Origin: a virus
DNA: 64,000 bases
Reading direction: 5' to 3' (one strand)
IMG/VR virus record: IMGVR_UViG_3300043811_000021
Span: 70,146-134,145 of that record
The position numbers and the translations under genes were made by a program. This document shows positions 1-64,000 of the stretch, piece after piece; the stretch's first letter is position 1, and every line of letters starts with the position of its first letter. Below the pieces are notes generated by a model. That model ran no database searches. It worked only from the letters and a program-made list of their open reading frames with translations, and was not told the DNA's origin.

Positions 1-1
1 T

Positions 2-436
2 TTATTGCGAAATATACCTGCTGGACCCCTAGTAAGCGCGGAGAGAAACCTTTGGCCAGAAGAGAATCTGGATTTCAGGCGTACACTCCGTAGCCCGTGG
101 CGGTACTGCAATGCTGGAATGATGTGCGGTTCCCCTAGTGATTTCTTTGAATGGACAGATCATGAACTTTCTATGCCAAATCTCGATTTAATGGAGCAAG
201 CATATCTGAATCGCAAGATTGCAAGTGGCTCCTATGGGTTTAATCTCGATATTTACACGTCACTTTTCTATACTGTCTCCTGCGATAGAGAGGATGGATC
301 ACTGCGCCTAAAGAACGGAAAACTGTGGAATTCCAAGTTCGATACATATCCTCAGTTCTTCCACTTTTCAGGGAAATGCTCCTCTGTCCCTTTTCGCGCT
401 ATGCTTAGAGGGATGGTTGACTCTCTTGTAGTGTGA
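2..436 (+). CDS. PLOD/procollagen-glycosyltransferase-like GT-A domain protein, 5' truncated by the window edge
   Basis: LVSAERNLWP...YCNAGMMCG...EQAYL...LDIYTSLF...HFSG parallels the PLOD GT-domain motifs (FSAE..CWP, LNSGxxxG, DDQ, HGNG); the frame is open at the window start. Confidence 0.6.
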   Translation, partial: LLRNIPAGPLVSAERNLWPEENLDFRRTLRSPWRYCNAGMMCGSPSDFFEWTDHELSMPNLDLMEQAYLNRKIASGSYGFNLDIYTSLFYTVSCDREDGSLRLKNGKLWNSKFDTYPQFFHFSGKCSSVPFRAMLRGMVDSLVV

Positions 437-444
437 TGTAAAAT
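417..444 (+). promoter_or_regulatory. sigma70-like promoter
   Basis: TTGACT-N16-TAAAAT upstream of AAGGAG RBS and ATG at 462. Confidence 0.4.
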
Positions 445-461
445 GAGAATAAGGAGAAATA

Positions 462-764
462 ATGGCTTTTCAGTATAACAACATTTCAGTAGACGATGCT
501 CACATTAACGTGGACCTAACAGCGGACGGAACAAGTTCTTCTGTTTCGGTTCAAATACCGACCGCTCTTCTCCACTTCCTTCAGATTGACGGGATTGGGT
601 TTCCTTCTATAGTCGGTGCTCCGCCTACGTTTTCTTCAGAGATAGACTTCACTTCAATAACATTCAACTTCGACACCGGAGTTTTATCATTTTCTCTTAG
701 CTCTGCTCCATCCTCTGGACAGCTTTGCGCACTAAGCCTAGTCTACGGGTACACGGCGAACTAG
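462..764 (+). CDS. hypothetical Ser-rich beta-strand protein
   Basis: 100 aa ORF with AAGGAG RBS. Confidence 0.6.
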   Translation: MAFQYNNISVDDAHINVDLTADGTSSSVSVQIPTALLHFLQIDGIGFPSIVGAPPTFSSEIDFTSITFNFDTGVLSFSLSSAPSSGQLCALSLVYGYTAN

Positions 765-788
765 ATCAAAGCAATCGGAGAGTTAACA

Positions 789-1328
789 ATGAACATTGAA
801 CGAGCAATCTCAACATGCGGGTGGATGTCAGAGGACGAATTATCCTACCTTGCGAGATGTGCAAGTAAGAGCGGTTCCATCGTTGAAATAGGAAGCTGGA
901 AGGGTAGAAGCACTCTCGCTCTTGCTTGCAATACTCCGGGTATTGTCTACGCGGTAGACACATGGAAAGGAACAGAGCAGCAAGGAGATGAACTTAGTCT
1001 GCACGAAGAAGGATGGCTTCTTGAAGAGTTCAAACGAAATACGACAAACATTGACAACATAGTTATATGCGAAGGGCCATCTGCGGAGATAGCAAAGCAA
1101 ATGAGAGGTCACACTTTCGACATGATCTTTATCGACGGATACCACACATATGAGGGTGTGAAAGATGACATCCTTTCGTGGACTCCTATGCTGAAAACTG
1201 GTGGTATTCTATGCGGTCATGATTATATACCCCCATATTGGGACGGTCTTCTTAGGGCGGTCCATGAATTAGTACCTAATTTCCGCGTTGTAAAAGGGAC
1301 CACTATCTGGACTACAGAAGAGGTATAA
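789..1328 (+). CDS. class I SAM-dependent methyltransferase (Methyltransf_24-like)
   Basis: VEIGSWKGRST, AVDTW, FDMIFIDGYHTYEGVKDD, GGILCGHDY motifs. Confidence 0.85.
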   Translation: MNIERAISTCGWMSEDELSYLARCASKSGSIVEIGSWKGRSTLALACNTPGIVYAVDTWKGTEQQGDELSLHEEGWLLEEFKRNTTNIDNIVICEGPSAEIAKQMRGHTFDMIFIDGYHTYEGVKDDILSWTPMLKTGGILCGHDYIPPYWDGLLRAVHELVPNFRVVKGTTIWTTEEV

Positions 1329-1329
1329 A

Positions 1330-2781
1330 TTGAGAGTATGTTTAATCTCGCCGCCTTCTCCTTTTGAATTAGACGAAAGAGTTTTCTGTGCCCTCGGAAT
1401 ACTTAAAATAGCCTCTGTTCTCGAAAGAGAAGGCCACCAAGTAGATCATATCGATCTGTCTGGAGTAGAGAATTTTGAGGAGGCAGTTCGCGACTATTCA
1501 GGAGATGCGAAGGTTTTTGGAATAACGTCTACTACTCCGCAATTTCCGTCTGCTGTCCGAGTTACTAACGTTCTTCGAGAAGTTCCAGGAAGAAAAGTTA
1601 TACTTGGAGGTCCGCATCCAACCTTGCTGCACTCAGCTTATAAAAGAGAGAAACATAGAGCAGATGAACCGTTTCTTAGAATGCTTAAGCAGTTCGATGT
1701 GGTGGTAGCCGGTGACGGAGAAGATGCGATATTTTCCGCTATATCTCCATTCTCTCGTGGAGTAATTGATGCTGACGATCCTAAATCTCCTATGTGGCAA
1801 ACATCGCAAAAGTTCACTGATTCTCCTTGGCCAGCACGTCATCTAGTAGACTTGGATACTTACCATTACTCAATTGATGGCGCAAGGGCACTTCATTTAA
1901 TTTCACAACTTGGCTGTCCAATGGCATGTTTCTTCTGTGCAGGGAGAAACTCATCCATGCTGCGTAGGATACGTAATAGACCTCCAGAGAATGTTATATC
2001 TGAGATTCTATATCTTCATAAGACATATGGGTATACTGGTTTCAACTTCTTTGACGATGAATTGAATATCAACAAAAGCATGGTCGATCTTATGCGCAAG
2101 CTAAGACAGGAGTCTGACCGCCTTGGGGTTGAATGGAAATTACGAGGATTCGTAAAAGCTGAGCTATTTACCGAGGAGCAGGCTAAGGTTATGTATGATG
2201 CTGGATTTCGCTGGATTCTCACAGGTTTTGAGTCTGGATCGGAACGTATCCTCGTTAATATCCACAAAAATGCGACACGCGCAGACAATACTCGCTGTAT
2301 GGAACTCGCACATTCTCACGGATTGAAAGTAAAAGCCCTTATGTCTATCGGACATGCAGGGGAAAGCTACGATACTATAAATGAAACATACGAATGGCTT
2401 CTGGAAACTAAGCCCGATGAGTTAGACGTGACAGTTATCACTCCATACCCCGGAAGCCCTTATTGGGATGATGCTGAAGAAGTCGGCAGTGGAGTATGGA
2501 AGTTTGTTTCTGCTAAGACTGGCGATGCCCTATACATGAACAACGTAGATTTCACGGAGACTGCCGACTACTATAAAGGCATTCCTGGAGAATATGTGAG
2601 CCATGTATGGACAGACCACATATCCGCAGAAGAGTTAGTGGTGCAGAGAGATTGGCTTGAGAAAGAGTCAAAGTCTAAACTCGGTATCAAGATGATTTCT
2701 CCTGTTCCGGCAATGCACTTTGAGCATTCTATGGGGATGTCGCCACAGATTCTTAGAAGTTCAATAACTGAGGGGGTATAG
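1330..2781 (+). CDS. cobalamin-binding radical SAM enzyme
   Basis: N-terminal B12-binding-type domain (LGILKIAS...GITSTT...ILGGPHPT...GDGED); CPMACFFC CxxxCxxC; FFDDEL, GFESGS, TPYPGSP. Confidence 0.9.
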   Translation: MRVCLISPPSPFELDERVFCALGILKIASVLEREGHQVDHIDLSGVENFEEAVRDYSGDAKVFGITSTTPQFPSAVRVTNVLREVPGRKVILGGPHPTLLHSAYKREKHRADEPFLRMLKQFDVVVAGDGEDAIFSAISPFSRGVIDADDPKSPMWQTSQKFTDSPWPARHLVDLDTYHYSIDGARALHLISQLGCPMACFFCAGRNSSMLRRIRNRPPENVISEILYLHKTYGYTGFNFFDDELNINKSMVDLMRKLRQESDRLGVEWKLRGFVKAELFTEEQAKVMYDAGFRWILTGFESGSERILVNIHKNATRADNTRCMELAHSHGLKVKALMSIGHAGESYDTINETYEWLLETKPDELDVTVITPYPGSPYWDDAEEVGSGVWKFVSAKTGDALYMNNVDFTETADYYKGIPGEYVSHVWTDHISAEELVVQRDWLEKESKSKLGIKMISPVPAMHFEHSMGMSPQILRSSITEGV

Positions 2782-3422
2782 TGTTCGATTCATTTGAAGT
2801 AGGGATACCGTTTGTCAACCGGGAAGATTTACTTAAAAACGCAGTCAGCAGCATCCAATCGATATGGGATAACACGGTAATCATCGATAACTCAGATGAA
2901 GGATTGAATCCTGATGACTGGATGGTAAAAATACTCAGACCTCCAGTTCCTCTTAGCGCGAGTCAGTCATTCAACTGGCTGAGAAAAAGGGCGATTAATT
3001 CAGGAAATTATGCGTGGGGATTCCTTCATAACGATGCGGTTGCTGGAGATGAGACCGCAGATAAATTTGTTGATCTTCTTGAACAGCTAAAGAACGAGAA
3101 TAGAAACTGGGGTGTAGCCTTCTCTCACTATGACACTTTTGCCTTTTACTCGACAGCAATGGAAATCGCTACAGGTCCGTGGGACGTAGCTCTCCCGCAA
3201 TATTTCACCGACAATGACAAGTACCGCCGTTCCACCTTAGCTGGATTTGAAGTAATTGAAAGTGGACTTCACGTAGATCATGTCGGTAGCCAAACTATCA
3301 ACAGCGACCCTGTGTGGAAGTTAAAAAATTCAGTAACATTTCCACTGTATGGATCGTATTATGCTTCCAAGTGGGGCGGAAGTCCGGGAAACGAAACGTA
3401 TCTTACTCCTTTTAATAGATGA
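2781..3422 (+). CDS. GT2-like glycosyltransferase
   Basis: GIPFVNR...IIDNS...FLHNDAV...YFTDND...HVGSQTI GT-A motifs; coupled to the upstream stop. Confidence 0.75.
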   Translation: MFDSFEVGIPFVNREDLLKNAVSSIQSIWDNTVIIDNSDEGLNPDDWMVKILRPPVPLSASQSFNWLRKRAINSGNYAWGFLHNDAVAGDETADKFVDLLEQLKNENRNWGVAFSHYDTFAFYSTAMEIATGPWDVALPQYFTDNDKYRRSTLAGFEVIESGLHVDHVGSQTINSDPVWKLKNSVTFPLYGSYYASKWGGSPGNETYLTPFNR

Positions 3423-3601
3423 TGTTCTTTCATACTGCCGAACAAATCGCTCTATGGGCTGCTGAGAAAGCCTCGCGTGAGGGATCGTACCGGATTCCAG
3501 AGGAGAAGCTGTTTGTCATGCTCGAACTGGTACGACAGAACTATTATCACGTCATTTCGCCGGAAATAGAAGATGCTTGCAGAAAAACCGCTGGGATTTA
3601 A
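3419..3601 (+). CDS. hypothetical protein
   Basis: ATGA overlap with the upstream gene. Confidence 0.5.
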   Translation: MMFFHTAEQIALWAAEKASREGSYRIPEEKLFVMLELVRQNYYHVISPEIEDACRKTAGI

Positions 3602-3604
3602 TTC

Positions 3605-3633
3605 TTGCATTGAGGCGCAGGATAATGTAAGAT
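3605..3633 (+). promoter_or_regulatory. sigma70-like promoter
   Basis: TTGCAT-N17-TAAGAT, then GGAGG RBS before ATG 3652. Confidence 0.5.
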
Positions 3634-3651
3634 TGTTGAATTGGAGGACAG

Positions 3652-3930
3652 ATGAAGCATATCTGGGACGCAATCATCGCAAGGATAGTCTACTGGATTA
3701 TTCCTAAGCCAAAGGAAGTTCTAAAACCAGGAATCTGCACATGCACTCATGCCCGCCATGCGCACGTTAACGGGAAAGGGAGATGTGTCGCAGAGTTTCC
3801 TCCAAAAGGAAGTCGGCCTAAGTGTTACTGCGCTTGCCAAATATTTATCCTAGACGACGATGATGACGATGGTGGTGGGTTGCCTGATACACCTAGTCCT
3901 GAACTGCTTGAAAGCTGGTTTGCGAAATGA
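3652..3930 (+). CDS. small Cys/His metal-binding protein with acidic tail
   Basis: CTCTHARHAH...C...CYCACQIF followed by poly-Asp. Confidence 0.6.
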   Translation: MKHIWDAIIARIVYWIIPKPKEVLKPGICTCTHARHAHVNGKGRCVAEFPPKGSRPKCYCACQIFILDDDDDDGGGLPDTPSPELLESWFAK

Positions 3931-4373
3931 ATTACCCAAACCAGCTTTACGTCGCCTTTGATGTTTGTGGGAACCCTTTTGCTGTGTCTCCATCTAAGGA
4001 AGATTTCTACTATCACGACCCAGAACGGATTAAGGATTATTTCAGTGAAGCAGTTACTGGAGTTTTGGCTGATGGAAAAGTGAACTTAATGATCGAAGTT
4101 AATGATCTAAACTCAGAAAACGACAAACTTCGTGGTCTACTAGCCAAAGGCCAAGGTGATTGCGTCTACTGTGGTCTACCAGCAGAAGATATTGCAAGGT
4201 GTGCTCATGGTTTTCCGGGATGCGCTAGGATGGATGACATTGTGAATGCGCATGAGACAGCCAAGGACCAAGAGATTTTCGAGTTAAAGGGAATTATTTC
4301 AGGATTGCAGGATATTGACTCTGGAAGAGTGAAGTCATTCGATGACATTCAGAAAGGTCTACAAGATGGATGA
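3927..4373 (+). CDS. hypothetical protein (CxxC...C...C)
   Basis: ORF overlapping neighbours by ATGA. Confidence 0.6.
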   Translation: MNYPNQLYVAFDVCGNPFAVSPSKEDFYYHDPERIKDYFSEAVTGVLADGKVNLMIEVNDLNSENDKLRGLLAKGQGDCVYCGLPAEDIARCAHGFPGCARMDDIVNAHETAKDQEIFELKGIISGLQDIDSGRVKSFDDIQKGLQDG

Positions 4374-4680
4374 TGCTCCTGAAAATATACTTGGTATCTC
4401 TCAAAAAGAAAATCAGCGCCGTCAGAATTATCAACGCGCAGAGGCGTTCCTACGATGGAAATTTGGTAACAACTACTACCATATAGAAGACTCCATTCGA
4501 GGCTCAGGCGAAGATTGGCCTTCACTATTTGTTGAATTTGTAGAGCGGGTAGAGGCTGATCTATTGTCTAGGATGCAGTATATTGAGCAAGCGCATTGGG
4601 ACACGGTAATGATGAAGAAAATGATGGATGGGGTGACGTTGAGTGTGGATGATTTTTCTATCGGGAAGGAGATTAAATAA
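4366..4680 (+). CDS. hypothetical protein
   Basis: ORF track 4342..4680; MDDAPE start preferred for minimal overlap. Confidence 0.55.
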   Translation: MDDAPENILGISQKENQRRQNYQRAEAFLRWKFGNNYYHIEDSIRGSGEDWPSLFVEFVERVEADLLSRMQYIEQAHWDTVMMKKMMDGVTLSVDDFSIGKEIK

Positions 4681-5342
4681 TGAAGGCCAAAGACCTTATC
4701 AAATTATTACAAGACGAAGACCCTACAGGCGAAATCGAGTGCTGTATAGCAAACTCTGACATCCTATCTGTCCACACGGAACCAGCGTACTTGGATGGTA
4801 GACTCCAAATACTTGAGAGAGACCATTCACTTGATCCTTACTACAACATCATCGGGGCTAAAAGAACATGCAGAGGAAATAAGATCGTAATAACTCCATA
4901 CTCAATTGACGATTATATAACCAACGACCCTGAGATCGCCAAGATAGATTACTCCGAAGTTGGGAGTGAGTCTTCTGCGCAGAACTACCGAGAAGCCGAC
5001 GAAAGAATCCGACAAACTATGATCGCCATTCAGCTAGACGTTACCATAAAAGGATTTTTTGAATGGGCATCTGGAATCTTAACCTCACTAAAACCAGACT
5101 CTAAACCAAATGAATTCAAGGGTTACTGCTCTGAGTTTTTTGTTAAAAATAGGACTCTTCTTGAGGCGTATCCAGAATTACCTACAAGACAAGAAAAACA
5201 TGGAGATCAAACTTATACAGTACATGCAAGTGTAAGAGAACGAGAGATTGCTCACTGGAATAACGTAATAGAGTTCTCTCAGAGAACATGGGAGCCGACA
5301 ATGAGGATTAAAAATGAGTTCAATACGGAGGTTGTAGAATGA
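4680..5342 (+). CDS. hypothetical protein
   Basis: 220 aa, AAGGAG RBS, TAATG coupling. Confidence 0.7.
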   Translation: MKAKDLIKLLQDEDPTGEIECCIANSDILSVHTEPAYLDGRLQILERDHSLDPYYNIIGAKRTCRGNKIVITPYSIDDYITNDPEIAKIDYSEVGSESSAQNYREADERIRQTMIAIQLDVTIKGFFEWASGILTSLKPDSKPNEFKGYCSEFFVKNRTLLEAYPELPTRQEKHGDQTYTVHASVREREIAHWNNVIEFSQRTWEPTMRIKNEFNTEVVE

Positions 5343-5704
5343 GCGAATCTATCCATATTACATCGATCACTCCACCAGAGCAAGGATGGACTATTGCGAT
5401 GCACTGCCCAATCTGTAAGGAGACGGTGTTTATGTTGTCTCCCTATGCTGCAAAACCACAGGATGGTGATTACTGGAAGATGCAAATGTGTGCAGACGAT
5501 GTTAATGGATTTAAGCATAACATAGAACTTGGAATGAATGGTTCTTATGCTCCAATGAACTTAGAGACAAGAAAACCATCATTCATGGTTCTTGATCCTA
5601 TGTGCCCTCCGAGGTTCCCAAGCGTCTATGAGTATATGTTTTCACTGCCAATCGAAGAAGCAAAGAGACGGTATCCAGATACGCCGATAGAGGAGAAGAA
5701 GTAG
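5339..5704 (+). CDS. hypothetical protein (CxxC)
   Basis: GGAGG RBS, ATGA overlap. Confidence 0.6.
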   Translation: MSESIHITSITPPEQGWTIAMHCPICKETVFMLSPYAAKPQDGDYWKMQMCADDVNGFKHNIELGMNGSYAPMNLETRKPSFMVLDPMCPPRFPSVYEYMFSLPIEEAKRRYPDTPIEEKK

Positions 5705-5819
5705 ATGCTGTACCTATGGGAAGATGGCTCAGTACATCGCGTTCCCCCTCCAACGGAAGAAGATAAGGCTCTATTCAGTTTACTATTTGCGCACCGCAAA
5801 TTATTTGCAGGAGTTCCCA

Positions 5820-6221
5820 ATGATCGATCTGAAACTGATAAACGATCTTCTGAGCAGAATCTCCTACAAGCCGGGATGGAATATCTTGATCGAAGAGGAA
5901 AGGGTTTTCTATAACGGTGACAATAATATAATTGTAAAGTGCATCTACGAAGGTTACGAATCTAAAAACGCAGGATTTGAGCCACTATCCTTTGAAAGTG
6001 AGCGCGTATCTGAAACCAGAATGAGGATCAACCGCTCTCTTGGAAAGAGCTACAGACAAGCAGATAAGTTCTGCTATTACAAAAGGTTTTCAAAGTACCA
6101 ACTTGAAAACATGCCGCCTGAGCAGATCATCAAATACATCATAGGCGGTACAATCAAGGAAGCAGAGATGTACGAATTTGATAGGTGGTTTAAGTTTGAC
6201 GGTGTACCAGTGTTTGAGTAG
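5820..6221 (+). CDS. hypothetical protein
   Basis: MIDLKLIND start preceded by AGGAG; overlaps the short ORF 5705..5914. Confidence 0.6.
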   Translation: MIDLKLINDLLSRISYKPGWNILIEEERVFYNGDNNIIVKCIYEGYESKNAGFEPLSFESERVSETRMRINRSLGKSYRQADKFCYYKRFSKYQLENMPPEQIIKYIIGGTIKEAEMYEFDRWFKFDGVPVFE

Positions 6222-6235
6222 GAAAAGGAGTATAT

Positions 6236-6451
6236 ATGAGTTATTATGTACTCGGTCCAGTAAAAGTACAATGCGCGTATTGCGAGGGACATAAAGATGG
6301 TTCATTACCGGCTGAGCATTACCATACTATCCAGTTTGAATACGATGAAACTTGTGAATTCTTTTCTCTTGTTGTAGATGGAAAACTTCTGTTCAATGTC
6401 GATAGAACGGATATGAAGCCAATTGAAGACGAAATGAGGAGATTGTTATGA
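6236..6451 (+). CDS. hypothetical protein (CxxC)
   Basis: AAGGAG RBS. Confidence 0.55.
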   Translation: MSYYVLGPVKVQCAYCEGHKDGSLPAEHYHTIQFEYDETCEFFSLVVDGKLLFNVDRTDMKPIEDEMRRLL

Positions 6452-6678
6452 AAGCGAGAAAAGTTCTTTCGTGGTATCCAAATATTAAGAAATATCCTTT
6501 TTTGTCACAGCCAGTGCGGTTCCCTAGAAAGATGAAAAAGTTTTTTAATATTTTTCGCAATGGAGACTACTTTGATATATCAGAGGGAGAGGCTCAACAA
6601 ATTATGGGGAGTTCTTATCACGCTGGGAGATATAGGCTGACAATTTTAGAGGATAAATATGACATTTCCATTCGGTGA
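6448..6678 (+). CDS. hypothetical protein
   Basis: GAGGAG RBS, ATGA overlap. Confidence 0.5.
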   Translation: MKARKVLSWYPNIKKYPFLSQPVRFPRKMKKFFNIFRNGDYFDISEGEAQQIMGSSYHAGRYRLTILEDKYDISIR

Positions 6679-6815
6679 TGTAAAAGGAGAATATCGATGA
6701 CAGAGAAGAAGACGTGTAAAAAATCAATGGTTCCGTCGGAAGGAAGATTTGAGTTTCATGGAACGAGGTTGTGGGATTCAATAGCGAAATGCTATTGGGT
6801 AAAGGAATACAGTAA

Positions 6816-7745
6816 TTAACCTATCTGACCTACCGGAACAAATCCATACTTCCCACTAGGATTGTTACCGCTATGGCAAGGGACTCGGAACGAGCATGGA
6901 TAAGGAAAATCACAGGTGCTTAGTTGCTGATCTGGTAGTATCTTAGTCGAGTAGATCAAATCCAATTTCTTAGCCGCTAAATCCACTATCCTCTGTCTTG
7001 CTTTCTCTTCGGGAACCGGAACCTCAACCGAAAAACAAACGTCTTGTAAAACTCCATCCTCGAACATCGCTTCCAGCCATTCCTTCGTTGAAATTTCGTC
7101 ATAATCCTCGCGGAAAATCGTTGTCCAGCTAGATTTAAATCCTGTTTCTTTGTCTGTTTTCTTCCTAAATCTGAGTTTTTTGTTTACTGGGTGTCGTAGT
7201 CCTCTGCTCCAATATCCATGTCGTCTTCCGTCCCTATTCGGACCAAGAACAATAACAGCCTCTTGCATTGGAAGTCCGTAAACGCATACCTCCCCTAAAC
7301 TAGACCAGCTACGAGCCTCTGCATAGTGCCTGTCATCGTTCCATGAGGTTGCTAGTACGACACGCCTTAGAGACGTTCCTGAAGGCGCTAGGAAAGCCCC
7401 GCTGCTCCATATCTCACCGTTAGGTAGTTCGATAGGATCAGGCAGTGTCCAAGGCTTGTCTGTGGGCTTTCTAATCGCGCAGGATACTATATCTGAAATG
7501 GCCGCATGATGAACGCACTGATCGTAAACATTATGCTGATCTGAGACTACTTCTCTACGAGAGGCTATACCGATTATTTCTTCTCCTGCCGCCTCTCCGT
7601 AGTCTTGGCGGTCAGTGGTGAGTCCTGCTTTTAATCCCGCCTGTAAAAGATCGTGAAAATCTATCTTGGCCCGTTCCCAGTCACGTGACCATATCCCGGC
7701 CCGGTTGCATGGTTCGTATGCTTTCAATAATTGTGGGCTATTCAT
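6816..7745 (-). CDS. Cas4/AddB-like PD-(D/E)XK-fold protein with a probable Fe-S Cys staple; catalytic motifs degenerate
   Basis: N-terminal YEPCNR plus C-terminal CDFPYPCSFRVPC (1+3 Cys layout); no recognisable D...D/ExK. Confidence 0.5.
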   Translation of the reverse strand: MNSPQLLKAYEPCNRAGIWSRDWERAKIDFHDLLQAGLKAGLTTDRQDYGEAAGEEIIGIASRREVVSDQHNVYDQCVHHAAISDIVSCAIRKPTDKPWTLPDPIELPNGEIWSSGAFLAPSGTSLRRVVLATSWNDDRHYAEARSWSSLGEVCVYGLPMQEAVIVLGPNRDGRRHGYWSRGLRHPVNKKLRFRKKTDKETGFKSSWTTIFREDYDEISTKEWLEAMFEDGVLQDVCFSVEVPVPEEKARQRIVDLAAKKLDLIYSTKILPDQQLSTCDFPYPCSFRVPCHSGNNPSGKYGFVPVGQIG

Positions 7746-7950
7746 CCTCGTCTTCTACTTCTTCATCGTCCTCAGCACATGCCGCGCAAATCTCTTCAAC
7801 TAACTCTCTAGAGTTTCTCTCGACTACAAACCCCTCAAGTGCCGATTGCCCAGTAAGCCAAAGAGAGCATTTCCCATCGTCTATCTTCTTTACGCGAACA
7901 ACAGATTCAGCAACTATGAAATCCTCGTCTCCTATGTCTACAAAAGTCAT
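7738..7950 (-). CDS. small acidic hypothetical protein
   Basis: coupled ORF with acidic C-terminus. Confidence 0.55.
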   Translation of the reverse strand: MTFVDIGDEDFIVAESVVRVKKIDDGKCSLWLTGQSALEGFVVERNSRELVEEICAACAEDDEEVEDEDE

Positions 7951-8243
7951 TTAGTTATCCTTTTATCTTTCTCCTTTTGAAGGTATTTCATTCTGTTAAT
8001 TATTTGTTCAAGTGTTTCTATTTCAATATCAGCTACATTTTCTGGAGTAAACGTCACATTCCCTCCGAAAAACATTGGAGAATCTGATAGGCATATTTCT
8101 CCGAACGTGAACTGCTCTCCATCATCCGAATCTATTGAGAAGCATCTCTCGAATGTATTCTGTGATACTGGAGAAACGTGAGATTCAAAATAAACTAAGG
8201 AATCATCAATTTTTTTAGGTGATTCTCCTCTACATAATTTCAT
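7947..8243 (-). CDS. hypothetical protein
   Basis: coupled ORF. Confidence 0.55.
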   Translation of the reverse strand: MKLCRGESPKKIDDSLVYFESHVSPVSQNTFERCFSIDSDDGEQFTFGEICLSDSPMFFGGNVTFTPENVADIEIETLEQIINRMKYLQKEKDKRITK

Positions 8244-8968
8244 CTCGTTATCCCCGATGGCTTAAACTTCCTCTGCAATGCTTCAGCCTGTGCTCGTAAC
8301 TGCTGAGGAGTTAACTTCTGTCTTGGTCTAGGCTCCCATGCCTCTAAAGGCGGTTCTATTGGCCGCACAGTCCTATTCAGAATAGTATCCTCTGGTCTAG
8401 TTGGCATCATAATTGTTAACGGCGCAGAATTCAAATCATTGATCCACGGTTGCAGCCTTTGTCTCTGCGATGGATCGGCAACCCATGTCTGGATAATCGT
8501 CGCCGCTTGTTCCTGCGGCAGTTGCCAGAGTTTTAGACCTTTCTTCCTCTTTTCATCTACGTTTGAAATGTTGTATGGGTCTTTTGGATTGTCGGGAGGG
8601 ATCGCTTTGTTTACCTTACCCGCAAGATTATTCAAAAGAAGATGTGTTATTTCGTGGCTTGAAGTCTGCTTCGGCCCTTGCGCAAACCGCTTAGGATCGT
8701 TGATCTCAATAACGTGCGGTTCATGCTCTCCTACCGTTGCGATGGCGTTGTTATGCGGTCTCGCAGGTGAATACTCTACTCCTATTTCCCTTTGTACGCG
8801 GGTTAGTTCTGGAGGAATTATAACTTCTGGTCCTTCGGTGGTTTCTGGATAAGGAATAGATTCTCTGTGCGTCTTAATAGCCGCAGCAATGTGATCGTCT
8901 TCCATCGTGGATGGGAAAGCTATCACTTTCTCTTTCACCTTTACGAGTTTTTGTTTTGGATCGGGCAT
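8240..8968 (-). CDS. probable internal virion/ejected protein with HExxH zincin motif
   Basis: N-terminal FPSTMEDDHIAAAI, resembling ejection-protein N-termini; HEITH motif; lies downstream of the large ejection genes. Confidence 0.5.
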   Translation of the reverse strand: MPDPKQKLVKVKEKVIAFPSTMEDDHIAAAIKTHRESIPYPETTEGPEVIIPPELTRVQREIGVEYSPARPHNNAIATVGEHEPHVIEINDPKRFAQGPKQTSSHEITHLLLNNLAGKVNKAIPPDNPKDPYNISNVDEKRKKGLKLWQLPQEQAATIIQTWVADPSQRQRLQPWINDLNSAPLTIMMPTRPEDTILNRTVRPIEPPLEAWEPRPRQKLTPQQLRAQAEALQRKFKPSGITR

Positions 8969-8972
8969 AGGT

Positions 8973-11837
8973 CTAAACAGGCACTATCTTTCCAGTTGCT
9001 TCATCGTAGACGTGAGTATGTATTGGCCTCGACTGGCTAGACGTATCCATTGGCGCTAATCCTGCATTAGCGAAACTAGATTGCAGTTCCTCAGCTTGTT
9101 TCATTAGTTGCTGTGGATTCGGTTTAGCACTCGATTGTGGTCCAGTCGAATCATCAGGCTTGAATGGCTCTGGTTTCGTACCGTATATTTTTTCGTATAG
9201 TTCGTCTGCCTTTTTCTTCAATTCCTCTGGACTTGGCTTGTTTGCTCCTGTAAATCCAGCGGCTCCCCCTACGATACGAGTTGCAGTCTTTACCGCTGGC
9301 TTATTCAAAAACCTTGTGAGCGCAGGGGATACAGATACGCCTTTACTCTTTGCCGCATCAGCCAGTTTTTGCATATCCTCAGTAAAGAGGGCTTTTTGTT
9401 CTGCGGGAAGTTTGTTGAATTCTTCTACAACTTGAGGAGTAACCTTGGTAATCCATTCTCTTACTCCTGGCTTCTCAAGTATAGATGCAATCATTTGAGT
9501 ACCGCCAAGAACAAGTCCTCCAGCGGCGAATCCGTCTATAATTGCGGATGGAAGAAACCCTCCACTCCCCTTAAACGCCTCTAGACCAGCAAATGCTAAT
9601 CCACTAAGAGTTGCATAGAGGGCGCGTCGTAATCCTGTTTTCTTTAGTTCGTTTCTAACCTCGTCAATGTTCTTATCTATCGTCTGCGAATAATCAATAG
9701 GAGGATTCTTGTCCTTTAACGCATCCTCTGTCCATAGGGTCTTTCCCTGTGGATCGTTTTCTCTCGGCGCATTAGGATTATCTCTTTCTTGTGGCTTACC
9801 CGTAAAAGGTTCAGGGTCTGGTTTTAGACGATAAGCATCTATCGGATGATCCAAACTAGGAGGGGGAATCGGCTGTTTCAGAGATTTTCGGAGTTGGTCC
9901 TCTGTATCAAGGTGCTTCTTTACTTTCTCCCTCTGTGCTTTAACTTTTTCATAGTCTTCGGCAAGCGTAGGATCGTGTTTATTTGCAGCGTCTACTTGTT
10001 TCTGTTCTTGCTTCTCCTTAAACTGTTCAGGATTAGCTCTCTGTTCCATTTCTTCGTCATTGCTAAGTGGCTTATTCTTCTCTATACCAAATGCTTCTTT
10101 GTACTCGCGTGTTGCTTGACGAGCATCATCTAAATCAGAAGACAGTCCATTATCTGCTGCAATCTTAGATTCAGCATTGTATAAAGTTTTTTGCAATTGC
10201 TGCATTTCGCCTAACAAAGGTCCATCATGTCCATATCTTCCATTTCTTATATTTCTTGCGATAATAGATTGAGCGCGATGGATTTTGTCGAATGGTATGT
10301 CAACTCCAGATTTTGGGTCTAGGTCTATCGGGTCTGGAGTTAACCCCTCTGCCGCTACAGCCCTATCCACATTTGCTTTACCAAAATCATCCATGCTATC
10401 GTAGGCAGCTTGCGGTTCTTTGTGCCCCATTGCCTTAAGGATTTCATTCCTCTTTTGCACATACGGAGACCCTTGCTCGGCATCAGAAGGATCGGGGATA
10501 AGTTGATTTATCTCTCTCTGAACCTCTGGAGAAACTTTTCTTATTTTCTCTAGAGGCTGTTCTATGAATCCACCATCTATGGTTTTCGCATCCAATGCCT
10601 GATGAACAGGTTGCCACTTTGCATCAGCAGAGGCTTTTACCTTAGCTTTAGTAGCGTCATTTTTTGCGTAATAGTCTTCGGTCTGCTGCTTTAATTTCGC
10701 TTCCTCTGCACGGCGCAATTCTAATGCATGTTCAGCAGCGTCTCTTTCTCTCTGTATTTTTTCTGAGTCCAGCTTGTGTTTTTCTCTCACAGTATCATTA
10801 TGTTCGTTTACCTTCTTAACTTCCGCATCGTGTGCATCGGAACGCTTACCTAGCTCCTTTAGAGTAGATTCCTTATGTTCAATAGCTTTACCGAGAGCAT
10901 CCTTTCCTACTTCTTTTATCGTCTCTGGACTTGTATTTGTCACTGTGTTTACTAATTTGCGAGGCGCTCCCTTAACCGCGTTGAAAGTACCTACAGGATC
11001 AGAGACTGCCTTTACCGCACCTTCCGTAGCTTTTCCAGCAGCAACCATTCCTAATGCTGTTCCAGCCAAATCTGATACCGCATAACTAGGGTTCTTATCA
11101 GAAAGCTCTTTTAGATGCATAACATAGTTAGGGACCATAGAAGCAGGCATCATTTGAACTAGACTAGCCATTCCCTTAACCGCTGTTCTAGTGTCGTGAG
11201 AAAGTAAATCTTTAGATGCTCCAACAACTTGAGGTATCATGTCAGCAGTACCGAATAATGTATTTGCGAATGATCCGCCTGCATTTAGAACTGTGTCTAC
11301 TGAATTTGCGCCAAAGTTCCACGCTGCCTCTCCTATATTTTTTGTATTAAGATGAGAAGTTGGACGATTCGCCCCAGTAGGCACAGCGGCCTTCGCAAAC
11401 GCCTCTCTTGCCTTGCTCCATAGTCCCGGAGTCGCTTCCACCTCTTCTGGTATAGGAGTCTGCTTTACTACCTTACCGCCCTTAAATAATCTACCTTCCA
11501 AAAGTCCTAGCGGGTCTGCTCCTTTTTCTGCATCAGCGGCAGGTTGAAGTGTTGCAAAACGATCCTTAGCGTAATCTTCGCGCCCTTTTGCGTTTGGAAT
11601 AGTGATCTTATTTGAGAACTTATAACCTGCTTTTCCAGCCTCGTCTACGCGACTGAACGGAACAGGAATCTGCTTTCCATTCGCGTCCTCCATCGCGTAC
11701 AGTCCTTCATTCTCCTTACCTTTTAGCTTGGTAGTGAAGTCAGGAGTGGAAGGGGCAGACGAATCTGGCGAGTCTAAGACATATCCCTGTGGAAGAGACG
11801 ATGCTGCGTCAATTGTGTATCCCTTTGGAACTGCCAT
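8973..11837 (-). CDS. large internal virion (ejection/DNA-transfer) protein
   Basis: 954 aa, helical and Ala/Lys-rich with hydrophobic segments; N-terminal PxGYxxD repeats; follows the tail genes. Confidence 0.6.
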   Translation of the reverse strand: MAVPKGYTIDAASSLPQGYVLDSPDSSAPSTPDFTTKLKGKENEGLYAMEDANGKQIPVPFSRVDEAGKAGYKFSNKITIPNAKGREDYAKDRFATLQPAADAEKGADPLGLLEGRLFKGGKVVKQTPIPEEVEATPGLWSKAREAFAKAAVPTGANRPTSHLNTKNIGEAAWNFGANSVDTVLNAGGSFANTLFGTADMIPQVVGASKDLLSHDTRTAVKGMASLVQMMPASMVPNYVMHLKELSDKNPSYAVSDLAGTALGMVAAGKATEGAVKAVSDPVGTFNAVKGAPRKLVNTVTNTSPETIKEVGKDALGKAIEHKESTLKELGKRSDAHDAEVKKVNEHNDTVREKHKLDSEKIQRERDAAEHALELRRAEEAKLKQQTEDYYAKNDATKAKVKASADAKWQPVHQALDAKTIDGGFIEQPLEKIRKVSPEVQREINQLIPDPSDAEQGSPYVQKRNEILKAMGHKEPQAAYDSMDDFGKANVDRAVAAEGLTPDPIDLDPKSGVDIPFDKIHRAQSIIARNIRNGRYGHDGPLLGEMQQLQKTLYNAESKIAADNGLSSDLDDARQATREYKEAFGIEKNKPLSNDEEMEQRANPEQFKEKQEQKQVDAANKHDPTLAEDYEKVKAQREKVKKHLDTEDQLRKSLKQPIPPPSLDHPIDAYRLKPDPEPFTGKPQERDNPNAPRENDPQGKTLWTEDALKDKNPPIDYSQTIDKNIDEVRNELKKTGLRRALYATLSGLAFAGLEAFKGSGGFLPSAIIDGFAAGGLVLGGTQMIASILEKPGVREWITKVTPQVVEEFNKLPAEQKALFTEDMQKLADAAKSKGVSVSPALTRFLNKPAVKTATRIVGGAAGFTGANKPSPEELKKKADELYEKIYGTKPEPFKPDDSTGPQSSAKPNPQQLMKQAEELQSSFANAGLAPMDTSSQSRPIHTHVYDEATGKIVPV

Positions 11838-13477
11838 TAGATTGGATTCCCCGTCTGAAGATCAAACCATTTTGCGGTAGGAGATTTAGGATCGTCATTC
11901 GTACCGATCTTGTGCTTTGTTTGTGGATTGGTAGCCGTTGTCTTGTATTTTGTTCCACCGCCAGCAGGTGTCTGTCCTCCTGTACCACTATTCTGGTTCT
12001 TGAGGAAATTGACCTCATCCTGCTTCGACTTCATGTTCTGGTGCGCACCATCTACTAACTGTCTCACAACATCAGCAGGCAAAGCTCCTGTGGACGGATT
12101 GTTAGCCCATTGCTCAAGTGTATTTCCCCATCCAGATTTGATTACATAATCCAAAGCCTGTGTAGTGAATCTTCCGGCGCTCATCTTTTCCAATGAAACC
12201 GCAAGGCGTTTCTGATTGATAGCATCGTTTGGCTTTAACGCTACTTGATCTGCAAGGCTAGAGAGTGCTACAGCTTCTCCTAGCTCTCCAGTTGCCTTGT
12301 TCAGAGCAGGATTTGCTTTCGTAAAGTCCAAAGCAGGCCCAATAGGAGATTTGGTTCCTTTTGGAGGCGAAGATATATGCGAATTTAACTTCTCAGCAGC
12401 CTTCTTTAATTCCGCAGGAGTTTTCGGCGGTGGTGTTGTACTAGACGCAGTTCCTGATGATGGCGCTGAACTTGGCGCTGTTGGAGAAGGCGGAGTCGCA
12501 GGAGAACCTTTTTCTCCCGGAAAACTCTTATGGCTCGTTGTTGTCTTAGTATAAACGTGAGCTTGATTGTTCTGGTCAAAAACTAGATTTCCAGATGAGC
12601 TTGTCGTGTCTGGGGTGCTCTCTTGTTTATATTTTTCAATCGCCTGATCTGCTTCTTCTGGAGATAGTTGATCTAAATCTCTACCTCCGTAATGGGCACG
12701 AGTCCATTCCGCTTGAGCAGCTTTACTCTTCACCGAATCTGCCTTGAATTGCATGATAGTTCCCTTGTATCCCTCAGCTTTAGCTGCGTTATATTCCGCA
12801 AGCTCTTCGCTTCCTACAGTCGGATTGGAATACGGGATAGACCCCGGAATAAAAGAATCTGGATCGTTAATGTCGGCAGCGTATATAGTCCCATCTGGAG
12901 CCTTATAGACCTTGTTATTTTGTTTCTGGTAAATCTTAAAAATAGCCTCCCTAGCCCGCTCCTTGTTATCTTCCGACATACCAGACTTATTAATCGCAGC
13001 GAGTTGCGCGTTTACTTGTGCATTATATTTATTAGACGCATCCTGCTCTGGTGAAATCGGAGCCGCCGCAATTAACCCCTCTGCCGCCTTCATGTCTTGC
13101 GCATTGCCTTGGGCTTGCTTGAACCTTTGCTTTTGAATCCTATCTTGAGGCTTCGTAATACCCAAAGCATCTGTTATCAAATGCCCATGAGATGCGATAA
13201 AACCTGGACTTTTTTCTGGATGGTATAGTTCTCTTACTCCGTGAAGAGTATTCTGCATCTCGTTTACAGCATCATTGTATTCTTGGCTTCCCTTTTCGAG
13301 CGTAGGAATCTTCTTTTGGAGATTATCCAATTGGGTTGCGTACATCTGAGCTTTGTTTTGGCGCTCTTCATTGGACGCAGCTAATTTTTCAGCTATTACA
13401 CCTTCAGTATAGCTATTAGCCATTCCATTATCCTCCAAAGAAAGGTGATCCGCCTGATAATCCAGAAGCCCCGCCAC
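11837..13477 (-). CDS. internal virion (ejection) protein
   Basis: 546 aa helical protein with a Pro/Ser linker; syntenic with P22 gp7/gp20/gp16-type modules. Confidence 0.55.
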   Translation of the reverse strand: MAGLLDYQADHLSLEDNGMANSYTEGVIAEKLAASNEERQNKAQMYATQLDNLQKKIPTLEKGSQEYNDAVNEMQNTLHGVRELYHPEKSPGFIASHGHLITDALGITKPQDRIQKQRFKQAQGNAQDMKAAEGLIAAAPISPEQDASNKYNAQVNAQLAAINKSGMSEDNKERAREAIFKIYQKQNNKVYKAPDGTIYAADINDPDSFIPGSIPYSNPTVGSEELAEYNAAKAEGYKGTIMQFKADSVKSKAAQAEWTRAHYGGRDLDQLSPEEADQAIEKYKQESTPDTTSSSGNLVFDQNNQAHVYTKTTTSHKSFPGEKGSPATPPSPTAPSSAPSSGTASSTTPPPKTPAELKKAAEKLNSHISSPPKGTKSPIGPALDFTKANPALNKATGELGEAVALSSLADQVALKPNDAINQKRLAVSLEKMSAGRFTTQALDYVIKSGWGNTLEQWANNPSTGALPADVVRQLVDGAHQNMKSKQDEVNFLKNQNSGTGGQTPAGGGTKYKTTATNPQTKHKIGTNDDPKSPTAKWFDLQTGNPI

Positions 13478-14042
13478 TCATAAATGCTTGACCAGCACTC
13501 TGCCCAGGTAAACCTCCAGAAGCCAATCCACTCAAACCACCAGTTGCAAATGATTCTCCTGCCTGAACCGCCCCTGTGATGCCTTTCCCTAAAATCGAAT
13601 TAGCCCAGTTCGCCATGCGCTCCTGAGATAATTGCGCATTTTGTCCATAGGCAGACAAACCCGTTCCTAAAAGGCTCGATCCAATGCTTCCAAGATTACT
13701 AGCGGAAGAATTGGTCAAACTTCCTATTAGGCTTGTAATATCACTATGGACTTTATCGTTAGTCGCTGCATTGCTGGCCGCAGTTCCACCTGAACGAGTT
13801 CCGAAGATTGAGTTGGCCTTGGTTTGCTCCTGAGCCGATTTTTTCGCAGCCCCTATCTCTGGCGACAAAGCCTGAGAAACCTTACTCGAATCTCCAGACA
13901 AAATGCTGTTCCAGAACTTACTCGCGTTGCCAATGTCAGATTGCCCTTGACCTGTAGCCCAGCCAGCAATCTGACCCGTGGCACCGATGTCTGTATTCAA
14001 ATTTTCGTTTTGGCCGCCAAAGAGGGACGAGAAGAAGCCCAT
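13428..14042 (-). CDS. Gly/Ser/Ala-rich DNA-transfer (pilot-like) protein
   Basis: MGFFSSLFGG start, low-complexity amphipathic sequence, first gene of the ejection module. Confidence 0.6.
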   Translation of the reverse strand: MGFFSSLFGGQNENLNTDIGATGQIAGWATGQGQSDIGNASKFWNSILSGDSSKVSQALSPEIGAAKKSAQEQTKANSIFGTRSGGTAASNAATNDKVHSDITSLIGSLTNSSASNLGSIGSSLLGTGLSAYGQNAQLSQERMANWANSILGKGITGAVQAGESFATGGLSGLASGGLPGQSAGQAFMSGGASGLSGGSPFFGG

Positions 14043-14119
14043 GTCATTCATTCCTAACGACTTATTAAGTCATATTGAAATAAATAGGACGCGCTCCCGG
14101 ACGGCCTATCAATTCCCTC

Positions 14120-14148
14120 ATTGTAGCGGCAAAGCCAGTAGAAAGCAA
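14120..14148 (-). promoter_or_regulatory. sigma70-like promoter for the ejection module
   Basis: minus-strand TTGCTT-N17-TACAAT. Confidence 0.5.
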
Positions 14149-14155
14149 TTACTTT

Positions 14156-14779
14156 CTAACCTTTTCGGTACCATGAAGTCCCATTCCATATAAACTCTCT
14201 AGCTGTAGTCGCTGCGATCACGTCACTCGTTCCATCGGCGACATGGCTTGTGGCTACCGCAGCGAACGTCACCGAGAAAGCTGATGTATTGAGCACCATC
14301 TGCACTTGCCCTGCAGTGGTCCCGGAGGTCAAAATAACCCCTGTTACAGCCGCCGTTGGCGTTACTGTAGTAACAGGTCCAGCAATCGCAATTGTACCTC
14401 CTGTAGCCAATGCAGCCGATCCTGTAACAGTTTCCGCAAACCCCTTTTGCATGGTCTGCAACACAGTAAAAGAGTTTGCCGTTCCTATTCCAGCATAGTC
14501 AGTCCCTGCTACTGCAATGGTTGGTACGCCTGTCGAGGTCGTGTTTTTAAGAATCCCTGTCGCTAAACCAGAAAGCAATGTCCCATTTAACCCTTTAGCG
14601 GTCATGGCGAGGCTTCCCGCCGTGTTCGTCACGTCTCCAGTATGCGCTGGCTCAGATGCAGCAGGAAGTATGCCTCTCGCCTGTGTAGACAAATTAATTG
14701 TCGTAGCCGAGGCCATCATCAACAAACAGGCTATTAAACATAACGAAATACTTATCGGTTTAGTACCTATAATTCGCAA
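14156..14779 (-). CDS. fibre-like protein with N-terminal signal peptide
   Basis: MRIIGTKPISISLCLIACLLMMASA|TTINL; shares TGDVT...LKNTT.TGVPTIAVAGTDY with 14760..15473. Confidence 0.6.
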   Translation of the reverse strand: MRIIGTKPISISLCLIACLLMMASATTINLSTQARGILPAASEPAHTGDVTNTAGSLAMTAKGLNGTLLSGLATGILKNTTSTGVPTIAVAGTDYAGIGTANSFTVLQTMQKGFAETVTGSAALATGGTIAIAGPVTTVTPTAAVTGVILTSGTTAGQVQMVLNTSAFSVTFAAVATSHVADGTSDVIAATTAREFIWNGTSWYRKG

Positions 14780-15473
14780 GTAGTTTGTCCCCCGTCAATG
14801 GTGCAGTTAGCATTGTGATTGTTGCTGTTGAGATTGTATAGTCGTTACCAGCCCCTGCCTGTTGCAAAACTCCATTCAAGTAGAGACTTAAAGACGTATT
14901 TACAGGAGTATGCGCTAAGGTAAAAGTAGTCAACACTCCATTCGGAGTTCCGCTTGGAACTTCATTGTCTGAGAAATTTGGAGAACTGCCCGTAGAACTA
15001 ATTACTCCAGCAGAAATTGTAATCGTTGTTCCATCTGGCTTTACTACTCCAAAGGCCGATGTAGTCGCCTGAGATAAAGCCGCTGACGATCCACTCGGAG
15101 TAAGATAATCCGTTCCGGCAACTGCGATTGTAGGCACTCCCGTAGTCGTCGTGTTTTTCAATAACCCTGTTGAAAGTCCAGATAGAGCTACTCCGTTGAT
15201 CTGCTTTACCGTGGTCGCAACGGTCCCGGCGCTCGTAGTCACATCTCCTGTCAGAGCAGGCATCTGTGTAGACCCAAGGCTCCCTGAGAGATTCGTGAAC
15301 GATGGTTGTGTCAAAACGGGAGCGCCAGCAGTTGTAATGCTGCTTATCCATTGGTTAGAAGCGCCTACCGTTGACTGAATTCCGCCAATCGTAGAAGCTG
15401 TTGGGGCTGGGAGATTACCGGAAGGTAACGTACCCTGTGACTGTGTGGCGAGATCGATCTTTGTTGATGCCAT
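14760..15473 (-). CDS. tail/head fibre-like structural protein
   Basis: Thr/Ser/Gly-rich repeats; C-terminal FTLAHTP...DYTIS...YRY domain. Confidence 0.65.
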   Translation of the reverse strand: MASTKIDLATQSQGTLPSGNLPAPTASTIGGIQSTVGASNQWISSITTAGAPVLTQPSFTNLSGSLGSTQMPALTGDVTTSAGTVATTVKQINGVALSGLSTGLLKNTTTTGVPTIAVAGTDYLTPSGSSAALSQATTSAFGVVKPDGTTITISAGVISSTGSSPNFSDNEVPSGTPNGVLTTFTLAHTPVNTSLSLYLNGVLQQAGAGNDYTISTATITMLTAPLTGDKLLANYRY

Positions 15474-15489
15474 TTATCCTCCTTACAAC

Positions 15490-16458
15490 TTAGTACCTGT
15501 ACCAAGCCCGTAAAGGCCCCATTGAGGGGGCGGTAGCGAACGTAATTGTGCTCCCGGATAATGTATAGTCTAACCCAACCCCCTGTGCCTGTGTCAATCC
15601 TGAAAGATTTAACTGCAAACTCAAAGCAGGATTAGGAGAATGGGCGAGAGTAAACGTAACATTCGATCCGTTTATCGTCCCCCCTGGAGTCTCGCTGTCT
15701 GCAAAATTCGGGACCACTCCCCCAGCTGTGCTGATTACGCCAGCGGAAACAGTTATAGTCGTATTATCAGGCTCAACTATTCCAAAAGTGGTAGAAGTTG
15801 CTAGTGGTAACTGCGCAGGAGTTGCAATACCTGAAATATCTGTAAATGCAGGCTGAGTCTGGGTAAAAGCTCCCGTCGTACTATTATATGAATTTATCCA
15901 TTCATGTAGTATCGCTGGAGTATTCTTAGGCTCCGCAGACATAGGCTCTACGAAGTAATTTGTCCCATCATAGGAAACTGTTACAGCGTTATTCCCCGGA
16001 AGAGTAAATGATGCGTTTCCGTTTATTGTTCCGCTAGTTGGAGTTAGTGTAGCTGTTCCAGTTCCTATATTTAGAAATGAAGTAAAGAACGGAAGTGTTA
16101 TCCCAGAACCATCTCCTAAACCAGATAGAGTAACTGCAATCGGAGAAGCATCGCTTAAGATAATAAATGATCCATTATCTGATGGCTGTGTGGAATATGT
16201 TGTAACTCCTGTCTGGTTATTTACAAATCCTATCGTATTAGATGTTTGAATTATCGTTTCACTGACTGTCGAGTTATTTATTGTCTCATTCGTAGTTGCG
16301 ATAGATGATGTATTCGCGTCTATCTGTGACTTTAAGATAGGTATCGCATTTTGTGCATCGAATATGGCGTTCCATAGGTTCTTAATCACATACTGATGCT
16401 GAGGCGGCATATCGGAAATATGCGGCTCGAATGGAAAACGATTTTGCGTTGTACTCAT
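15490..16458 (-). CDS. tail fibre-like structural protein
   Basis: N-terminal coiled coil; C-terminal domain paralogous to 14760..15473. Confidence 0.65.
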   Translation of the reverse strand: MSTTQNRFPFEPHISDMPPQHQYVIKNLWNAIFDAQNAIPILKSQIDANTSSIATTNETINNSTVSETIIQTSNTIGFVNNQTGVTTYSTQPSDNGSFIILSDASPIAVTLSGLGDGSGITLPFFTSFLNIGTGTATLTPTSGTINGNASFTLPGNNAVTVSYDGTNYFVEPMSAEPKNTPAILHEWINSYNSTTGAFTQTQPAFTDISGIATPAQLPLATSTTFGIVEPDNTTITVSAGVISTAGGVVPNFADSETPGGTINGSNVTFTLAHSPNPALSLQLNLSGLTQAQGVGLDYTLSGSTITFATAPSMGPLRAWYRY

Positions 16459-16586
16459 TTCTTTTTAGCCGCCCATTTTGTACAGGACGTACATAGACCG
16501 TTACTCGGAACTTGAGTCTGCACTACTCCGCATCGTGTGCATCTTTTGCTCGTTATTTTTCCCGGATTACCTGGATTGCTTATCAT
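16455..16586 (-). CDS. 43-aa zinc-ribbon microprotein (not in ORF track)
   Basis: MISNPGNPGKITSKRCTRCGVVQTQVPSNGLCTSCTKWAAKKK; ATGA-coupled on both sides. Confidence 0.55.
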   Translation of the reverse strand: MISNPGNPGKITSKRCTRCGVVQTQVPSNGLCTSCTKWAAKKK

Positions 16587-19500
16587 CCTTCCCCTCCCGT
16601 GCTACCAAAAATAGGAACTGGGACATAATCCCCAACCGAACCCCACGCTCTTTGGTAGGCGATGCAGCCTTGGAAGTTGAGAACAAATGGAACAGAACTA
16701 GAAAATTGGAACCATGCCAATTTATACTTATTCGGCCCTGGCCTAAAGAAATACTTCGTCAACTGCCCAGATGTAGATGGAAGTGTGATCGTGGGAGGGC
16801 CATAACTGTTATTCCCTTCATCAGCAGGATACATGTTTAGTGTAACCGTAGAAGTTGACGAGTATTCCACTACCATCTGTCCAGTATGACAATATCCTTT
16901 ATCTCCTATGGCCGCGCTCATTACTGTTCCGGTTATAGTTTCTGGCCCGGAACTAGACAATTGTCTTACAGTTCCATCGCTGCATCCTACTAAAACTCCT
17001 TGCTGGCTTTGCCCTTCATTCGCAGCATGTATAGTCGCTCCTGGAGTATATAAATCCCAAATCCAAGCATGATTATTCATGTCAAAGACGAGCGTGTGAG
17101 GGTTTCCATCTCCTAACCCTATGTAGTCATAATATAGGAACTGATTAACTATCGAAAATCTTTGGGATTGAGGTTGTGAGTCATCTGGGGGATAGATAGT
17201 TATCCCCTCGCGTGTCACAGGCTGTGGAACGCTTGTCCCAGAATCAGATGATTCATGCGGGAAGATAGGATACAAAGAATCATCGGTAATAGACTGCGAA
17301 GCAGAGCCGTAAGAAGATACGTGAATTCCGTCACTAACTCTGAAAAATATTAACCCTCCACCAGAAACACACACGCACCGAGGCATGTATAGACCTCTAG
17401 TGATAGAGCTTTCCTGTAGAGTCCACTGTGATCCAGTAGTACCTTCCGCCGTTGCCGTAGAGTTTGAAAAGTTAGGGAGTATGAGCCATCCACGCTTGAT
17501 TGAGAACAGCACTCCTAGCCCCCCAGCGATTGCCCCGTTCACGAGAGGCTCTCCTGGGTCTGTAACATCTTGAGCGTTTGTATCAGGAGCCGAGTCCAAG
17601 TTTGATCCTTGACACCAGTACAGTGTCCCCGGCCTTAGCGGGTCTCCTACTGCATACGCATAGTTAATGTTGTCTGTTGGCCCCCACATGTACGGTAGAG
17701 GTTGAGCAGCTAGGATAGGCTCTGGGATTTCATACGCTACATTCGTTGCGTTCGGAACTCCCGGAATAGTTACACTTGTACCTGAAGTTGGCCGCGCAAT
17801 AAACACATAAGCCAATGACGTAGGGGAGCCAATTAAGATAGTTGTTCCTGCAAGCCATCTTATATTAAATCCAGTAGACGATCCGCCTATCGCTCCTCCA
17901 GAAACCCAAGTAATTACTCCTCCAGATATGCTGCATATTCCTTTCTGAGGAAGATCAATAGAGGGGAAAGGCTCAAAGTTATCAAACTGAAGTAGTTGAT
18001 CCCCTAGCTCGGTATCAAGAAGTGAATCAGAGATGGGAGTATTCGTTCCCGGTACGGTTCCAAGATCGTCGTTCGGACCCGTAGCTACATAGGTAAAGTT
18101 TGTTGTAGTCGAGTCCAGACGGTAGTAGTCAACAACATCCACTTGAGGGTCTGGAGACCACAGAGATGTTACCGTATTAGCCGTTACAGGCACAGCTTCA
18201 GCCGTAGACTCTGGAGAGGGATTAGAAACCGCTCCTGTAGCCGAGCTTCTATAGACATACCTGTACTGAACATCCTGTCTCACGTTCGCTGGCAATGGAG
18301 GAATTATCGTCGCACTCCCACCTGCCGTCGCAGAGCCATCCAGAAGCAATATACGTCCTGAGTGATACCAGTAGTCGTAATCAATTTCAATGGGATATAT
18401 TCCAGCCGCAGGAACGTTCACTACAACTGTTGTCTGAGCATAGTTACCTCCACTACCATTGTTGTAGTTTTGTCTGGGTAGAAGTGGATATCCTCCTACT
18501 ACCGTAATCGTCTGTCCAAATCCAGATATAGAAGAAGTTCCTGGTTCTCCGCTTCCCGATGTTGAAACAGAGACTAAAGTGACTCCTCCACCAATTCCCC
18601 AAATGCAATCATCGTGATTGGTCAGAACAAAAGTATAATGACCTCCAGAGGGAAAATAAAGATTACCTTGCAAACAAAAGTTGAAGTTAGCAAACTGAGT
18701 ATTATTTGTATTCTGAGGCGCAGGTACCGTAATTGGCGCAGCAAACACAGCATTGCTTCCAGATGCCACACTCTCTGGAGTTAAAACCGTCCACTCCATA
18801 GGAAGAGATGGTGATCCAACACCCGGCAATCCAGGAAGTCCAGCAGAAAAAGTAGCATCGAAAATAAAAGAGTTTCCTGTTGTCGTTCCTACCGCATTTG
18901 AGATACTCCTTGTCGGTCCTGATCCACTAGGATCATCAGGATTCTTCCAGATATACCCGGAAACTGGTCCAGATTGCGGACTATCTCCCCAGTAGTAGAG
19001 GTTCATGGTCCCTAAAGTCGCCACATAAGAAGGAAGAGCGTTGGTAGTTACAGAACCTTCAAAGGTAATCAGGCCAGAGTTTGGAGGCGATCCCTGAGTG
19101 AATGTATTACCCACTGAGTTCAAACCAACCTGAAAAGCTACAGCCCCGAAAGGAACAGTGATATTCGCGCTCGAACTAAACGCCAATCCAACATCTACGA
19201 TATTAGAAACAAATAACGGAGCTACACCGGCAGGGATAACATTTCCAGAAGCATCTGTGAAAGCCCCTACAACATAAGAAGCTGTAGTAGGAGTACCGCC
19301 ACTCCCTGCGATCTGGATAAACTGTCCCGGATAGCCGGGAGAACCCGCTCCTACTCGCGTCGATGACTGCGCAGTTAATGTAGGGTTAGTCGTACCGTTT
19401 ACCACAACAGTACCATCATTAGCCAAAGCAGTAATCGTTATAAATGTCGCATTCTGGCAGTTAATTACGAACGGAGCCGTACCGTCGATGGGCGGGATGA

Positions 19501-20182
19501 CGTTCGGAAAACCTTCGGTCTCTCCGTAGTTAAATCCAGAGTTTGCACTATTGTAGTTCGTCCACGGGATCGCGGTTGCAAGTAGGCTACCAACTCCGCC
19601 AAAAGATATAGATGAATTAGATGTGGAGACTACTGGGGCTAACTGGGGTTCCTTCAGTCCCATTTTCCAGCACACCGCGCTAGGCGTTGGAGTCCCTGTA
19701 TAACCTTCGTTATACGAAACCTTCATCATCCCATTAGAAACAAAGTTAACCGGATTGCCACTGATTAAATATTGGGTTGCTAACGTAACATTTCCTTGAG
19801 GAGCAGAATCGGCAATATATCCCCAAACCTGGACAGAAGCATTTGGCCGAAAAGGTACTATAGATACTGGATTCCCACTCGTCCCAGTCGCAACGTTCTT
19901 TACTCCTATGGTCGAATTCCAAAGGGATATTACTGTGGATGAGCCATTTATTATAGAGAAACCGGAAGGAAGAGCAGACGGATTTGTCGAGTCGTTCAAT
20001 CTGCGAATCGTGTGGACCGATGCTCCTAGAGTGTAAAGTGCTCCCGTAAGCAGATTGCGAAACGTCACGCCTCCCTTGAAATATGCGCGGACGTTGACGC
20101 TAATCGAGCACATGCCTGCTCTCAGGCGATTTATCGGGTCTACAAGCGAGAAGCCTTTGAAGTCAAATGGTCCGAGAGCCAT
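16583..20182 (-). CDS. tail tubular/nozzle protein (P22 gp10 / T7 gp12 analogue) with inserted PA14-like domain
   Basis: 1199 aa beta-rich protein; propeller-like C-terminal half; YTFVLTNHDDCIW...GIYPIEIDYDY PA14-like motifs. Confidence 0.6.
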   Translation of the reverse strand: MALGPFDFKGFSLVDPINRLRAGMCSISVNVRAYFKGGVTFRNLLTGALYTLGASVHTIRRLNDSTNPSALPSGFSIINGSSTVISLWNSTIGVKNVATGTSGNPVSIVPFRPNASVQVWGYIADSAPQGNVTLATQYLISGNPVNFVSNGMMKVSYNEGYTGTPTPSAVCWKMGLKEPQLAPVVSTSNSSISFGGVGSLLATAIPWTNYNSANSGFNYGETEGFPNVIPPIDGTAPFVINCQNATFITITALANDGTVVVNGTTNPTLTAQSSTRVGAGSPGYPGQFIQIAGSGGTPTTASYVVGAFTDASGNVIPAGVAPLFVSNIVDVGLAFSSSANITVPFGAVAFQVGLNSVGNTFTQGSPPNSGLITFEGSVTTNALPSYVATLGTMNLYYWGDSPQSGPVSGYIWKNPDDPSGSGPTRSISNAVGTTTGNSFIFDATFSAGLPGLPGVGSPSLPMEWTVLTPESVASGSNAVFAAPITVPAPQNTNNTQFANFNFCLQGNLYFPSGGHYTFVLTNHDDCIWGIGGGVTLVSVSTSGSGEPGTSSISGFGQTITVVGGYPLLPRQNYNNGSGGNYAQTTVVVNVPAAGIYPIEIDYDYWYHSGRILLLDGSATAGGSATIIPPLPANVRQDVQYRYVYRSSATGAVSNPSPESTAEAVPVTANTVTSLWSPDPQVDVVDYYRLDSTTTNFTYVATGPNDDLGTVPGTNTPISDSLLDTELGDQLLQFDNFEPFPSIDLPQKGICSISGGVITWVSGGAIGGSSTGFNIRWLAGTTILIGSPTSLAYVFIARPTSGTSVTIPGVPNATNVAYEIPEPILAAQPLPYMWGPTDNINYAYAVGDPLRPGTLYWCQGSNLDSAPDTNAQDVTDPGEPLVNGAIAGGLGVLFSIKRGWLILPNFSNSTATAEGTTGSQWTLQESSITRGLYMPRCVCVSGGGLIFFRVSDGIHVSSYGSASQSITDDSLYPIFPHESSDSGTSVPQPVTREGITIYPPDDSQPQSQRFSIVNQFLYYDYIGLGDGNPHTLVFDMNNHAWIWDLYTPGATIHAANEGQSQQGVLVGCSDGTVRQLSSSGPETITGTVMSAAIGDKGYCHTGQMVVEYSSTSTVTLNMYPADEGNNSYGPPTITLPSTSGQLTKYFFRPGPNKYKLAWFQFSSSVPFVLNFQGCIAYQRAWGSVGDYVPVPIFGSTGGEG

Positions 20183-20216
20183 AATTCACCATTCCACTCC
20201 CCAACTCTCCCGGAAG

Positions 20217-20245
20217 TTGAGAAATATCTGTCTTTATTCTATAAT
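20217..20245 (+). promoter_or_regulatory. strong sigma70-like promoter of the HNH gene
   Basis: TTGAGA-N17-TATAAT. Confidence 0.65.
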
Positions 20246-20302
20246 GGAAGTGTCGAGGTTGCACCCCCGGCTATTTCTAACCACACAGGAGGAGAGTCCT
20301 GC

Positions 20303-21262
20303 ATGACACCCCCATCCCGTAAATCATATCACGAAGACTATCTCCCATCCGAAAAAGTCTGCTCAAAATGCGGAGACCGCAAGCCGTTAGATGATTTCGC
20401 TAGAGATGAGCGGATTCCAAGTGGCCGTTCATCTTGGTGCAAAAAATGCACTAGCCTATATCAGAAAGGATTAAGAGATAGAAAAGCAGAGGCACGTAAA
20501 ACTATGGTGCTACCAGAATCTAAAATATGTTCATACGAAAATTGTGCTCACAGTGGGTTGATGCAACCACTGTCTATTTTCCACAAGTGCAGCAGTAACG
20601 ATGACGGACACAATAATGTCTGCAAAACATGCATCAGCGTTAAGCAAAAATTATCCTCTGAAAGAACCAAAGATAAGAGAAAGGAAAATTCTCGAAAATG
20701 GTATCAAAAGAATAAGGAGGTTTCAAAAGCAAAGAGTAATCAGTGGCGCAATGATCATCCAGAGCAGGCCAAAAAAACAAAACAAATCTATTACGCTTCT
20801 CATAAAGAGGAAATCAAAGAAAGTAAGAGGGCAGCAATCAACAAGAAGCCTGAATATTATAACCACATGAAGAATGCTTATAGGCGCAAGCATTGGGAAC
20901 AAAAAATAGTTGGCGAGTGTAGAAGACGTGCAAAGAAAAAGGGTGTACCGTTTGACATGAAAGAATCTGATTTACATGATCCTCGTACTGGAAAATTACC
21001 AGAGTTTTGTCCAATATTCAAACAAATAAGAATTGACTACAATGCTGGGCCTGACAGGAGATGCTGGCCAAGTGTAGATCGTATCGTCCCAGAACTAGGA
21101 TACGTATCTGGAAACGTGTGGGTTATCTCCTTCGGAGCAAACACATGGAAATCAAATGGAAGTAACTCAGAAGAACGCGCTCGAATAATTGAGATCATGA
21201 AAGGTCGAAAGAAAAAGAAAGAGCCTAACACCCAGCAGCAATCTCTATTTGATGATCTGTGA
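20303..21262 (+). CDS. free-standing HNH/His-Me homing endonuclease
   Basis: two N-terminal CxxC..CxxC Zn modules, basic helical linker, C-terminal SVDRIVPELGYVSGNVWVISFGANTWKS; oriented opposite to the operon. Confidence 0.8.
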   Translation: MTPPSRKSYHEDYLPSEKVCSKCGDRKPLDDFARDERIPSGRSSWCKKCTSLYQKGLRDRKAEARKTMVLPESKICSYENCAHSGLMQPLSIFHKCSSNDDGHNNVCKTCISVKQKLSSERTKDKRKENSRKWYQKNKEVSKAKSNQWRNDHPEQAKKTKQIYYASHKEEIKESKRAAINKKPEYYNHMKNAYRRKHWEQKIVGECRRRAKKKGVPFDMKESDLHDPRTGKLPEFCPIFKQIRIDYNAGPDRRCWPSVDRIVPELGYVSGNVWVISFGANTWKSNGSNSEERARIIEIMKGRKKKKEPNTQQQSLFDDL

Positions 21263-21311
21263 GTGAAAGGCTCCCGGTTCCTTGCGAGGATGGTTCTAGT
21301 TTACAACAGAT

Positions 21312-21559
21312 TTACTCTTTAGGTGAATCCCCAGTCACAGCGCGAATCGCCGCAAAGAAATCATTTTTCCCAGTGTCTGCTTGCTTTTCTCTCTTCTTGA
21401 GAATGAACGTAGGAAACTCACATTCTACGAAGTATTGTGAGCATCCTACAGTTTCGCATCGAATGAAAGTTTCTTTATGGTTTTCCAGCCAAGTCATTCT
21501 TTTCCCGCAACCAGTACACACTGGAGTCATTCCAAGACGCGCCGTTATCTGCTTCTCAC
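21312..21559 (-). CDS. small Zn-ribbon hypothetical protein
   Basis: CTGC...CETVGC; MSEKQ start follows GAGAGGGA and overlaps the upstream stop; start position approximate. Confidence 0.45.
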
Positions 21560-21795
21560 TCATTTCCCTCTCCTGTAGTCTGTTTTCTGTATTTCTCTTG
21601 AGCGTCAGAAAGTAGAAGTTCAATAGTCATTATCTTGTCTTCTATCATAGATTTCATTTTAGGAAATGGCATCTCTTCTCTTGCCCATGCCATAATCATA
21701 TCCCATATTTGGCCGTTATTCTTAACCAACGCTGGCCATATGGCATGGCACACAGGATCGCGCTTTATCAACCCTCTCCCCAATTTCCTTGGCAT
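21556..21795 (-). CDS. hypothetical protein
   Basis: GGAGAGG RBS. Confidence 0.5.
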   Translation of the reverse strand: MPRKLGRGLIKRDPVCHAIWPALVKNNGQIWDMIMAWAREEMPFPKMKSMIEDKIMTIELLLSDAQEKYRKQTTGEGNE

Positions 21796-21832
21796 TACAA
21801 CCCTCTCCCTTAACTAACAATATTAGGCTGAG

Positions 21833-22138
21833 TTACCTTTTCCAGATATACGACTTCACAAGTCCGCTAGTTGGGCTGTCTGCGATGTAATAGCAAACGG
21901 ATGGCTTCGGACGATATGGTTCTCTGCTTGTTGGAGTCCCTCTCATCATCTCAGTTTGTTTTTCCTTCAGTGGTTGTGCCTCTGTAACAATATCAAGAAG
22001 AGATTTGTCAATCATTCCCGGAACTTGCACGAATTTGTATTGCGGTTCTGATTTACATATATCTGCCAACATTTTCGGTGCAACTACCGCTGCCGCAGCT
22101 CCGATGCCAAGAAACTTGAAAAATCCTCTACGATTCAT
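21833..22138 (-). CDS. Tat-signal-like protein
   Basis: MNRRGFFKFLGIGAAAAVVAPKMLA; AAGGAG RBS before this ATG. Confidence 0.65.
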   Translation of the reverse strand: MNRRGFFKFLGIGAAAAVVAPKMLADICKSEPQYKFVQVPGMIDKSLLDIVTEAQPLKEKQTEMMRGTPTSREPYRPKPSVCYYIADSPTSGLVKSYIWKR

Positions 22139-22304
22139 CCTCTCTCCTTTTGACGCTTGCACTAATCCTACGCTCCTGATCACATCCCGGACAACCTGCT
22201 CCGGGGACGCATAGATGATCTTCGCCAACCGGACCAAGCATGAGGCACCCCATCAATAATTCTTCCCCTGTTATGGGGTCGTATTCGATTGTCTCTGTCA
22301 TCAT

Positions 22305-22784
22305 TTATCCCTCTATGTCTCGTCCAAATACCTTCTTTAGTTCTTCTCTTGTGGCTTTCTTTTTTAGAACTCTTTCCTGACTATAAATAATTGAGTCCTG
22401 TCTCCGCAGCAGCCTTCCGATAGGAGTACAGTCGTGTATTTCCTTTATCCCTTTACTCTTCCTATCGCGCAGAACTTCTTCGAGTAGACTCTTCTCATTC
22501 ATAAATTCACGAATATAGAAGAGATAGTTTCTCGTTTCCTGTACTGCGTACTCCCAATCTAAAATTTCGTCGTTTTTTTGACTCAATTTTACAAAGGTAT
22601 GGCAAGAGCAATTATCTCCTGGACGGCCATATAAAACGCCAGCGTATTTTATCTCCCACTCTCCATTCTCAAAATCTTTATGCCTGATTCTTACCGCTCC
22701 ATCTTCATACCTAACATCATCCCACCAGTCTTGCAAAAACTCTTTACACTTTTCTATTCTTTGCAGTACATCAGTATCGCTCAT
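22305..22784 (-). CDS. hypothetical protein
   Basis: 159 aa ORF. Confidence 0.6.
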   Translation of the reverse strand: MSDTDVLQRIEKCKEFLQDWWDDVRYEDGAVRIRHKDFENGEWEIKYAGVLYGRPGDNCSCHTFVKLSQKNDEILDWEYAVQETRNYLFYIREFMNEKSLLEEVLRDRKSKGIKEIHDCTPIGRLLRRQDSIIYSQERVLKKKATREELKKVFGRDIEG

Positions 22785-22804
22785 CCCTTATCCCCCCCCT
22801 CTTA

Positions 22805-23011
22805 CTACTTTACTTCAAATCTAACAATCCCGTGATCACGAAGACGATCTATGACCCCATCTGGTATAGATATTGAAAGTCGTTTTAGAAGGTCTACTAC
22901 AGCGGGAATGTCTTTGTATGTACCACGCGTCCAGCTTCCATCTGGGCACTGTGGATGTATACCGCTTACAGACCACTTAGAACATCCAACATTATTTATT
23001 TCAACTATCAA
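22805..23011 (-). CDS. hypothetical protein
   Basis: coupled ORF. Confidence 0.45.
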   Translation of the reverse strand: MIVEINNVGCSKWSVSGIHPQCPDGSWTRGTYKDIPAVVDLLKRLSISIPDGVIDRLRDHGIVRFEVK

Positions 23012-24528
23012 CCCTTGTCTCCCTTCTTATTGAACCTATTCATCTCGCGTTCCTGAACTTGTCCTCTCTGAATAAGAATATCAGAAAACGCCCCCATAGA
23101 ACGAATCCTGGAGTTCTCCGCCGCACATGCCTGTATCGCTTCCTTCTCAAGTTCCAATGCCTGTTTCCACTCTCCACCGCCCATCTTAAAACAAGCCCTG
23201 CTCTGTGCGAGAAAAAGTACAGTATCCCAATCGCTCCTAGAAACCTGTAGATACGTGTTTGTGCTATCGAGAATAGGGGCGTTTCCTAAAACCGTACAAC
23301 CTGTTCCTGAATTTACAGGAGAAGCAATCCAATCCATCCCGCCCGCAACTATAACTGGACCGAAGCTCGTCGGATTTGAATCCCAATTTGGGTCAAATCT
23401 ATCTAAATCGACAATCGAGTCGATACTCACCGCCTGCCCGTTTACTTTTCCCAACTCAATCCACGGACTCTTCAACATCAACTGTAGTCCATCTTGGTAT
23501 CTACGCATTGCATATTCAGCGCGTTCTCTGTCAGTCGATTCCGCTTCCTGTCCAAGTAAATCAGCTAACGCCCCCCATTCCAAAACCCACGCGAAGTCAT
23601 TAGGAATCCCCAACAGCGTAGGAGTAGGCGGGCTAAACGGCGCTCCCGATTGTAAGACGACTGCCTCATAAGTACCCGGCTGATTCGGTGGAATGTCTAC
23701 ATCCCACGACAAAGGCGGTTCTGATGATAATGAAAACGTTTGTGGAGTACCAGAATTCAACTGGTAAAGCGGAGCCTCATAGAACTCCTGAGCTATGGTG
23801 TCATCTCGATATAACGTATTCGGCTGAGTGAACTGAATAGTCCCTGATACTCCTCCAGTTGTAGGAATAGAAATTGTGACTGTTCCCGATCCGATACCCG
23901 TCACCGTAGCCCAGTAACTAACATTTAGCGATAAAACCTGCTGTCCTATCGCTACCCCTTGAGTCGATGTCACTGTGATGGTATTCGATCCATTCAAAGC
24001 ATTACCCGTAGTCGTAGCTACTACAGGCATGTAACGCACACGCTCAACATCTATTATGTCTGGTATCGTGGACGAGTTAGGCAAGTATGTGCGAGTGGTG
24101 TTCGGCGTGAGTGGAATAGAAGTTAAAAGATTTTGATTCAGATTACCTACCTGAATCATCTCATCCCTGCGGCGTTGCAGTGCTTGACTCAGTACAGAAA
24201 TATTGAACTGATTGGTCCCTGTCCACGTCCCCCCAGACGCAGGTTCTAATAGCATGTATTCTAGTTCTGTGTAGCAGTAAGCATCTGTAAGAGTCCTCTG
24301 GCGAGGACTACCTGAGAGCGATCCTATACTGTTCCAAAGGCTAGTTGAATTAAACTGGAAGTCCTGCCTCCATACATTACAGAGGACATTATACTGCCTA
24401 AGTGATTGACTAATATATATTTGTAATTCAGCAGCAGACCAAAAGTTATTATTCGGATCGTTAAGTCTCTGCGCAAGTTGCTGCACAGCCGTCGTCACGG
24501 TGAGCCATGTGTAATTTCCTGCGGCCAT
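23008..24528 (-). CDS. head-tail adaptor / tail tubular A-like protein with inserted beta domain
   Basis: QLAQRLNDPNNNFWSAAELQIYISQ N-terminus typical of adaptor proteins; IPNDFAWVLEWGALADLL. Confidence 0.6.
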   Translation of the reverse strand: MAAGNYTWLTVTTAVQQLAQRLNDPNNNFWSAAELQIYISQSLRQYNVLCNVWRQDFQFNSTSLWNSIGSLSGSPRQRTLTDAYCYTELEYMLLEPASGGTWTGTNQFNISVLSQALQRRRDEMIQVGNLNQNLLTSIPLTPNTTRTYLPNSSTIPDIIDVERVRYMPVVATTTGNALNGSNTITVTSTQGVAIGQQVLSLNVSYWATVTGIGSGTVTISIPTTGGVSGTIQFTQPNTLYRDDTIAQEFYEAPLYQLNSGTPQTFSLSSEPPLSWDVDIPPNQPGTYEAVVLQSGAPFSPPTPTLLGIPNDFAWVLEWGALADLLGQEAESTDRERAEYAMRRYQDGLQLMLKSPWIELGKVNGQAVSIDSIVDLDRFDPNWDSNPTSFGPVIVAGGMDWIASPVNSGTGCTVLGNAPILDSTNTYLQVSRSDWDTVLFLAQSRACFKMGGGEWKQALELEKEAIQACAAENSRIRSMGAFSDILIQRGQVQEREMNRFNKKGDKG

Positions 24529-24540
24529 GCGCCTATTGTA

Positions 24541-24693
24541 CTACTTTTTGGCCGCAATCTTCTTGTGAGACTTTTTCTTTGTGTGGTGTTTCTTGCTCTT
24601 CTTCTTTCCTTTTCCTTTACCTGCGATCTTGTGCTTCTTCTTTGGTGATTTCTTTACGTCTTCTTGCTCAGATGAGTCCACTTCGTTGTACAT
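24541..24693 (-). CDS. 50-aa Lys/His-rich basic microprotein (not in ORF track)
   Basis: MYNEVDSSEQEDVKKSPKKKHKIAGKGKGKKKSKKHHTKKKSHKKIAAKK; GGAGG RBS. Confidence 0.7.
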   Translation of the reverse strand: MYNEVDSSEQEDVKKSPKKKHKIAGKGKGKKKSKKHHTKKKSHKKIAAKK

Positions 24694-24696
24694 TTG

Positions 24697-25284
24697 TTAT
24701 GCCTCCCTGTTGTGGTATTCGATTACAAGTTCTTGAAATATAGAGAACGTTTCTCTGGCAATTCTCTTTACCTCTTCATCGCTCGTGTCGATTCGTATCC
24801 ATTCTTTGGCAGTAATTGTTTGCCCCGGCTCAACAGAATCAGCCTGAACGGGAGACCACGCAGCAACATATTTAAGTTCGTTTGTATGCTTATTACGAAT
24901 TGCTTGTCTCACAAATGCAACGTAATTTATATCTGAAAGATCAGTGTGTGTGTGAAAATACATTGGACCCCATGTATTTTCACACGTTGATCCAATTCTC
25001 CCCATTACTTTACATGGATCACCATAATGCCATCCTTTTTTATCTGCACCGTCTTCTACTTCCTGCGGGAATTCTTTTTTAACTTCGTTAAAAATATCAC
25101 ATATACGAAGTTTTCCGTGTCTCATGCGAATTATTGCATAAATCTGTTCTGGTGTATATCCGTATTCCTCTAATTCTATCCGTTCATTCAGATTTTCTTT
25201 GGCGGAATCTGCCAAAATCTTCGGCGCTACCACCGCCGTTGCCGCTACCATTCCCGCTGTCTTCCCAAAATCTCGTCTGTTCAT
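24697..25284 (-). CDS. Tat-signal-like protein
   Basis: MNRRDFGKTAGMVAATAVVAPKILA. Confidence 0.65.
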   Translation of the reverse strand: MNRRDFGKTAGMVAATAVVAPKILADSAKENLNERIELEEYGYTPEQIYAIIRMRHGKLRICDIFNEVKKEFPQEVEDGADKKGWHYGDPCKVMGRIGSTCENTWGPMYFHTHTDLSDINYVAFVRQAIRNKHTNELKYVAAWSPVQADSVEPGQTITAKEWIRIDTSDEEVKRIARETFSIFQELVIEYHNREA

Positions 25285-25745
25285 TTTCCCTCCTTCTTTT
25301 CATCAAGTACAGATAAAATCTCATCTGCCCATTTACTGTAGGCAGGAGTATGTGTAACGCTCAAAGTTTGCCCGTATTGCTTATGGTAAGCAGGAATAAA
25401 AGTCCTTAACTTGTCAATCAATATTCCCCTTCGCGGGTCTTCAGTTTCTTTCTCTAAAAACATTCTACGCTGCCATTCAGATGCGATGTATTTAATATTT
25501 TCACATGTATCGTTCGGAGTGGGGTTTATATCCATCGAGTTATACAACTGCATAGCTTCACGTTTCGTCGGAACTATTGGGTTCTCAGTGAGATAGCGTA
25601 TAGCCTCAGTGGCCGCGATCTCTGCAATTACAAAATGTCCTCCTGGTGGCGGAGGTATAGAATCTTGCGTGGCTCTTGCTGATTGTACTGCGTAGAATAC
25701 GGCATCCAGCATTTGTTTCGGTAGTTTAATTGCTACATCTTTCAT
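25281..25745 (-). CDS. hypothetical protein, paralog of 53090..53722
   Basis: IKLPKQMLDA..EAIRYLTEN..RRMFL vs IKVPDGMLEA..AALRWQAEN..ERFL. Confidence 0.55.
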   Translation of the reverse strand: MKDVAIKLPKQMLDAVFYAVQSARATQDSIPPPPGGHFVIAEIAATEAIRYLTENPIVPTKREAMQLYNSMDINPTPNDTCENIKYIASEWQRRMFLEKETEDPRRGILIDKLRTFIPAYHKQYGQTLSVTHTPAYSKWADEILSVLDEKKEGK

Positions 25746-25792
25746 TATTTTCCCTCTCCTTATTTTCCTGCTACACGCTTTCGCGTGGTTTT

Positions 25793-26155
25793 TCATCGAA
25801 TACCTAAAGCTTTTTCTTCTTCATGCCTCTTACGGTTTTCTTCTATCCTTTTTTCGTCGAGCATGTCACCATGATCCTCGGAGTACATTTCTTGATCTTC
25901 TGCTAAATAGTCCGACCATTCTTCTCTCAAGAGAGAGGATATTGCCTTAATATTAAAATCAGAAATCGGTCCATCCAGCGGTATCCATTTAGTGTAAACT
26001 CCAACCTCATCCTCGATTATCATAACCAAAAGAGGGTCAGGGTGACTTAAGAAAGGGACTTCAACATCTCCGTCAAATTCTACAACTGCTGGACCATCTC
26101 CACCTTCGAGATATTTCACTTCTATCCATTTCGTTTCTTTTTTCTTTCGCGCCAT
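25793..26155 (-). CDS. hypothetical acidic protein
   Basis: GGAGG RBS. Confidence 0.6.
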   Translation of the reverse strand: MARKKKETKWIEVKYLEGGDGPAVVEFDGDVEVPFLSHPDPLLVMIIEDEVGVYTKWIPLDGPISDFNIKAISSLLREEWSDYLAEDQEMYSEDHGDMLDEKRIEENRKRHEEEKALGIR

Positions 26156-26322
26156 TACTTTCCTCCAATTCGTTTACGTGAAGTTTTCTTCTTACCATGC
26201 TTAACCTTGTGGCATTTGCCAGAAACGCAAACGCGCTTGGCGTGAGTCGGGATTCCGTGCAGGTGAACGTATGCTCTATATTTCCGGTACGATTCTGCAT
26301 CCTTAAAGTTTTCCGTAGGCAC
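26155..26322 (-). CDS. 55-aa basic His/Lys-rich microprotein (not in ORF track)
   Basis: GTG start after GGAGGTGG; MPTENFKDAESYRKYRAYVHLHGIPTHAKRVCVSGKCHKVKHGKKKTSRKRIGGK; TAATG coupling. Confidence 0.6.
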   Translation of the reverse strand: MPTENFKDAESYRKYRAYVHLHGIPTHAKRVCVSGKCHKVKHGKKKTSRKRIGGK

Positions 26323-26352
26323 TATCCACCTCCATTCACATCATAGCCTAAA

Positions 26353-27069
26353 TCAGTGCAAAACAGGACCAAATTTCACGATCCCCTGCGCTCCAATATT
26401 TAACCACGGCTCCGCTGCGTTCCACGTCCTTACAAAAGGATTCTTACTCGGATGCAGATACGACTTTGTGGCCTTTGTTTCCACTTGATTAGCCGTATCC
26501 AGCATTGATTCTCCCGTTCCGCTGATCTCGTCCAAATGAGCCATAAGATTGTCTACGTGAGGATCGCGTAACCTCATATTCAGAGCATCCGTAGCTATTT
26601 GCAAAGATGCTCCATTTTTCTGCAATTGGAACACTAGTGGTTTCAAATCAGGGATAGATGATGAAACTAGTTGAAGATCAGAGTTAGCCTGTTTAACCGT
26701 CTGTGTGGCTGTATTAGCCGTATCTGTAAGCGCGTCTGCTGTCTTGTTCAAGTGTGACGATACTGAGTCAATATTCTTTGTAGTTACAGATAAAAGTTTT
26801 CCTGTTTGCGCTATCTGCATTTGACTCGTTACAGCTATATCACCAATTTTTACTGTGGCCTTACTTACTTCTGCTAGAGTTCCACATGGCTTACCATTTC
26901 CACATGGCTGATTCACGGTCTGCAAAGCTGAATTCGCACTATTCCCTGCGGCAGTCCATGTATCAACCATAATAATTAAATGCTTACCAAAAGTCATACC
27001 TCCCCAGACCGCAAGGCCAAGGGAGGCAATGAGTGCTATTCCTAGCGAGTTTAGTATCCAGCGGTTCAT
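26353..27069 (-). CDS. membrane-anchored coiled-coil protein, spanin candidate
   Basis: N-terminal TM helix, long helical domain, last gene of the lysis cassette. Confidence 0.45.
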   Translation of the reverse strand: MNRWILNSLGIALIASLGLAVWGGMTFGKHLIIMVDTWTAAGNSANSALQTVNQPCGNGKPCGTLAEVSKATVKIGDIAVTSQMQIAQTGKLLSVTTKNIDSVSSHLNKTADALTDTANTATQTVKQANSDLQLVSSSIPDLKPLVFQLQKNGASLQIATDALNMRLRDPHVDNLMAHLDEISGTGESMLDTANQVETKATKSYLHPSKNPFVRTWNAAEPWLNIGAQGIVKFGPVLH

Positions 27070-27072
27070 TTG

Positions 27073-27510
27073 TTAAGCAGCGGGTGGAGTAGTCACTGGA
27101 ATCAATGCCGCGATAGCAGCCTCCAAAATCTGGACTTCCCCTACTACCTTGGTGATTGTGGCTACAGTGGTCGGGTTCTTTACCTCGATAGCCGTCAAAA
27201 GAGCACTGAGGTTGGTAGCGACTGAACCCAATATGCTAGTCACGCTTGGGATCGCTCCAAAATCAGTAATCAGTCCACTCGCTGCTGTCAAGTCAGACTG
27301 TACTGTGCCAATTACCTTAGCAACCTGCGCACCAGCAGCACTTCCAGCCTCAAGTGTAACCACTGTCTGTAGTGCAGGTCCAACGTAAGTCAGAACAGTA
27401 TCGGCAATCTTCTCAATCGTTGGCGCTGCACCCTCTAGCTTCTGTAATTCCTTCTCGGCCCATGCCGCGAAACTGTGCTCTGCATTTGCAATTGCGCTAA
27501 AAAAACTCAT
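27073..27510 (-). CDS. amphipathic helical lysis-cassette protein
   Basis: Ala/Val/Thr-rich helices; position in cassette. Confidence 0.5.
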   Translation of the reverse strand: MSFFSAIANAEHSFAAWAEKELQKLEGAAPTIEKIADTVLTYVGPALQTVVTLEAGSAAGAQVAKVIGTVQSDLTAASGLITDFGAIPSVTSILGSVATNLSALLTAIEVKNPTTVATITKVVGEVQILEAAIAALIPVTTPPAA

Positions 27511-27529
27511 TCTCTTCTCCCTTGCTTTG

Positions 27530-27757
27530 TTATGCGCCTGTAGGCGGTTGCTGGTCTGTTGGGGGTTGATGTGGCCTAGCAGAACGATTCACTGGCAGTA
27601 CCGTCTGCAACGTCTCGTAAATCCAAGTGTAAATCGTCTTCCAATTCCACGGCTCACCCGGCTTTGGCATACACTGGATTGCTGCCATAATCACTACTCC
27701 CGATCCAACTCCGTAAGCCGCTAAATGCGAAGTAACATGCTGCCAAACTTGCTCCAT
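27530..27757 (-). CDS. holin candidate
   Basis: 75 aa with hydrophobic segment(s), near the endolysin. Confidence 0.45.
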   Translation of the reverse strand: MEQVWQHVTSHLAAYGVGSGVVIMAAIQCMPKPGEPWNWKTIYTWIYETLQTVLPVNRSARPHQPPTDQQPPTGA

Positions 27758-27760
27758 AGG

Positions 27761-27898
27761 CTACTCTCCGTCATCTGGAGGGGTTATTGGTTCCTGTGTT
27801 GGAACATTCTCATTAGCAGGTTCTGGTCCTTGCGTTGGCTTATTAGGTGGTGCATCTGGCTGGGATGGTGGTCCTGATCCGTTTGGGTATCCTCCCAT
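27761..27898 (-). CDS. 45-aa Pro-rich acidic microprotein (not in ORF track)
   Basis: MGGYPNGSGPPSQPDAPPNKPTQGPEPANENVPTQEPITPPDDGE fills the gap between two genes. Confidence 0.45.
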   Translation of the reverse strand: MGGYPNGSGPPSQPDAPPNKPTQGPEPANENVPTQEPITPPDDGE

Positions 27899-27899
27899 A

Positions 27900-28433
27900 T
27901 TAATCACCAAGTCCTTTCACTGTAGCAGTGTAGTAATTTCCGTTTCTGGTTTGTACTAGTCCATCTCCCCTATTAGCATACTCCCTACTTGGGTCTATGA
28001 AAAGTGATTTATTATTTTTTTCTATATCGCTTTTGTGAATTTGTTCCCACTCTTGAATTATTTTGTACCCATCGTTCAATTTGTGCCATGTCTCAGAAAC
28101 TACAGATACTAATTTCCCAGTCCCATAAATCGCAAGTGGCAAAATAAACATTGCAATAATACCCGCTATAGCAATACGCATATTGCTCTTCGATCTTCTC
28201 TCTTCCACTTCACTCTTTTTTTTATCCGCTAAATCTTTCGCCGCTTTCTCGTCGGCATCGGCTTTCGCTTCAAAACGATCAAAGAAGCGGTTCCCACGCT
28301 CCTGAAAAGCGCGGAAATTCGCTACGCCTTTGACAAGGTGGCTATTCTCCGTTTTCAGAGAAGCCATATCCGCAGCTATTTCTGTCACTCTATCCTCCAA
28401 GTTCTGTATTCGCCGCTCTTCGGCATCAGTCAT
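27900..28433 (-). CDS. single-TM coiled-coil protein (holin/antiholin-like)
   Basis: N-terminal coiled coil (RIQNLEDRV) and TM IAIAGIIAMFILPLAIYG; next to the endolysin. Confidence 0.5.
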   Translation of the reverse strand: MTDAEERRIQNLEDRVTEIAADMASLKTENSHLVKGVANFRAFQERGNRFFDRFEAKADADEKAAKDLADKKKSEVEERRSKSNMRIAIAGIIAMFILPLAIYGTGKLVSVVSETWHKLNDGYKIIQEWEQIHKSDIEKNNKSLFIDPSREYANRGDGLVQTRNGNYYTATVKGLGD

Positions 28434-28494
28434 TACAAAGCCCCCAAAGTCAACATTATCCCATCACGCTTTCGCGCTTGCCTATTACTGGAAC

Positions 28495-38112: not shown

Positions 38113-39099
38113 CTAAGCCGCCGCTGCGTCTTTCTGTGAAATCGTGTCACGAATCATTTTTGCCGTCTGCGCACGACGCTGGTTTTCATTCATCATCAGC
38201 GGATCAGGCATTTCCTTCGTTTCAACTTTGCGCTGCAATTCTGGAATCCTTGAAGATACTGCAACCCTTACATCTGGATTGTTTCCACCCTGCTCTGCGC
38301 GAAGTTTTTCCTTAGCTGCATATTCAGCTTCACGAGCATCTAGCTTTTGCTTCCACTCAGATTCCGCAGTAGCCTTTGCGTCAGCGGCTACTTTTGCATC
38401 ATGCTCCTGCTGCTGGCGCTGAACAATATCCTGCTGCTTCTGAGCAAAGTTGTACTTACGAGCAACATAGTCGCGGAAAGGAAGTTTCTGTGCATCTGCT
38501 TCTTTTGCTAATTGATCAAAAGGATCAGGAAGGAACTGTCCACCTGTTAGCCTCTGATACTCCTGCATCGCCCAACCAATATTAGATACACCATTCCCTA
38601 GCCGCTGATCGATTTGATCCATCGTAAACGTAGGCGATCCAGGAGTTGTTCCCGGTGCATTAGGAACAAATTGTCCATTTGGGCTGCGTGGAGGAGTTGC
38701 TGGAGTGGTAGGAGTGGTGAAAGTTGGAGCGTCTGTGGGTACGAAACCTGCACTTCGTGCCCCTTCATTTTGTGCCTTATAAAAGGCAGCTAAAGCATTT
38801 GCATTTGCAATGTCAGCCTGAAGTTTTACTTGCTCTTCCTGCCATGAGGTCAAACCTGGGACAATCTTTGTTTCATAAAACTCTGTATTTGAACGATTCA
38901 AAAGTTCCGCATCTGCCTTGGCTTTTTCCCAAGCTAATCTATCTGTTTCAGCTTTCTGCGCCGCTGCTGTTGCATCCGCTTTTGCTTGCTCTGCCGAAGT
39001 TTGAATTCCTGTAAAGACAGTAATCAACTTCGGATCGAGAGATGAAATCTGCTCGTCAGTAAATCCGGTTTGTTTCAAAACTTCAGCAATTGATGCCAT
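38113..39099 (-). CDS. capsid scaffolding protein
   Basis: coiled-coil, Ala/Gln-rich, RSPNGQF motif, between portal and MCP. Confidence 0.65.
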   Translation of the reverse strand: MASIAEVLKQTGFTDEQISSLDPKLITVFTGIQTSAEQAKADATAAAQKAETDRLAWEKAKADAELLNRSNTEFYETKIVPGLTSWQEEQVKLQADIANANALAAFYKAQNEGARSAGFVPTDAPTFTTPTTPATPPRSPNGQFVPNAPGTTPGSPTFTMDQIDQRLGNGVSNIGWAMQEYQRLTGGQFLPDPFDQLAKEADAQKLPFRDYVARKYNFAQKQQDIVQRQQQEHDAKVAADAKATAESEWKQKLDAREAEYAAKEKLRAEQGGNNPDVRVAVSSRIPELQRKVETKEMPDPLMMNENQRRAQTAKMIRDTISQKDAAAA

Positions 39100-39126
39100 A
39101 ATTCTCTATTCTCCCGGTTCAATTTG

Positions 39127-39408
39127 TTAGTAACTTGGTTGCTGTGCTGTCGGTTGTGATTGTGGAGGTGTTACTAGTGCTGCTTGCGCTTCCTGAATTC
39201 CCTGTGCTACCTTTTCCATTCCCGATGCTAAACGAGGATCGGACGCAGAAATTTGTTTAGATACTTGGTACCACTGAGCTAGCAATTGTTGAAGTTGATT
39301 GGCTTGTCCACCACCTTGCGGAGGACCGCCTTGAGGAGAGGGGGAAGCGCCGCCCTGCGGAGGCGCTCCACCTTGTTGATCTGGTACCGGCATAGGACTC
39401 GTAGCCAT
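39127..39408 (-). CDS. Pro/Gln/Gly-rich small protein
   Basis: GGAG RBS; lies between portal and scaffold. Confidence 0.6.
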   Translation of the reverse strand: MATSPMPVPDQQGGAPPQGGASPSPQGGPPQGGGQANQLQQLLAQWYQVSKQISASDPRLASGMEKVAQGIQEAQAALVTPPQSQPTAQQPSY

Positions 39409-39432
39409 TTTTTCTCCGTTACAGGGTTAAGG

Positions 39433-39534
39433 CTACTTGATTACCATCTTCTTGCTGTGACGCTTGTGTCTCTTGCCATTGTGATGAGCCTTCTTAACGT
39501 GTGCCTTTTTTCCGCCTACCTTGTGCTTTGCCAT
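39433..39534 (-). CDS. 33-aa Lys/His-rich microprotein (not in ORF track)
   Basis: MAKHKVGGKKAHVKKAHHNGKRHKRHSKKMVIK; AAGGAG RBS. Confidence 0.7.
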   Translation of the reverse strand: MAKHKVGGKKAHVKKAHHNGKRHKRHSKKMVIK

Positions 39535-39567
39535 GATTGTTCTCCTTTGTGGTTTCGATTTCGGTCC

Positions 39568-39607
39568 AAAACGAAAAGGCCCAAAGCCTTTTCGGCCTTG
39601 AGCCTTT
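39568..39607 (-). terminator. terminator-like hairpin in the capsid operon leader
   Basis: minus-strand AAAGGCTCAAGGCC-GAAAA-GGCTTTGGGCCTTT followed by TCGTTTT. Confidence 0.55.
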
Positions 39608-39657
39608 ACCGTTCTCCACGCGGAGTGGCAAGTATCTCTAAAAATCTTTATAAAACG

Positions 39658-39686
39658 ATATGACTACATCTTAATCGTTTTGTCAA
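39658..39686 (-). promoter_or_regulatory. promoter of the scaffold/capsid operon with overlapping inverted repeat
   Basis: minus-strand TTGACA-N17-TCATAT; AAAACGAT...ATCGTTTT inverted repeat. Confidence 0.5.
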
Positions 39687-39694
39687 GAGGTTTT

Positions 39695-39934
39695 TCAAAT
39701 TATTTTTGTATCAATCCCTAGCTTCTCACGAAATTCTGTTGACAGAGATTCATTCAGCTTCGTTTTTTGAGTGAACGCTATGCCAATGACACCTCCTTGG
39801 TTATATAAAATTCTCATATCTCCAGATGTTTTCATGCTTCTCAATTCATCATGGACATCCTTAACATCAGCAGGCATTTCAACAACAACGTCTGTTAAAA
39901 AATGATCGACTTGACTCTTAATTTTGAACGCCAT
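39695..39934 (-). CDS. hypothetical protein
   Basis: AGGAG RBS. Confidence 0.6.
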   Translation of the reverse strand: MAFKIKSQVDHFLTDVVVEMPADVKDVHDELRSMKTSGDMRILYNQGGVIGIAFTQKTKLNESLSTEFREKLGIDTKII

Positions 39935-39964
39935 TTCATCTCCTATTATTTTGTTTTCAACAAC

Positions 39965-42034
39965 TTAGCTTTCTTTCACCGTAGTACGAGGTGTTCCACC
40001 TGCCCCGCCTTTTTGGGCGATCTTTGGACCTTTTTGCCCACTTGGGGGTCTTCCTCCCGGATGTAATCCACCCTTACCTTTACCGCCTTCTTCTGGTGGC
40101 TGCAGCCCTAGTTTTTGCATTTCAGCAGCAGCTTCCGCAGCACCCAATATGTTTGCCTTGGTAATTTCTGCCTTCTCCTTAAAGTATTTCTCCATTTCCT
40201 GTCGAGGGTTCTGTACGTCCAACTTAGTAAGAACAGTCTCCCAAGAAATCGGGCAATCTGGTGTTCTCTTTAACTGAAGATATTTCAACTGTTCCTTTGC
40301 CTGCGTGATCTTCAACAGTGTGCTCGGAACAGAAATCAATCTCAGTTTCTTTACAAACCATTTTCCTCTAGTCAATTTGTCATACATAGATGGAGTTTTA
40401 GGATATAGACCTCCTACCATTTCTTCTGGAAGATGGCTTGGAACCATATCGTCTGGATTGTAATCAAAAACTTCCCTAGCTATGTTATCTGGTCCGACAT
40501 ACTCAATTAGTCTTTGAGTATCAAACCACTGAGGAATAAGAAACTTAAGTCTTTCTCCTACTCTCTTGTTTGCCTTTTCTATCCTCATCGCAATACCCTT
40601 AGCGACAGGTCCAATAGATTCAATCTGCTTGTCTGCGGTATCGCTGTCCAAATTTATCTTCAAGTTAGCTAAATTTCCAAGATCATTTAGACCTAGCTGC
40701 GCAAGCATCGAATCATTCAAATGCTTTAACCATTCAAAATCTATATTATCAACCGTTACCCCGTCAGGAAGAAGTGATTGAACAGTCTTCCTCGGCTCAT
40801 CCGTACCAAACAATCCTAAACGCACTCCCGAATCAAACGGGTCCCAACGTTCGATTTTCGGACCACCATTTTCATCTGCCTTGTACCCTAAAGGCGGGTC
40901 TTTCTTCGCGCTAATGCATTGGTCCATCAATCTTTCATACTTCCGAATCGTTGTCTGAATAGATGACACATCTCCAACCAACGATCTTCCAGATGGCTCC
41001 CACGGAACGTCATCAACTGTGTACTGAATTATCGGGATACGCGGGTCCCAGTCGAAAGCAGGACCGTCGTACATTGGCCTGTCCAACCCGTTAGAAGAAA
41101 TGATGAGCCGTAAGTTCGGGTACACTCGGCAGTCCTCTGCCATTGCAGGACGCATGTATGGCTGACCATTCCTAATACCTCCAAATATCTGCTGACCAAC
41201 GTAAGGAACTTTATAAAACCATGTAGTCCCAGGGTCACCCATCGGAAGTTCAAAACCTGTATTGTTGATCCTTAAGTCCCTAATAAATGTATATCTTATC
41301 TCTGTATAGAGATTTCCAAAAGACTTCCCTTGGTCATTCAATTCTCCATAGCGATGAGCAGAAGCAAAGTCCTGTCTCTTCGCCTGAATCAAAGACTTAT
41401 AGTTATTCATACCTACTGTCTGTAACTGTCCTTGGAATAATGGGAATCTTCCATACGCCTCTGCAATTGGCATATAGTCATAAACTGTTACCGCATAAGC
41501 ATCCTGTACATCGTTTGACCGTGAAGGGATTTGTACAGGCATCACATCTAGAAGACCAAGAGCGTCAAAGTCCATACTCCTTGGTCCATATCCGTATTCA
41601 GTCGCACGGACTTTCGGCCATAGGTATCCAACACCCATTACCGTGGCATATTGGAGAACTTTCAGAATTTGAAGAGGAAAATCAGATTCGAGATAGACGC
41701 ACTTGGAGACCTTTGTCAGCATCTCAGCCATCTGCTTGTAGGCAGGAATGTCCGATCCAAAAGCAGCAATTTCTCTGACTTCTGCGAGTGTCGTGCAAAA
41801 TTTATTTACGTTATAGCGAAGAAGGTTTGTAACAAGGGAAGATTTAGTTTTATCTTTGAATATCCCATTGAAAACACGCAGGTTAGCAGAAAGATTCTTG
41901 TACGAAGGTTGCCCTTCCAAATACCCTTCTGCCTCGGAAATCTGAGACTCCACCCAGCCAATTTTACGGCTAGGAGATGCTTCAAAAGGAGGGCACTGCC
42001 ATTCTACCGTCTGAATATTTGGATCAAGATACAC
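39965..42034 (-). CDS. portal protein
   Basis: 689 aa, between TerL and scaffold; portal-like segments (TNLLRYNV, GVGYLW, GRSLVGDV..IQ..I); basic Gly/Pro tail. Confidence 0.75.
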   Translation of the reverse strand: MYLDPNIQTVEWQCPPFEASPSRKIGWVESQISEAEGYLEGQPSYKNLSANLRVFNGIFKDKTKSSLVTNLLRYNVNKFCTTLAEVREIAAFGSDIPAYKQMAEMLTKVSKCVYLESDFPLQILKVLQYATVMGVGYLWPKVRATEYGYGPRSMDFDALGLLDVMPVQIPSRSNDVQDAYAVTVYDYMPIAEAYGRFPLFQGQLQTVGMNNYKSLIQAKRQDFASAHRYGELNDQGKSFGNLYTEIRYTFIRDLRINNTGFELPMGDPGTTWFYKVPYVGQQIFGGIRNGQPYMRPAMAEDCRVYPNLRLIISSNGLDRPMYDGPAFDWDPRIPIIQYTVDDVPWEPSGRSLVGDVSSIQTTIRKYERLMDQCISAKKDPPLGYKADENGGPKIERWDPFDSGVRLGLFGTDEPRKTVQSLLPDGVTVDNIDFEWLKHLNDSMLAQLGLNDLGNLANLKINLDSDTADKQIESIGPVAKGIAMRIEKANKRVGERLKFLIPQWFDTQRLIEYVGPDNIAREVFDYNPDDMVPSHLPEEMVGGLYPKTPSMYDKLTRGKWFVKKLRLISVPSTLLKITQAKEQLKYLQLKRTPDCPISWETVLTKLDVQNPRQEMEKYFKEKAEITKANILGAAEAAAEMQKLGLQPPEEGGKGKGGLHPGGRPPSGQKGPKIAQKGGAGGTPRTTVKES

Positions 42035-42123
42035 TCATCTTTCCGTTTCCTCCCGGTACACTGCGTGATTTCCGGTTCCCATTCCGGTTATCTTGTTCAA
42101 AATGCATCATAAAACAAATCGGT

Positions 42124-42579
42124 TCAATTGTCTAGCGTGATTATTCCTTCTTCTAAATGAGATGGCTTTTCAAGAAGAATTGCTTGTGCTACGAGTCCAC
42201 CTTCTTTTATAAGTTTTTCCTTTACGCGACGATCTAAATCTTTGTAATTACTCCACGATCCTCTTCCAAGTTCTTCCAGTCTCTTATCAGTCAAAGGCTT
42301 TTCAATTTCCTCTCTACTGTACCCTTTACGTTCCATCCAATACCGAATCGTACTCTCATGGCGTTCCTTCTTTGTCATCAGCAAAGGGTCGGTTTGCCGA
42401 AGTATAGATTCATCAGAAATATCGAGTGGATCATCCCATGACTCTTCATCTGATTCAGCAGATGTAATTTTTCCTTCAAACGGTTTCTCAGGACCATCCT
42501 TAGATGGAAGAATCAGAGACCATCCGAAAAGTGCGCTTAGGATACGTTTCCTGATTTTCTCTATGTTAAACAGTTTCAT
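42124..42579 (-). CDS. hypothetical protein
   Basis: 151 aa ORF. Confidence 0.55.
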   Translation of the reverse strand: MKLFNIEKIRKRILSALFGWSLILPSKDGPEKPFEGKITSAESDEESWDDPLDISDESILRQTDPLLMTKKERHESTIRYWMERKGYSREEIEKPLTDKRLEELGRGSWSNYKDLDRRVKEKLIKEGGLVAQAILLEKPSHLEEGIITLDN

Positions 42580-42788
42580 TTACCATTCCATTCATTGAAT
42601 ATAAACTTCTTCCCCGCGTTTGGACATGGACTGCTACTCGGAAGTATTTTTGGGAGCATGTCATCATACCAATGATTTTGACTATGGTAGAAAGTTCCCG
42701 GAGGCTCAAACTCGTCCTTAATATGCTCCAGATTCATCCCGCAATCATCGCATATTACATTTCCAAGTCTATTCATCCGCACCGGCAT
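42576..42788 (-). CDS. small Cys/His protein
   Basis: CDDC...H...C; GGAG RBS. Confidence 0.5.
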   Translation of the reverse strand: MPVRMNRLGNVICDDCGMNLEHIKDEFEPPGTFYHSQNHWYDDMLPKILPSSSPCPNAGKKFIFNEWNGK

Positions 42789-42800
42789 AGAATCTCCACA

Positions 42801-43607
42801 TCAACGCCCCTGCTCGTAACCCTCACTATGAAGGTATTCTTCCCGTGTCATCTTAGTCTTATCTCTATCCATCCTTTCCATATACCTCGCAACAAAGTCA
42901 TGGTTTATTTGGTTACGAGAGTGCTTCATTATCTCTCGCATCTGACTCTGGATATGAGAACGGATCGGACCCTCAAATCTATCCCTCTCTTCGTCTTTGG
43001 CTTTCTCTTTCCTTAGATTATACTGCCTCAAACGGTCAGACCATGCTTCAGCTTCATGAGTGTTATTACATACTACCTTTTGAAATCCTTTGCTTGCAGG
43101 CATGTGTTCCGGTAATCCCATTCGGATTTCCCCTTTGGAATTTGTCCAGTACACAATCTTTTTGTCTAACTGCGCGTTCTTCCCTTTGAATCTCGGCCTG
43201 AAATCACGAGCAACACTACCCGCTCCAATAGTAAACAGTTTCCAAATATACTGGATACGATTCAAAATTCCAGGTCCATAATAAGGAACATGGTCCGAGT
43301 ACATCCAATCCGTACCCATCCAATGCGTTACTCCTTCAAGCACATCTTTATCTGTTAGGTAGAATGTTCCGTTATACTTATACCATTTCCCGTAAGCAAA
43401 CCAACCTAGTTCAAGTTTCTCATCTACCCATACAATAGCTCTCGCGTGTTCGTCTGGAACAGACTTCTTAGAACTAACCCACTGCTTAGATTTTTTTAGA
43501 GCAAGAACCTCTGCTTTCTTCTTCTCTTTCAGTTCCGCGAGTTCTCTCTTGAGTATTGCGGCTCTTGCTTCGATTAGGCTTTGTGTGATAGGCATTTTAT
43601 TATTCAT
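42801..43607 (-). CDS. hypothetical protein with DUF551-like internal segment
   Basis: WVSSKKSVPD...W...VTHWM motif. Confidence 0.6.
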   Translation of the reverse strand: MNNKMPITQSLIEARAAILKRELAELKEKKKAEVLALKKSKQWVSSKKSVPDEHARAIVWVDEKLELGWFAYGKWYKYNGTFYLTDKDVLEGVTHWMGTDWMYSDHVPYYGPGILNRIQYIWKLFTIGAGSVARDFRPRFKGKNAQLDKKIVYWTNSKGEIRMGLPEHMPASKGFQKVVCNNTHEAEAWSDRLRQYNLRKEKAKDEERDRFEGPIRSHIQSQMREIMKHSRNQINHDFVARYMERMDRDKTKMTREEYLHSEGYEQGR

Positions 43608-43612
43608 CTCCT

Positions 43613-43849
43613 TTATTGAAACCTAATTCTATACGCCTCTAGTGCTTCATCTGCTTCCCTAATAGCTTGAGCTAGAGTAGCTTCCTGAGAAATTCTTGTA
43701 TTCAGCACCATTTCCCATATTCCACGTTCATCGGCTATGTCCGATCTGCGGCTATCCTCAGCCCTATGCTTTTCTTCTTCCTCTCGGTATTCTCGATTCC
43801 TAGCGTCATCTCTGTCTTCTGTTTTCTTTGTCGTTAAAATAATTCTCAT
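43613..43849 (-). CDS. hypothetical protein
   Basis: AGGAG RBS. Confidence 0.55.
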   Translation of the reverse strand: MRIILTTKKTEDRDDARNREYREEEEKHRAEDSRRSDIADERGIWEMVLNTRISQEATLAQAIREADEALEAYRIRFQ

Positions 43850-43860
43850 CTTTTATCTCC

Positions 43861-46020
43861 TTAATCATCATCCCCAAATACAGAAATTCTGTTGATCAAG
43901 CACTTCCCCTCATCAGGGTTCTTTTTCTTCGCTTGAGGTACATTATACCTTCTCTGCGCTCTTCCTGAAAGATCATCGTAGGTGTGGCAGTTCAAATAAC
44001 TCTGCGCTGCCGCCCTGATTCTGTCATCATGCTTGTTTTTCTGGTGGGTCATCACATCTCTTCCACCATCTTTCGTCTGTCTCTCAAGAGTCTTCAATTC
44101 CTCAATCAACCATTTTGATCTTGGAATATACCAACCACCGTTAACCGCCTCCACAAAGCGGTCCATAAGAATAGGGACTGTTGTTTTGCTAGAATACCAT
44201 CCTTCACGGTGTTTGTTTTCGTCCTTAATCTTTCTTCCGTCAAGTCTTCCGGGAGTGTGGTGGTAATTGAATCCCATGATCTTTAATTGGTTTTGGCAAG
44301 TATCACCCGGTCCTTCCACCTGCTCAATTGAGAATTTTACTCCCCTTTGGTCTCTGCAACTCTTTCCATACCATGTTGCCATAGCCGCTAGGAAAGGAAC
44401 TGCTTGCGCGGGGCTAAACCGTATAGATGTAAGCTCTGCAACTTGAAGGTCTGCCCCAGAACCACTAGCTACTCTGGTCATAGATGCGCAGAATCTGTCC
44501 TCATCCTCTTTACCAAGTCCATGTGCGGTGTCAACTCCACAACTATACACTGATCTAGGAATTGGAGGTTCAAAAACCAAAAGTTTGTCAAAAGTAAAAC
44601 TCTCTGTCTCCTCATCTATAGGAAGTAGAGGAATCAACTCCCAATCGTATTCCTCACCGCGATTGTTTTCCCAATGCAGCTTTATCCTATCCTTGTAATT
44701 GTCTATGCTTGGATCATCATCATCTGGATAGAACGCTTCTCCTATAGAATGTCCCTTAATCGCGTAGGCTTGCATCGGTTCTCTACGATACTTTGAACCA
44801 TCATTTATATTTACTTCGTATATATCCTCTTCTAGTTCCATGATTGTTTCAGCGTCGAATACGCTGTCATGAACCCCAGTTAGAGCCTCAAAGTCATCTG
44901 CTGGCAATCTAGCGGCGTGTTGCTGTAGAGAGTGGCGTTCTTTCGCTCCTATATACTCAAACTGCCAGAACCACTGCTGTTCAATAGGTACGCAATAGTT
45001 ATAACCTACTACCTTTGCTAGATAGTCTGTATTGCGTATGTATGCTTCACATCTCGCTATATGCGCCTTAGTTGCATCTAATCTTTTTTCATAAAATCCC
45101 GGTGGAACTGGATTAGCTCTCAACCAATCCGATTGAGGATAAAGATCAGTAGCTAGTGGCCATGAGATAAATACTGGACGCATCCTAGAGTGAGGCCAAT
45201 CTCTTTTTTGTGATTTCCAGAAATCCGGGAACCATCCAACATTACCAGAGCCGGTACCCTCAAATACCATGAATAGATTTTTATTCGCGTGGGTAGCAGG
45301 TAACAATCCTTCCTCGATGACATTATGCGGATTAGGGATGATGCCTATCTCCGAAATATGAATATTATTAGGAGTTTGTCCTTGTGCAATACCTTTAGGT
45401 TGCATCCCAGACTCAATCATTAAACGTGAACCATTAGCAAAACTTCTCTTTGGAGTTCTTGCTGGTATCAACCAAAAAGGGCACATTTCGTATGCTGTAT
45501 TTAACTTAATTTCGATCTCTTCTGATTTGGACTTTTGCACAGATGCCATGACAGAAAGAGTGTTCGGAATGAACAGCATCTTGTGAATAAAATATAAAGC
45601 TACGAGAGTTGTGATGCCCACTTGTCGAGCTTTCAGCGTAAGAATCTGAATACCAGCTTGGCGCTCTTCTAGATCTGCCACAACCGCATCAAATACATCT
45701 TGAGAACGGCGATTGGCAAACTTTTTTACCTGCCCACCTTCATCTACGACATAAGAATAATTATCGCGCCAATAATGATAATCCAGACCGCACAAAACTT
45801 GCTCATTTTGAACCCAGCGGCGTATTTCCTGCCGCCTTTTTTCTGTCATGGATGCCACAGAGTCAATCCATGATCCCTTAGAGTTGCTTTCTATTTTTGT
45901 GATTGATTTAATATATGCAGTGAATTCTTGCACCTGTCCTAATGTATGACGCACAGGCTCCCAAGCGTTCTGTGCTGCAAATAACTCTACATTTCGTTCT
46001 ATAATCCTAGTCGAGTACAC
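43861..46020 (-). CDS. terL: terminase large subunit
   Basis: Walker A LKARQVGITT, Walker B IHISE, motif III EGT; RNase H-like nuclease GVDTAHG, IEQ, HDDR. Confidence 0.9.
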   Translation of the reverse strand: MYSTRIIERNVELFAAQNAWEPVRHTLGQVQEFTAYIKSITKIESNSKGSWIDSVASMTEKRRQEIRRWVQNEQVLCGLDYHYWRDNYSYVVDEGGQVKKFANRRSQDVFDAVVADLEERQAGIQILTLKARQVGITTLVALYFIHKMLFIPNTLSVMASVQKSKSEEIEIKLNTAYEMCPFWLIPARTPKRSFANGSRLMIESGMQPKGIAQGQTPNNIHISEIGIIPNPHNVIEEGLLPATHANKNLFMVFEGTGSGNVGWFPDFWKSQKRDWPHSRMRPVFISWPLATDLYPQSDWLRANPVPPGFYEKRLDATKAHIARCEAYIRNTDYLAKVVGYNYCVPIEQQWFWQFEYIGAKERHSLQQHAARLPADDFEALTGVHDSVFDAETIMELEEDIYEVNINDGSKYRREPMQAYAIKGHSIGEAFYPDDDDPSIDNYKDRIKLHWENNRGEEYDWELIPLLPIDEETESFTFDKLLVFEPPIPRSVYSCGVDTAHGLGKEDEDRFCASMTRVASGSGADLQVAELTSIRFSPAQAVPFLAAMATWYGKSCRDQRGVKFSIEQVEGPGDTCQNQLKIMGFNYHHTPGRLDGRKIKDENKHREGWYSSKTTVPILMDRFVEAVNGGWYIPRSKWLIEELKTLERQTKDGGRDVMTHQKNKHDDRIRAAAQSYLNCHTYDDLSGRAQRRYNVPQAKKKNPDEGKCLINRISVFGDDD

Positions 46021-46266
46021 CTATCTCACCATTGTTCTCTTCCCGCGTGGCACCCAGTGTGGTATCAATCCGGTAATCCGTTTCATATATGCAGCATCTG
46101 AATCATCCATCTGCTCTATTAAATCTTCCCAACTATCGAATATGCATTGCCCATCAAAATACAAGAATTGAGCGCAGCATGTATCGTAAAAACAAAACTG
46201 ACGAGACCACTCAGGATCGGTTTCGTCAAGTGCTATTTGCTTACCGAGGTCTATGAATCGTATCAA
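46021..46266 (-). CDS. hypothetical protein
   Basis: GGAGG RBS; lies between the two TerL-like genes. Confidence 0.55.
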   Translation of the reverse strand: MIRFIDLGKQIALDETDPEWSRQFCFYDTCCAQFLYFDGQCIFDSWEDLIEQMDDSDAAYMKRITGLIPHWVPRGKRTMVR

Positions 46267-46348
46267 TTAGCCTCCGCCATATCGTAAATCTTACCAGCAG
46301 ATAGGAGCCACGGTGATGTCTTTGCTATGTCAGTAAGTTGGATCATCC

Positions 46349-47584
46349 TTAGATTTCTTTCCTTCTTGCCAAAGCAACTTTTTCCTGAATGGTTTTAGAG
46401 TCTGGAAAAATCTCGTCTAGTTCTATATCCTCGGTGACATCTTTCTTATTGTCCCCGTCATCTGGAGGGAACCTTATCAGGAAATCCTCTAGATTTTTGC
46501 GATCCTCTGCTTGTTTATACCCATCTTCCCACCACCATTGCTGCTCAGTCGGCATTTCCCAATGATCTCCCATAATCTTAGACAGGTACGGAGTGCTACG
46601 GATGAAGTTCTCGCAGCGCTTTTTGTGCTCTATCGTTATATCATTAGGTTTCCAATCGTTAGGAATCGGGTATGCCTTCAACCAATCTGGTTGTGGGTAG
46701 ATGTCAGTTGACACAACCCACGGAATAAACACAGGGCATAACCTTGAAAATCCTTTAGGCCAATACTCTTTGGCTGATCGATACGCATCTGTAAACCATC
46801 CATTTTCGGTCACTTTATTACCGTGTAATACAAGGAATGTGTTGCTCGATGAGAATACTGCTCTCAATAAACCCTCTTCAATCACTCTCGTTGGGTTAGG
46901 AATAGACTCGATATTGGTTACATATACTGCGTTCGGAGTGAATCCCTGCGCCAAACCAGTTTTTTGACTAGTAGATTGTACAGATAATCCAGACCCGTTG
47001 TTAAACTTTCCCTTATTGTTTTTAATTGGAATTAACCACCAAGGAAGTTTATCGTATGCTTTATCTATAAAGCTTGTTATTAAAGTGGATTTTTCGTGAG
47101 TAACGGATGCCACAATTGAATGAGTGTTAGGGGAAAATAATAGGCGATGCATTATTTTTAGCATTACCTTGGTAAAAACTCCGCTTTGACGCGATCCGAG
47201 AATCAGAAGTTCTATCGATGATCCTCTATCTTCCAAGTCTGAAATGATTAAGTCAAGAACTTCCTGAGACTTTCTATTTTTGAATTTTGTAATTGTTCCG
47301 CACTCATTAACTATGTACGCATATCGGCTCTCAAAATATCCGCTGTCAATCGCGCACATAGCCTGCTCGTTTTCAACCCACCTTTTTATTTCTTTTTGCC
47401 TTTTTGATGAAATTGGTTTTACCGATTCAATCCATGAATTCTTCGAGTTACTTCCTATCTCTACAGTCAAGTTGATGTACGCCTTAAACTCGTTTACCTC
47501 ATCCAAAGAATGTGGAGTTGGCATCCATCCTTCTCTTGCGGCGAAAGCATCGAGTGTTTCTTGAATCTTTTTCTGTGAATACAT
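46349..47584 (-). CDS. truncated TerL paralog (ATPase domain only, degenerate active site)
   Basis: colinear with the N-terminal half of TerL; motifs changed to LGSRQSGVFT, VYVTN, HGN; AGGAG RBS. Confidence 0.85.
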   Translation of the reverse strand: MYSQKKIQETLDAFAAREGWMPTPHSLDEVNEFKAYINLTVEIGSNSKNSWIESVKPISSKRQKEIKRWVENEQAMCAIDSGYFESRYAYIVNECGTITKFKNRKSQEVLDLIISDLEDRGSSIELLILGSRQSGVFTKVMLKIMHRLLFSPNTHSIVASVTHEKSTLITSFIDKAYDKLPWWLIPIKNNKGKFNNGSGLSVQSTSQKTGLAQGFTPNAVYVTNIESIPNPTRVIEEGLLRAVFSSSNTFLVLHGNKVTENGWFTDAYRSAKEYWPKGFSRLCPVFIPWVVSTDIYPQPDWLKAYPIPNDWKPNDITIEHKKRCENFIRSTPYLSKIMGDHWEMPTEQQWWWEDGYKQAEDRKNLEDFLIRFPPDDGDNKKDVTEDIELDEIFPDSKTIQEKVALARRKEI

Positions 47585-47592
47585 ATTATCTC

Positions 47593-48480
47593 CTATCCTT
47601 CTAGTAACCTCTGCCTTATCGGAACCAGTTTTTCTTGCACTTCGTTAGGGCTTGGGAATAGATCATCAAACCCATCCTTACTCTCGTATGAAGCGTCTAC
47701 TGTCTTACCGTCTTCATCATCATCTCCACCTCTCCCGTTAGCATTAAGATTATTCTGATTCAGATTAATGGTAGTCTTCTGCCCGCTCGGCTTAGGTAAT
47801 ATACCAACAGTAATATCCAAGGCTGTTCTGTCTTTCTCTGCTCCTACATGTTCGAGTCCGAAGTTTACTCTTGCTTTCGTTATCGCAGGATGATTCGATA
47901 CAGCTATAAACCTACTCCTATTCCAGCAGTGAGATTCAACAGACAGCCGTATTGCACCTAAAAGATGCTTAGGATTGACTTTCGCTTTAATGGCAATTGC
48001 TTCCCAAGGGATTCTTTTCCTATCTTCAATAGGAACCTTATCGTATACCTTCAAAAACTCTCTTATATCAGAATCTTCTGTAGAAAAACGCATAGCCTCA
48101 AGAGCAGATTTTAATCCGCCCTTGAGGTCTCTTTTAATAATAGGAGTAATCTTCGGTGCCGATGCCAATACTTCAGGCTTTACCCTCAACCTCTTCAGTG
48201 CTTGTTCCGACCTCTTCTGTAGGTCCGACAATTTCGGGACTTGCAGGAGAGATTTGTCTTTCTTTGGCATGATCTCTAAGGTACTGCCTGGTTCGTTCTC
48301 CGATGTACTCATCGTCATCTTCTTCAATGTCTGGGTCAACAATTTCTTGGATGGTTCTTCTTCTTGCGCCTTGGTTTTTTCTTTCTCTCTCTTCTTCGCT
48401 TTCGACACGGGTGAGCTTTGTTTCTCTTTGTTCTCTTGGCTCTGGCCAGTATCGAGTTCCTGCTCTTCGAGTTGACTCAT
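47593..48480 (-). CDS. terminase small subunit candidate (start may be 48270)
   Basis: upstream of the TerL genes; helical and HTH-like (WEAIAIKAKV); C-terminal TTINLNQN strand. Confidence 0.45.
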   Translation of the reverse strand: MSQLEEQELDTGQSQENKEKQSSPVSKAKKREKEKTKAQEEEPSKKLLTQTLKKMTMSTSENEPGSTLEIMPKKDKSLLQVPKLSDLQKRSEQALKRLRVKPEVLASAPKITPIIKRDLKGGLKSALEAMRFSTEDSDIREFLKVYDKVPIEDRKRIPWEAIAIKAKVNPKHLLGAIRLSVESHCWNRSRFIAVSNHPAITKARVNFGLEHVGAEKDRTALDITVGILPKPSGQKTTINLNQNNLNANGRGGDDDEDGKTVDASYESKDGFDDLFPSPNEVQEKLVPIRQRLLEG

Positions 48481-48550
48481 TTAGACCTTCCAATGCAGTT
48501 GCTATTCTTTCAAATGCGGTTACTAATTTCTCTTCGATGTCTTCATTCAT
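48173..48550 (-). CDS. hypothetical charged protein
   Basis: GAGGAG RBS before MNEDIEEK; overlaps the next gene. Confidence 0.55.
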   Translation of the reverse strand: MNEDIEEKLVTAFERIATALEGLNESTRRAGTRYWPEPREQRETKLTRVESEEERERKNQGARRRTIQEIVDPDIEEDDDEYIGERTRQYLRDHAKERQISPASPEIVGPTEEVGTSTEEVEGKA

Positions 48551-48686
48551 TACGGTCTCCTCTTCGGATTCAACCATTCATCGCGCTGTATAGGGCACAT
48601 TTCTGGAGCGATCCTATGCATACCGCGCTTTCCAGATTCTCCACATATGCGTTCACACTCCGCTTTCTTTTCCTGTTCTGTCATCG

Positions 48687-49424
48687 CTACCCCTCATACC
48701 AATGCGTTGGAACTGACAACATACCTTGAGCTACTCCAGCCCCACCAGCGGCCATAGCCTTTGGAGGGGTGACTACTGGTAAAGGCGGTGCAGGTTGCTG
48801 ATACTCAGGGTATGGATCAGGCAATCTAGGTGGTTGGTATGGAACAGCAGATTGCGGGTATCCGTTTCCGTTTTGAGGATAAGTGTGATTCGATGCTAGA
48901 GGATCAACGCTTCCACCAAGAGCCTTAATAACTCTCACTAGATCATTTATCTCAGCATCTAGCTTTGCTACAGTAGCAACAGACTCAGACTTTTCTTTTA
49001 TCGCTTGAGGCAATCTTTTCTCCGCATAGGAACTTGCAGATCGAAATTCTTTTGGAACTGGCTTTGCTTTCTGCTTTACTGGTTTCTGTGGTGGAGGTGG
49101 GGGAATCTCTACGCTCTTATCTGCATCTTGAAACTCAACAGGAAGAACTACGGGATGCTCAACTGTCCCTAAAATGTGTGTTCCTTCGCCTTCTTCTAGG
49201 CTTTCACCTGCAAGGCAGGACGGGCAGTGCTTTTCTCTTGATTCATCTTTTGTTGTATCTATTAGCGTAGGAGCAGATAACTCACAAGATGTCTCGGATG
49301 AATCATTTTTCTTCGCCCATCTTTTCTGTGCCGCCTGTTTCGCAATTGCGCTACGCTCTTCTTTTGAGAGTTTTGCCGCTCTAGCATTACCGCCGTTCGA
49401 TCCTCTTTTAGTTCCCTCTGGCAT
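48687..49424 (-). CDS. hypothetical protein with GGxARAAKLxxEERSxIAxxAAxxRW N-terminal motif
   Basis: basic motif common in mobile-element proteins; Pro-rich remainder. Confidence 0.6.
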   Translation of the reverse strand: MPEGTKRGSNGGNARAAKLSKEERSAIAKQAAQKRWAKKNDSSETSCELSAPTLIDTTKDESREKHCPSCLAGESLEEGEGTHILGTVEHPVVLPVEFQDADKSVEIPPPPPQKPVKQKAKPVPKEFRSASSYAEKRLPQAIKEKSESVATVAKLDAEINDLVRVIKALGGSVDPLASNHTYPQNGNGYPQSAVPYQPPRLPDPYPEYQQPAPPLPVVTPPKAMAAGGAGVAQGMLSVPTHWYEG

Positions 49425-49542
49425 TTTCTTTCCTCTGAATTACAGCCCACCCCTACCCGGTTACTTAACCTCTTATTGGACAGCCGGATGTCTCCCCTTG
49501 AGGGTCACGCTTTACTTCTGCGAGAGTGGGCTTCCCGGTAGT

Positions 49543-50007
49543 TTAGAACTGATCACCGCTAACGGCACCAACAAGAGCGGCGCGTTTGGTATACTGCCGC
49601 TTTGGACGAGGCTTTGCTCCTTCATTTTCATCCGGTATCTCAGATTCCGCAGGAACTTCATTCTTGATCTCTTCTGTTCTACTGCGAACCTCACCTAGAT
49701 TTGGCTCCAAGGGTATGCTGATCTCTTCGTGTATATCAAATTCCTGAACATCTTGAGGATCAAAGAATTCTGGACCAGGAGCTTTTACTTCTGGAGATTG
49801 AGTAATTGGAATTGTCATCTCCACTTGGGATGTCCTTACTGCATGGAGTTTTAGCTTGATGACTACCTCTCCGCTATAACCACCTGAATATCCGTCAGTT
49901 GCTCGAAGGTTGCAATCGGTAGAGAGACGTTTCTTTATCTGCGCAAGCACGTCAGATACAACTTCATGACCGCCGAGCGGATCGGTAAAACTCGTTACTT
50001 CTGGCAT
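49543..50007 (-). CDS. hypothetical protein
   Basis: GAGGAG RBS before MPEVTSF. Confidence 0.6.
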   Translation of the reverse strand: MPEVTSFTDPLGGHEVVSDVLAQIKKRLSTDCNLRATDGYSGGYSGEVVIKLKLHAVRTSQVEMTIPITQSPEVKAPGPEFFDPQDVQEFDIHEEISIPLEPNLGEVRSRTEEIKNEVPAESEIPDENEGAKPRPKRQYTKRAALVGAVSGDQF

Positions 50008-50008
50008 C

Positions 50009-50293
50009 TTAAAACTCCTCTTCTTCCTCTGTTTTCTTTGGTTTACGTTTTCCTGTTTTCTTTCCTTCAGACTCGTACTTGGATCGCAAATCTTCAAACT
50101 TTTTCAGTGTGCCTTCCTGCGGTAGTATAGCACCTGATTCAATCATCTGGATTGTCCTGCGGGAAACTTTTATGATCTCTGCCAAGAACTTTTGCGAGAG
50201 AGTATTATTCTCCCTAAACCGTTTGAATTCAATAGCTAACCGATTCATTTCCTGCTTTATTTCTTCATCCACTACCCGTTTCGTTCTTGGCAT
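50009..50293 (-). CDS. XRE-family helix-turn-helix regulator
   Basis: KRFRENNTLSQKFLAEIIKVSRRTIQMIESG. Confidence 0.85.
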   Translation of the reverse strand: MPRTKRVVDEEIKQEMNRLAIEFKRFRENNTLSQKFLAEIIKVSRRTIQMIESGAILPQEGTLKKFEDLRSKYESEGKKTGKRKPKKTEEEEEF

Positions 50294-50296
50294 CTT

Positions 50297-50518
50297 CTAT
50301 TTTATCTCCCGGATTGACGATCTAATAATCTCAGGCATCATCAACGCAATTATCTTAGCATCTTCTCTCGCGTTTGCTTGCATGTCCCCTATCCATCTGT
50401 CTACCACCCAGTTTGGGTTAATATGTGGATAAATCTTACATTCCTCGCGGATTAGGCGTTCCAGTTCGACGTTTCTTTCAAAAGATGTAAGCATTTCCCC
50501 TACCCTACACTGTTTCAC
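50297..50518 (-). CDS. hypothetical protein
   Basis: coupled ORF. Confidence 0.45.
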   Translation of the reverse strand: MKQCRVGEMLTSFERNVELERLIREECKIYPHINPNWVVDRWIGDMQANAREDAKIIALMMPEIIRSSIREIK

Positions 50519-50718
50519 TGCGCCGCGTCAAGTGCCTTTTTCTGCGCTCTCTTGGTTCTTTCTCTATCTCGTCGGTCAGTTAAACACCCTACACACAATG
50601 TTTTACCTTCCGCATGGGGAGCCATACCACAGTCCTGACAGAGATGAATAGTTTTCAATCTCTTCTTTCTGCGGCGCAAGCAGTCGGATACTTGGGTGCG
50701 TCTTTCCTCTGGTGTCAT
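50515..50718 (-). CDS. small Zn-finger basic protein
   Basis: CQDCG...CVGC with basic flanks. Confidence 0.55.
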   Translation of the reverse strand: MTPEERRTQVSDCLRRRKKRLKTIHLCQDCGMAPHAEGKTLCVGCLTDRRDRERTKRAQKKALDAAQ

Positions 50719-51126
50719 CTAACGGGTTATCCCTCTCCTAGCGCGAACTAACGCCTCGGCAACTGCATCTAAACTGTCCTCATGCAATTGATTCAACCAC
50801 TCATCTTTATTTAGAACTTCATTCACTTTTGGATGATCTCTCCAAGGAATTTCCTTCGTATGCAAAAGTTCATGAACTATGCACACTTCCAAATCCCTCC
50901 TAAAGATTACATTATCATGCGCCGTTCTATCTGACGGATTCCTTATTTTTATTTTCTGTGTGTGATATGGGGGATTTTCACGGCAATCTGCAAGGATTTG
51001 ATGTTGCCTTTCCTCTGGTCTCATTATAGATATTTCAATGTCTATATGGTCCAGCCGAAGTTGTGGTTTCCAGTATGATAGATACTCGTATGCTTGAGTT
51101 AGCTCTTTGGTTTCTATATCAGTCAC
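50719..51126 (-). CDS. zincin-like metallopeptidase domain protein
   Basis: IVHELLH...HE motif. Confidence 0.6.
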   Translation of the reverse strand: MTDIETKELTQAYEYLSYWKPQLRLDHIDIEISIMRPEERQHQILADCRENPPYHTQKIKIRNPSDRTAHDNVIFRRDLEVCIVHELLHTKEIPWRDHPKVNEVLNKDEWLNQLHEDSLDAVAEALVRARRGITR

Positions 51127-51313
51127 CGTTAATCTTTTCCTTTCTTTCCCAGTTTCCTAGAATAGTCTCTGCGCTTACTGGGGTGTTTGTAAAACTTAGA
51201 GTTGTGTTATGAACTCGGCAGGAAGGATCACGGGATATGTAAGTCTCACCGTCTTTAGTCCACGGCTTACCTTCGTTCCTACATGAGCATACTGGTGGGT
51301 TGCTTGTCATCAC
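51119..51313 (-). CDS. hypothetical protein
   Basis: CSC...CRVH; coupled ORF. Confidence 0.45.
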   Translation of the reverse strand: MMTSNPPVCSCRNEGKPWTKDGETYISRDPSCRVHNTTLSFTNTPVSAETILGNWERKEKINGD

Positions 51314-52167
51314 AACAAATCCTTCATTACTTTCTTGGGGAGATTATCGATCTCGGGAGGAGCAACTCCCGGACCATATACCAGTCTCTTGACATAAGTA
51401 TCGTTTACATAGGCATTCCATGATGTCACAGTATAGTAGTACACAGCAGATTGTGTCAGCTTAGTTGATGCTTCCTTTTGACCCGCAATTAACCTTGCGC
51501 GTAGGATGTAAATGGGATCGTCCGCAGTAAGTTCTAAACCAGATTGTAAACGAGTAAAGAATTCGTCAGCCTTCTTTTCATCCACCAAAGAAAACAAATA
51601 GTGGAGTCCAATAGCCATACCAGCGGTTATAAGAAGACCACCAGGACGCTGTTTCAGCATCGAATAGAACTTCACAGAGCTTCTGATCTTTGGATTTCTT
51701 TCTAGTGTCAATTCCAACAGAGGCTTGGTACAAATCTGACCCTTTCTCAAATCCTTGTGTTCAATTTCTCCTCTCACATAAAGCCAGAGGAATCTTAGTC
51801 CAGCAGAAAGCAGCCCAGAACTTGCCTCACCTTTAATGTGCAATACATCAGCCATTGAGCGAGTGTTGCAGTCATCGATTGTGTCAAATGCCTCGTCGTC
51901 TACTCCATAAGTCACCGTAGCATCAAACGACTTATTTGCGCGAACACAAGCCATGAGACGATGTTGACCGTTCAGGAGGTTCCCAGATTTTCCGAAAATA
52001 ATAGCCTGTCCGTTATCTACCCACCTGCCAGACTTCATCTCCTGAGCGTACTTTGCAACTGCATTTTCGGACACAGGGCGATTTTTGCTATTCTTGGTGT
52101 TCAACCAGTTAACAGCTTCCTGCGGAGTTATACTAGTGTGCTTTGTGTACATTATCCCTCTCCCCAA
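51310..52167 (-). CDS. ParB-like (DGQHR-type) N-terminal domain protein
   Basis: ITPQEA...NRPVS...YAQEM..G.W...LLNGQHRL.A. Confidence 0.75.
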   Translation of the reverse strand: MGRGIMYTKHTSITPQEAVNWLNTKNSKNRPVSENAVAKYAQEMKSGRWVDNGQAIIFGKSGNLLNGQHRLMACVRANKSFDATVTYGVDDEAFDTIDDCNTRSMADVLHIKGEASSGLLSAGLRFLWLYVRGEIEHKDLRKGQICTKPLLELTLERNPKIRSSVKFYSMLKQRPGGLLITAGMAIGLHYLFSLVDEKKADEFFTRLQSGLELTADDPIYILRARLIAGQKEASTKLTQSAVYYYTVTSWNAYVNDTYVKRLVYGPGVAPPEIDNLPKKVMKDLL

Positions 52168-52823
52168 TCAAAAACTTCCTGTTCGAGTCTTTTTGCTGCT
52201 ATCTCGCAATATTTTTCTTCAATTTCAATTCCTACCGCTTTCCTTCCCAAATTTTTAGCAGCCACTAAAATTGTTCCACTCCCAGTGTACGGATCAATTA
52301 CATCACCTTCCGTGAACCCTAACGCCCATTCCATCAATACTACTGGTTTTTGGTTTGGATGTGCGCTCCCAACATACGGATTAAATCCTGCGTCAATTGC
52401 TTTCAAACTCCCAGAGAATCTTTTCCTAAAACAATATACCCCATGAATACCGCTGATATAAGCAATCTCCGCATCTGAGAGAAATGTACCAAACGCTTTG
52501 TCACTTCTTTTAATCCATACGAGGCATCCTCCACTCGGTAACTTATTCCAGAAATGGTTGGCACCCCAAAGAATGACCTTTGGATGATCTAAAAGATGTG
52601 ATGGATCAAAAGGTTCTTCATCTCCTTCGATGTTCTCGTGTTTCTGTCCCGTACCTCTCTTTGTATTTCCACCACTAAACCTGCTATAGTCCGCATTGTT
52701 GTTCATGCCATAAGGAGGATCAGATAAGCATGTTTCAAACTTTCCTAAAGATGGCAGAATCTCCCGGCAGTCACCGTGGTAGATCGTGATATTCGACTTG
52801 GAATCAAAAAAATATGGTTTCAC
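52152..52823 (-). CDS. DNA methyltransferase (N6-adenine/N4-cytosine, beta class)
   Basis: IYHGDC, DPPYG, HPNQKP, DPYTGSGT, GIEIEEKY. Confidence 0.9.
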   Translation of the reverse strand: MKPYFFDSKSNITIYHGDCREILPSLGKFETCLSDPPYGMNNNADYSRFSGGNTKRGTGQKHENIEGDEEPFDPSHLLDHPKVILWGANHFWNKLPSGGCLVWIKRSDKAFGTFLSDAEIAYISGIHGVYCFRKRFSGSLKAIDAGFNPYVGSAHPNQKPVVLMEWALGFTEGDVIDPYTGSGTILVAAKNLGRKAVGIEIEEKYCEIAAKRLEQEVFDWGEG

Positions 52824-52856
52824 TTCTAAAAGACTCTCACATGGCGCAGGTTATTG

Positions 52857-53090
52857 TCAAGGTTTTTCTGCGCCTTCAATGATCTCTCGCCACGCTTTCA
52901 TAAACTGCCACGTATCGCGGATGTTCTCTGTCTGGTAGAGTTTTTCCAACCGGTGGAGTTTGTATTCTGCTTCGCCTAGTTCTTCAATAAGTTTCAGAAT
53001 ATACACCTCATCTGAACTAATCAATCGATTCGTAACGTTGGCACGTTCATCGTATAATTCTTTGTACCTGTGTGGAATGTGTTTTCTCAT
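52857..53090 (-). CDS. hypothetical protein
   Basis: TAATG-coupled ORF. Confidence 0.5.
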   Translation of the reverse strand: MRKHIPHRYKELYDERANVTNRLISSDEVYILKLIEELGEAEYKLHRLEKLYQTENIRDTWQFMKAWREIIEGAEKP

Positions 53091-53722
53091 TACTTACCTT
53101 CTTTCTGGCCGCGCCGGAAGGCTTCGATGACTTGGTAGTTGTGGACGTCTGCGTACGGACCAGTAAAAGGAAGTTCTTCTACTAGAAATTCCTTGATCTC
53201 CTCGGGTATTGAACCGTTATGCAAAGGCAAATCGGTTAAAATGACACGTTGAGAATCATGCGGAGTTTCTGGCATCCTGCCTTCGATGCGGTAAATTGAT
53301 TCGGCTGAGATGGAAGACTTATTAAATTCAGAATTTCTAAAAACGCCTTTTGATGAATGAATCTGGCAGTTCCCATCTCCGTCTGTGTCGCGTTCGCAGC
53401 ATGGCTCGATAGCTGGTTCTGGTGCAAGGAATCTTTCATTAAGCCGATTCCCAAAAAATATGAGCAGGTCAACAAAACTTATATCCTCGCGGCATCTCCA
53501 TTGTGCTGAGAACTTCTCCCACTTCTTTAGGGACTTGTAGTACCATTGGTCAGGCATCCGCTCTGCGTTCGGAGCTTTATTCCAATTCTCAGCCTGCCAG
53601 CGGAGGGCCGCTTCGAGGGCTTTATAGACCAACGGAGTCTCACCGCGCAAAATTGCTTCATTGTGCGAATCAATAGCCGCCTCCAACATCCCATCCGGTA
53701 CTTTGATCTTCTTATCGCTCAT
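53090..53722 (-). CDS. hypothetical protein, paralog of 25281..25745
   Basis: AGGAG RBS; shared motifs. Confidence 0.6.
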   Translation of the reverse strand: MSDKKIKVPDGMLEAAIDSHNEAILRGETPLVYKALEAALRWQAENWNKAPNAERMPDQWYYKSLKKWEKFSAQWRCREDISFVDLLIFFGNRLNERFLAPEPAIEPCCERDTDGDGNCQIHSSKGVFRNSEFNKSSISAESIYRIEGRMPETPHDSQRVILTDLPLHNGSIPEEIKEFLVEELPFTGPYADVHNYQVIEAFRRGQKEGK

Positions 53723-53995
53723 GCTGCTCCTTTCGGGTGATTACTCTTAGAGATAAACTTTTTGACAACGGCATCACGAAAAAAGTAAATCCACGGCGCA
53801 GCTACTATTCCAAAGCATAATCCGCTTACAAAACTCCACCAATCCATCATGCTTCTCCTTTATGTTGGTAAAAAGTTTTCATCCATTCCCGTTCGCATTT
53901 AGGGCAAATTCTTCCCGCTTTCGGGTGTCTCGAATGAAAACAAAACTTTTTCTTCTTTTTCCGCTTTCCGCATTCACAACAGGATATTTTCATAG

Positions 53996-54622
53996 TTACT
54001 CCTTCTGTAAAACATTCATAATCCCATCCCTTACTTTCTGCATCTCATCTTTCCCGTAACCCCAAATATCTCCACCACACGCCCACTCAGGGAAAGGACC
54101 GAATGCTCTCTTGTTTATCTCGCATCCACCGTGGATATAGTTAGCGAACATCTTTACGAGATCACGCAAAGTGCCGCCGTCAGAAAACCCAGTCCAATCC
54201 TTATGCCTTACAAGTATTGATTTTCTGGAATACCTGTCAACGTACCAGATTTCGTTTCTTTTATCCACAAAGAAGTGTGCGAAGAATGGATTCTCTACAG
54301 GAGTCCTGCGATCTGAGTTTTCGCTTAGGAAACGTCTCCCATGAGAACCGATTACCTTAATGATCTCATTAACTTGACTCAATCTATCTTCCCAACCATT
54401 TTCCAATTGGTTTCTTGGTTCTCTTTTCGACAAAGATTTCACGCGAATATCTTGAATCTTAACCTTGGTCCAGTATTCATTAATACTACTCCAAAACTTA
54501 TAACGAGCCTTGCTGCCTGTGTCCGCTACGATTTCCTCGGTTATCTCTCTGCCCTCAAATATAACGGGACGTGGATCACCGAATGTCGGACGCTCATATA
54601 GTGTTACTTCGTAGATTCCCAT
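53996..54622 (-). CDS. hypothetical phage protein
   Basis: IGSHGRRF...WYVDRYS...GFSDGGTLRDLV...WGY conserved-looking motifs. Confidence 0.7.
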   Translation of the reverse strand: MGIYEVTLYERPTFGDPRPVIFEGREITEEIVADTGSKARYKFWSSINEYWTKVKIQDIRVKSLSKREPRNQLENGWEDRLSQVNEIIKVIGSHGRRFLSENSDRRTPVENPFFAHFFVDKRNEIWYVDRYSRKSILVRHKDWTGFSDGGTLRDLVKMFANYIHGGCEINKRAFGPFPEWACGGDIWGYGKDEMQKVRDGIMNVLQKE

Positions 54623-54647
54623 TTGCTACATCTCCCTCAAATGTTCT

Positions 54648-54860
54648 TTAATCGTCAAACTTAACTCCATCTCTCATCTCTACCACTGCTTTGTAAATCC
54701 CTATTTCTACTCCTAGTTCAACCGCTTGACTGATTGATCCAAAGAATTTTTGGTTGCTGATTATTTGGTTTTTTAGACATTTATTACAACGTCTATGCCG
54801 AAACCATCCGCAATCATAATTACCCTGATACAAGGTTTCCCATTTGTGAAATAAATGCAT
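54648..54860 (-). CDS. small Zn-binding hypothetical protein
   Basis: HKW...CNKC. Confidence 0.45.
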   Translation of the reverse strand: MHLFHKWETLYQGNYDCGWFRHRRCNKCLKNQIISNQKFFGSISQAVELGVEIGIYKAVVEMRDGVKFDD

Positions 54861-55307
54861 TTATTTTTCCTCCCCTTTCAAAATCCCAATCGCTCTACGC
54901 GCCATTTCATCAGTCAATCCCTTTTCAGGATCGGCCACAATCAAATACTGTCTCAACATCTTCCCATAGCCATCGTCTGTTTTATCGATAATAACAAACG
55001 ATTCAGGTTCCCCCGACATGCTCATATATTTGAGAATCCCAGTTCCTTTATTCTTCCCTATAGTTGGAATCCTATCGAATGTGACTATATTAACTCCCCA
55101 ATCTGCCAACACTGTCTGAGAAATTGAGTCATGAGCTTTTCTACTCTCGCAGGTTAAAACCAATTCCGCTCCAGTTTCCTGCACAATCAGATTCAGCGCA
55201 TCTACGCAAGGCTTAAAGGCCACAACTGGCTTCTGTAACAGCCTAGCCGTCATACTGCACACTGGGAGCATCAGAACGCCTTCGGTCTCAAGGAAGATGA
55301 TCTTCAA
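54861..55307 (-). CDS. HAD-superfamily (Swiss-army-knife RNA-repair type) domain protein, degenerate
   Basis: MKIIFLETEGVL (vs FLDxDGVL), GAELVLTC..R, FVIID, GLT. Confidence 0.65.
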   Translation of the reverse strand: MKIIFLETEGVLMLPVCSMTARLLQKPVVAFKPCVDALNLIVQETGAELVLTCESRKAHDSISQTVLADWGVNIVTFDRIPTIGKNKGTGILKYMSMSGEPESFVIIDKTDDGYGKMLRQYLIVADPEKGLTDEMARRAIGILKGEEK

Positions 55308-55309
55308 GT

Positions 55310-55552
55310 TTAATCCTGCTGTTTCCTAACGACAATTTCAACCCCTTCCCAGCAACCGCATCCGGGATGAAAATCAATATCCAGACCTAAGATATCGTAT
55401 GTATTCCCGTCCTCATCTCGTGCAGAGACTTTACTAATAAATGTTGGATGTGAATTAACATGCTCCCCGTCCATCGTCGCCTCAGAAGCGATATTCTCGA
55501 ATTGCTTCCTAAATTCCTTGATTGTCGGACTTCCACTGCTGAATTCGTGCAT
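55310..55552 (-). CDS. hypothetical protein
   Basis: short ORF in a tightly packed run. Confidence 0.5.
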   Translation of the reverse strand: MHEFSSGSPTIKEFRKQFENIASEATMDGEHVNSHPTFISKVSARDEDGNTYDILGLDIDFHPGCGCWEGVEIVVRKQQD

Positions 55553-55847
55553 TACTATTCCCTTCTCCTAGATTAATCCCCGCGTGAACCAATGTAGCCT
55601 TTACTGCCTCATCTGTCTTTGCCAATTCAATTAATTCAGTAAGTAACTCAGGGGAACAAGCCATCAATCCACCCGGCTCCGCATCTGCAAACCGTTTCAG
55701 CTTTTCTTCATACCACCGAGGGAACCAAACTCCACCAATGCGTCCACATCCCTCACATGGATGCGAAATGTGGCTCAGACAACCCGGATGTTCACACGGA
55801 ACCCCATCTCTAAATCTAGGCACTTCTATCTCCCTTCTCGACCTCAT
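55509..55847 (-). CDS. hypothetical protein with PCxHPGCxSHxxHPCEGCGR motif
   Basis: Cys/His motif. Confidence 0.6.
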   Translation of the reverse strand: MRSRREIEVPRFRDGVPCEHPGCLSHISHPCEGCGRIGGVWFPRWYEEKLKRFADAEPGGLMACSPELLTELIELAKTDEAVKATLVHAGINLGEGNSNARIQQWKSDNQGI

Positions 55848-56019
55848 ACCACTCCATAGCCGCTTTTCCGTCCCATCCGATTGCCTTACCTATTTCATCC
55901 CAACTCTTCCCCTCAGCAATCATACGCTCCACGGTAGGAATATGCCCCTGCTGGCGCAGGCCGATCAAAACCTTGGTATCGCCTAATATTTCTTGAAGAG
56001 ATTCGATAGCCTTTATCAT
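55816..56019 (-). CDS. small HTH-like protein
   Basis: GKSWDEIGKAIGW. Confidence 0.5.
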   Translation of the reverse strand: MIKAIESLQEILGDTKVLIGLRQQGHIPTVERMIAEGKSWDEIGKAIGWDGKAAMEWYEVEKGDRSA

Positions 56020-56219
56020 TTTTTATTTCCGCCAGAAAGTTCCGGTAATCTCTCTAAAATTCTCGCGACTGCCTCACACAGTATTTGGCTGTGCATATCA
56101 ATTGGCGCATTTGTTCCCGCATGTTCAAAACGCAACCTGAAGCGCAATTCTTGAGCCAATTCCCAGTCTTCCCAATCCACCAACGGGTTAGCCATTTTAT
56201 CCCTCTCCCTTCCCCTTTA

Positions 56220-56408
56220 TTACTCAAAAATAGGCTCGTATCCAACCTCAGAAACCACCTTAGAAGCCTTCACTACCCGCTTCGCCCGCTCCCTCGGCTT
56301 ATCCCAATACGGACTCTTACAATCAGGGCACTGCTTTGGCCGCTCCTTCCGCCGCAGCCATTCATACCCACATCTCCCGCATTTCGCATTTAATTCGTTA
56401 ATTCCCAT
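56220..56408 (-). CDS. Zn-ribbon protein, first gene of the leftward unit
   Basis: CGRCGYEW...CPDCKSPYW. Confidence 0.65.
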   Translation of the reverse strand: MGINELNAKCGRCGYEWLRRKERPKQCPDCKSPYWDKPRERAKRVVKASKVVSEVGYEPIFE

Positions 56409-56419
56409 CTCTTCTACTC

Positions 56420-56448
56420 ATATGAACATGTTCGCAGTAAGATATCAA
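56420..56448 (-). promoter_or_regulatory. leftward promoter
   Basis: minus-strand TTGATA-N17-TCATAT with AT-rich UP-like sequence upstream. Confidence 0.45.
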
Positions 56449-56470
56449 CCCCTAAACCAAATTTATTTTC

Positions 56471-56906
56471 TGCGCCTCATATTTCTGCGCCTACTTTTTT
56501 ATACCACAAATTTTCTATTTTTATTTTATTATTTTCCTGCGCCTTCGGTTTTCGCTATTCCTCAGTACGGGGGCTAAAGCCGTCGCTGCCTTCGAGCATG
56601 GTCCGTGAGCTGGACAACTGCACGTCGATTGCCATACAGGGGGCAATGGATAACAAAGTTGTGGATTACCGCGAAAATATGCGTATCGCTGGCTATATAG
56701 CCTTTTCCGTAGAATTAGGAAAGCTCATCCCCGCGCCATATCCGCTCTATCGCCTGAATGCCTCAGTATTACCCTGAAAATGGCCGTTTAAGGCACGTTT
56801 GGCCGCGTAACAGGCCGATACACTCCCCGCGTAGATCGATGCGCCTGAACGCCGCACAGCGCGATTATCTGCGCCTGATATTTGATAGCGCTTAATTGAT
56901 AGCGCT
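56471..56906. repeat. short dispersed repeats in the divergent non-coding region
   Basis: TGCGCCT at 56471, 56486, 56538, 56840, 56870; TTGATAGCGCT twice at 56882 and 56896. Confidence 0.6.
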
Positions 56907-57345
56907 CGGAGTGAAAAGGCGTTGATCCTCTCGAAAAACTCCAGCGGTCGAAGTGTGTACAAAAGACAGTAATTGATGCCGGGAGTTCGGCGTACAGGCA
57001 ACCGCGTACAAACGTCAAGGCGCGTGAAACGTTGCGGGCTGGCGCGGTGACGTGTCTAGACGGTGAGCGAAGATCGTAAACCGTTTGCCGTCGCGTCCTG
57101 GGGACGATCCCCGCTCACGCGGGGAAACCCGCGTCTGAGTCTCTAATGTATATAGTGCTGTGAGTGACATTTTAATACTCCTATCGGCGTTAGGTTTTCC
57201 GACAAATATGTTTATGCGCGTTGTCTTTGTTATCCTCATACTGTGCATATCCTGTGCAAAACAAGTGGAAGACTGTCTGTAATTAACTTATTACAGTAGA
57301 CTTAAAAAATAGTTCAATCCACACTGATTTTATCGTGTTTGCCTA

Positions 57346-57375
57346 TTTACAAGTATTTATCACTACGCGCATAAT
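57346..57375 (+). promoter_or_regulatory. rightward promoter
   Basis: TTTACA-N18-CATAAT. Confidence 0.45.
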
Positions 57376-57440
57376 CACTCTACAATTTAATCTGGCATGT
57401 TGGCATACTGGGGACAGATGGATTGAGAGGATGGCTTCAC

Positions 57441-57734
57441 ATGAAAATCATCACCTTTGCATTGGCGATAGCTATTAGCGTAGCAGGCGGATTAATCGGC
57501 CTGTATGGATTCAACTCTTACATGGCGTACCGCGATAGCGCCGCGAACGAAAAGGCTATGCATCACGAAGCCGTTTTATCTGAAATGACTCAGACCGCCG
57601 ACCACGCGAAGATTGAGCAACTGGAAAAAGAACTGGAGATCTGCCAATATCGTTTGGCAGTTTTACAGGATGAGAAAATCGCTGACCAAACCCGCCAACT
57701 GAAAGTATTGAGAGGATTAGCCAATGAGCGTTAA
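57441..57734 (+). CDS. membrane-anchored coiled-coil protein
   Basis: MKIITFALAIAISVAGGLIGLY TM/signal segment, then coiled coil. Confidence 0.55.
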   Translation: MKIITFALAIAISVAGGLIGLYGFNSYMAYRDSAANEKAMHHEAVLSEMTQTADHAKIEQLEKELEICQYRLAVLQDEKIADQTRQLKVLRGLANER

Positions 57735-58755
57735 CCCAAAACAGCTATCCGAACTACTCGCCGCAATGATTCCTGCGCGTTTACCGCTACTCGTTACAGG
57801 CGCGCCGGGCGTAGGCAAGTCAGACATAATCAGCCAATCCGCGCATGAGGCGCAAGCTGATTTGATCATTAGCCACCCCGCTGTAGCAGATCCTACAGAC
57901 TTTAAGGGTTTGCCATGGCCTGTACAGGGAGCGGACTCGGCAACGTTTCTTCCCTTCGGAGAACTGTCCAAGGCAATCAATGCCACCCGTTCTACGGTAT
58001 GGTTTTTTGACGATCTTGGACAGGCTTCGCCAGCGGTACAGGCTGCATGTATGCAACTATTCCTAGCGCGTAGGGTGAACGGGCACGTTCTCCCTGATTG
58101 CGTGACGTTTGTAGGCGCAACAAACCGGAGAACCGACAGAGCCGGAGTTTCCGGCATCCTTGAGCCGGTAAAATCCCGCTTCGCCGCGATTGTCGAGTTA
58201 GAGGCAGACACTGACTCATGGTGTCAATGGGCTTTCAATCATTCCGTTTCGCCTACGCTCATTGCATTTTTGCGTTTTAAGCCTGATATGCTTTGCGCGT
58301 TCGCGGCAACGGCGGATTTGACTAACTCCCCCGTCCCGCGTACCTGGGGACACGTTGCCAAACTCGAAGCATTGAACCTCTCGCCTATAATCGAGTCCGC
58401 TGCTTTCGCGGGAGCGGTAGGGGAAGGCGCGGCGATTGAGTACATTGCCTTCCGTAAAATGGCACGGTCTCTTACCAGCATCGATGCGATTCTCTTGAAT
58501 CCCGATAAAGTCAAGATTCCGAGTAATATTGATGAACTGTACGCGACTACCATCGGCCTAGCGTCACGCGCAAACGAGACGAATTTTCCGAGAATTGCAA
58601 CCTATGCAAACCGGCTAGTAACTGAAGTCGATAAGGGCGAATTCGCTGCGCTGTTAGTCCGGGACGCTATCCGCCGGGACGAGAAAATCCAGTACACCGA
58701 TGCGTTTGTTCGGCTGAATTCCGGCGAGTTTGGCCAGCTTATTTCAGGAAAATAA
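57724..58755 (+). CDS. MoxR-like AAA+ ATPase
   Basis: GAPGVGKS, DPTDFKGLP, FFDDL, GATNR, SRF, PRTW. Confidence 0.9.
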   Translation: MSVNPKQLSELLAAMIPARLPLLVTGAPGVGKSDIISQSAHEAQADLIISHPAVADPTDFKGLPWPVQGADSATFLPFGELSKAINATRSTVWFFDDLGQASPAVQAACMQLFLARRVNGHVLPDCVTFVGATNRRTDRAGVSGILEPVKSRFAAIVELEADTDSWCQWAFNHSVSPTLIAFLRFKPDMLCAFAATADLTNSPVPRTWGHVAKLEALNLSPIIESAAFAGAVGEGAAIEYIAFRKMARSLTSIDAILLNPDKVKIPSNIDELYATTIGLASRANETNFPRIATYANRLVTEVDKGEFAALLVRDAIRRDEKIQYTDAFVRLNSGEFGQLISGK

Positions 58756-58817
58756 CCTCTTGATAGGGAGTCAACCGTTACCAGATCGTAACTGGAATTT
58801 ATATGGGAGTGTGAGTT

Positions 58818-59684
58818 ATGACCACAGCAGATCTTCACACACGCGCTATGCTTGTTTCGCTTCGCATCAGCGCATGGAGCGCAAGGAAGTATGACCGCAA
58901 GGTATCAGCCGATACCGCTGCCGCGCACGGAACTACCCTTGACGCGGGCCGGTACAATAAACACTTGTTACCTGGGGACGCGCCAGCGTATAAGGCGTTA
59001 GTTTCCCATATTGCCAACCTGCGAGTTAATCACTACGCACAGACTCTCGCATGGTCCGATGACGGATGGCGTCTCCTGCCCGTGAAAAACTACACGGCAT
59101 ACACCGATATGCTCCGAGCTGGATTCCATACCGCCGATTCCTTGCTTGCTGACTTCGCCGTCGAATACCCATCCTTGCGCCTTGAGGCAAAGCGCATTCT
59201 GAACGGAATGTATCAAGACACTGATTACCCGTCTGACATCCGAGCGAAGTATCAATGGGGAGTCGAATACGCTCCTGTTCCGTGCGGCGCGGATTTTCGC
59301 GTTACTCTCTCCGCTGAAGAGATTGAAACCATCGCGGCACGGACTGAAGCCCGCGTCAAGCAAGCATTTTCAGACGCACATAAAGACGCGGTATCCCGTC
59401 TCTATAAATGCGTCTCGAACATTCACGAACGTTTGGCGCAGCCAGATGCTATCTTCCGGGACTCGCTCATCGGCAATGCACGGGAGCTGTGCGATGTTCT
59501 TTCCCGCTTGAATCTCACCGATGATACGATCTTGGAAACCGTTCGCAAGCAGACTGAAATGCTTGCTACTACGGAACCAGCAACGCTCCGCAACGTTCCA
59601 GAAGTCCGCTCAGACGTGGCACAGCAAGCGCAGTCAATCCTTGACGCCATGACCGCAACGTACGGTAACATTTTCAGCAATTAG
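58818..59684 (+). CDS. DUF3150-like helical protein
   Basis: MLVSLRISAWSARKYD...TLAWSDDGWRLLP...DYP; typical partner of phage AAA/VWA pairs. Confidence 0.65.
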   Translation: MTTADLHTRAMLVSLRISAWSARKYDRKVSADTAAAHGTTLDAGRYNKHLLPGDAPAYKALVSHIANLRVNHYAQTLAWSDDGWRLLPVKNYTAYTDMLRAGFHTADSLLADFAVEYPSLRLEAKRILNGMYQDTDYPSDIRAKYQWGVEYAPVPCGADFRVTLSAEEIETIAARTEARVKQAFSDAHKDAVSRLYKCVSNIHERLAQPDAIFRDSLIGNARELCDVLSRLNLTDDTILETVRKQTEMLATTEPATLRNVPEVRSDVAQQAQSILDAMTATYGNIFSN

Positions 59685-59693
59685 GGGGAGTCA

Positions 59694-60803
59694 ATGTCCG
59701 CACAGTCAAAGATGGTATCCGCTAGAACGTCTTTAATCCTTGAGTCCCCGTTTTTCGGGCATCTGGCCTTGAGTCTCAATCTTAAGGCCGATACCGGATG
59801 TGAAACCGCATGGGTAGACGGTCGGACCCTGGGATACAATCCAGCGTTTATCGAGTCCTTACCGCATGAACAAATCACCGCGTTAATAGCGCATGAAGTC
59901 ATGCACTGCGCGTTAGGTCATCCGTGGCGCAGAGACGGGCGCAATTCCTACGGGTGGAACGTGGCCGCAGATCGTGCAATCAATCACGATCTTAAAGGCT
60001 CTGGTTTCAAACTTCCCCCCGGAGCACTTTATCCCTCGGCAGATGAGGAAGGCAAGTCCGCAGAGTGGATTTACGCCAGACAAGACGAAAATCAGGACGG
60101 CAACGGGAAAAGCAAACCAGACCCGCTCGGAGAACTGAGAGACGCGCCTAACGGTCCCGATGAAGACGGGAATCCCGCTCCGTCCGAGCAGGACTGGAAA
60201 CAGAAAATGGCTGAAGCGCTCAATAGCGCGAAAATGGCCGGTAAGGTTCCTGGGGGACTCGCCAGACTCGTTAAAGAGGCATTGCGTCCCCGCGTTGACG
60301 TTCGCTCTCTACTCTTGCGGTTTTTCAGTGAGCGGTCTAACGCCGATTACTCATGGTCCCGGCCTAACAGTCGATACATCGCACAGGGACTATATCTCCC
60401 CTCACTGGAATCATCGGCGTTAGGCGAGATAGCTGTTCTCTGTGACACATCGGGGAGTGTGGACGAAACGAGTCTCGCCTATGCGAGATCAATCCTTGAG
60501 CAAGTCTTAGACGAGGTAAACCCTGCCGGAGTCACACTGTACATGGTGGACACTGAAGTCCATACCGTCCACAGGATGGAACGGGGAGACCTTTTGACAT
60601 GGGAACCAAAAGGGGGAGGGGGGACCGATTTTAGCTCATTCTTCGAGACGGTAGAGACTGGCGATATTCAGCCTGTATGCGTTATCGGTATCAGTGACCT
60701 GTATGCGAATTTCGGCGAAACGGTCCCATCGGTCCCCGTGCTATGGCTATCGACTACAGATATGATTGCGCCGTTTGGAGAAACGGTCTCGCTGCCCGTC
60801 TAG
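59694..60803 (+). CDS. DUF2201-type metallopeptidase + VWA domain protein
   Basis: PFFG, TAWVDG, AHEVMH, WNVAAD, DTSGS MIDAS, GGGGTDF. Confidence 0.88.
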   Translation: MSAQSKMVSARTSLILESPFFGHLALSLNLKADTGCETAWVDGRTLGYNPAFIESLPHEQITALIAHEVMHCALGHPWRRDGRNSYGWNVAADRAINHDLKGSGFKLPPGALYPSADEEGKSAEWIYARQDENQDGNGKSKPDPLGELRDAPNGPDEDGNPAPSEQDWKQKMAEALNSAKMAGKVPGGLARLVKEALRPRVDVRSLLLRFFSERSNADYSWSRPNSRYIAQGLYLPSLESSALGEIAVLCDTSGSVDETSLAYARSILEQVLDEVNPAGVTLYMVDTEVHTVHRMERGDLLTWEPKGGGGTDFSSFFETVETGDIQPVCVIGISDLYANFGETVPSVPVLWLSTTDMIAPFGETVSLPV

Positions 60804-60810
60804 CTCTTCC

Positions 60811-60836
60811 TAGGGGAGTCCAGACGGATTCCCCTA
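60811..60836 (+). terminator. hairpin after the VWA gene
   Basis: TAGGGG(G)AGTCC-AGAC-GGATTCCCCTA inverted repeat, no U-tract. Confidence 0.35.
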
Positions 60837-60870
60837 CACTCTAAACCCTAACCAGAATGGAGAATGTCCG

Positions 60871-61155
60871 ATGAAACTGTTTAACATAGTCTACCTAACT
60901 GTTCTATTGGTCCTAGCCATCTTTGGGACCGCGTTCAACGTCCAATCTAAACGCTCCGATGCGTACATGATGGCGCAGATCAATGCACAAGACTTGATAC
61001 CTCACCTCAAACCATTAACCGTACGTTCCGGCTTAGGACCATTTACCAGCCACAGACGATACATCCGCGACACATCAGAAAACCGGAAGATTTACCATGC
61101 TTACTGGATCATACGTCCGGGGGATGGCTATTTGTACTCGGCATGGTGGGAATAG
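60871..61155 (+). CDS. hypothetical protein with N-terminal TM/signal
   Basis: MKLFNIVYLTVLLVLAIFGTAF; GGAG RBS. Confidence 0.55.
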   Translation: MKLFNIVYLTVLLVLAIFGTAFNVQSKRSDAYMMAQINAQDLIPHLKPLTVRSGLGPFTSHRRYIRDTSENRKIYHAYWIIRPGDGYLYSAWWE

Positions 61156-61231
61156 CCTCTAGTGGCATCCTAGCGCCAGCAAAGCGCATCTTAGCAAGCA
61201 TAGGTAAGCATTACCAGAATGCGATGCAAGC

Positions 61232-61384
61232 ATGATCAATCCAATGCGCGACTGTATGGCGCGATTCAAAGATGCGCCGATACCTGCTTTCAAGTATGGT
61301 CTATCAGGCATCGGCATCGTGTACGGCATGAGTGGAGCGCTGCTCCTATGGGCAATAGCCGTACTGGTAATCATTTTCCTGTAA
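61232..61384 (+). CDS. small membrane protein (not in ORF track)
   Basis: ...GLSGIGIVYGMSGALLLWAIAVLVIIFL. Confidence 0.4.
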   Translation: MINPMRDCMARFKDAPIPAFKYGLSGIGIVYGMSGALLLWAIAVLVIIFL

Positions 61385-61396
61385 ACGAGGTGACAC

Positions 61397-61591
61397 ATGG
61401 AACGCAAAGAAGACGCAATCCGCACAGCAGCGGTCTTATTCAAGCAAGCATGGACCAATGCCAGCGAGACAACTTACACACTGCCTACGGCTCCGCCCGA
61501 AGATCAATACTCAATCGCCGTCATCCTGGGATGCCATGAGAACTACCTGCACCATGCCAAGATCGTATGGTCTGGGCTACTCACGGCATAA
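61397..61591 (+). CDS. hypothetical protein
   Basis: GAGGTG RBS. Confidence 0.55.
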   Translation: MERKEDAIRTAAVLFKQAWTNASETTYTLPTAPPEDQYSIAVILGCHENYLHHAKIVWSGLLTA

Positions 61592-61660
61592 CCTGTTTCA
61601 CGTTGTTTGATAGCGAGTCAAAACTTTTCACAGTCCTACGCGCATAGGAGGCGCGAACTA

Positions 61661-61837
61661 ATGACCGAGCAAGGATGGTACTGGGTTTATCTGGGTCGTA
61701 ACTGGTACATGGGATACTTCGATCCTAAAACCAATTCCGTGCGGGCTAGGGGCGCAATCTACGGAGTGGAAGCGGTCAAGAAATTCGAGGGACCGCTGCT
61801 CCCGCCAGATGAGCGCATAACTGTCCTGTCAGACTAG
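61661..61837 (+). CDS. hypothetical protein (GWYWV...GPLLPP type)
   Basis: AGGAGG RBS before MTEQGWYWV. Confidence 0.55.
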   Translation: MTEQGWYWVYLGRNWYMGYFDPKTNSVRARGAIYGVEAVKKFEGPLLPPDERITVLSD

Positions 61838-61973
61838 CATCTTGATAGGCAACCAAAGGGAATTACGTCTTTTACTCCCTTGTCCACAACATTTCCTCAT
61901 TTTCTTCTTGACATTCGTGCGGGGATCAACTACCTTAAATACATGAGGCAACCAGCCTCCCGGAGACGGTAAA

Positions 61974-62336
61974 ATGAGTGGACGTAGACGCATCAAACGC
62001 AACGACGGTCGCAGCCCTTCACAGTCAGCCACAGAAAAGCGCCTCACCCCTTCAGACATTCGTCGCAGAGAAGCCCGCAAGGCAGAGCGTTCCGCTCTCG
62101 CCGCACAAGGGATGCTGCCCCAACAACCCAAGGCGTTCCGTTGCTTCGTCAACCGCCAGCAGCCAAACGACGCCATCTTTGAATCGCCAAATAGCCAACA
62201 GGATTTGAACAAGGAAATGTGCTCCCACTGGATTGAGACACCAAGTGAACATGTTGGCAATCGTCTCGCTGTCGCAGTCAATAACATGGAACTGTGGGCG
62301 GAAGAGCTTGTTGCTTCCGGGTGGATGCGCCTGTGA
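61974..62336 (+). CDS. IS passenger hypothetical protein
   Basis: GGAG RBS; inside the TIRs; overlaps the transposase start. Confidence 0.55.
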   Translation: MSGRRRIKRNDGRSPSQSATEKRLTPSDIRRREARKAERSALAAQGMLPQQPKAFRCFVNRQQPNDAIFESPNSQQDLNKEMCSHWIETPSEHVGNRLAVAVNNMELWAEELVASGWMRL

Positions 62337-63250
62337 GCCGCTCCACGATAAGCACCTTTCAGCTTTTCGAGATGTTCCCCGATGAGGAGACAGCGCGGCT
62401 CTACCTGGAGTCGCGCCTCTGGCCTAAAGGCGTGACCTGTCCCACTTGTGCCGGTCAGGACCGCATCACTCCACGCAAGGCTGGCTTCCACCGCTGCAAT
62501 AAGTGCCAACTTGACTTCACGATCCGTACTGGCACGATCTTCGAGCGCAGTCACATCCCGTTGCACAAGTGGCTTTACGCCATGTACTTGCTTGTCACCG
62601 CTCGCAAGGGAATATCTTCCATGCAGATCGCCAAAGAGCTCGGTGTACAGCAGAAAAGCGCATGGTTCATGCTTCATCGGCTCCGCGAGGCTTGCGGCGG
62701 CGAACTCGCCAAATTGCAAGGAATTGTCGAAGCCGATGAAGCCTTTTTTGGAGGCAAAGAAGCCAACAAACACGAGTCGAAGAAGCTCCGCGCCGGTCGC
62801 GGCTCTGTCGGCAAGACGGCGGTTGTGGGGCTGAGGGAGCGCGGCGGTCGCACCATCGCCTATCCCGTCCCGAACACAGACAAAGAGTGCTTGCAGGGTG
62901 CGGTCCTGAATAACGTCGAAGTCGGCACCCAATTGATGACCGATGAATCGACTGGCTACGCTGGAATTGGCGGTCTTTTTTTCGGCCATGAAACCGTGAA
63001 CCACAGCGCCGGAGAGTACAGCCGGGGAGATGTGAACACGAACTCTATCGAGAGCGTTTGGGCGGTAATGAAGCGCGGAATGTACGGCGTGTACCATCAC
63101 GCCAGCCCCAAACACCTGCACCGCTATGTGGACGAATTCACCTTCCGCTTGAATAATGGGGACGTGAAACGGCACACGCTGGACCGGCTCGATAGCTTCA
63201 TCAGAGCTGTTGACGGCAAGCGTCTGACCTACGCGAGGTTGATCCAATGA
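62294..63250 (+). CDS. IS1595-family (ISXO2-like) DDE transposase (start probably GTG 62333)
   Basis: RLWPKG.CP.C...C..C Zn ribbon, HTH, VEADE, LMTDE, VNHS, NTNSIES.W, YVDEFTFR. Confidence 0.95.
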   Translation: MGGRACCFRVDAPVSRSTISTFQLFEMFPDEETARLYLESRLWPKGVTCPTCAGQDRITPRKAGFHRCNKCQLDFTIRTGTIFERSHIPLHKWLYAMYLLVTARKGISSMQIAKELGVQQKSAWFMLHRLREACGGELAKLQGIVEADEAFFGGKEANKHESKKLRAGRGSVGKTAVVGLRERGGRTIAYPVPNTDKECLQGAVLNNVEVGTQLMTDESTGYAGIGGLFFGHETVNHSAGEYSRGDVNTNSIESVWAVMKRGMYGVYHHASPKHLHRYVDEFTFRLNNGDVKRHTLDRLDSFIRAVDGKRLTYARLIQ

Positions 63251-63384
63251 AGACTCCAAAGGTGCTCGATAAGATGGCCGATATTGTGCTTGCATACCGG
63301 CCTCCAGAGAAGCAAAAACCACCACGAACGCGAAAGAAATCCACAAAGCGGGTAACTCAAGATGAATCAACGAAACGGGAGTAA
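63247..63384 (+). CDS. small basic IS passenger ORF (not in ORF track)
   Basis: MKTPKVLDKMADIVLAYRPPEKQK...; ATGA-coupled; stop lies within the right TIR. Confidence 0.6.
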   Translation: MKTPKVLDKMADIVLAYRPPEKQKPPRTRKKSTKRVTQDESTKRE

Positions 63385-63428
63385 AGTACGTAAATCCCCA
63401 ACCAAAACCAACACGGGAGAACACGTTT

Positions 63429-63794
63429 ATGGAATACGGAATCCTTGTAGCTGAAAGCGAAGACGGTCAGTATCAGGTCATCGGCGCGGTCGATTCTATC
63501 GATGAAGCGCGAGAACTGGCAGAGAAATATCTGGTCCGTGCCGTTGATAGCGGATCAATCGCACCAGATCGCTTTGTAATCCATCGGCGCGGTGAATGGG
63601 GATGGTACACAGTCCGCGAACCTTTGGAACTAGACCCAGATGACAAGACAGCCCAAGAGATCGCAGAGCGTCTTCTGGGAATCAAAACTCTCGAAACCCG
63701 CAACTCAGACAGCTTAGACTTTCACTCTGTCTCTGTCTGGAAACTTAAGGCCGCGCTCAAAGCAGCATGGAAGGCTGGGAAAGAATCTCAATAG
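63429..63794 (+). CDS. protein with C-terminal DUF6900-like domain
   Basis: EIAERLLGIKTLETRNSDSLDFHSVSVWKLKAALKAAWKAG. Confidence 0.7.
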   Translation: MEYGILVAESEDGQYQVIGAVDSIDEARELAEKYLVRAVDSGSIAPDRFVIHRRGEWGWYTVREPLELDPDDKTAQEIAERLLGIKTLETRNSDSLDFHSVSVWKLKAALKAAWKAGKESQ

Positions 63795-63848
63795 CCTTTG
63801 ATAGCGGTCCAACGTCAACCCATAACAGATTTTCAGGAGAATACGCCA

Positions 63849-64000
63849 ATGGTTACCGTGACAGTGACATTCAAACGACTCAACCCAAAGACTCCGAGCG
63901 CATGGGATGCCACGGCAGCAGCCTACGCACAGAGTACCGGCAAAGACTTTGAGGCACTGCCGCTGTCCGAGCAAGTACGGCTCATTCGTGAACGGGTCGC
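63849..64000 (+). CDS. hypothetical protein, 3' truncated by the window edge
   Basis: AGGAG RBS; MVTVTVTFKRLNPK..., open to the end of the window. Confidence 0.5.
   Translation, partial: MVTVTVTFKRLNPKTPSAWDATAAAYAQSTGKDFEALPLSEQVRLIRERV

Follow-up and report, generated by a model that had tools for sequence, protein, structure and literature searches.

The gene for the large terminase subunit (TerL) is accompanied, in the 64,000-nucleotide window analysed here (positions 70,146 to 134,145 of IMG/VR record IMGVR_UViG_3300043811_000021), by a gene for a nuclease-less paralog whose catalytic motifs are altered and whose C-terminal peptide is also that of the protein encoded at the small terminase (TerS) position. 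We propose, with a probability of about 0.55, that this paralog is a selected, non-catalytic accessory protein or modulator at the TerS-TerL interface, acting by binding. Copies of TerL that lack the nuclease have been published before, for Rak2-like phages and for T4 (Vs.8); new here are the tail peptide common to the paralog and the TerS-position protein, and the status of the paralog gene as an optional cassette.

The full-length TerL (719 aa, 43861..46020, minus strand, GTG start codon) comprises an ATPase and a nuclease domain with intact motifs, and matches PHROG 2 and 5989, 'terminase large subunit', as well as the T4 gp17 profile. The paralog ORF (411 aa) lies at 46349..47584, also on the minus strand. 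A sequence-only reading of the window had given the coordinates and strands of both ORFs correctly, and its claim of end-to-end homology with the ATPase half of TerL is borne out: by BLASTP, residues 1-401 of the paralog align to TerL residues 1-395 with 179 identities over 403 positions (44%, E = 3e-121), a likeness that at the sequence level is far above chance. The degenerate TerL-type ATPase domain (residues 1-376, 46457..47584, minus strand) stops at the conserved PDD hinge, and the protein ends 35 residues past it. The AF2 model of the paralog (pLDDT 87.7, pTM 0.84) has the RecA-like TerL ATPase fold. Its matches in Foldseek include the T4 gp17-type N-terminal ATPase structures 2o0h, 2o0j and 3cpe (E from 2.5e-10, for the top PDB match 2o0j, to 1.6e-9), followed by the TerLs of T7, P74-26, HK97 and PhiV-1. 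The nuclease domain is absent from the family of short proteins, TerL residues 401-719 matching no short ORF with phmmer. As had been noted, the paralog gene has a strong ribosome-binding site: AGGAG (47590..47594, minus strand), which stands five bases ahead of the ATG and overlaps the stop codon TAG of the upstream gene (47593..47595).

The motifs were placed by alignment with the gp17 profile, which showed that the sequence-only reading had named them properly and that the changes it quoted are real. In the TerL-family profile, Walker A (ARQVGITT) falls on SRQLGKTT of gp17, and Walker B with the catalytic Glu (IHISE) on IYIDE, E224 standing opposite gp17 E256; E254-G-T256 we take to be motif III, or C-motif, in name and in role. 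In the paralog, K130 is replaced by G, E224 by N, and E254-G-T256 by H-G-N. These replacements run through the 24 short homologs: the phosphate-binding Lys of Walker A (K130 of K-x-R-Q-x-G-x-T-T) is found in none, the Walker B Ser-Glu with its catalytic Glu in one, and at motif III the Thr in none and the Glu in one, its position being taken by His in 19. All three catalytic residues are intact in the window's TerL and in all 96 TerL-type homologs listed. Of the positions in 1-275 whose conservation in TerL is 97% or more, 33 are kept and nine lost in the short family (K130, M158, H221, E224, L249, E254, T256, G257 and G259); judged from these alignments, the losses concentrate on the catalytic centre. 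Compared with gp17, the paralog still has an alignable RQxG P-loop core and upstream R/Q motif, but it is devoid of the P-loop Lys, the catalytic Glu, the motif III Thr and the nuclease domain. We infer that it is catalytically dead as an ATPase. Most short homologs carry an acidic residue two positions past the lost Glu, and the P-loop residues R132, Q133 and G135 are retained together with the Q107 motif, which leaves room for nucleotide binding or some residual activity.

Examination of relatives, which the sequence-only reading had advised together with an estimate of dN/dS, showed that some of them carry the pair too. The short family has 24 intact homologs, with identities down to 42% and 37 invariant columns, and forms a single clade (SH-aLRT 99 under LG+G4 with 107 rows; SH-aLRT 100 under LG+C20 PMSF with 62 rows). 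For the 16 pairs, out of 136, with 0.02 < dS < 2.5, dN/dS by the NG86 method was 0.060-0.104. Because the homologs are intact, fall in one clade and show such low ratios, the paralog is a real gene under purifying selection and not in decay, as had been argued from the uninterrupted frame. The trees further indicate that it arose from this clade's own TerL.

The tail of the paralog had been described as short and acidic. An acidic linker is indeed there; what had been missed is that a conserved peptide, [LIV]FPx5Q[EK]K..., comes after it and recurs at the end of the 295-aa TerS-position protein encoded upstream. The two tails, ...DIELDEIFPDSKTIQEKVALARRKEI in the paralog (residues 387-411, 46352..46426, minus strand) and ...DGFDDLFPSPNEVQEKLVPIRQRLLEG in the TerS-position protein (47596..47670, minus strand), are homologous by alignment and HMM, and when the window was searched in its six frames with a regular expression, the motif turned up at these two C-termini only. 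F275, P276 and Q282 are invariant among 40 aligned TerS-position members. Run against 11,069 sequences, an HMM built from the TerS-like tails alone picked up 22 of the 24 short proteins at E <= 1e-3, the best of them at E = 1.9e-11, and not a single TerL.

The TerS-position protein (47593..48480, minus strand) has a predicted layout consisting of a disordered N-terminus rich in Lys, Ser and Pro, a helical core (residues 87-224, pLDDT above 90 in the AF2 model), an acidic Gly-rich linker and the C-terminal docking peptide. In related loci, its homolog directly precedes either the TerL gene or that of the short paralog. No Pfam or PHROG family was found for its 40 members at E <= 0.01, one of them matching an unnamed PHROG, and no PDB or BFVD structure was matched by Foldseek at E <= 0.001. 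The best VIA-align result was a weak match (Z 4.2) between residues 132-182 and HTH proteins, and the Atlas pointed weakly to T5_Terminase_small (0.90). Since family and fold searches gave no clear match, its assignment as a putative small terminase rests on position and tail. Where a phage group shows no detectable TerS family, the shared tail may help to identify the small terminase.

Co-folding with TerL, another check that had been suggested, predicted that the paralog tail docks. With full-length TerL and paralog residues 360-411, the median ipSAE, which expresses the model's own confidence, was 0.67, against 0.00 for the best of three controls. Of 80 solved complexes, 58 came up to the mark, as did 2 of 110 mismatched pairs; because the co-fold was run with alignments of our own, these counts apply only approximately. 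The runs shared no less than 56% of their contacts, and the pLDDT of the partner was 55 or more. On the paralog side, the predicted interface covers residues 387-409, including the invariant tail residues. On the TerL side, it forms a groove made of residues 10-18, 52-79, 149-152, 182-186 and 195-196, within a region spanning residues 10-196 (45433..45993, minus strand). Conservation extends to both TerL and the short family at groove positions F14, Q74, F150, W183, L184, P186 and N196; in the short family, conservation is 0.69 in the groove versus 0.63 in the rest of the domain, a non-significant difference (P = 0.09, one-sided Mann-Whitney). The model suggests that the paralog tail docks on the N-terminal helices of TerL. 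By extrapolation from the identical tail motif, the TerS-position tail presumably uses the same site, the partner docked here being the paralog's tail. The small terminases of lambda (gpNu1) and P22 (gp3) are reported to bind TerL through their C-terminal region (PMC9611059). The likeness is one of layout: a short C-terminal segment follows a flexible linker, and is predicted here to bind the N-terminal part of TerL. Unlike in these two phages as described there, the segment is present here on a TerL-derived pseudo-ATPase as well as on the TerS-position protein.

Comparison of loci showed that the paralog is an optional cassette in a clade of phages from soil and peat with genomes of roughly 130 kb. 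Among 84 informative locus clusters, 15 carry the paralog, and in 57 the tailed protein is followed by TerL without it, some of these having the 81-aa gene described below in between. Two loci, L001 and L037, share 99.8% identity across 8 kb of downstream sequence, and the 1,269-nt cassette of L001 is replaced by 7 nt in L037. The order is tailed protein, paralog, TerL in every paralog locus where the flanks are present, except L024, where the paralog is located after TerL. The association is mosaic: between L001 and L086, the paralogs differ by a dN of 0.003 and their TerLs by 0.092. Optional presence is a pattern also expected of counter-defence or exclusion genes.

Several roles had been offered in the sequence-only reading, namely a decoy, a non-catalytic subunit or regulator of the packaging motor, and a dominant-negative factor; with the tail and the co-fold at hand, a regulator or non-catalytic packaging partner is the best fit. 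In the scheme we favour, the nuclease half would have been replaced by an acidic linker and the docking peptide of the neighbouring TerS-position protein, and the paralog would most likely act by binding, without hydrolysis. Its tail, through F393, P394, Q400 and the helix 396-409, would enter the groove of the TerL N-terminal helices, and its own conserved groove could take up TerS tails. The paralog would then occupy the TerS-TerL interface, compete there or link its two sides, and so modulate the assembly or timing of the terminase, perhaps as an adaptor, perhaps as a brake. A more specific version, which we offer tentatively and consider the less probable case, is a modular tail-in-groove connector: a single peptide, with a groove on both TerL and its dead copy, would allow a chain from TerS to the pseudo-ATPase to TerL, and the optional third subunit would tune when or how TerL is recruited to DNA. 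If such a connector were general, the 'truncated terminases' found in other phages might likewise be subunits of independent origin that connect or regulate.

The same binding evidence, co-fold and tail HMM, could be read in terms of a competitive inhibitor or exclusion factor, whose tail would cap the TerL grooves or whose groove would soak up TerS tails; the effect would be a brake on the phage's own packaging or a poisoning of the terminase of co-infecting relatives. Because the tail motif is common to the whole clade, it could plausibly cross-react between relatives, and the patchy, cassette-like spread with its mosaic TerL association would suit a conflict gene. However, the phage's own TerS and TerL would be hit too, no difference between self and non-self was found in tail or groove, and the place of the gene in the packaging operon, behind the TerS-position gene with overlapping stop codon and ribosome-binding site, is that of a co-produced partner. 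We consider such an inhibitor rather doubtful. A subunit mixed into the TerL ring, in a heteromeric motor like the rings of alternating catalytic and non-catalytic ATPases, is very unlikely if it is meant to be obligate: the ATPase fold is conserved over its full length, P-loop R132, Q133 and G135 included, and the gene is co-located with that of TerL, but the motor must work without it since a near-identical phage and the 57 clusters mentioned above lack the gene. Of the earlier heteromeric-motor idea, the non-catalytic partner stands, and the obligate subunit is weakened.

An immune decoy, which would mimic the TerL ATPase and occupy Avs1-3 or Upx without activating them, would account for the accessory distribution, and the paralog model does resemble PhiV-1 TerL bound to Avs3 (8dgc_E, E = 6.4e-5). 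Avs3 is reported to read TerL active-site residues and the bound ATP, and EcAvs2 to use a bridging ATP that touches the terminase ATP and its Mg shell (PMC13601566). It is precisely the residues holding these features, Lys, Glu and Thr, that the paralog has lost; moreover, binding normally activates such sensors, as with Vs.8, and the conserved TerS-type tail would be left without a role. A literature search combining TerL, decoy and Avs found no paper on the subject. A decoy is in our view improbable, and less likely than a modulator of the TerS-TerL interface. Finally, a neutral, decaying remnant of a partial duplication could be seen in the terminal branches, which are about three to four times longer in the short family (0.3-0.9) than in TerL (0.1-0.2). 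It is refuted by the intact homologs with their invariant columns and low dN/dS, the family-wide replacements such as the His in 19 of 24, and the conserved tail, and is hardly credible.

Nuclease-less, TerL-ATPase-like extra copies recur in unrelated phages, none with a known job. 'Truncated large terminase' genes beside terL are reported in Rak2-like jumbo phages (CBB_274) and in Sinorhizobium phages phiM12 and phiN3 (PMC5259590); the Rak2-like locus resembles ours in that a second, incomplete TerL-domain gene adjoins a complete terL, an arrangement noted in that report as unusual and not known to have a function. By comparison of descriptions, the present paralog differs in deriving from its own clade's TerL, in its family-wide catalytic loss, in being optional and in carrying the TerS-position peptide. 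Because it arose from its own clade's TerL, its origin is probably independent of the Rak2-like copies. T4 Vs.8 is likewise a nuclease-less TerL-ATPase-like protein present besides TerL; it stands alone and is reported to activate EcAvs2 (PMC13601566). In sequence AF158101, Vs.8 has 219 aa, an intact Walker A GK[ST] (GGRQSGKS) and Walker B DE (IIDE), and lies far from gene 17, whereas the short family has about 411 aa, lost motifs, a place in the terminase operon and a TerS-type tail. Alignment of the short family with Vs.8 gave no specific kinship (hhalign probability 0.7%). The short family provides a concrete handle on such copies, with its docking peptide, predicted TerL site and near-isogenic phages that in nature have or lack the gene; peptides and point mutants would allow a direct test of a binding or regulatory role.

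The paralog had been placed next to TerL. The two genes are in fact separated by a conserved, Cys-rich 81-aa gene (46021..46266, minus strand, TTG start with GGAGG upstream), which lies between the cassette and TerL. For this gene, phmmer gave homologs with E values from 1e-28 to 1e-42 in 38 further loci, and its position is unchanged with or without the paralog.

The terminase genes lie on the minus strand of the window, which is the final 64 kb of a virus record of 134,145 bp rated complete by CheckV. In minus-strand order, an ORF of 295 aa comes first (47593..48480 (-)) and is followed by the 411-aa TerL paralog (46349..47584 (-)), a Cys-rich ORF of 81 aa (46021..46266 (-)) and the 719-aa TerL (43861..46020 (-)), whose PHROG matches are to families named 'terminase large subunit'; a portal-like ORF (39965..42034 (-)) is found farther along, beyond TerL. 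Gene position makes the 295-aa product a putative small subunit (TerS), here named the 'TerS-position protein'. Its build is compatible with TerS: the N-terminus is basic and disordered, the core is helical and confidently modelled, and a linker leads to a C-terminal helix. No decisive TerS family or fold was found for it with Pfam, PHROGs, Foldseek against PDB and BFVD, or VIA-align wide; weak leads were HTH-like VIA-align matches at Z of about 4 and an Atlas match to T5_Terminase_small (0.90). G+C climbs from about 0.43-0.48 to 0.52-0.55 in the last 6 kb (58001..64000), where both the window and the record end.

The sequence-only reading had taken the 411-aa protein for an uninterrupted copy of the ATPase half of TerL with altered catalytic motifs, and this observation as a whole was confirmed. 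Between the paralog and TerL residues 1-395 there are 179/403 identities (44%, E 3e-121), and the alignment ends just past the shared PDD motif, that is, at the hinge. A structure search with its AF2 model (pLDDT 87.7, pTM 0.84) returned the T4 gp17 ATPase first (E 2.5e-10), then the TerLs of T7, P74-26, PhiV-1 and HK97. The strong ribosome-binding site is also present: AGGAG stands five bases 5' of the ATG and shares bases with the upstream gene's stop codon.

The motif names proved correct, as the TerL family profile, which matches T4 gp17 across Walker A and Walker B, pairs ARQVGITT with gp17 SRQLGKTT and IHISE with IYIDE. Walker A is unusual in the TerLs of the whole clade (K-x-R-Q-x-G-[ILVMC]-[ST]-[TS], TerL residues 130-138): Ile occupies the position of the gp17 P-loop Lys, and an invariant Lys is shifted N-terminally, two residues ahead of the Arg. 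The resulting spacing, K-x4-G-x-[ST], is one that we take to be that of lambda gpA. Walker B of the clade (H-[ILV]-S-E, TerL residues 220-224) has Ser at the position of the T4 gp17 Asp.

In the paralog, the Lys is replaced by Gly, the catalytic Glu by Asn and the motif III E-G-T by H-G-N. The same motifs were then followed in the homologs. A large protein search gave 147 matches, and motifs were counted among the 120 listed: 24 short proteins (403-431 aa), hereafter the 'short family', and 96 of TerL type, 94 of them 631-720 aa long and two shorter (436 and 499 aa) but with TerL motifs. The P-loop Lys, the Ser-Glu after Walker B, and the motif III Glu and Thr were all present in every listed TerL-type protein and in the TerL of the window. 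Among the 24 short proteins, the Lys and the Thr were never found, the Ser-Glu was found once (P0010) and the motif III Glu once (P0014), with His in its place in 19. Within positions 1-275, 33 of the positions with at least 97% conservation in TerL were kept in the short family, including P-loop R132, Q133 and G135 as well as Q107, and nine were lost: K130, M158, H221, E224, L249, E254, T256, G257 and G259. By these alignments, the catalytic centre of the short family is selectively dismantled; the paralog might nevertheless still bind nucleotide.

The paralog had also been said to stop with a short acidic tail. An acidic linker does follow the PDD hinge, but it leads into a conserved peptide, hereafter the 'tail'. 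All complete short proteins end with such a linker and then [DE]x[LIM][DE]x[LIVF]FPx[PSA]xxxQ[EK]K[VLM]...; in one of them, from locus L114, the tail is degenerate, with Leu-Ser instead of Phe-Pro. The upstream TerS-position protein ends in the same way (...DDLFPSPNEVQEKLVPIRQRLLEG), and a six-frame regular-expression scan of the window found the motif at the C-termini of these two proteins only. In relatives, a protein of 220-305 aa with the same tail sits just upstream of TerL. An HMM built from the TerS-position tails alone matched 22 of the 24 short-protein C-termini at E <= 1e-3 (best 1.9e-11) and 17 paralog ORFs in the loci; in the set of 11,069 sequences it matched no TerL. In both families, the F, P and Q of the tail do not vary. 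Since HMM and motif are common to the two proteins, the paralog reads as a chimera, in which a dead TerL ATPase domain carries the tail of the TerS-position protein.

A possible docking site for this tail was predicted by co-folding full TerL with paralog residues 360-411, using one alignment for each. The ipSAE was 0.62, 0.69 and 0.67 in three runs, and 0.00 in three of three controls; of 80 solved complexes, 58 reach the mark for such scores, as do 2 of 110 mismatched pairs, counts that are only approximate here because our own alignments were used. The runs have at least 56% of contacts in common, with a partner pLDDT of at least 55. In the predicted interface, tail residues 387-409 face a groove formed by TerL residues 10-18, 52-79, 149-152, 182-186 and 195-196, and the pairs of lowest error involve residues 393, 394, 399, 400 and 403. 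F14, Q74, F150, W183, L184, P186 and N196 are conserved in TerL and the paralog alike; in the short family, the predicted groove was not significantly better conserved than the remaining domain (P = 0.09). The models support, and do not show, binding of the tail to TerL. They agree with the account of lambda and P22 in a review, where the C-terminal region of TerS binds TerL (PMC9611059).

Selection rather than decay had been proposed for the paralog, with dN/dS as a check. In the short family, dS was usable in 16 of 136 pairs, being saturated or undefined for most distant ones, and in these 16 dN/dS (NG86) was 0.060-0.104; a comparison with TerL is confounded by mosaicism and inteins. The claim thus holds. 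The family has 37 invariant columns and a mean column identity of 59%.

Two trees were used to investigate its origin: an LG+G4 tree of 107 rows (202 rows reduced class by class to 108 at ≥85% identity, less a duplicate of the window protein), and an LG+C20 PMSF tree of 62 rows (all 24 short proteins and 38 hand-chosen TerLs). The 24 short rows formed one clade in both (SH-aLRT 99 and 100, respectively), which supports a single origin; in the LG+G4 tree, terminal branches were several times longer in the short family than in TerL. By sequence, the family descends from the TerL of its own clade. The free trees nest it among the TerLs of this group (support 95 and 57), and a tree uniting all 36 ingroup TerLs, with the short clade outside, was not rejected by the AU test (P = 0.415); the trees thus allow for an earlier or a later duplication. 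The chimera would be explained by a single tandem duplication, with one breakpoint ahead of the TerS tail and the other at the TerL hinge. Under this model the 81-aa gene should be present twice; no second copy was seen, which counts against the model, and we keep it as an idea only.

The distribution of the gene was analyzed in 162 fetched loci and the window, grouped into 98 clusters (at least 97% identity over at least 1.5 kb), 14 of which were uninformative. The paralog was carried by 15 of the 84 informative clusters (among them L113, cut at its 3' end and uncertain), a proportion that is if anything an overestimate, because loci were ranked in both scans by their similarity to the short protein. 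In 57 clusters the tailed protein was followed by TerL without the paralog, and in 12 neither tailed protein nor paralog was found within at least 3 kb upstream. In viral contigs, loci were found with an alignment query, not with a single-protein query. Genome contigs yielded just two distant TerLs, from a Planctomycetaceae MAG and a Gallionellaceae MAG, both without the paralog, and the named-phage collection only two distant relatives, the Tunturiibacter phages Tunturi_1 and Tunturi_2 (28% identity).

Wherever flanks exist, the pair recurs in relatives in the same order, tailed protein, paralog (after a gap of 8-20 nt, or of 444 nt in L114) and TerL, with the exception of L024, where the paralog (L024:10153-11385) lies directly after TerL and retains its tail (IFPNPIDIQNK). 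The 81-aa gene is conserved in its own right: its homologs, found in 38 further loci (E 1e-28 to 1e-42), are always directly upstream of TerL, paralog present or absent, and in relatives the gene begins in overlap with the stop codon of the tailed gene before it.

Over 8 kb that begin in the final codons of the paralog, L001 and L037 share 99.8% identity; 1,269 nt of L001 correspond to 7 nt in L037, and the 3' flank of the L001 paralog is the one that L037 and L010 have after their TerS-position gene. As judged from these flanks, the gene is a cassette gained or lost cleanly between two tail-coding segments. In addition, L001 and L086 have near-identical paralogs (dN 0.003) beside clearly different TerLs (dN 0.092, dS saturated), which points to modular exchange and a mosaic packaging module.

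That near-identical phages do without the gene makes it unlikely that the paralog is an obligate subunit of a heteromeric packaging motor, one of the roles proposed from the sequence. Another, a decoy against TerL-sensing immunity, is weakened by what such sensors recognize. In one report (PMC13601566), Avs3 reads active-site residues and bound ATP, and EcAvs2 engages the ATP of the terminase, with its Mg shell, through a bridging ATP; the paralog lacks just these features. According to the same source, T4 Vs.8, a stand-alone TerL-ATPase-like protein with its Walker motifs kept, activates EcAvs2 instead of blocking it. A decoy would, moreover, have no need for a TerS tail. Upx is a conceivable target, being modelled there on unfolded ATPase strands, independently of catalytic residues. 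The data fit a paralog that acts through binding where TerS and TerL meet: it would offer TerL its own tail and perhaps take up TerS tails in its groove. The result may be bridging, buffering or inhibition.

Incomplete TerL genes beside terL are on record for CBB_274, other Rak2-like phages, phiM12 and phiN3 (PMC5259590); the general kind is thus known but unexplained. Comparison with T4 Vs.8 gave no specific kinship (hhalign probability 0.7%), and literature searches, supplements aside, turned up no account of a dead TerL copy that ends in a TerS-type docking tail. This family is a new, probably independently arisen variant, and the shared tail is the feature that points to a testable mechanism.

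Other terminase variants were encountered in relatives. Nuclease-only TerL paralogs of about 242-259 aa lie directly after TerL in five loci (L147:4410-5138; L148 and L149:9220-9948; L114:11284-12033; L034:3404-4153) and about 1.7 kb after it in another (L061:5677-6456); none was found in the window's genome. The L147 copy and the nuclease domain of the neighbouring TerL share 41% identity (E 2e-35); in the copy, the catalytic acidic residues are changed and the N-terminus gives a weak Tat-signal match. This Tat-like leader matches the N-termini of two unrelated ORFs of the window's genome (21833..22237 (-) and 24697..25284 (-); 65% and 50% identical across some 33 residues). Finally, TerLs of 982-1084 aa (L088:2281-5535, L090:4222-7476, L161:2117-5065) gave weak Hint, intein-splicing and LAGLIDADG matches, and probably contain inteins.
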